DNA of 30,840 nucleotides from positions 1 to 30,840 of the IMG/VR virus record IMGVR_UViG_3300042332_000905; one strand, given 5' to 3'. The notes below the pieces were generated by a model that saw only the letters and a list, made by a program, of their open reading frames with translations, was not told the DNA's origin and searched no databases. This document shows positions 1 to 30,840 of this stretch, in pieces. The translations under genes were made by a program, and so were the position numbers. The stretch's first letter is position 1, and each line of letters starts with the position of its first letter. The DNA comes from a virus (Duplodnaviria > Caudoviricetes).

Positions 1-3000
1 TAAACCAACCTCCTAAATTCTCACCAGTAGAAGAATTAGCAATACCTTGAACACCTACATTTAGAGAACCATTAGCACCTTCAGCAGAAGCTATCAAACC
101 ATATGCACCATTACCTCCTGCTGCTCCGCTACCATTGTAAGAACTTTTTGCTCTTAATGCGTATGGTTTTTCATTAGCTGCTGAAAACACATCAAGTTTA
201 GCCATCGTACCAGGAGTTGTGCCTAATCCTACTCCACTACCATCATCAAATAGTAAACTATTTGTAATTCCACTAGTACTTGTCCATTTTGTTAAAAAGT
301 TTAAAGTACCACTTCCAGATATTGTACCTGACCCACCAGCTGGTGTCGCCCATGATAATTGTGCTGGACTACCTCCACCTGTAGTTAATACTTGACCTGC
401 AGTACCTCCTGTTGTAGGAAATATAAAGTTTTTAAATGAAACCTCCCCATCTCCATTGATTTTTAATACCAAATCGTTAGGAAACCCAGATGGTTGTGCA
501 GCATAGTTAGCTGATGCTCCTAAAAATAATTTAAATTCTGCAAGAGCATTTCTTCTAAATATTGTACTTTCTGGTACTATTGAAAAATTATTTGCTGCAA
601 CAACTTCCATAATACCTACTGTTGTACCACTAATAGCACCAGTTGCAATATTATCTGCAGTACCAGTAAATAACAATGTACCTAATTTGTCACCTATAAC
701 TACTGAATCAGGTGTACCAATTGAACCTCTAGATTTTCTAAAAGATATAGCTCCTTTGCGTTCTAAACTATCAGACCAGTTTGCAAGTCTTAATGCAGAA
801 TCTTGAGCTAAACCTTCAGTTTCAACATTTAAATAAGATACTCCTAATTGAACTTTATTATCAGTTCCATCATTAAGTCTAAAACCAACTTCTGTACCTG
901 GTATATCAACAAAAGAGAATCTTGGTGAAGATGTTACAGTATTAGTTGCAGTAAACAATGGTAATTCGCCAGTTGTACCTGTAATTGCAGAAGTTTGAGT
1001 ACCCCATGTCAATACACCAGCACCATTAGTTATCAATGTTTGTCCTACAATACCATCTGTTTTAGGTAATATATAAGTACCTGTAGAGTTACCAATTTTA
1101 ACATATCCATCTTGAGTTAATTCTAAAACATCTTGAACACTGTTTTGAGTATTACCAACTGTTCTAAATTTAAGATTTTTACCTTTACCTGTTGAAGTAT
1201 GATTTACTGTTGCTATTGAAGTAATTAAACTGTGAGAACCAAATTTAACATCACCAAGCACATCATTTAATAAAAGATCTCCAGTTGTATTTTGTCTATT
1301 CAAAATAAGTGCAGGAGTTTGACCTTTTGTAGATGTTATATCAACTACTGGTGCAGCTGTAGATGTACCTGTAGATAGTACTTGTAATGTAGATGTTGCA
1401 GGAGTAAATTTAACTCTTGACCCTCCAGCTAAACCAAGATCACTTTCACCAGTAGTTGTATTAAAGATAAAAGTATTTCCTGTACCAATTTTAAGAAGAT
1501 TAGGTGTTGCAGAATCTACATATACTGGACTATTAGCTAAAACATTTCCTCCAGCACCCCATATTGGTAAATAATATTGAGTACCACCTGTACCTGTAAT
1601 AATTCCAGGAATATCAGCAGATGTTAAAGTAGCCCAACTTGCATCACCACTAGTTGTCATACACTTCAAGAATTTACCAGTTCCTTTAGATGGATCATCA
1701 ACTTGTAATGCATAACTTCCAGTACCTGATGCTTCAGCTTTAACACCAATGTTTTTTGTAGTACCATTTTCAGCTTTACCATAAACACCAATATTAGTTG
1801 CACCAGAACCATTTGCTAAACCATGAACTCCAGTTGAAGTACCAGATGCTGAACCAGCTTCTCCTAAAACACCAAATCCATTTGTTGTACCATTTTTAGC
1901 ATAGAATGTATTCGTATCAGAATTAGATAAAATGTAAAATCTAGTACCAGTTAAAGGATTTGCATTTATAGAAAGGCCTAAACCATTATCTTGAATTTGA
2001 GAGTTTCCTATTGTTGTCCCATTAGGTGTAAATTTAACTATAAAGTTATTACTTCCACCAGAAGCTGAAACAGTACCAGAGATATCAGCAGCAGTTATAG
2101 CAGTCCATCTTGCTTTACCATCTCCTATATCTTTTAAGAATTTACCACCTGTTACAGTTTCACTACCATCTTTTAATTGAATGGCATAATTGTTTAACCC
2201 ATTAAGTGCCTCACCTTTTAATGCTATATTATCACCAATAGTTGATCCTACAGTGATACCATATACACCAATATTTTCATTTGTAGCATTTAAAGCAATA
2301 CCTCTAAGACCTGTATTAACAGAAATTCCAGATCCATTTGTTGTAAATACACCAGCAGTTCCCCCTAATGCAGCACATACAGCTTCTAGAGCAGAGTTTT
2401 TAGTATTAGGTGCAGAAACATATAACATTGTTGTAGACACTGGTATAGAACCAATAGAAACTTCAGAATTGTTATCATATAATACTCCTGTTCCTACTGT
2501 TGTATTGTTTAACCATCTTGCTACCAAGTTTGCAGAACCAGACCCAGAAAGAACGCCACCAGAAATATCAGCTGGAGTAATAAACGCCCAGTTAGCTTCA
2601 CCATCATTAGTAATTGATTTTAAGAATTTACCTGCTTGTTGTGTACCATCTTTTGCTACAATAGCAAATTTTTGTGGTGCAGTAACATCTGCTTCAGCAA
2701 ATAAACCATATGATTTAACTGTACCAGCACCACCAATAGCTCTTACACCTATGTTTAAAGATGTAGAAGATTGTGCTCTAAAATCACCACCTACGTTTGT
2801 ACCAGCATTTGCACCAGTAGCAGAACCTAATACACCAACAGCAGGAGAAGTTCCAGTACCTGTTCTAGTAGTAGTACCCTGTATTGCTACTCTACTTGCA
2901 GTTGAACCAAAAACACTTAATCTTGTATCAGCTACTGGAGTACCATTAATACCTACTGCTGTATTTATATCTACAATTTGACTATTTCCAAGTTGTGTTG

Positions 3001-4258
3001 AACTATTCCATTTTGTCAAAGTGTTTGTAGCACCAGTACCAGATAATGCAGATGCACTAGTAGCAGATAAAGCTGCAATCTGTGCCTGCATTGTTGTAAT
3101 TGTAGTGTTAATAGATGCAATGCTTGCAGTATTAGTAGTACAACATGATTGTAATGCAGATAAATCTAATGCACCAGATCCCCCAACACTTAAATAAGTT
3201 GCAAAATTTGGAAATGATATTTTCTTTTGTGTACAACCAGTAGCATATACTGTTGTATAACTTGAATTATTTAATGGTAAACATGTTGCTGGAGTTACTG
3301 TAGAACCCCAAGTTGTATCATTAGATACATTGGCAATTGTAGCACCAGTATTATTTTTAGTATCTTTTAAATCTGATGTTAACCAAACTAAGTTGTTAAT
3401 TACAACAGCGTTATACTTAAAACCAAAGTTATCAGTATAAGCATCTGAAATAATTTCACCATGTGTTTCATTGCAGTTAGCAGCTCTTACTAATCTTACC
3501 CTTAAACCAGATGTTTTTGGTTGAGCAGTATTTCTTGCAACTAAATCATCATTACTTAATAATGAAAAAGAATATGCAGTTGTTGCAGTTGAATTTGTTG
3601 CTGTGTACGCCCAGTATCTTGCAATCTGACCATTGTTAAGAGAAAACAAACCATTGCCTTCTCTGAATACAGAAGAAATTGCATTAAATGATATTGCATT
3701 TGTAGCACCACTATTTGGTGTACTCCAGCAAGTTGTAGATTTTAATGAACCTCCTGCTACGTTATTCCAACCTGCATTAGTAAGATTGGCAGCAGAATCT
3801 AATGCTTGTATTGTAACATTCCAATCAGATTCAGATGGAATACGCCATTGATCTGGATTTGTAGCAGCATTAACATTAACTAAACCATTAGCAGCTCTAC
3901 CATTACCTTCTGTTCCTGCATTTAAAGCATACCAGTTATATAATCTACCATCATAGGTACAAGAAGCTGTTTGTTCAGCACATATGATTATAAATTCAGT
4001 ATTTGCAACTGATACAACTTCTGGTACTGTGCAGCATGCATCAGTACAAGTAAGTGTAACTAGATCTTGCAAAATACTTGTTAAAGATTCACCATTAGAA
4101 ACAACAACTTGTCCATTACAAGCAATTGCTGGTCCTTGATATCTTACACAATCTGTTTTTACAATGTCAAGACATAACTCTCCTGCACACACTGGAGGTG
4201 CTGTAACAGGTGCTTGTGGTGAAGGTCCACAAGTTTGGCAATTGTTATTAGTACTCAT
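1..4258 (-). CDS. Large modular tail fibre/adhesin, >1400 aa, 3' end outside the window. N-terminal Cys-rich adaptor, circularly permuted FISUMP domain, short coiled coil, then ~6 Gly/Thr-rich fibre repeats
   Basis: Not in the ORF track because it is open at the edge. ATG at 4258 gives MSTNNNCQTCGPSPQAP. I translated 4258-2940 without a stop, spot-checked further, and the same frame reads ...VQGIANSSTGENLGGWF at position 2. Recurrent motifs SGTG..N.L.KW...LGNS.I.D and DG.Q..GKFLK....G.A.W..IT.ADI. Confidence 0.88.
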   Translation of the reverse strand, partial: MSTNNNCQTCGPSPQAPVTAPPVCAGELCLDIVKTDCVRYQGPAIACNGQVVVSNGESLTSILQDLVTLTCTDACCTVPEVVSVANTEFIIICAEQTASCTYDGRLYNWYALNAGTEGNGRAANGLVNVNAATNPDQWRIPSESDWNVTIQALDSAANLTNAGWNNVAGGSLKSTTCWSTPNSGATNAISFNAISSVFREGNGLFSLNNGQIARYWAYTATNSTATTAYSFSLLSNDDLVARNTAQPKTSGLRVRLVRAANCNETHGEIISDAYTDNFGFKYNAVVINNLVWLTSDLKDTKNNTGATIANVSNDTTWGSTVTPATCLPLNNSSYTTVYATGCTQKKISFPNFATYLSVGGSGALDLSALQSCCTTNTASIASINTTITTMQAQIAALSATSASALSGTGATNTLTKWNSSTQLGNSQIVDINTAVGINGTPVADTRLSVFGSTASRVAIQGTTTRTGTGTSPAVGVLGSATGANAGTNVGGDFRAQSSTSLNIGVRAIGGAGTVKSYGLFAEADVTAPQKFAIVAKDGTQQAGKFLKSITNDGEANWAFITPADISGGVLSGSGSANLVARWLNNTTVGTGVLYDNNSEVSIGSIPVSTTMLYVSAPNTKNSALEAVCAALGGTAGVFTTNGSGISVNTGLRGIALNATNENIGVYGITVGSTIGDNIALKGEALNGLNNYAIQLKDGSETVTGGKFLKDIGDGKARWTAITAADISGTVSASGGSNNFIVKFTPNGTTIGNSQIQDNGLGLSINANPLTGTRFYILSNSDTNTFYAKNGTTNGFGVLGEAGSASGTSTGVHGLANGSGATNIGVYGKAENGTTKNIGVKAEASGTGSYALQVDDPSKGTGKFLKCMTTSGDASWATLTSADIPGIITGTGGTQYYLPIWGAGGNVLANSPVYVDSATPNLLKIGTGNTFIFNTTTGESDLGLAGGSRVKFTPATSTLQVLSTGTSTAAPVVDITSTKGQTPALILNRQNTTGDLLLNDVLGDVKFGSHSLITSIATVNHTSTGKGKNLKFRTVGNTQNSVQDVLELTQDGYVKIGNSTGTYILPKTDGIVGQTLITNGAGVLTWGTQTSAITGTTGELPLFTATNTVTSSPRFSFVDIPGTEVGFRLNDGTDNKVQLGVSYLNVETEGLAQDSALRLANWSDSLERKGAISFRKSRGSIGTPDSVVIGDKLGTLLFTGTADNIATGAISGTTVGIMEVVAANNFSIVPESTIFRRNALAEFKLFLGASANYAAQPSGFPNDLVLKINGDGEVSFKNFIFPTTGGTAGQVLTTGGGSPAQLSWATPAGGSGTISGSGTLNFLTKWTSTSGITNSLLFDDGSGVGLGTTPGTMAKLDVFSAANEKPYALRAKSSYNGSGAAGGNGAYGLIASAEGANGSLNVGVQGIANSSTGENLGGWF

Positions 4259-4296
4259 AATATAATATATTTAATTTTCAATTTTAATTTAATTTA

Positions 4297-6288
4297 TCAA
4301 CATACAGGAACATCAATTCCTAATGCTTGTAATGCTTCTATAATTTTATCTGCATAGTATTTTGGAGTAGAACCTGCTACAGTATCTAAATCATACAAAA
4401 ATATATTATTAGCAGCTTGATCTGCTAAAGTGTATTGAGATGAATAAATACCACCATTATCAACAAAAGTTTTTTCATTTAATTCTCTAAAAGCTGCAAA
4501 TAAACCTACATTAGCAGTTGCCACTCTAAATTGATAACCTTTTATAATATAACCATCAGCTGCAGCTTGTGCCAAATTAGCTTTTGCATTAGTAATGTGT
4601 CTGTCATATCTAGTACTTCTTTCTGTTGTACTAATTGGTACAAGTGATGTATGATAACCATTATTTAAAACATTAGTATTTGGATCTGCTTCATCTGCAA
4701 ATGATAAATTAATTACTAGTTTAACATTTGTATCAGGATCTCTTTTAAAGTTTCTTTTTTGAGATATACAAGTTACAAAAGCTTCAACGTATTCTGTACC
4801 ACCTTCACTCATTTTTATTACTCTTACTTTTTTATCATAAAGTGCTGAATCATTATTGTAAACAGGCAACAAACAATTTTTCAAAATAGTAGATTGCATT
4901 GTTTGTAAAGGTGTTAATGTAGTATCCATTGAACCTGAATTATCAAACCAAATGTTGATTTCTGTATTTTCATCAACTTTAATTACAGCATTACAATCAA
5001 CTATATTTTCACAAGAAGGTGCACCATTACAATAACTAACAGCTTTACCATCTGGACATGTTGGCACATATGGTAAACTTGTAACAGGGTTTATATCATT
5101 TACTTTTGGTACTTCTTTATATCTCATATTTAATGTAGAAAATACAATGTGAGGTTCTAACATTGTATTTATATCCCCAGTGTGAGATGCTGGTGAAATT
5201 GTTGTTGTACCTGGTGCGTAAACAAATAACTGCTTAAATTTTTCTATAGAATTTACTGAAGATAAATTTGACTTATTAAAATCATATATTTCCAAACCTA
5301 TTGAACCAACATCACGATCATTAGTACCTTTTAATTTAAGTATATGTGTACCTGCAGGTAATTTAACTGGTAAAACAAACCAATGAGCCCAACCTGCATC
5401 AAAAGATTGCTCAATAATTTTTTGAAAAGGTCCAGTTTGATTTAACTGAACATCAACACTACATTTATTATCAGCTGAAAATCCTAAATGATAAATTTTT
5501 GTTGTATCTAATGTCAAACAAACTGTAAATTCAAAAGTAGAATATTGCTCATTGATATCTGTATTATCACCTAATTTATTATATATAGTATTTACATTTC
5601 CAACAAGCGACCATCTTGTAGTTGCTTGTTTAGGGTTTAAGTTAAATGGTGCTGTTATATTTGCAGAAACTGCCGCAGTACATTTATACTTTTTCCATGT
5701 ACCTGCATCATTATATAAAACTATTGTATCTAATGCATAAGCTCTTTTTTTATTCCAAACATCATATTTATATTCCATTAAACCAACAGCACATAATCTA
5801 TAATACCATAAATTACTTTTAAACAATGATGTTGCAGGCAGTGATGCAGGAGTAGCTGTATATAAAATGTTTGGTTTTTGTGATACAATTGTTCCATTTT
5901 GCAATCTTATTTGTCCATTAGGACTAGGACTTACTAAATAGTGACCTAATGATACATCTACTTCATCAAACAATGCCAAACCATATCTACCATAAGTTCC
6001 TTGTAAATTACAACCAGGTGACATTACACGCATTGTTCCATCATAATCAGGAACAGTATATTTAATACAATTAGTTTTAGTTGCAGGATTTATAACATAT
6101 CCTGTAGGACATTTTGTACATGGTTCAAAACATTCTATTGGACACCATTGAGAACCATCCCAGTAACTTGTAGGACAATTTCTTGGATCTAATTTAGTCC
6201 AACCAGTAGGAGTAAGTATTTGTGCTTCGCAGTCACATGGTGTGATCCATTCTGACCCATTGAATATTTTATAATTATCTATTGCCAT
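4297..6288 (-). CDS. Cys-rich multidomain virion adhesin/fibre protein with a CBM5/12-like motif, a PA14-like beta-sandwich and a C-terminal vWA-like domain
   Basis: 663-aa ORF. MIDAS-like INIWFDNSGSM plus LVINLSFADEAD. W....AY..DTIVLYN....YKC...W carbohydrate-binding-like motif. Lies between other fibre genes. Confidence 0.7.
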   Translation of the reverse strand: MAIDNYKIFNGSEWITPCDCEAQILTPTGWTKLDPRNCPTSYWDGSQWCPIECFEPCTKCPTGYVINPATKTNCIKYTVPDYDGTMRVMSPGCNLQGTYGRYGLALFDEVDVSLGHYLVSPSPNGQIRLQNGTIVSQKPNILYTATPASLPATSLFKSNLWYYRLCAVGLMEYKYDVWNKKRAYALDTIVLYNDAGTWKKYKCTAAVSANITAPFNLNPKQATTRWSLVGNVNTIYNKLGDNTDINEQYSTFEFTVCLTLDTTKIYHLGFSADNKCSVDVQLNQTGPFQKIIEQSFDAGWAHWFVLPVKLPAGTHILKLKGTNDRDVGSIGLEIYDFNKSNLSSVNSIEKFKQLFVYAPGTTTISPASHTGDINTMLEPHIVFSTLNMRYKEVPKVNDINPVTSLPYVPTCPDGKAVSYCNGAPSCENIVDCNAVIKVDENTEINIWFDNSGSMDTTLTPLQTMQSTILKNCLLPVYNNDSALYDKKVRVIKMSEGGTEYVEAFVTCISQKRNFKRDPDTNVKLVINLSFADEADPNTNVLNNGYHTSLVPISTTERSTRYDRHITNAKANLAQAAADGYIIKGYQFRVATANVGLFAAFRELNEKTFVDNGGIYSSQYTLADQAANNIFLYDLDTVAGSTPKYYADKIIEALQALGIDVPVC

Positions 6289-6310
6289 AACTAATTGTAA
6301 AAATAAAAAA

Positions 6311-7024
6311 TTATACGCGATTGCATGGTTTAATCCAAATATCTCCAGCTTTTATTGCATTACTTCCTGTAATACCATTTACACCATAACCATCAACAGT
6401 ACCATATTTAGTATTAAAAGCAGTAAGATCTGGCTGTGCTTCTTGTGCAAAAACTGCTACTCCTCTACCTACTTTACCAGGTGCACCTGGAGTTCCTGGA
6501 TTTCCTGTATCACCTCTTTTTCCTGGATCACCTTTTGCACCTTCTGTTCCTGGTGTTCCTTGACTACCAGGTGTACCATTACAACCATTACAGATTACAT
6601 TTTCACCTATTAAACTGTTATCTACACCACTTGTTACTTTGATAGAAACTCCTCCACATGGACACAATGCACTACCAACTGCTAAAGTAGTAACATCTAA
6701 CAAATCACCATTGTCTCCTTTTTTTCCTGGTGCACCATCATTTCCAGGAGGACCAGGTTGTTTTTCAATAGAACAAATTTTATCTATGACTGCTTGGAAA
6801 AGTTTTATAAAAGTTTCAGGTGGACATGCCAAATCACCAAAACATGAAATATCATATTTAGAAGGATCTAATGTTTCTAATACTTTACAATGATCCAAAG
6901 CAAGCTTATAGAGTACATCAGTAACTGTATCACCTTTGCAAAGTTTCAAACAAGGTATAGCAGGTCCATCCCACAATACAAGTGATGATGGTGTTTTTAA
7001 TCCTGTGTTATTTTTTCCATTCAT
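6311..7024 (-). CDS. Collagen-like (Gly-X-Y) fibre protein with Cys-rich N-terminal adaptor
   Basis: 237 aa. Two GXY runs (GPPGNDGAPGKKGDNGD; GTPGSQGTPGTEGAKGDPGKRGDTGNPGTPGAPGKVGRG). N-terminal WDGPAIPCLKLCKGDTV. C-terminal AGDIWIK. Confidence 0.85.
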   Translation of the reverse strand: MNGKNNTGLKTPSSLVLWDGPAIPCLKLCKGDTVTDVLYKLALDHCKVLETLDPSKYDISCFGDLACPPETFIKLFQAVIDKICSIEKQPGPPGNDGAPGKKGDNGDLLDVTTLAVGSALCPCGGVSIKVTSGVDNSLIGENVICNGCNGTPGSQGTPGTEGAKGDPGKRGDTGNPGTPGAPGKVGRGVAVFAQEAQPDLTAFNTKYGTVDGYGVNGITGSNAIKAGDIWIKPCNRV

Positions 7025-7038
7025 AATCTATAATTTTT

Positions 7039-9006
7039 TTATAATACTCCAGCACAACTTGTTGGTAAATTAAGTGCAGGAGCATTAAAACTTGATGTTA
7101 CAATTCCAATACTTGAAAGTGTAGTTCCTAAATTTGCTGGTCTTTTTACAACACCATCTACTTCTGTAGTACCTTCATATGCACCTAAATAACAAAATGC
7201 ACATTGAATATATTTTCTACAATTAAGGTCTTTATCAACTCCTCTGTTGTGATATACTTTAACATAATTTGAATAAATTCCATTTACAGGTATCACAATA
7301 TTAACAACATACTCTTGCCATCCTGCTGGACTTTGTCCTGCTTTTGCTACACCAAAAGTATCTAATTTCCAATATGCACGTTTTGTTCTTATTTTTATAA
7401 CAATTGGTTTTCCTGTATTATTTGCAGCATTGTTTTCAGTTAATGCATCAACTAATGTTACTCTAAACTGATAATATTCAGATTGTGGTTCAGTTGGATT
7501 TAACTCTTTATTAATACCAGCATTTACATCATCACTACCAAATGGATAATCAGTAAATGGAGGAAATGTTTCTAAAGTACATGGAAGTTTCTTTGTAGGA
7601 ACTCTGTCTTGTAAATAATCATTTCCAAAACCATCATCAATTTTACTTCCACCAGCACAAGGAGGAGTTGCAGTTGCACAATCACATCCAATAGTTTCAA
7701 CAGTAAAAGGAGTAGCTTTTGATATAATTGGATTAGTGTTTAGAGTATCACTATAAAAATCAAAAGAACTAACTCCACCTAAAATTTCCATTTTAATTTT
7801 AAATGCAGATGTGGTAGTTCCACCACCTCCACCTCCACCACTTGATGCAGGAGCAACTATAGCTAATCCTGCTGAAGAATCACCACAATCATATGCTGCT
7901 ATAAGTTCAATTTTATATGTTAAAGTTGTATCAGTAATGTATGGAGTTAAATCATAAGATGTTGTGGTTCCTACTATACTGTTATTTTGATGCACAGTAG
8001 CACCTGTTGTTGAGTTTGTTACTTTTATTTTATAACCTACAGGTTGTGAATATGTAGAAGGTGCTGGACTATTCCATGTTACATCTTGAGTTGCTGGATC
8101 ATATACTAAAGATGGTACAGCAGGAAAACAAGAAGATGAACCAGAAGCAGAAGCTGTACTTGTTTCATTTAATTTACAAACAACTTTCCACAAGTTTGTC
8201 ATAGATTCTACAACAGAACTTGGGTCCTGAATCCATCCTGGTAGTGAACTATATTTTGTATTTGTGGTTCCAGGTATAATTGTATTAACTGTAATACATT
8301 GATTATCAATAAGTGTTGTCCATTGCTGACTTGTTCCAAGCAAGTCAATATAACTACACATTGCTGTTTCTAAATTTGCAAAAGCTGTTGTAATTGGTAA
8401 AACTTGTCCTGGTGTAGGTGCACTTAAACATTTTGATGTTACAGTAGTTGTACTTCCACTGCCTCCAGCAGAACCTCCACCACCTGTAAGTGTAGCATTT
8501 AAAGTATTAACCTGTGTGGTCAAATTAGTTACTACTGATTTTAAACTTTTAACATCAATTATAATTTTACAAATAGTATCAGCTAAAAACTTAGCATACA
8601 AATCTAATCTTAGACTTGTAATAGTGTCTCCATCAGTATTTTTATAATGCAAACATGTTGGTAAATTTACTATTGGTAAAGTACTAGCAGGTCCTGAACC
8701 AGATGAAGTATCTAAACTACAATGCTGATTTATTATAAGTTGTAATGCTTCTCTTAATGTTTCTGGTGGACAAGCACCATCTTCTAGCATACATTTATAA
8801 TCAAGTTTAGTTACATCAAGAACATTATCAGTGATGTCACAAAGTATAATTGCTAAATCATATATTACTTTCTGAACAGTATCTCCACTACATAAATCTA
8901 AGCATGGAATATCTGGACCAGTCCACATAATAAGATCTGCTGCTGTTTTTAATCCTGATTCAGATGGATTATTGCAAAATTCTTCATTTCCTTCTAATGG
9001 TCTCAT
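7039..9006 (-). CDS. Cys-rich structural fibre protein with coiled coil, Gly/Ser linkers and an FN3-like domain
   Basis: 655 aa. N-terminal WTGPDIPCLDLCSGDTV adaptor. Heptads LKSVVTNLTTQVNTLNATL. FN3-like VTWNSP...GYKIKV...YDL...TYKIELIA (~7865-8125). Confidence 0.75.
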   Translation of the reverse strand: MRPLEGNEEFCNNPSESGLKTAADLIMWTGPDIPCLDLCSGDTVQKVIYDLAIILCDITDNVLDVTKLDYKCMLEDGACPPETLREALQLIINQHCSLDTSSGSGPASTLPIVNLPTCLHYKNTDGDTITSLRLDLYAKFLADTICKIIIDVKSLKSVVTNLTTQVNTLNATLTGGGGSAGGSGSTTTVTSKCLSAPTPGQVLPITTAFANLETAMCSYIDLLGTSQQWTTLIDNQCITVNTIIPGTTNTKYSSLPGWIQDPSSVVESMTNLWKVVCKLNETSTASASGSSSCFPAVPSLVYDPATQDVTWNSPAPSTYSQPVGYKIKVTNSTTGATVHQNNSIVGTTTSYDLTPYITDTTLTYKIELIAAYDCGDSSAGLAIVAPASSGGGGGGGTTTSAFKIKMEILGGVSSFDFYSDTLNTNPIISKATPFTVETIGCDCATATPPCAGGSKIDDGFGNDYLQDRVPTKKLPCTLETFPPFTDYPFGSDDVNAGINKELNPTEPQSEYYQFRVTLVDALTENNAANNTGKPIVIKIRTKRAYWKLDTFGVAKAGQSPAGWQEYVVNIVIPVNGIYSNYVKVYHNRGVDKDLNCRKYIQCAFCYLGAYEGTTEVDGVVKRPANLGTTLSSIGIVTSSFNAPALNLPTSCAGVL

Positions 9007-9008
9007 TT

Positions 9009-9236
9009 CTAAAGAGTTTTAATTTTTTCTTCAACAGCTTCTATAGGACAGCATCCTATGGTATTTTCTAAACCACATGCTTTTCTTTCTAACCCTCTGT
9101 TGAGAATTGTTTGTAATTCTAACGCAAGTTCAAAATCAACTGTTTTAATACAAGACTCAATACCAAATCTATCTATATTGAATTTCTGAAAACATGACTC
9201 AGCAACTATATCTGCAATATGAAAACTTGGATTCAT
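9009..9236 (-). CDS. Small Cys-containing protein in the tail module
   Basis: 75-aa ORF, packed 2 nt from the next start codon. Confidence 0.75.
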   Translation of the reverse strand: MNPSFHIADIVAESCFQKFNIDRFGIESCIKTVDFELALELQTILNRGLERKACGLENTIGCCPIEAVEEKIKTL

Positions 9237-9247
9237 TTTGTATTGTT

Positions 9248-9424
9248 TTAACGTAAATTAATATTGTATTGAGAATTGTTATTTCTTCTATCTAACTCTT
9301 CTCTTTGTTGTTTAAGTTTATCCTCATATGCAATTACACATGATGAGCAAACTTCAACACCATTGCTCGCTGTTCTTTTTTGGCATCCACATGTAATGTT
9401 TGAGCCACAATTGTTGCAATTCAT
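9248..9424 (-). CDS. 58-aa Cys-rich (Zn-finger-like) microprotein, not in the ORF track
   Basis: MNCNNCGSNITCGCQKRTASNGVEVCSSCVIAYEDKLKQQREELDRRNNNSQYNINLR*. CxxC-CxC-CxxC pattern. Fills the gap between neighbouring genes. Confidence 0.8.
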   Translation of the reverse strand: MNCNNCGSNITCGCQKRTASNGVEVCSSCVIAYEDKLKQQREELDRRNNNSQYNINLR

Positions 9425-9444
9425 ATTCTTCTGTTTTTAAGTTA

Positions 9445-10008
9445 CTATCTACACGTTAGACAACACCCATTGACATACTTATCTAAAAGTTTGCCAGCAT
9501 GTGTAATCATTTGTATACCTTGATTTGGAGCATGACAATGTTCAACTTTTGCTTTTGCACCATCAATAAGGGATTTGATATATCTTAAATCTTTCAAGTT
9601 TTGCTCAACTTCTGATGAAGGCTCACATTCTTGAAGATGTATTTTACAAAGTTCAGAATAATATCTATTTAAGATTTGTGTTGTTCTTAAATGATAATAA
9701 GAAACATAAGCATAATTGTTAGGTGAAACACTATATTTTATAGTATACACACCATCAGGTAATGCCAATCCTGCTGCAGCTCCAGCTTGTAGATCACTTG
9801 AACCTAGAAGTTTTGTAAAGCCAGGCACTAAACCATCAGCTTCTTCAATATAGACTGGTTGCACCATACCTGGTAATATAATATCCAATCTTTGACAGTC
9901 TACTGGTAAAAGAGTTTGATCAGCATATAAAGAAACATCTGAAATTTTCAAAACTGTTTCACATGCTGTTTCAGGTATATCTAATTGAAGTATATGTTTT
10001 AACGCCAT
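9445..10008 (-). CDS. Structural protein, putative tail hub/fibre-attachment protein
   Basis: 187 aa. LPDGVYTIKYSV beta domain followed by a helical C-terminus. Position matches tail-hub genes of crAss-like phages (synteny inference). Confidence 0.55.
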   Translation of the reverse strand: MALKHILQLDIPETACETVLKISDVSLYADQTLLPVDCQRLDIILPGMVQPVYIEEADGLVPGFTKLLGSSDLQAGAAAGLALPDGVYTIKYSVSPNNYAYVSYYHLRTTQILNRYYSELCKIHLQECEPSSEVEQNLKDLRYIKSLIDGAKAKVEHCHAPNQGIQMITHAGKLLDKYVNGCCLTCR

Positions 10009-10037
10009 TGTTTTTATTGTTTTAGTTACCTATCAAT

Positions 10038-10068
10038 AAAAAATAGGAAATTTTTTTAAAGATACAAA
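10038..10068 (-). promoter_or_regulatory. Near-consensus Bacteroidota promoter upstream of the tail genes
   Basis: Minus strand TTTG-N19-TATTTTTT, one mismatch to TAnnTTTG, directly after a terminator. AT-rich context raises the chance of a random match. Confidence 0.35.
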
Positions 10069-10069
10069 A

Positions 10070-10110
10070 TAAAAAAGAAAAAGAAGAGTGGTTAGCTCTT
10101 CTTTCCTTTT
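10070..10110 (-). terminator. Intrinsic terminator after the 506-aa structural gene
   Basis: Minus strand AAAGAAGAG-CTAACCA-CTCTTCTTT followed by TTCTTTTTT. Confidence 0.75.
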
Positions 10111-10126
10111 ATCAATTCTATGAAAA

Positions 10127-11647
10127 TTACTTCACAACTTTCAATGCAACTCCTGTGTTTGCAGAAGCTAAGAATGCATTCCACCAAGCTTCAAAGTTAA
10201 CTGCAGTAGCAGCAGATCTTGATGGTGTAACAATCTTAACTAAATACTGATCGTTATCTAAAGTACCATCAGAATTACTCTTACGAGGAACACTGTGTAA
10301 GATGTAGTATGCAGAATACTTAGTACCTCTGTTAACTTCACCAGCAACCAAGTTACCAGCAGCATCAATGTATGATAAAGTACTATCATCCATTACTTCA
10401 CGCATACGTGGATCTTGATACCAAGGTTCTTGTCTGTAACGCTTATCCAAGATTAACTCACGAATAATAGTTTCGCCAAAACCTTTACCTTGTCTAGCCA
10501 ACTGAGTTTCATTTGATACAAAACAAGTAGCATCACATGTAGAACCACCTAAATCATTAGAGTTATTAGCGTGTGCAGCTACAGAAGCGTAGATGTATAC
10601 AGGCTCTTTTTCAAAATGATCATTAGGATCAAATGAAGCATTACCAAATTGAGTATCAACATAAGCACCATAGATGTCAATGTTAGAGTCAATTGAACTT
10701 ACTCCATTAGTAATTACAGGAGTAACAGGAACGTAAGCATTTGCACCAGTAGATACAATTTCTTTGTATGCTTTTACGTTAGTACCAGCAGGAACAGCAA
10801 CAGCATGTACATATGGAGTAACTCCATCAATTTGTACTAAAGTAGCAACACTACCTGCAAGAGAAGCAACATAAGCAGCATAAACTATACCACCAATAAC
10901 CCATCTTAATTTATCACCAGCAGCAACAGCGTTTGCACCTGTACCAACAGCAGATAAAGTGATAGTAGAAGTAGCAACAGAAGCAGTTCCAGTAGGAGCC
11001 AATGTAGTTTTATTCCAAACTTTAGCTCTAATGAACTGATTTAAGAAAGGAATAGAATTGTTACCACCCAATGTACCATTAGCTAAACCTGTACCATTGA
11101 TTTGGTCAGCCCATCCTAATAACACAATGTTAGGATCTTTAGGATCATTAGTTGTACCAGTTACTGTGCAACATCCAGTGTTAACACTTAATGTTTGGTA
11201 CAAATTGTGTGTTAAGAAACGTAATGCAGGAGAACCTTTAACATCAACACGTAAATCATAAATTGTGTCACATTTAATGATACAACCAGCTTGAGAAACC
11301 TCAACAACATCATTTACAGGGTTTGATGGTTCAACCACATAGAACTCACTAACATACTTAGGATTGATTCCTTTTGACTTTACAGTCTCTTGGTATCCAC
11401 CATGAAATGGTCCTAATTTGTCTACTCTGTGGAAACTACCTTGTGCTAAATACACTTGGTTAAATTGACCTGCACCAGCACCATACACAGGCGTAGCTGC
11501 AATGTCAATTGTTTGATTTGTTAATGCGTTAACTACAGCAACTTGACCAGCAGGCAAAGTACCAGTAAGTGCAGCAGTTCCAGCTTTAAAAGGTGTTGCG
11601 TTTGTAGCAACTAGCATTTTTTGAAATGCATGTGGAAAATAAGCCAT
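10127..11647 (-). CDS. Abundant virion structural protein, putative auxiliary capsid/decoration protein
   Basis: 506 aa, Ala/Val/Gly/Thr-rich, followed by its own terminator. Position after MCP and ring genes matches the crAss-like auxiliary capsid gene (synteny inference). Confidence 0.6.
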   Translation of the reverse strand: MAYFPHAFQKMLVATNATPFKAGTAALTGTLPAGQVAVVNALTNQTIDIAATPVYGAGAGQFNQVYLAQGSFHRVDKLGPFHGGYQETVKSKGINPKYVSEFYVVEPSNPVNDVVEVSQAGCIIKCDTIYDLRVDVKGSPALRFLTHNLYQTLSVNTGCCTVTGTTNDPKDPNIVLLGWADQINGTGLANGTLGGNNSIPFLNQFIRAKVWNKTTLAPTGTASVATSTITLSAVGTGANAVAAGDKLRWVIGGIVYAAYVASLAGSVATLVQIDGVTPYVHAVAVPAGTNVKAYKEIVSTGANAYVPVTPVITNGVSSIDSNIDIYGAYVDTQFGNASFDPNDHFEKEPVYIYASVAAHANNSNDLGGSTCDATCFVSNETQLARQGKGFGETIIRELILDKRYRQEPWYQDPRMREVMDDSTLSYIDAAGNLVAGEVNRGTKYSAYYILHSVPRKSNSDGTLDNDQYLVKIVTPSRSAATAVNFEAWWNAFLASANTGVALKVVK

Positions 11648-11687
11648 AATAAAAAATAATTAAGGGTTTAACAATATATAATTTAAT

Positions 11688-12140
11688 TTACTTCAAAAAT
11701 AATAATTTATACTTTGCAGAATTGAATGTTGACTTAATTGTGTCTAAGTCATTTACAATCTCACTGTAAGGCATTATGCTTTGTAGTTCACAAATTTCAC
11801 CACATAGCTCTCTTATATAAGATACAGCTTCTTCAACAGTATTCAAAGTTTTTAAAGAACTATCATGACCACATTTAATAATTCTTTCTGATGCTCCTTG
11901 ATAACCTTCTACCAATGCATCTACGTGATCTGGTAGTGCTGTGTATAGTTCATTCAATGCTTTATGTGCAGCATATGAACCAAGGTCTTTTATTTTCAAG
12001 TGTAGCTTATGGAAAGAAGTTGCTGCCATTAATAGGTTTTCAGCCAATTCAGCTGTTTCATCATCAACAGGATTTGCAGAATAACTTTCTGTATCCATAG
12101 ATGGTCTTCTTTTTAACTTGTATGCTCCTGCAAAATCCAT
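11688..12140 (-). CDS. Ferritin/Dps-like four-helix protein (DUF5856-like)
   Basis: 150 aa. HKLHL...SYAAHKALNELY..LPDHVDALVEGYQG and terminal KYKLLFLK resemble phage Dps-like proteins. Confidence 0.65.
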   Translation of the reverse strand: MDFAGAYKLKRRPSMDTESYSANPVDDETAELAENLLMAATSFHKLHLKIKDLGSYAAHKALNELYTALPDHVDALVEGYQGASERIIKCGHDSSLKTLNTVEEAVSYIRELCGEICELQSIMPYSEIVNDLDTIKSTFNSAKYKLLFLK

Positions 12141-12151
12141 TTTATATCTTT

Positions 12152-12853
12152 TTAATCATTGTTTGCTTCTCTTTGTTGAGCTATTTGCATTTGATTGAAT
12201 GATTCAATATCTCCTGCTAATATTGCAACTGTAGAATCTACTAGTAATTCTGCAATGTCATCCTTGAACTCACAAGTTACATCTGCTGTATATACTGCTC
12301 CAGTAGAAATATTCACACAGTTTAAAAACTCAACATTTCTTGGTCTTCTGTAATAAGTCAATGTAGGATCTACAATATCAAATTTATCATTTGTATAAAT
12401 TCTAATTCTATTTCCTTGCATTGTACAAAATGTTTCACCCCACTCCCAACTTGGACTTTTAAACTCATCAGATAACAAATTGTCAACATCAGAAGTTTGG
12501 TCCAAATATACTGTAAACATTTTTGCAGGACAACAATCTTTCTCTGCTTTTATAGATACTCTTTTAAAATACAAATAGTTGTCAAACAACAATTGTGTTT
12601 CATAATACAACTCTTGTTTTGTAGCAATAATTGGTCTTGTTACTAACAAGTTTTGTATATCATCTATTTGCATCTTAGAAGACTCATCAGAATCTTTATG
12701 GTTAGGACTAATGTGAATTTGTCTTCTAACCCATTCCAATTGAGCCTTGTTGAATGCCTCAGCAACTTGCCAACATTCAATATTATCATAATCAAATGAG
12801 GCAAGTTTGTTAAGACGTTCTTTAATCTTTATTTGTAGCAGATTGTTATCCAT
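12152..12853 (-). CDS. Head-tail connector/ring (tail tubular) protein
   Basis: 233 aa. FNKAQLEWV...LTYYRRP...EFKDDIAELLVD..VAILAGDIES pattern and position two genes after MCP. Confidence 0.6.
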   Translation of the reverse strand: MDNNLLQIKIKERLNKLASFDYDNIECWQVAEAFNKAQLEWVRRQIHISPNHKDSDESSKMQIDDIQNLLVTRPIIATKQELYYETQLLFDNYLYFKRVSIKAEKDCCPAKMFTVYLDQTSDVDNLLSDEFKSPSWEWGETFCTMQGNRIRIYTNDKFDIVDPTLTYYRRPRNVEFLNCVNISTGAVYTADVTCEFKDDIAELLVDSTVAILAGDIESFNQMQIAQQREANND

Positions 12854-12855
12854 TA

Positions 12856-13872
12856 TTAACTATTCCAGTATTGTTCAACATTTTTTGAAAGATCCATAAG
12901 AATTTCCTCATTCAAAGGATTTTTCAAGTATAATACTACATCAGATGGAGTTTTACCAATAACAGCTCCAGATTTCATGTGGTAAATATTACCATCTCCT
13001 CTAGTAGCTATCAGCTTATAGAAATTAGCATCTTTAACAATAGCTCTTAATTTAAGAGTTTCCATGTCATAGTTAGCAACTTCCATAAACAATGATGCTG
13101 TTTTCTTTTTGTCTTTATCAACTAGTTCACCATTAATGTACTTATCCATGTTGTCATACATAACATCATTAGGTGTTGTTTTCTTGTATTGTGTAGAGTT
13201 ACCATCAATAACTTTACAAACCAAGAATAACTTGTTGATGTTTTTATCATATAATTTTTGTAATTCAGCAAGTGCTTTGTTACGTAATTTTTTAACCTCA
13301 GTTTTAGTTTGTACAGTTTCTTCAAACTTGTCTAAGTAAAACTTATATTTACCTGATATTTTTGCATGATCAAAAGATTTAGCAACAAGTGAAAAACCAC
13401 CTGCTTCTATAGCTCTTAATTTAATTGCATCATAAGGATCAAGAGCAGGATCTAAAAATACTGGTTCATTACCAAATCTCATTACAATCTTGTCCCAAAA
13501 CTCAGAGTTATCTGGTCTTAACAATTTTACCTTATTCCAAAAATCATCATCTTTAGGATCAATCACATTTGTAATAAGTTCTCTTTCTAACTGAGCAACT
13601 GTAGCTCTGATATCTTTGATAGCAGCGTTACGTTCATCTTCAGGTAACATTTTAATCTCAGGTGCAAACTCATTAAGTCCAGTCACATATCTTTTGATAC
13701 CATTGTGCTCTAAACATACTAATGCTTCTTCATGAACCACACCTTCAAATACAACCATCTCATACTTTTCTAAACCCATATTGGATTCAGAGAACGCACT
13801 GAAAGGTCTGATTGAAACCTGACTGTTGCGTTTTAAATTTCTGTCTTTCTCTACTAAAGTAATGTTTTCCAT
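12856..13872 (-). CDS. Conserved crAss-like head-module protein immediately downstream of MCP, function unknown
   Basis: 338-aa ORF ending IGKTPSDVVLYLKNPLNEEIL. Synteny with the crAss-like capsid module. Confidence 0.65.
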   Translation of the reverse strand: MENITLVEKDRNLKRNSQVSIRPFSAFSESNMGLEKYEMVVFEGVVHEEALVCLEHNGIKRYVTGLNEFAPEIKMLPEDERNAAIKDIRATVAQLERELITNVIDPKDDDFWNKVKLLRPDNSEFWDKIVMRFGNEPVFLDPALDPYDAIKLRAIEAGGFSLVAKSFDHAKISGKYKFYLDKFEETVQTKTEVKKLRNKALAELQKLYDKNINKLFLVCKVIDGNSTQYKKTTPNDVMYDNMDKYINGELVDKDKKKTASLFMEVANYDMETLKLRAIVKDANFYKLIATRGDGNIYHMKSGAVIGKTPSDVVLYLKNPLNEEILMDLSKNVEQYWNS

Positions 13873-13943
13873 TTTTCTTTTGTTTTTAGGTTTTTCTTCT
13901 TCTTCTTCTTTTGTAACATTGGTTTTGCATTTCTGCTACTCAG

Positions 13944-14058
13944 CTCCTAAGCCACGTCAAGGCTGTTACTTTTAGGAGTACCAAGAAAAGATGTGGAACT
14001 TTTCTTGGCGTAAGCTTCAGGGGAGCTGGTCTGACTCCCCTTTTTGGGAGATGAAGCT
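13944..14058 (-). other. Structured intergenic element with three consecutive stem-loops downstream of MCP
   Basis: Plus-strand pairings: CTCCTAA 13944-50 with TTAGGAG 13972-78; CCAAGAAAAG 13981-90 with CTTTTCTTGG 13999-14008; AGCTTCA 14013-19 with TGAAGCT 14052-58, enclosing GGGGAG/CTCCCC. Confidence 0.65.
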
Positions 14059-14068
14059 ATTAGTTTTA

Positions 14069-15709
14069 TTAGAATGAACCACCAGTGATTGGGTTTCTCA
14101 TAACAATTTTCAATACTTTAGTTGGATCTTTAACCCAGATTGAAGGCATGATTTGAGACATCATCACTTTATAACCATTGAAATTACCAGAAGACTGGAA
14201 TCCTTGAGATCTACCCATATAGTCCATAGTACCATTTTGGTAGAACCATTTTAACTCACTATCCCATTTCAATTTCAACAAGAAGATGTTGTCATTAGTG
14301 TTGTCAGTGATATCAAAAATGATAAAGTTATAAGAAGATAATGGGAAACCATCAATGATTGGGTTTTCAATATCATTAGTGTGAACATTGTCAAATGCTG
14401 GGTTCAACACAAACTTAACATTAGCTAAGAAAGGAATTGTGTATGAAGTAAAAGCAAATCCAAAGTTCAAGTCCATTGCACTTTTACCAGAAATTGCATT
14501 GATACCAGATTTGTCCATATTTACATATGCACCAGCTAATCCTGTTCCAAATGCTTCTTTCTTGATTGCCTCATTGATCATTTTCATACCAGCCATACCA
14601 GTTTGAACAATAAGTTCTTTTTGTGGATCTGGACCTTTGAACTCAACTTTACCATTGTAGAAGTTGAAGATTTCAGCTCTAAATAAGTCTAAAGTAAATC
14701 CAGACTTGTTGTAGATTCTCTTGAAAGAGTTATCTAACTGAGCCCAAAGTCCTACTGATAATCTAATATCATCTGGTCCATCTTGCTTAATTCTACCACC
14801 TTGTCCCCACATTAAGTAAGTCTCAATATCTGTAGCAATTTTAGTCAAGTGAGCAGCTTCCATTTTAGTTAAGAAAGAACGAGTCAATGATCCATTGTCA
14901 TATGCTTTCTTGATGTAGTCTTTACCCATTGTCGCAACCATTTGGTCAATGTTTGTGATAGATGGGTCAATGTTTTTGTCAAATGATCTCCAGATCTCAG
15001 TTACAGGAACTGAACCATCTGCGTTAAGACCACCTTTCATCATCATCTCAGCACGAGAAGAAACAGAATAGTGAACATGAGCTTCAGCACCACCAACAAA
15101 ATTGTAGTACTCTCTGAAACCATTTGTTAATTCACCAATGTCAGAGAATTTCTCTCCATATTCTCCACGAGCAGAACCTTTTCTGAAGAATTTAGTTCCT
15201 GGTTTCAAATATTTGTCAGCCTCTAAAGTAGCTCCATTGTTGTTATTTACCAATTGTACTGTATAGATAAATCCATCAGCAGAAGGTAAAATATCATCAG
15301 CTACAATAAATAACTCTAAACCTTTGTATTTGTCATAAGTGATAATATCACCATGTCCAAAAACACGTCTGTTTAATTTGATTTTGAATGTTACACCATC
15401 AGCACCCAATAAAGCTCCATTAGCTTCAATGTTTTCAGTGATGTAAGGTAAATCTTGTACAATTGGAGTTTGCCATTTGTACTCTCCTCTTGGAGTGTCA
15501 ACTAGAATGGTATTCTTTCCACCAAAAGACGACATTTGGTAAAGAGGCATCTCAACTTTTTGTGACATAGCCCAAAGATCAACAGGACCTAAATCCATAG
15601 GTTCTGCAGATTTAAGCATGTTTACTAAGTGATAAGAATCTAAGTGAGATGACACTTTGTAGTTAGTGTCTCTTAGGAACAAACCATTATTCAATACAGG
15701 TGTTGCCAT
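14069..15709 (-). CDS. Major capsid protein (crAss-like)
   Basis: 546 aa. Third gene after terminase (terminase-portal-acidic protein-this). C-terminus GYKVMM...PSIWVKDPTKVLKI typical of crAss-like HK97-fold MCPs. Confidence 0.85.
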   Translation of the reverse strand: MATPVLNNGLFLRDTNYKVSSHLDSYHLVNMLKSAEPMDLGPVDLWAMSQKVEMPLYQMSSFGGKNTILVDTPRGEYKWQTPIVQDLPYITENIEANGALLGADGVTFKIKLNRRVFGHGDIITYDKYKGLELFIVADDILPSADGFIYTVQLVNNNNGATLEADKYLKPGTKFFRKGSARGEYGEKFSDIGELTNGFREYYNFVGGAEAHVHYSVSSRAEMMMKGGLNADGSVPVTEIWRSFDKNIDPSITNIDQMVATMGKDYIKKAYDNGSLTRSFLTKMEAAHLTKIATDIETYLMWGQGGRIKQDGPDDIRLSVGLWAQLDNSFKRIYNKSGFTLDLFRAEIFNFYNGKVEFKGPDPQKELIVQTGMAGMKMINEAIKKEAFGTGLAGAYVNMDKSGINAISGKSAMDLNFGFAFTSYTIPFLANVKFVLNPAFDNVHTNDIENPIIDGFPLSSYNFIIFDITDNTNDNIFLLKLKWDSELKWFYQNGTMDYMGRSQGFQSSGNFNGYKVMMSQIMPSIWVKDPTKVLKIVMRNPITGGSF

Positions 15710-15734
15710 TTTATTTTGTTTTTAAGTTTAATAA

Positions 15735-16982
15735 TTATCTACTAAAAATATTTCTAGGTTTAGACAAAGTTCTTCTAGCTTTAGTTTCTGTTTCCTCATT
15801 TGTAGTTTGAGTAGAACTTAACTTTCTAGCTTCCTCTGTTTTCAACTTTTTAACTGTTTCTTGTGTTACTTCAGCCTTTGCTTGTTTTCTAATACTTTCT
15901 TTGTAGTCTTCAGGATCAGATAATAACCAAAGTGTTTCAGCTATTAGATCATATCTTGGTTGCTCACCAAACTGATAATCTTCTAAAAGCTTTCCTAGCA
16001 AGTTAGTTTGTCTTCCTTGCATACTTTCATACTTAAGACCTGTTAATTCATCCCACAAAAACTTCTGACGTGATTTGTCAATTTTAACACCATTCAACTC
16101 AGCAGGTTTTAAAGTATTGTATATGTTTTCCATATACAATTCTTTTTGCTTTTGTTGCTTGATTTTAAATTGCTCTTGTTGCTCAAGTTTACCACGCAAT
16201 ACTTCATTTTGCATATCATCTAACTTAGGCTTGAATTGGTTAGCACGTTTTGCAATTGTACCATTGTTTACCCATTCTTCTACTTGGTCTTCAATTAAAG
16301 CTTGATCACCATTTCCAAAGTTAGTAGCATTTAAGTATTGTCTTACAATAATCTCTTGGTGGTCTTCATTTCTAGGATCTAAAGATCTTTGCTCTTCTAC
16401 TTGAGCTAATGCTCTAAACAATCCTTTCATGTCTTTTCCACCTTTAGCAACATACTCAGCAGCATATTGTAATTCATCAGGCAAAGATTCAAAGAACTCT
16501 TTTGGAGTTTGCTCACGTATAGCTTTCTCCTTTTCCTCAAAGTTAGCTTGGATTAATTCTTTCCAATCTTTCAATGAGTATTCTTCAAGTGGTTTGTCAT
16601 CATCAAATCCAACAATTAAACCTTCATCCATTAATTTGGTAAAGGTTTCAACCATTCCACTTTTGTCAACTTTTTTACGCCCAGCTTTGTTACCAGTTTC
16701 TGCATCTTCTTCATCTGCAAGTTGATCATCTAACTCTTGTAAAGCTGAATCAACTTCTTCTTTTGTAACTTTTGTTTTAGTAGGATCTTCATCATCAGAT
16801 GTAGAATCTAAAAAACTTAAGTCAGCAGGTTCAGGTTTTGAGAAGATTGATTTTGGTGAATCATTTTCTTCAGTGTCATCTGCTGTAACTACACTTTCTG
16901 CACCTGGTAGAGGTAAGAAATCATCAATGTTCTCAATCTCTACGCTTGCACTTTGCGTTGCTGTTGTATTTTCTGTGCTCAT
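15735..16982 (-). CDS. Acidic scaffold-like/capsid assembly protein
   Basis: Very acidic N-terminus and coiled-coil body, between portal and MCP. Start moved from TTG 17024 to ATG 16982 (MSTENTT, 415 aa), which has an A-rich leader. Confidence 0.7.
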   Translation of the reverse strand: MSTENTTATQSASVEIENIDDFLPLPGAESVVTADDTEENDSPKSIFSKPEPADLSFLDSTSDDEDPTKTKVTKEEVDSALQELDDQLADEEDAETGNKAGRKKVDKSGMVETFTKLMDEGLIVGFDDDKPLEEYSLKDWKELIQANFEEKEKAIREQTPKEFFESLPDELQYAAEYVAKGGKDMKGLFRALAQVEEQRSLDPRNEDHQEIIVRQYLNATNFGNGDQALIEDQVEEWVNNGTIAKRANQFKPKLDDMQNEVLRGKLEQQEQFKIKQQKQKELYMENIYNTLKPAELNGVKIDKSRQKFLWDELTGLKYESMQGRQTNLLGKLLEDYQFGEQPRYDLIAETLWLLSDPEDYKESIRKQAKAEVTQETVKKLKTEEARKLSSTQTTNEETETKARRTLSKPRNIFSR

Positions 16983-17089
16983 GTTTCTTCTGTTTTTGGT
17001 TTCTTCTTCAATATAATGTAGCAAATAAACTTCAAAAATTTAAACTGACAATGACCCCTAGTAAAAGTTTTTGTCATTATATGGCTAAA

Positions 17090-19819
17090 CTATTTTTTGC
17101 TATCATATTTATTTTTGTTTGCTAATGCAATCTGCAATTGTTTGTCTGCAATTTCTTTACGTGTCTGTATTTCTTGACGCTTGATATCATTTGCAGATTG
17201 GTTCTCAATCATCCTGTTTGTCTCACGTTTTTCATTCATTAATTGGTTCTGTTGTCTTTCATTTCTTCTATCAAGATATTCAAGAGAATCAATATAATCA
17301 GATTGCTTGTTTTCATTAACATCTTTCATAGCACCATATCCTGCAGAACGTATCTCAGCAATTTTGATTTGTGCTTGTCTGTCTTTTTCAGCCTCATCAG
17401 CTTTGTATTGAAGCTCAGTTTGTTGTCTTTGGTTTTCACCTTCTTGACGTGTTTTCTCTGCTTCTTGAGCTGATTGAGCCTGTTGTTGTTGCTGTTGTTG
17501 TACTTTTTCCTCTACAGCTTTTAGGGTGTGGGTGATTTCAGCAAGAGATTCAGCTTTAACCAAGTTACCTAAATCATAGATAGAAGCACCTGATGTATTA
17601 TTGTTAAGAGCAAGTTGTCTAATTTGCTCCATAATTTGACGCTGATTAACTTTTGTGGAAATAAATATGTTAAGATCTCTAGCTAATAATTCAGTACCAT
17701 TAATTTCAAAGTTTACTTTTTCATCCATAGATGTTACATACTGTAATCTAGCACTAGGTTTTTTAGAATAATAATATTGTGCAAGATCAGTTCGCATCTG
17801 GTGAACTCTTGGCATTAAATATTCTGAGTGTTGTGTAAAGTAAACCTCTGTCTGAGAATAACTTTGATTGATTGCTTGTTCTATACCTTGTGCAGTTTCT
17901 TGTGCATTAACAGCACCAAGACGTTGTGCAGATATACCAATTGATTCAAAACACTGTTGTTTAAAGTGATTTGCTAATTGTATTCTTGACATCAATCTAT
18001 TTGTTTGCTCAAGGTTTAATACCTGATAATGCTGGAAGTTTAATGCATTTTCTGTATTTGTGATTGAAGTATCTAAGGCCAACATACCAAAATTCTTCAT
18101 TGCAACATAAGCTTTTCCTAAATTTCCTTGTCCCCAATCTTCACCCATAGAATGTCTTGGTAAAGCATTTTGGTCTAACATGATTATAGTACCTAACTCA
18201 TCTATCAGAATATCAGCAATTTGGTTATTTACTAAGTTGTATCCAATTTGATAAGGTTTCATTTTATCTACAAGAGATCTTGATTTAGTATTTCTATCTG
18301 AGAATACAGCACCTTCAATTGGCAACTTAGAACCATACAATGTAAAGTCTCCTTTAAATTGGAACTTAGTTGGACCTACATTTAAGTATATTGGAGAAAA
18401 GTTGAGATTATCTGTGTTACCATAAAAAGTTGGTCTGTTAGGACCAATCTTAACACCACCCCATACGTGGTTGATCCAAATCCAGTCAATGTGTTCTCCA
18501 TAAGTTAAAGTTTCTCTAGATTTTGTTTTTAATACAGATGTATCATATTCTGGTTTATTTGTAACCTTATAATTTTCATCTACTATCAAGTCAGTCAACA
18601 TTCCAAAATCATCAATCTTGGTCAAGTGACCAACTTTTCTTTGTGATTTCCAATAACAAGTTGTTACTCTTAATAATCCACTGTTATCAAAATCAACTAA
18701 GTCTTCAGACTCAGTAAGTATTTTTAATATGATGTCATCACCATACCCATTTGTTGTATCTCTATAAGATGTAAATTGACGCATTCCAAGAGAAGGACCA
18801 TCAACATTCCATTCATGAGAACGTGTAGCATCATAGAATGAACCATCATTTTGAGTACCTGGAAGAATATACCCTGCAGATTTAACTGGATATATTGCTT
18901 CTAAGCTCTTTAATTGGTCAGCATTCATTGCGTATCCATATTTATCAATAACATCAGCAGGAGTCATTAAATCAATCTTTCCTCCCCAATTTGACTGTGA
19001 TACGTATCTTGCTCCAGGAGACTTATGATAGAAAGTTAAAACAGGGTTCCAAACTTCTAACTCATAGTCATCTTCTAGCATGTTTAAATGCCAAAACTCT
19101 CTATCTGTAATTAAACTATCTCTAAATGCCATTGCTTCTAACTCACGCATGTGAAATCTTTCTTCATCAACTCTGTGTAAGTGAGTAGCCCATTCTTCTA
19201 TCATAGAACGATATGACTTCTTAAAGAACTCTTCTATTTCTGGTAATGTCTTCAAACTATCTTGAGACATCATTTGTTCTATTTGCTTTGCTTGTTCTTG
19301 GTCTTGTGGATTTAACCCCATTGACTCAATCTGCATTTGCATTTTCTTTTCAGCTTGTGCAAGTAGGACTTGTTCTACCATTGCACGCTTTTCTTCTAAC
19401 ATCTCATTGTAAGATGTTTCATCTACAGATCTATATGTGATTTTATCATTACGCTTTGCAAACTCTCCAACCATTACATTTACAATGTTTGGTATAATTG
19501 GAAAGAATTTTAATTCAAATGCAGATTCATCTTCTTTTGTTAGAACATCTACAAGTTCTGCCATATCATTATCCTCTTCTACAATGTAGTCTGTCTTATC
19601 AATGATACCAGAAGCTAGTTTATAATTTTTTAGCAATCTGCGTGCATTACGTCTGATTTGCTTAAGACCTTGCATCTCAAACCAATCCATATTCCATGCT
19701 CCCCAAGCTTCATCCTTATCCTTTGCTGGTAAAAACTGAACAGGTTGAGTAAATGTACCCATCTTGTTATAATCAGCTTTAGCTCCATTTTTTAATTGTA
19801 GTGCGTTAAAAACTTGCAT
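17090..19819 (-). CDS. Portal protein
   Basis: 909 aa directly after terminase. FPIIPNIVNVMVGEFAKR and SLVDKMKPYQIGYNLVNNQI motifs. Long Gln-rich C-terminal coiled coil (P22/crAss-like barrel). Confidence 0.88.
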   Translation of the reverse strand: MQVFNALQLKNGAKADYNKMGTFTQPVQFLPAKDKDEAWGAWNMDWFEMQGLKQIRRNARRLLKNYKLASGIIDKTDYIVEEDNDMAELVDVLTKEDESAFELKFFPIIPNIVNVMVGEFAKRNDKITYRSVDETSYNEMLEEKRAMVEQVLLAQAEKKMQMQIESMGLNPQDQEQAKQIEQMMSQDSLKTLPEIEEFFKKSYRSMIEEWATHLHRVDEERFHMRELEAMAFRDSLITDREFWHLNMLEDDYELEVWNPVLTFYHKSPGARYVSQSNWGGKIDLMTPADVIDKYGYAMNADQLKSLEAIYPVKSAGYILPGTQNDGSFYDATRSHEWNVDGPSLGMRQFTSYRDTTNGYGDDIILKILTESEDLVDFDNSGLLRVTTCYWKSQRKVGHLTKIDDFGMLTDLIVDENYKVTNKPEYDTSVLKTKSRETLTYGEHIDWIWINHVWGGVKIGPNRPTFYGNTDNLNFSPIYLNVGPTKFQFKGDFTLYGSKLPIEGAVFSDRNTKSRSLVDKMKPYQIGYNLVNNQIADILIDELGTIIMLDQNALPRHSMGEDWGQGNLGKAYVAMKNFGMLALDTSITNTENALNFQHYQVLNLEQTNRLMSRIQLANHFKQQCFESIGISAQRLGAVNAQETAQGIEQAINQSYSQTEVYFTQHSEYLMPRVHQMRTDLAQYYYSKKPSARLQYVTSMDEKVNFEINGTELLARDLNIFISTKVNQRQIMEQIRQLALNNNTSGASIYDLGNLVKAESLAEITHTLKAVEEKVQQQQQQQAQSAQEAEKTRQEGENQRQQTELQYKADEAEKDRQAQIKIAEIRSAGYGAMKDVNENKQSDYIDSLEYLDRRNERQQNQLMNEKRETNRMIENQSANDIKRQEIQTRKEIADKQLQIALANKNKYDSKK

Positions 19820-19820
19820 A

Positions 19821-22031
19821 TCATCTTATATTTTTAAATGCATTCCTTGGTTTCTTATTCAGGTTAGTATTTGTTTGTGTCTGCATACCAACATGACGAA
19901 AAGGATTCATAAATAAATTACTATTTTTATTTCTATTTTGCAACTGTTCAGCTTCTGATTCTACGCGTTTTGTAAAACCTCTATTAGATTCCTGTACTTT
20001 TGCAAAAGCTACCAAAGCACAAAAAGCTACAAGTCTATCCACGTTGAGTCCATCTCTGTACGCTTGCATTTCTTTTAAAAGCATTATGTCAGGTATTCTT
20101 TCTACACCAAAGGTAACTTTAATAATTTCACCATCAGCTTTTGTCTGAACATCTAACTCTTCTTCAAGGAACTGTATAGCATATGACACTAGATTAGCTT
20201 TAAATAAAGTACCTGTATTCTTCCAACCATATTCCTGAAAGACATTAGTATTACTTTTAAGTTCTTTCAAAAACATTATCTGATCTTTAGGTACAAGATA
20301 CTTTTGCTTTCTCCTTGAAATCATATACTGTATAAACAAATGTACGTTGTTTTCTACAATTGTCCACGCATTGTAGTACTCAATTATTAGCTCAAGTCTT
20401 TCATGCGTTTTTTTAAGGTCATCAAATCTACCACACCAAGATGCTACAATTTTGTCTCTTTCTATTCTAGATTCTATTTGTCCATCATCTTTATGATAAG
20501 TAACTTCCTGCATTGTTTTGTAAACATATATAGAACACAATGATTCTGAGGTAGTTGTCTTACCTTCAGAAACAGGGTCAATAGATGCATAGTACATTCC
20601 AAATTTTGGATTCTTAATAGGTTTCTCATAAATCACAATAACTCCTTCTTTGTCTTGAGTTTTTGGTGATATAGGAAATTCCATTATAGGAACCTTTCTT
20701 GATATTTTAGATGTGATTACATATTTACCATCAACTTCATCTCTTATCAAATCTACATATTCTGTAGGGTATTCTTTATCTTCAATTCTACGTATTTGCT
20801 GTGCTACAAGATGCTCAGGGAATCTAGCTTCTTTTCTATAATCAAAAGCCTCTTTAATATTCATTGGCTTTTGAGAAATACGTAGTCTATAATCTTCAGG
20901 TTTAAGTTTCTTCTTCCAGTCTTCTCTTTCTTTAATCATCATATCTATAGCAATCTCTACTTGAGAATTACCATAGTCATCAATACAAGGAAGCATTGAC
21001 CATTGTTCTGGAATAAATAATCCACACAATCCTTTTGTACCATGCTCATCTAACAATTCTGTTTCAACAGCATATACATCTTTTGCATCAGGATTCATGA
21101 TCATATCTTTTAGTGGTTCACATTGATCCAAGTCACCCACAGATCCTGCAACCACAAACATACCTGTATACACCATACCTGATTTCATTGCAGGTAACAA
21201 GTACTCTATAGTAGTATTCATCTTAGGAGCAATTCCTGCTTCCTCATGGAAAAACAAAGTACAAGGACCCCCTACACCATTTGTTGGATCTTTGTCTAAT
21301 ACAACACCCATAAGGGCTGATTTTAAACCAATATCTGTTTTTCTTCCTCCTTGTGTAACCTCTGCTTTTTGTTCCCAGTTAAGTACCTTATCTGGATTAC
21401 ATGGTCTATACCATGCAGTATGTTTATTTAGGAAGTTTCTATATTCTTCTAAGAAACGCCATGTTCCTTTCTCATTGATATAATCTTTTAGGGAACCAGC
21501 CATTTTAGAAACAGAACCTTCTTCAAACCAAAATAAGTTTATGATTTTACCAGCATGGTAATAAGAAGATGCTATCTGACGTTTCTTTAGGATTGCTGCG
21601 TGTTTGTTTGATAGTTGTGCTAACTCTTCATACAATGACATGTGGTATTGTGCATCACGCACATCAGCAAATGTAAACTTGTTAACCTCTTTGTTATAGA
21701 TAGGTAGAAAGTTTAACCACATGTAATAATCTCTTGGCAAGTACCAAGTTTTTTCTTTGTGCTTTATCAGCACACCACTTCTACATTTTATTTTTTGATC
21801 ATTCCAGTATTCTACAAAGTCCTTTGATCTTTCTGGAGCAATGCAATATACTCTTGTTTTATTGAACATTCTTCCTTGCTCATTAAACATCTCAGAACTT
21901 TCATCAAACTCATATTTACCAGGTTCTTTGAATAAAGGCAAAAGATAATCAAGTAATTCAGCTTTTGTAGCAAAGCTGGTTATTGACCAAGTCTTGGTTT
22001 CATATGTATATGTAGGTATTTCTCTAAACAT
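19821..22031 (-). CDS. terL: Terminase large subunit
   Basis: Walker A region ILKKRQIASSY, Walker B LFFHEEAG, coupling motif VAGSVG, nuclease SIDPV...IVENN...DRLVAF. Start moved to ATG 22031 (MFREIP, 736 aa), 2 nt after the upstream stop. Confidence 0.93.
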   Translation of the reverse strand: MFREIPTYTYETKTWSITSFATKAELLDYLLPLFKEPGKYEFDESSEMFNEQGRMFNKTRVYCIAPERSKDFVEYWNDQKIKCRSGVLIKHKEKTWYLPRDYYMWLNFLPIYNKEVNKFTFADVRDAQYHMSLYEELAQLSNKHAAILKKRQIASSYYHAGKIINLFWFEEGSVSKMAGSLKDYINEKGTWRFLEEYRNFLNKHTAWYRPCNPDKVLNWEQKAEVTQGGRKTDIGLKSALMGVVLDKDPTNGVGGPCTLFFHEEAGIAPKMNTTIEYLLPAMKSGMVYTGMFVVAGSVGDLDQCEPLKDMIMNPDAKDVYAVETELLDEHGTKGLCGLFIPEQWSMLPCIDDYGNSQVEIAIDMMIKEREDWKKKLKPEDYRLRISQKPMNIKEAFDYRKEARFPEHLVAQQIRRIEDKEYPTEYVDLIRDEVDGKYVITSKISRKVPIMEFPISPKTQDKEGVIVIYEKPIKNPKFGMYYASIDPVSEGKTTTSESLCSIYVYKTMQEVTYHKDDGQIESRIERDKIVASWCGRFDDLKKTHERLELIIEYYNAWTIVENNVHLFIQYMISRRKQKYLVPKDQIMFLKELKSNTNVFQEYGWKNTGTLFKANLVSYAIQFLEEELDVQTKADGEIIKVTFGVERIPDIMLLKEMQAYRDGLNVDRLVAFCALVAFAKVQESNRGFTKRVESEAEQLQNRNKNSNLFMNPFRHVGMQTQTNTNLNKKPRNAFKNIR

Positions 22032-22033
22032 AA

Positions 22034-22201
22034 CTATACGTTTCTTACTATTAAAGTAACGGTTCTTGCATCTGCAAGATTCCATGCAACACCCATTACT
22101 GTGTATGCATCCTTACCTAATTTTATAATATCTTGTCTTCTAGGGACTTGTGTCATATTTCTTTGAAGTATGACTTCACCACCTACATGTCTTATTTGCA
22201 C
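22034..22201 (-). CDS. Small beta-rich hypothetical protein (~55 aa from GTG), or frameshifted extension of the upstream gene
   Basis: VQIRHVGGEVILQRNMTQVPRRQDIIKLGKDAYTVMGVAWNLADARTVTLIVRNV fills the gap before terL. No ATG near the 5' end of the gap. Confidence 0.55.
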   Translation of the reverse strand: MQIRHVGGEVILQRNMTQVPRRQDIIKLGKDAYTVMGVAWNLADARTVTLIVRNV

Positions 22202-22208
22202 AATATAG

Positions 22209-22724
22209 TTAAAACTGGTCGTATGCAAGGTTTTGTCCTCCTCTAACTTGGCTTTTTTGTTCTTCCATAATGTCTTTATGCGCCCCTTTAAATGAGCTAC
22301 GTATTGCTTCAAATTTTGCTGCTGCATTGACCAACGCTGTAATGTTTCCATCTCTACCATGAGTTATTGCGGTTGTTTCCATATAGTCACCTAATCTGTC
22401 TAGCATGGATTTAATACCCATGTATGCTCTGTATGTAGGTGTTTCATACAATTTTCTGCAAAAATTTAAAGCATTAACAATCTCATCATCTTCTGTAGAG
22501 AACTCTGCTTCAAGTTGTGCTAAGATTAAATCTTCTTTCTCATGTTCCTTGACATCAAAGAAAGGATTTAAATCTGGATTTGGGCATGTCATATAAAACA
22601 AGTAACTGTAGATTTTCATAAAATCTTCAGGATACTCATCCATAATCCTTTTGAGCACTATCAAGTTATGACAATGCTCAGTAGGAACTATGACATTATT
22701 TTGTAAATCAAATAACTTAATCAT
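22209..22724 (-). CDS. Helical protein upstream of terL, candidate terminase small subunit
   Basis: 171 aa. N-terminal globular part plus C-terminal helices ending VRGGQNLAYDQF. Assignment rests on position only. Confidence 0.5.
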   Translation of the reverse strand: MIKLFDLQNNVIVPTEHCHNLIVLKRIMDEYPEDFMKIYSYLFYMTCPNPDLNPFFDVKEHEKEDLILAQLEAEFSTEDDEIVNALNFCRKLYETPTYRAYMGIKSMLDRLGDYMETTAITHGRDGNITALVNAAAKFEAIRSSFKGAHKDIMEEQKSQVRGGQNLAYDQF

Positions 22725-23571
22725 TTTTTTTCTTTTTAGAGTAATTAATCAACTCATGTTTGTTGAATTTCAACCAGCTAAACAAAGAGTGAACTTCCTC
22801 TTTCAAGTATGGTAATTGATATTGTATTACATCTTTTACCACAGGTTCTCCATCATCAGTTCTTTTAGTGATAGGATAACCAAATTCATCTTCTCCTTCT
22901 GTTTCAAACACTACATGTTGTAATATAAGACTACCAGGTTTTAGTTTTGGATTGTGTTTGATAATCATATACATGTAAATACTTAACTGTAAAGCATAAT
23001 GAAAATAATTACAGTCATCCAAATGTGATATAGGGTCTCCCATTTTTTGTGATAGTCCTTCCCAGTTTACAAATGAACTTGTCTTAATTTCCTTATTTGT
23101 CTTATAATCAAGTATATGCACACAACCATTAGCAATTTCTACTAAATCTGATTGTCCACAGATGCCTGCTGTTTTCAAATATACCAAATGTTCTGGATAA
23201 ATGCCATCATCCAGTTTCTGAGAACTAGCAGTTTTAACACCTTTTTCATCTACATTTGGAGCAAACACGCCTAGGTCTACACCATGTCTGTTTAAAGTTT
23301 CACACTCCAGTAAATCTGCTTCTCTCTGATTGTGATACCAAGTACCTAAATCAGTAGCACGCTTAGACTCATTGTTCCAAGTTGTAATGATTTGCTCTGG
23401 TGTCATGCCATACCACTTAGACTTTTTGTTTTTAGAAACTTTCTCAGCCACCTTTTTAGAATCAAAAGGTTGTTTAAAATAAGATACTAGGGTTGTTACA
23501 CTTATCCAATCTATTTTTTCTGATTTGTCTATAGACTCATACAAGTGATTATCTGGGTGAAATACTAACAT
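22717..23571 (-). CDS. PD-(D/E)XK (RecB-like) nuclease
   Basis: SVTTLV, GTWYH, PEHLVY, GQSDLV, ILDYKTNK, YALQLSIY motifs. Confidence 0.88.
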   Translation of the reverse strand: MLVFHPDNHLYESIDKSEKIDWISVTTLVSYFKQPFDSKKVAEKVSKNKKSKWYGMTPEQIITTWNNESKRATDLGTWYHNQREADLLECETLNRHGVDLGVFAPNVDEKGVKTASSQKLDDGIYPEHLVYLKTAGICGQSDLVEIANGCVHILDYKTNKEIKTSSFVNWEGLSQKMGDPISHLDDCNYFHYALQLSIYMYMIIKHNPKLKPGSLILQHVVFETEGEDEFGYPITKRTDDGEPVVKDVIQYQLPYLKEEVHSLFSWLKFNKHELINYSKKKKND

Positions 23572-23575
23572 GGGA

Positions 23576-23881
23576 TTAATTATTTAAGCTATTAATAATT
23601 GCGTCTTCTTCTTCTTGCGTTGTAATTGCGGTCCAATGTCCTTTTGGACATTCTGATGCTAATGATCTAGTCTTAAAAGACAACTTGCATCCACATTCTC
23701 CACAACAAGGTTGTGTACCTACCACATAACACTTAGATCCTTCATTGTCAATGTAAGGACACTTGTTGCAAATATCCATACGAAGAGATGCAATCTCCTC
23801 AATATGCTCTTGCTTAAAGACACTATTCTTGATACCTTCAAAAATCTTACCCTTATCTTTCCAAAGTTTAATTAAGCTCAT
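23576..23881 (-). CDS. Cys-rich Zn-binding protein
   Basis: RMDICNKCP...C...CCGECGC.L..KTRSLASECPKGHW. Start moved to ATG 23881 (101 aa) to remove a long overlap. Confidence 0.75.
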   Translation of the reverse strand: MSLIKLWKDKGKIFEGIKNSVFKQEHIEEIASLRMDICNKCPYIDNEGSKCYVVGTQPCCGECGCKLSFKTRSLASECPKGHWTAITTQEEEDAIINSLNN

Positions 23882-24266
23882 TTTTTTGTTTTTTATAGTT
23901 ACGTTTTTCTTCTTCTTTTTGCAATCTTTTTTCATTTTCCTCATTAAAGTTAGCAAGTATTTTTTCAAATAATTGTAATTCATTCTTTAAATTGGAAATG
24001 TTTTTATACTCTTGAAAATTAGGTTCTTCTATCTTCTCAAGTTTTTCCAAAGCTTGCGTGTACATTTTGTGTTTTTCTATAAGCTTTTTGCGATTGACCA
24101 CAAATGTTCCTAATTTGTTTACATATATTCTAGTATGCTCCATTTCAACAAGCATCTTAAGTATATGCTTATAATAACTAGACATGATTTCATCTACAGT
24201 ATCACCTGATAGATTTAATCTGTCTGCTACTATTGCAGAAATTTGTTTACGCTTGACTGGTCTCAA
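23868..24266 (-). CDS. HU/IHF-like DNA-binding protein with C-terminal coiled coil
   Basis: KQISAIVADRLNLS...VDEIMSSYY..I...L......IYVNKLGTFVV matches the HU/IHF pattern. TTG start. Confidence 0.7.
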   Translation of the reverse strand: MRPVKRKQISAIVADRLNLSGDTVDEIMSSYYKHILKMLVEMEHTRIYVNKLGTFVVNRKKLIEKHKMYTQALEKLEKIEEPNFQEYKNISNLKNELQLFEKILANFNEENEKRLQKEEEKRNYKKQKNELN

Positions 24267-24642
24267 CTGATAAAAATTTATAATCCAATAACACGTTACC
24301 TTTACTATGTACAGTAATTGCAGTAGATAATTGTATCATCTTCTTATAAGTATCAGATTTTACAACTAGTTTACGCTTCTCAAGTTTTGTAAGTTTGTTT
24401 CTTACATTCTGAGATTTTACAGCAAATTCTTCTGGCTCTATGTCTTTGTGATTCTGTTTAACAATAAAGTTGCAAAACTTGGTTAAATCAATTGGGCCAG
24501 TAACCCCTAACCAAGTAAGCAATTCCAAATCATTATCTGCTATTTGCTCTTTTTTAAAAAACACAAGGTCAGTTATGAGCTGATACTTGACCAACTCATA
24601 ACGTGTTAACCTATACTTTTTTTCAATTTTTGTTACTTCCAT
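24247..24642 (-). CDS. Putative winged helix-turn-helix protein
   Basis: NDLELLTWL ... SQNVRNKLTKLEKRKLVVK resembles a wHTH recognition helix and wing. Confidence 0.55.
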   Translation of the reverse strand: MEVTKIEKKYRLTRYELVKYQLITDLVFFKKEQIADNDLELLTWLGVTGPIDLTKFCNFIVKQNHKDIEPEEFAVKSQNVRNKLTKLEKRKLVVKSDTYKKMIQLSTAITVHSKGNVLLDYKFLSVETSQA

Positions 24643-24997
24643 GAGAGAAATATTCTTTGCGAGTTCTAAGACCTGAGTCTTTAGGATATCTTCCTGTTAT
24701 TCTTCTTTCTGTTACAACCCCTTCTTCATTGAATGTTTCTACAATTATAGAGTTCTCAACTGTTGTTAATGCCTCAGCTAACGAGTAACTTCCATCAGGG
24801 TTCCTTTGTTGTGTGGTTACTTGGATTACCACATGATTACCACAAGGCATAGCTTTTGTAGATTTCATCCAACCCTCAGCCTCAGATGACGCTTTAGAAA
24901 TTAATCTAAACATATCACCATCTCCCCAGAATTGAATATCCTTTACATTTTTTCTAGCACCATTTGCAGTAGTGTTGTGTAGTGATTTACTTTCCAT
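24623..24997 (-). CDS. Conserved phage protein with GWMKSTKAM motif, candidate anti-defence protein
   Basis: 124 aa. FRLISKASSEAEGWMKSTKAM...VIQVTTQQRNPDGSYSLAEALT. Function suggested only by its neighbours. Confidence 0.6.
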   Translation of the reverse strand: MESKSLHNTTANGARKNVKDIQFWGDGDMFRLISKASSEAEGWMKSTKAMPCGNHVVIQVTTQQRNPDGSYSLAEALTTVENSIIVETFNEEGVVTERRITGRYPKDSGLRTRKEYFSHGSNKN

Positions 24998-25079
24998 AGG
25001 TTTTAGTTTTGATTATTGTTATGTGATGCACCCAAGATTTTAATGCTTCAATCTTAGATTTGTTGCTTGACTTGCTCAT
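24987..25079 (-). CDS. 30-aa basic microprotein, not in the ORF track
   Basis: MSKSSNKSKIEALKSWVHHITIIKTKTYGK*. Starts 4 nt after the upstream stop and overlaps the downstream ATG. Confidence 0.6.
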   Translation of the reverse strand: MSKSSNKSKIEALKSWVHHITIIKTKTYGK

Positions 25080-25083
25080 GATT

Positions 25084-25332
25084 TTAATATTTAAGGGTTA
25101 ATACTTTTACCACATTCATTTGAGCATTTAACACTTCGCCAATAGCGTGGTTATAAAGCTTGTCTGCTAATGGAGAAGAACCAAGATTTTTAGCTCTGTA
25201 TTCTTCTTCCAATAAATCTGCAGCTTTAGCAAATAATGCTTTTGCTTGTGCTACCTTGTCATCTGCTGAAGGATTGAAATTTAATCCTACTAATTGCTCT
25301 CCAAATGTTAGAGCTCTTGCTTCTACTTCCAT
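25084..25332 (-). CDS. Acb2/Tad1-like helical-hairpin protein, candidate cyclic-nucleotide sponge
   Basis: 82 aa. LTFGEQLVGLNFNPSADDKVAQAKALFAKAADLL...AIGEVLNAQMNVVKVLT. The two helices and the final A..E...AQM..VK..T helix recall the Acb2/Tad1 hairpin family (from memory). Confidence 0.6.
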   Translation of the reverse strand: MEVEARALTFGEQLVGLNFNPSADDKVAQAKALFAKAADLLEEEYRAKNLGSSPLADKLYNHAIGEVLNAQMNVVKVLTLKY

Positions 25333-25958
25333 TATTTTAATTTATTTAGGTTACGTAATCTTTCTAAAACATCATGGCTTGTGTGACCATCAAATTCATA
25401 TTTGGCTTTTGGCTCTTCAGGTATTTGGAATAAATCCCAGTCTTCAGCTTTATAATGATTTGTAATCATTCCATCTGGTAACATTGCTACTACAATAAAC
25501 CATCCACCACCAAAACAAAGTTTGCCATCATGGTGTTTCCAAGATTTATGCACATCATGCTTATGTGTGTAAAAAGGTCTTCCTTCTTTCCACCAGTGAG
25601 GATGTTGAGTTTTTTCTTTGGCCCACTCATTGAACAATGCTGCATTGTACATTTTTCTAAAATCATACAACTCATTGTACGTATGGTATCCATCAGAGAA
25701 CTCACCAATTTCAGATTCTGTTGCATAGGTCATTTCAAATATTTCTGGTTTGCAAGGATAGAACTCACCCTTTACACCTTTGATGATATAATCACCTTTG
25801 CTTGCACGCATAGATCCCTCAAGTGTATGGATAAATAAGCCATCACCTTTGAACTCATATTTTCTATCTGTACCTTGGCAAAATTCTGCAATGTCTAGCG
25901 AGTTATCACCAGTCCATTGCATTGCTTCAATCACTACAGGTTTTTTTGCGTATCTCAT
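25332..25958 (-). CDS. Two-domain fusion: PGDYG-like SH3-type phage domain plus WDGH-like His-rich domain
   Basis: N-terminal KKPVVIEAMQWTG...IHTLEG.M.AS.GDYIIKGVKGEFYPCKPEIFEMTY. C-terminal SDGYHTYNELY...KSWKHHDG...WFIV...NHY...WDLF...FDGHT..DVLERL. Confidence 0.7.
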   Translation of the reverse strand: MRYAKKPVVIEAMQWTGDNSLDIAEFCQGTDRKYEFKGDGLFIHTLEGSMRASKGDYIIKGVKGEFYPCKPEIFEMTYATESEIGEFSDGYHTYNELYDFRKMYNAALFNEWAKEKTQHPHWWKEGRPFYTHKHDVHKSWKHHDGKLCFGGGWFIVVAMLPDGMITNHYKAEDWDLFQIPEEPKAKYEFDGHTSHDVLERLRNLNKLK

Positions 25959-26221
25959 TTGTCTTGGTATGTTAATGCTTTTTCTAATTCTTGATAAGTA
26001 GTAGCAACTTTATCAATTGTTTCTGTAAGGATATTTTGTTTCTCAGAACTAACAGCATCTATTAGTTCTTTGTCTAAAACATCTATTAGATACGCACAAG
26101 CTCTTTTACAAGTTTCAACATCTTTGTTAGTGCTTGGTTCCTTATCCAATCCTACCAGTTTTTCACCTCTGGTTAATTCTGGAATTTTAAATTCCATAAC
26201 CTGTTTGATTTCTTCACTCAT
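25955..26221 (-). CDS. Divergent paralog of the 82-aa Acb2/Tad1-like protein
   Basis: ELTRGEKLVGL...PSTNKDVETCKRACAYLIDVLDKE aligns with ALTFGEQLVGL...PSADDKVAQAKALFAKAADLLEEE. Both end K(A/V)LT. Confidence 0.65.
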   Translation of the reverse strand: MSEEIKQVMEFKIPELTRGEKLVGLDKEPSTNKDVETCKRACAYLIDVLDKELIDAVSSEKQNILTETIDKVATTYQELEKALTYQDK

Positions 26222-26559
26222 GATTTTAGCTTTAAAAATTGTACTATCACTTTAGAAAACTCACTTATGCAGTTTTCAAATTCTTTATGTGTCATGAAAA
26301 ATTTGTAATCTCCTTCTACTGATGGGTCATCATATCTGACTCTGTGTGTAGTAAACACTATCTCCATAATTTCATGATTAATTATTGACCAAACATAAGT
26401 AGGATCTTTTTTCAAAGACCTGGTTCCAATTGTCAATTTACATTCTAAACTATCAAAAGAACCTCCATCAGATTTTGAATCAGTAAACACATTGTAAGTC
26501 ATGGGACCAATGATTACCTTTTTGGGAAACACAATATCATTATGATCTATGATTACCAT
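26218..26559 (-). CDS. Zincin-like small protein with a variant HEXXE motif
   Basis: PKKVIIGPMTYNV...G.F......I...SIINHEIMEIVF resembles phage metallopeptidase-like proteins, with Glu in place of the second His. Confidence 0.5.
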   Translation of the reverse strand: MVIIDHNDIVFPKKVIIGPMTYNVFTDSKSDGGSFDSLECKLTIGTRSLKKDPTYVWSIINHEIMEIVFTTHRVRYDDPSVEGDYKFFMTHKEFENCISEFSKVIVQFLKLKS

Positions 26560-26828
26560 ACAACAGAAATGTCATATTCATTAATCAACATCTTCACATC
26601 TTCACCAATAGTAATTCTTTCAGCATTCATCAAAACATTTGAAGACACATAAATGAAATCTCCTTCTTTCACTGCTTCAACATCAGCAGATGTTTTGAAC
26701 ACTTCTAACTTTGACCATTGTTTGATCATCTCTGTTTCCAATTGTTTTTCAACTTCTGGAGTCAACTCAATTACTGACTCTGGTCTTTTAGGTATTGTCA
26801 ATAATACCTTTCTTCCTAATAACTTCAT
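26553..26828 (-). CDS. GroES-like co-chaperonin
   Basis: 91 aa. MKLLGRKVLL ... VKEGDFIYV ... ITIGEDVKMLINEYDISVV mirrors Cpn10 (PLGDRVLV...VKVGD.V...I.GE...L..E.DI). Confidence 0.7.
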   Translation of the reverse strand: MKLLGRKVLLTIPKRPESVIELTPEVEKQLETEMIKQWSKLEVFKTSADVEAVKEGDFIYVSSNVLMNAERITIGEDVKMLINEYDISVVW

Positions 26829-26846
26829 AGTTTAAATTTTTTTGAT

Positions 26847-27074
26847 TTATTTACTTGCTTCTGCTTCCTCTTGCTCAGCCTCTTTTTGCAACTGCTCTAC
26901 AGAAGCTGTTATGTTAGCAATCATAGCTGCGTGTTGCAACCTCTCTGATTCATGCTTTACTGCACGTGCCTGTTGTTCTGCCAAGTCTGCACGTAGGGTA
27001 GCAACTTCAATCTGTTCTTTGTACCAAGCAATAACCTCATCTTTGCTTAGTGGTGTTTTTTCTTCTTCTGTCAT
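26847..27074 (-). CDS. Small coiled-coil protein, first gene of the minus-strand operon
   Basis: 75 aa, Glu/Ala/Gln-rich helix, 25 nt downstream of a consensus promoter. Confidence 0.75.
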   Translation of the reverse strand: MTEEEKTPLSKDEVIAWYKEQIEVATLRADLAEQQARAVKHESERLQHAAMIANITASVEQLQKEAEQEEAEASK

Positions 27075-27098
27075 TTTGGATATATTTTAGTTATGGCA

Positions 27099-27129
27099 CA
27101 AATATAACCAAAAGTTTAAACTTTGCAAA
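27099..27129 (-). promoter_or_regulatory. Consensus Bacteroidota primary-sigma promoter with a 14-bp palindrome in the spacer
   Basis: Minus strand TTTG (27129-27126) - N19 - TATATTTG (27106-27099). Palindrome AAAGTTTAAACTTT at 27111-27124. Confidence 0.8.
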
Positions 27130-27149
27130 TTTAGTATTATATTTACAGC

Positions 27150-27626
27150 ATGTATGTAACAAGAGAAATTGAATGGGAGGCTACACAGCTTTTGGCTGAA
27201 GCACTTGATGGTTTTGATACACATCCATCAGATACACTAATGGTAATAGTAAGTCCTGACTATAGTGCAAGTATAGGTATGCACATGGTTCATCACTTAA
27301 GTAAAGATGGCGAGATGCTAGACTTTGACTTCATAGAAGTACCATACCCAGATCAAGACGTAAACATATACATAAACAAATTCCTCAACTCTGGCAGCCT
27401 TGCCAAATACAAATCCTATAAACAAGTAATCCTAATAGAAGCAGGAGTAATCTCTGGCAAAAACTACACATGGATAACTAACATTCTCAAACAACACAAC
27501 ATTCCCTTCATCACCTCAACCCTGTTTGAACACAACAACAGCCAATACAAATCTAACGCAGTTGGCATGTACTACAGCACTGACCTAGAATTTTACTGGG
27601 AACGCCACAATAACCACTGGGCGTAG
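27150..27626 (+). CDS. Phosphoribosyltransferase-fold protein with a variant PRPP loop
   Basis: 158 aa. KQVILIEAGVISGKNY aligns with the type I PRTase motif (VLLVDDVI.SG.T). Ends LEFYWE. Confidence 0.6.
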   Translation: MYVTREIEWEATQLLAEALDGFDTHPSDTLMVIVSPDYSASIGMHMVHHLSKDGEMLDFDFIEVPYPDQDVNIYINKFLNSGSLAKYKSYKQVILIEAGVISGKNYTWITNILKQHNIPFITSTLFEHNNSQYKSNAVGMYYSTDLEFYWERHNNHWA

Positions 27627-27651
27627 GAAATTTTTTTTGGAAATTTTTTTT
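27626..27651. repeat. Perfect tandem 13-nt repeat GGAAATTTTTTTT x2
   Basis: Copies at 27626-27638 and 27639-27651. Confidence 0.9.
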
Positions 27652-27727
27652 AGGGTGTGGAATTTGTGATGAGGATGTGAGGATAGGGACTCCCACCATT
27701 GACAGCCCCCCCAAGACACAGAAACAA

Positions 27728-27749
27728 CTGCACCCCCCTATGCATTCAG
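27728..27749 (+). promoter_or_regulatory. 22-nt repeated motif, copy 1 (candidate phage RNAP promoter)
   Basis: CTGCACCCCCCTATGCATTCAG, 18/22 identical to the copy at 30552. Confidence 0.5.
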
Positions 27750-27765
27750 AGAGAACTCCTACACT

Positions 27766-27867
27766 ATGAATAAGATCTATGTGATAGCAGGAGTAAGCAT
27801 AGTTGCTAAGACTCTGGAAGAAGCGTATGCGTACTTCAGAGACATGTGCACCAATGCAAAAGGCTAG
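27766..27867 (+). CDS. 33-aa microprotein, not in the ORF track
   Basis: MNKIYVIAGVSIVAKTLEEAYAYFRDMCTNAKG*. Preceded by the 22-nt motif and a TCCTACA leader, followed by hairpins. Confidence 0.6.
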   Translation: MNKIYVIAGVSIVAKTLEEAYAYFRDMCTNAKG

Positions 27868-27896
27868 GTGGGATACCTAGCGCCTGCGCAGCGAAG

Positions 27897-27930
27897 GTGT
27901 AGTATATATATAGTATACTACACTTTTATT
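27897..27930 (+). terminator. Intrinsic terminator-like hairpin
   Basis: GTGTAGTATA-TATATAG-TATACTACAC followed by TTTTATT. Confidence 0.6.
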
Positions 27931-28026
27931 CCTCTCTATATAGGCTTAATGATTATAGCCTTTAGAATTATAATCAACCTAAATCATTTTGAACCTTTCA
28001 GTGCTCAGGTCAACTGTACATATATT

Positions 28027-28341
28027 ATGGCAACTATAACTTACAATGGCCAAGAACTTGTTAATGAAACTGAAATGTTTCACGATGAGATGAACCTAGA
28101 GTTTGGATTCACTGCTATCATCAAGTATAAGGATGAGTGGTTTCCAAGTAGATTTGAACCATCTCTCAAGACAGTGCGTAATGTGACTGAAGTCCATCAT
28201 CTTTACAGAAAAGGTGCTATTGCGTTAGAGTCTGATATTCATTATACAGGTGGTACATATGAATTGGATGAGATAGAGTATATCTCAATTGTACCTTCTG
28301 ATAAACTCTATGAAGAGTTTGAAGAGTGGACAACAATATAA
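28027..28341 (+). CDS. Hypothetical early protein (104 aa)
   Basis: Start moved to ATG 28027 (MATITYNGQ) because the upstream extension crosses a terminator hairpin. Contains NVTEVHHLY...IALESDIHYTG. Confidence 0.75.
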   Translation: MATITYNGQELVNETEMFHDEMNLEFGFTAIIKYKDEWFPSRFEPSLKTVRNVTEVHHLYRKGAIALESDIHYTGGTYELDEIEYISIVPSDKLYEEFEEWTTI

Positions 28342-28363
28342 CAGCAACTCCCTTTACGTTCAG
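28342..28363 (+). promoter_or_regulatory. 22-nt repeated motif, copy 2
   Basis: CAGCAACTCCCTTTACGTTCAG, 16/22 identical to the copy at 30552. Confidence 0.5.
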
Positions 28364-28432
28364 GATATAGGCTTTGCAATGTGGCCTTGAGAATTACATT
28401 GCACCATTTATTAACACTCAAAATCCTACATC

Positions 28433-28948
28433 ATGAGTGCACAAATTAAAATCGTTCCATCTGAGAATGGAACAACAGTTAGACAATATACTAATAACCC
28501 AGAGTATGGGTATGTAGTATTAGAAAGTTCAGACATCAGCTTTGCTAATGGCTGGATTAAAGAGTCTAAGCGCACGTGTCTATTACGTGCAAAAATGGAG
28601 TTGCTAACCATGTTTGCTTCACAGCCAAACATTCCTGGAAGGATTCACATCCAGGAGTTTCCTGAGAACCAAATTCCTGTGCATGTGCAAAAGGCACATC
28701 TCAGAGATGATGTCTCCTTTCAGGAAGCCATCAGTGGTTATGTGAAGAGTGCAGGTTCTGATGGACCTGCTCTGAAGGTTGGGGACTTCAAGATTTGTAG
28801 ATTCACACAATATGACCCAACAGGTCAGAGTGTGGACATCATACTTCAGCATGATAATATTGCTGAAGTGGAGATCTACAAGCAGAAGAAGGAAGGTGGC
28901 GATGGAGCCAACCTTCCAGGTGGTGATGGTGAACCAGCACCATTCTAA
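28433..28948 (+). CDS. Beta-rich protein with Gly/acidic tail ending PF, candidate ssDNA-binding protein; paralog of the gene at 30597
   Basis: 171 aa. C-terminus EGGDGANLPGGDGEPAPF resembles SSB tails. N-terminal ~60 aa are clearly similar to the 30597 product. Confidence 0.6.
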   Translation: MSAQIKIVPSENGTTVRQYTNNPEYGYVVLESSDISFANGWIKESKRTCLLRAKMELLTMFASQPNIPGRIHIQEFPENQIPVHVQKAHLRDDVSFQEAISGYVKSAGSDGPALKVGDFKICRFTQYDPTGQSVDIILQHDNIAEVEIYKQKKEGGDGANLPGGDGEPAPF

Positions 28949-28958
28949 ACAGGCATGT

Positions 28959-28990
28959 GGGAGAGAGCCTTCAATCTCTCCCTTTATTTT
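28959..28990 (+). terminator. Hairpin with GCCTTCAA loop (terminator-like), copy A
   Basis: GGGAGAGA-GCCTTCAA-TCTCTCCC then TTTATTTT. Confidence 0.6.
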
Positions 28991-29003
28991 AAATCTTAGT
29001 GTT

Positions 29004-29195
29004 ATGATTACTCTAGAATCATTAGTAGAAATGGACTATCTGAACTTTATTGCATTGACAGATACCATTGGTAAATTAAATGTTGGTACTGCTGAAGAAC
29101 AGCACCAAGCAAAATTAACTTATTGCAGACTTCAAGGAAAAGCACAACTGCTTGAAGAGTTAATTGAAAAAGCAAGGCTAGTAGAGTGTGCCTAA
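29004..29195 (+). CDS. Hypothetical protein (63 aa)
   Basis: Start moved to ATG 29004 (MITLESLVE), after the hairpin. The longer ORF overlaps the upstream gene. Confidence 0.65.
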   Translation: MITLESLVEMDYLNFIALTDTIGKLNVGTAEEQHQAKLTYCRLQGKAQLLEELIEKARLVECA

Positions 29196-29224
29196 AAACA
29201 CTCTAAAACTTAAATCCTACATTT

Positions 29225-29425
29225 ATGAAAAGTTTAAATTACTATGTAATGTCAGTATGTCTAGGACTATTGACATTAATCTTTCTAGAAGGTATCCTTA
29301 CTATGGGTAATGCCTTCAACTTCCAATCTTATGGTGTGTTTGCATGGATATGCCAGACAATTGGTGTGATATTTACTATCACTTTGTCTCTACACATTGC
29401 TATTAATGTGAAAGAAGACAAATAA
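29225..29425 (+). CDS. Small membrane protein with two predicted TM helices
   Basis: 66 aa. Hydrophobic segments YVMSVCLGLLTLIFLEGIL and GVFAWICQTIGVIFTITLSLHIAI. TCCTACA leader. Confidence 0.7.
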   Translation: MKSLNYYVMSVCLGLLTLIFLEGILTMGNAFNFQSYGVFAWICQTIGVIFTITLSLHIAINVKEDK

Positions 29426-29436
29426 AAAGGCTAGTA

Positions 29437-29466
29437 AGGGAGAGCCTTCAATCTCCCTCTTAATTT
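29437..29466 (+). terminator. Hairpin with GCCTTCAA loop, copy B
   Basis: AGGGAGA-GCCTTCAA-TCTCCCT then CTTAATTTT. Confidence 0.5.
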
Positions 29467-29480
29467 TAAATTTTAATGTT

Positions 29481-29762
29481 ATGAATAGTGCGTTAAATAC
29501 ACGTGAAAAAGTAAGTACTATGTTATTCAATTTGCCATATTACAGTGTGGCTAGATATTATATTATGGATGCAAAGCACCCAAGTTTAAACTTTGATGAA
29601 GAATCTGAAAAGTTTAAACAAAGACTTATTGACTTGAATTTGTCAAAGTCAACCATAGATGCTGCAATGCACCCTGAAGATGGGTCTTGTGCTCTTGAGT
29701 ATTTATCTTACTCACAGATATATTACATCATCTATGGTGAACATTTAATTACTAATCTTTAA
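29481..29762 (+). CDS. Hypothetical protein (93 aa)
   Basis: ORF with a leader similar to that of 29004 (TTTTAAAT.TTA.TGTTATG). Confidence 0.7.
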   Translation: MNSALNTREKVSTMLFNLPYYSVARYYIMDAKHPSLNFDEESEKFKQRLIDLNLSKSTIDAAMHPEDGSCALEYLSYSQIYYIIYGEHLITNL

Positions 29763-29774
29763 AATTCCTACATT

Positions 29775-30230
29775 ATGAAAACTTATGAAACTCCAGCAAC
29801 CCTTAGTCAAGCAGTTGCTAACCTAGAAGATGAACTTGCTTATTATAAAGAGCAACTTGCAGTACTTGATAGATTCAAAGGATTCACCATTAGTTCAGTA
29901 GCAAGAGCTGCTAAGATTATGGTTGATGACCATCTTCGTCAATATGTAGAAGGTTATAGAAACACTACTACAAAAATGATATATGAAGATGCAGGATTTG
30001 ATGTTGACTCTATAGCATTTAATGATGCAGTGTTATGGTCTGTAATGAACTGGTCTTCTAGAGACAGAAAGGGTGAAGAAGACATGATAGAATATATCAT
30101 GGACAAGATGTTAGAATTTTACCCTAATCTTGTTACAAGTAACCATGATGAAAGCAGTGCTCTACGTAAACAATTACAAGGGAGTTTGAAGCGTGCATAC
30201 AAAGTGGCAAAACTAATTGACAGTTATTAA
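29775..30230 (+). CDS. Hypothetical helical protein (151 aa)
   Basis: ORF with TCCTACATT leader. Confidence 0.75.
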   Translation: MKTYETPATLSQAVANLEDELAYYKEQLAVLDRFKGFTISSVARAAKIMVDDHLRQYVEGYRNTTTKMIYEDAGFDVDSIAFNDAVLWSVMNWSSRDRKGEEDMIEYIMDKMLEFYPNLVTSNHDESSALRKQLQGSLKRAYKVAKLIDSY

Positions 30231-30240
30231 GCGTTTAAAT

Positions 30241-30282
30241 TACCAGTATGTAGCGTGTGATGCGTTACGTACTGGTATTTAA
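30241..30282 (+). terminator. Long hairpin with G-U pairs after the 151-aa gene
   Basis: TACCAGTA-TGTAGCGT-GTGAT-GCGTTACG-TACTGGTA, 16 bp including 3 G-U pairs valid on the plus strand, then TTTAA. Confidence 0.55.
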
Positions 30283-30306
30283 TTACAGGTTTGTAGCGTG
30301 TGTAAC

Positions 30307-30537
30307 TTCAAAAACCAACTGTGACCAACCCATAGCATACAGTAAGGATAGCTTATAGAAAAAGATTGCATTCAAAAATCAAACTGAAACCAACCAAGAG
30401 CATACAGTAGGAAAATAGTTGTCTCCACCGTGTGTAACAATGAGACTCAGTGTCTAGTTATCAAGTACTTACAAAATACTGATTTTTCTCAAATTGTCTA
30501 CAATGGGTCCACTGAGAGCATACAGTAGCATACAGTA
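30307..30537 (+). repeat. Dispersed direct repeats: AGCATACAGTA x4, two of them inside ~42-nt degenerate units
   Basis: Core at 30334, 30399, 30517, 30527. Long units TTCAAAAA.CAA..CTG..ACCAACC.A.AGCATACAGTA.GGA at ~30307-30348 and ~30371-30412. Confidence 0.85.
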
Positions 30538-30551
30538 AGAGCTGTCCAACA

Positions 30552-30573
30552 CAGCAACCCCCTAGGAATTCAG
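30552..30573 (+). promoter_or_regulatory. 22-nt repeated motif, copy 3
   Basis: CAGCAACCCCCTAGGAATTCAG, 23 nt upstream of ATG 30597. Confidence 0.5.
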
Positions 30574-30596
30574 TATTAATAATTAAATCTTGTATT

Positions 30597-30840
30597 ATGT
30601 CTACAGTTAAAATTGTGCCAGGAAAGACTGGTAATTTGGTGTCTACCTACCAAAACAACGCTGAGTTTGGTTACATTCAGCTTGAGTCTAGTGATATCTC
30701 CATTAATGGCGGTTGGATTAGAGAAAGCAAAAGGTCTTGCTTGTTAAGAGCTAAGACTCAATTGCTTACGCAGTTTGTCACAATGCATAAGAACTTGGAA
30801 GTTCCAGGTAAAATTGCAGTATTAGAGTACTTGGAAGATA
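30597..30840 (+). CDS. Paralog of the 28433 protein, truncated by the window edge, not in the ORF track
   Basis: MSTVKIVPGKTGNLVSTYQNNAEFGYIQLESSDISINGGWIRESKRSCLLRAKTQLLTQFVTMHKNLEVPGKIAVLEYLED... Confidence 0.85.
   Translation, partial: MSTVKIVPGKTGNLVSTYQNNAEFGYIQLESSDISINGGWIRESKRSCLLRAKTQLLTQFVTMHKNLEVPGKIAVLEYLED

Follow-up and report, generated by a model that had tools for sequence, protein, structure and literature searches.

Seven sponge families were recognized in a 2026 review (PMC13712596). Those closest to the genes described here are Lockin, a published anti-Thoeris sponge represented by LockinA (PDB 9P8L) and LockinB (bioRxiv 10.1101/2025.07.12.664507), and Acb2, represented by T4 Vs.4 (7UQ2) and PaMx33/PaP2 Acb2 (8H2J) and tabulated by Hadary et al. 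(PMC12393519). Another sponge, Sequestin (PF21825), was itself found through its fusion to Tad2 and Acb4. The closest described gene arrangement is the anti-signalling hotspot of N4-like phages (bioRxiv 10.64898/2026.06.04.730250), a compact variable locus between core genes in which known sponges and sponge fusions are found together with unknown genes.

The same arrangement was found in the window, by which we mean the whole 30,840-nucleotide stretch analysed (IMG/VR record IMGVR_UViG_3300042332_000905). The two loci differ in that the N4-like cargo consists of Acb4-Sequestin, Bes1/2, and RyR Tad in another phage order, and the slot in the window lies upstream of head-packaging genes. In addition, the N4-like locus was tested by deletion, whereas the window locus is known from its sequence. 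We propose that five genes of the window form a modular cassette carried by a crAss-like phage and that their products quite probably sequester host immune second messengers. As one Lockin gene and two Acb2-related genes are included, the cluster likely blocks host immune signaling.

A gain/loss slot upstream of terminase

Judged by its sequence, the source phage is Crassvirales-like: Pfam detected a crAss-type major capsid protein in the window (PF23898, E 3.2e-30) alongside terminase and portal, and PHROG 6681 and 6547 were also matched. The five tightly coupled small genes reported in the initial annotation were all verified on the minus strand at 24623..26221, with gaps of -4, -1, +4, and -11 nt at successive junctions. 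The cassette, placed earlier inside the packaging/structural operon, lies outside the terminase-portal-capsid block, with the terminase 2.5 kb downstream on the same strand and five genes away. Furthermore, the variable slot is larger than the five genes, additionally including a 113-aa gene with a HEIME motif (26218-26559, minus strand), which had no Pfam or PHROG match and comes and goes among close relatives, for example L245 versus L244. The upstream border of the slot is a 91-aa gene (26553..26828, minus strand) that is GroES-like by eye; four of its homologues matched PF08240 weakly, at E 0.02-0.09, and the window protein had no such match.

The downstream border, a 131-aa core gene (24247..24642, minus strand), served as an unbiased anchor for a survey of 54 loci, comprising 20 close ones and 34 more distant or fragmentary ones. 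An Acb2-clade gene occurred in 17 of the 20 close loci, the remaining three of which end too early, and Lockin occurred in eight; neither was present in the slot of the other 34. A DUF1599-like gene was among the other occupants, and in relatives the PGDYG-like domain described below was found there free-standing, as a fusion with WDGH, or as a fusion with Lockin. The slot is a hotspot of gain and loss.

The 30-aa microprotein (24987-25079, minus strand; pI 10.2) proved to be a conserved ORF with homologues in other phages. These were 65-77% identical in L002/L003, L033, L165, and L081-L083 and kept both start and stop; compared with L002, 6 of the 30 codons differed synonymously and 7 with an amino acid change. 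One database Lockin (P0349) begins with the N terminus of this peptide. The ORF is most likely a translated passenger of the cassette that couples translation into Lockin.

A promoter scan returned 32 sites versus 39.2 +/- 6.2 by chance, and one weak terminator-like hairpin (24495-24512) was located inside a gene. The RNA run X1 contained 0.06 of the words, and its contigs touched the cassette, covering 25084-25275 without differences; level, strand, and co-transcription are not readable from it. Judged from strand and spacing, expression of the cassette together with the head-packaging block is plausible, with a slightly better than even chance; late timing is conjectured from these two features as well.

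Lockin and Acb2-clade genes of the cassette

The 124-aa GWMKSTKAM protein (24623-24997, minus strand) had been listed among uncharacterised candidates for new signal-binding or signal-cleaving proteins. It does belong to a signal-sponge family, but one already published: phmmer aligned its residues 1-87 with PDB 9P8L at E 3.6e-24, identifying it at the sequence level as a Lockin family member, which the initial annotation had missed. All six reported 3'cADPR contact residues of Lockin are kept, namely, K35, K45, S46, T47, K48, and Q59, the last of which is printed "O59" in the source text and is Q in the 9P8L chain. Because Lockin has already been published as an anti-Thoeris sponge, the protein is not a new candidate; for the same reason, the reading of the locus as a cluster of immune-signal sponges is stronger than in the initial annotation. 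Counted by eye, about 57 of 80 residues are identical to those of LockinB, the nearest tested member, which inhibited type I Thoeris only (Tal et al., bioRxiv 10.1101/2025.07.12.664507), and by analogy the window protein is very probably active against type I Thoeris. Going by the tested homologues, it would form a hexameric ring trapping the Thoeris signal 3'cADPR. Like LockinA and LockinB, it is encoded by a short phage gene adjoining other sponges; unlike them, it is extended at its C terminus by about 30 aa, where 20 nt are shared with the next gene. Using narrow home-made profiles on dereplicated loci, we found another known sponge within 1.5 kb of Lockin at 24 of 63 loci and at 3-4.5 kb at none of 63.

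The resemblance of the intact 82-aa protein (25084-25332, minus strand) to the Acb2/Tad1 hairpin family, suggested earlier, was substantiated by sequence comparison. By eye, 65 of 75 residues (about 87%) are identical to an entry of the Acb2 homologue table (row 7962; PMC12393519), in which the 88-aa type is listed too. PF24729 was weakly matched by 39 of 100 members of the 82-aa family (best E 0.0026), and one relative found with the family profile (L139) scored above the Pfam cut-off at 39.1 bits, whereas sequence and profile searches with the 82-aa protein itself gave no Pfam, PHROG, or PDB match. These data place it, by sequence, in the Acb2 clade. The window clade is nevertheless distant from solved Acb2 chains, with 8-12% identity for the 82-aa protein, falls under the Pfam cut-off, and is represented by two copies, one of them without the FNPS and AQMN motifs.

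In structure, the model agreed with one part of the earlier proposal: the 82-aa protein was predicted to be a helical hairpin (pLDDT 92.7), as Acb2 is a two-helix hairpin. Its match to Acb2 did not rise above that to other hairpins: Foldseek gave E 3.6, with no match at E<=0.001, and the VIA Z of 6.7 to T4 Vs.4 (7UQ2; rmsd 3.0 over 61 residues) was tied by unrelated hairpins. When the 82-aa family was aligned by hhalign with seeds for Tad1, canonical Acb2, Sequestin, and Acb4, every score was <1%, a result that is uninformative because the seeds are only one to four sequences deep. Four tested homologues share the G..VG..FN/AQM.VK pattern (nos. 15, 24, 36, and 41); three of them (nos. 15, 36, and 41) inhibited a CBASS and none inhibited Thoeris, no. 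24 being inactive in all seven systems. By analogy, the 82-aa protein is likely active against a CBASS, where it would act as a hexamer trapping cyclic dinucleotides in pockets between its subunits. The same four homologues are the most similar of its tested relatives.

The 88-aa protein (25955-26221, minus strand) was confirmed as a paralogue of the 82-aa protein, the two flanking the two-domain fusion: they share 41% identity over 44 aa (E 4e-8), and the 82-aa family profile detected the 88-aa protein at E 1e-13. Its gene is the orthologue of the slot's resident copy in L001/L002, where the genes match PF24729 at E 0.002-0.005. By eye, it keeps 7 of the 13 columns invariant among 100 relatives of the 82-aa protein, having lost F19, N20, A70, Q71, M72, and V75 in frame, and because of these six losses we regard it as a derived copy rather than a working Acb2. 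It has 39 and 41 residue changes relative to the L001 and L002 orthologues, which differ from each other by 14. The four recorded sequence variants of the gene carry the same changes; no close copies were found in the viral contigs searched, and one identical copy was found in metagenome contigs. The arrival of the 82-aa gene probably freed the 88-aa copy, for which decay is the somewhat favoured outcome and retuning a less favoured one.

The two-domain protein

The 208-aa protein (25332-25958, minus strand) is indeed a fusion of two domains. Residues 1-84 (25707..25958) match PHROG 419 at E 1.3e-34 and are called PGDYG-like here after the name borne by look-alikes, whereas residues 85-203 match Pfam WDGH (PF25311; E 1.6e-33; C-terminal half, 25332..25706). 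PDB sequence and profile searches returned nothing for the protein, and Foldseek with the two-domain model gave no match at E<=0.001. A wide VIA search with that model reached a best Z of 3.9; since both domains were folded as one model, this maximum is no demonstration of a new fold. No description of WDGH, PGDYG, PF14083, PF25311, phrog_419, or PF26760 was found in the literature searched, on which subscription papers, bioRxiv supplements, and the Acb5 table may bear, and none of the motifs TLEG, DGYHT, and WDGH occurs in the table of 124 candidates screened by Tal et al. An identity of WDGH with Acb5 was considered and dropped after inspection of the printed Acb5A sequence, with which neither domain shared a motif by eye.

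The PGDYG-like domain occurs in 1,056 of 50,697 phage records, about 2% of cultured records, including SPP1. SPO1 gp34.82 is such a protein; the top hit in cGAMP screens of SPO1 lysate was gp1.3. The laboratory phage SBSphiJ also encodes the domain (E 2.7e-23) and is blocked by Thoeris systems of types I and II, which points to an unmatched signal. The fold is predicted to be beta-rich, with no solved relative. The domain had no Pfam match, and fold searches with the two-domain model did not list Tad2. A relationship to Tad2 (PF11195) was not supported, hhalign giving 0.1% with a weak Tad2 profile of only five sequences; one N-domain sequence is included in the Tad2 table of PMC12393519.

Fusions link both domains to sponges, as the earlier proposal of fused anti-defence modules implied. 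In an uncontrolled count over the 120 best-scoring of 1,524 longer hits of the PGDYG-like domain, 19 were fusions to four sponge families (Lockin, 7; Tad2, 6; Sequestin, 5; Acb2/Tad1 hairpin, 1), and 25 were fusions to WDGH. WDGH is in turn joined to Tad2 in WOZ57315, and in P0206 its partner is an Acb2-clade hairpin. Both domains thus show the same kind of fusion-to-sponge signal as Sequestin, and, as is typical of sponges, which are short homo-oligomers with positively charged pockets between subunits, both are short. Sequestin, however, is what Tad2 and Acb4 are most often fused to, whereas many partners of the PGDYG-like domain are not sponges: known sponges made up 6 of its 43 partner clusters, DUF551 and unknown partners were commoner, and zinc ribbons and a MazG-like pyrophosphohydrolase also occurred.

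Enrichment near known sponges was likewise observed, on dereplicated loci and with the same narrow home-made profiles. A known sponge lay within 1.5 kb of the PGDYG-like domain at 9 of 39 loci versus 1 of 39 at 3-4.5 kb, although six of the nine are not independent because all carry the same Acb2-clade cassette; for WDGH, the counts were 9 of 60 versus 2 of 60. With these profiles, no sponge was detected within 1.5 kb for 30 of the 39 loci of the PGDYG-like domain and 51 of the 60 of WDGH. Pfam searches of small ORFs, 130 near and 130 far, listed two Tad2 proteins near and none far.

H92, H142, H168, H192, D190, and C148 are invariant across 92 WDGH sequences, and invariant His, Asp, and Cys are the one hint of a possible enzyme in the cassette. 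The ESM Atlas gave no usable WDGH match beyond its own family, and a search for WDGH in SBSphiJ, SPO1, and phi105 found none, the control likewise matching nowhere. The His, Asp, Trp, and Tyr residues that the domain retains resemble those of a buried site.

By analogy with its fusion partners, the PGDYG-like domain may bind an immune nucleotide, at close to even chances, and that ligand would probably not be 3'cADPR or His-ADPR. On the same analogy, binding or cleavage of an immune nucleotide by WDGH at its His-rich site is rather unlikely. The 208-aa protein likely supplies one or two further candidate signal-handling modules.

Rival readings and significance

The proposal that the uncharacterised neighbours are signal-binding or signal-cleaving candidates fared unevenly: for the two 208-aa domains, it is backed by sponge fusions and near/far enrichment and weakened by the majority of loci with no sponge detected nearby and by the Thoeris-sensitive carrier SBSphiJ. 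Their immune function is a candidate assignment through guilt by association, with real counter-evidence. That evidence would fit a cassette in which only Lockin and the 82-aa Acb2-clade protein are sponges and the 208-aa protein acts as an accessory module with promiscuous partners, in nucleotide metabolism or nucleic-acid binding, its sponge fusions being adjacency by-products in insertion hotspots. The breadth of the N-domain across phage records, its DUF551, zinc-ribbon, and MazG-like partners, and the DUF1599-like gene in the same slot all agree with such a module, which we consider a serious possibility, somewhat short of even. It explains less well why four unrelated sponge families, in several independent clusters, are partners of the N-domain, why WDGH is separately joined to Tad2 and an Acb2-clade hairpin, and why sponges are enriched near and not far.

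Alternatively, the 208-aa protein may be anti-defence and yet no sponge, acting through protein contact or altered phage development as in Bes1/Bes2 or Tad3-8. The N4-like hotspot does hold non-binding inhibitors beside its Acb4-Sequestin fusion, and neither 208-aa domain resembles a solved sponge; fusion into sponge oligomers and the buried-site-like residues of WDGH better fit a ligand-binding module, making this improbable. More improbable still is that the Acb2-clade gene is a near-core assembly or regulatory factor and the block ordinary late-gene cargo. Its regular presence in close loci, its position adjoining the GroES-like gene, the weak PF24729 match, and the generic hairpin fold would suit that role, but the gene is missing from the slot of the 34 more distant or fragmentary loci, its tested relatives inhibit CBASS, and in cassettes with other gene orders it adjoins Lockin, Tad1, or Tad2. 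Hence we keep the reading of a modular sponge cassette. A bolder version, in which the widespread PGDYG-like domain is a sponge for some signal that is neither 3'cADPR nor His-ADPR, WDGH a histidine-dependent enzyme destroying an immune nucleotide, and the stripped 88-aa copy a sponge changing its ligand, with both 208-aa folds unsolved, is tentative and on balance doubtful.

The Lockin and Acb2-clade genes of the window add new members to known families. The PGDYG-like domain, repeatedly fused to four sponge families and widespread among phage records, could be tested directly and cheaply as an eighth family. Little is said about counter-defence of crAss-like phages in the literature searched, and the slot provides a fixed address for mining further candidates in them.

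Known sponge families in the cassette

The five minus-strand ORFs at 24623..26221 had been proposed to include immune-signal sponges, and two of them fell into known sponge families. The 124-aa protein matched Lockin (9P8L, E 3.6e-24, phmmer against PDB), described in a preprint as a hexamer binding six 3'cADPR molecules via K35, K45, S46, T47, K48, and residue 59 (bioRxiv 10.1101/2025.07.12.664507), and all six contact residues were retained with identical numbering. By visual comparison, the closest of five Lockins with published tests was LockinB (about 57/80 identical), which reportedly acts on type I Thoeris only (same preprint; supplements PMC12265669). Of the neighbors proposed as candidate new signal-binding or signal-cleaving proteins, this GWMKSTKAM protein thus belongs to a known family, and the 208-aa protein stays a candidate. 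A 137-aa database protein (P0349), found on one short contig, starts with the N terminus of the 30-aa microprotein and continues into Lockin; either a deletion variant or a misassembly could explain it.

The 82-aa protein itself had no sequence match in Pfam, PHROG, or PDB. It had at least 250 relatives, and 39 of 100 relatives weakly matched the Acb2 family PF24729, with any other family matched by at most five. The predicted structure was a hairpin (pLDDT 92.7); in the Foldseek comparison suggested by the initial annotation, T4 Vs.4 was listed at rank 23 (E 3.6), and by VIA it was third (Z 6.7), tied with unrelated hairpins. What decided the assignment to the Acb2 clade was row 7962 in the table of Acb2 homologues by Hadary et al. 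(PMC12393519), to which the protein is identical at 65/75 residues by eye; at the sequence level, this agrees with the proposed kinship to the Acb2/Tad1 hairpin family. Among nine motif-search rows described there as tested (bioRxiv 10.1101/2025.08.24.671296; PMC12393519), seven were active against a CBASS, including two that also blocked type I Thoeris, and two were inactive; the four most like the 82-aa protein (15, 24, 36, 41) comprised three CBASS inhibitors and one without activity. By these matches, the Lockin and Acb2-clade genes are members of already known sponge families.

A variable slot and a diverged paralogue

Gene content was surveyed at 54 non-dereplicated loci anchored on the downstream 131-aa core gene (24247..24642) rather than on a sponge, reading 2.6 kb upstream. 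The 20 close loci carried the Acb2-clade gene in 17 cases (the remaining three loci break off too soon), Lockin in 8, the PGDYG-like N-terminal domain of the 208-aa protein (N-domain) in 6, and its C-terminal WDGH domain in 2; none of these was found in 34 more distant or fragmentary loci, four of them without upstream DNA. In one near-identical pair of loci Lockin made the difference (L250 versus L251), in another the 113-aa gene (L244 versus L245), and this single slot held the N-domain alone, fused to WDGH, and fused to Lockin. In related cassettes, the first gene was replaced by Tad2 (L160/L081; L160:4706-4993) or, in L165 (4781-4993), was a Tad1-like hairpin fused to an N-domain and WDGH region. 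This crAss-like slot parallels a tested hotspot described for N4-like phages (bioRxiv 10.64898/2026.06.04.730250).

Gained or lost in the slot, the 113-aa gene (26218-26559, minus strand) had no family match. Its HEIME motif we take to be metalloprotease-like. A small GroES-like gene (in the window the 91-aa gene at 26553-26828, minus strand; also in L004, L005, L008, L017, L038, L039, L063, and L067) lay within 1.6 kb of Lockin in 27/80 loci, in several different orders, and was absent from the slot in distant relatives; it may belong to the module rather than being its border. Other cargo (L012:4014-4223, L012:4408-4758, and L256:458-661), comprising 69-aa and 67-aa unknown genes and a weak match to DUF1599 (E 0.015), provides further candidates.

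In L001 and L002, which have one Acb2-clade gene each versus two in the window, that gene stands first in the slot, and the 88-aa gene is its orthologue. It differed from these orthologues at 41 and 39 residues, versus 14 between the two, with changes concentrated in the FNPS loop and second helix, no frameshift, and 6/13 invariant residues gone. Four variants on several contigs have the same state, so the divergence does not stem from misassembly. For the 82-aa copy, the resemblance is to another lineage, that of L165, from which it differs at 7 residues. We infer that the 88-aa gene is a derived paralogue: the second copy would have been acquired, and the resident one then released.

Homologues of the 30-aa ORF (65-77% identity; L002/L003, L033, L165, and L081-L083) sit between a preceding WDGH or N-domain and a following Lockin or Acb2-clade gene. 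Its start and stop were retained, and comparison with L002 (17 identical, 6 synonymous, and 7 changed codons) supports coding only moderately.

Association of the PGDYG-like and WDGH domains with sponges

Residues 1-84 of the 208-aa protein matched PHROG 419 and PGDYG-named proteins, and residues 85-203 matched Pfam WDGH; structure searches with its model (pLDDT 92.8) found no solved relative. In the best 120 of 1,524 longer N-domain homologues, precomputed Pfam labels gave WDGH (25) and DUF551 (8) as partners, and the sponge partners were PF26760 Lockin-type (7), Tad2 (6), Sequestin (5), and an Acb2/Tad1 hairpin (1); labels were confirmed by Pfam on 65 of the 120, and Lockin partners by BLAST. 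For WDGH, fusion partners included Tad2, in a named phage protein, and an Acb2-clade hairpin, in 1/120 matches.

In dereplicated viral loci (80 each beforehand), another known sponge lay within 1.5 kb in 24/63 Lockin, 9/39 N-domain, and 9/60 WDGH loci, versus 0/63, 1/39, and 2/60 at 3-4.5 kb, where windows had 12-19% fewer bases; the N-domain lay within 1.5 kb of Lockin in 22/63 Lockin loci. Against such a link, most N-domain and WDGH loci had no sponge detected nearby, using Tad1, Tad2, Sequestin, Acb4, and canonical Acb2 profiles that were insensitive because they were built from 1-4 sequences, and Pfam listed two Tad2 among 130 near ORFs versus none among 130 far ones. The N-domain is also very common (1,056/50,697 phage records) and is joined to a MazG-like enzyme as well, and partner segments of 96 newly listed proteins formed 43 clusters, only 6 being known sponges.

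SBSphiJ encodes the N-domain (L299, 97548-97787), yet is described as blocked by Thoeris I and II (bioRxiv 10.1101/2025.07.12.664507). SPO1 carries it as gp34.82 (L300:4989-5267), 2.1 kb from the Tad2 gene gp34.65 within a long row of small genes, and gp1.3 was the protein named by cGAMP screens in SPO1 lysate, according to a preprint (bioRxiv 10.1101/2024.12.30.630793). Thus, the N-domain ligand, if the domain is a sponge, is probably neither a signal of Thoeris I or II nor cGAMP.

Phage setting, timing, and meaning

The major capsid protein (PF23898, 14069-15709, E 3.2e-30), portal, and large terminase genes all lie on the minus strand in a single run from 27074 downward, and this gene set identifies the window as belonging to a crAss-like phage. 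A Shine-Dalgarno match occurred in 0/17 genes checked and leaders were mostly A-rich, presumably fitting a Bacteroidota host. Junction gaps of -4, -1, +4, and -11 nt confirmed the tight coupling of the five ORFs, which extends upstream as far as the 91-aa gene and downstream as far as 22209, where a 123-nt gap precedes the terminase. The cassette lies not inside the packaging/structural block but upstream, with 2.5 kb and five genes between its end and the terminase. The promoter of the run must lie in the short divergent intergenic region 27075-27149; a promoter scan gave matches at chance level. The divergent 158-aa gene (PHROG 29004, 27150-27626, plus strand) has, by eye, a phosphoribosyltransferase-like motif. 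Non-coding and GC-richer, the stretch at 27630-27770 is similar to sequence upstream in L241, L259, and L263 and is possibly an origin or genome end.

RNA contigs touched the cassette, over 25084-25275 without differences. Late expression would make sense because prohead proteases are described as activating some CBASS enzymes late (PMC12991175) and Thoeris reportedly responds to capsid triggers (PMC13243611; bioRxiv 10.64898/2026.06.04.730250); against this, the cGAMP-binding activity of SPO1 is reported to appear early (bioRxiv 10.1101/2024.12.30.630793).

Taken together, the cassette appears to be a real anti-signalling set comprising members of two known sponge families, a derived paralogue, and, in the 208-aa protein, a two-domain candidate. 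The accessible portions of the literature searched, including PMC13712596, PMC13728456, and PMC13243611, do not name the PGDYG-like and WDGH domains as anti-defence, and such a role is a candidate one. As the PGDYG-like domain is encoded by the tractable Bacillus phages SPO1, SBSphiJ, and SPP1 (H43), deletion and binding tests would be easy.
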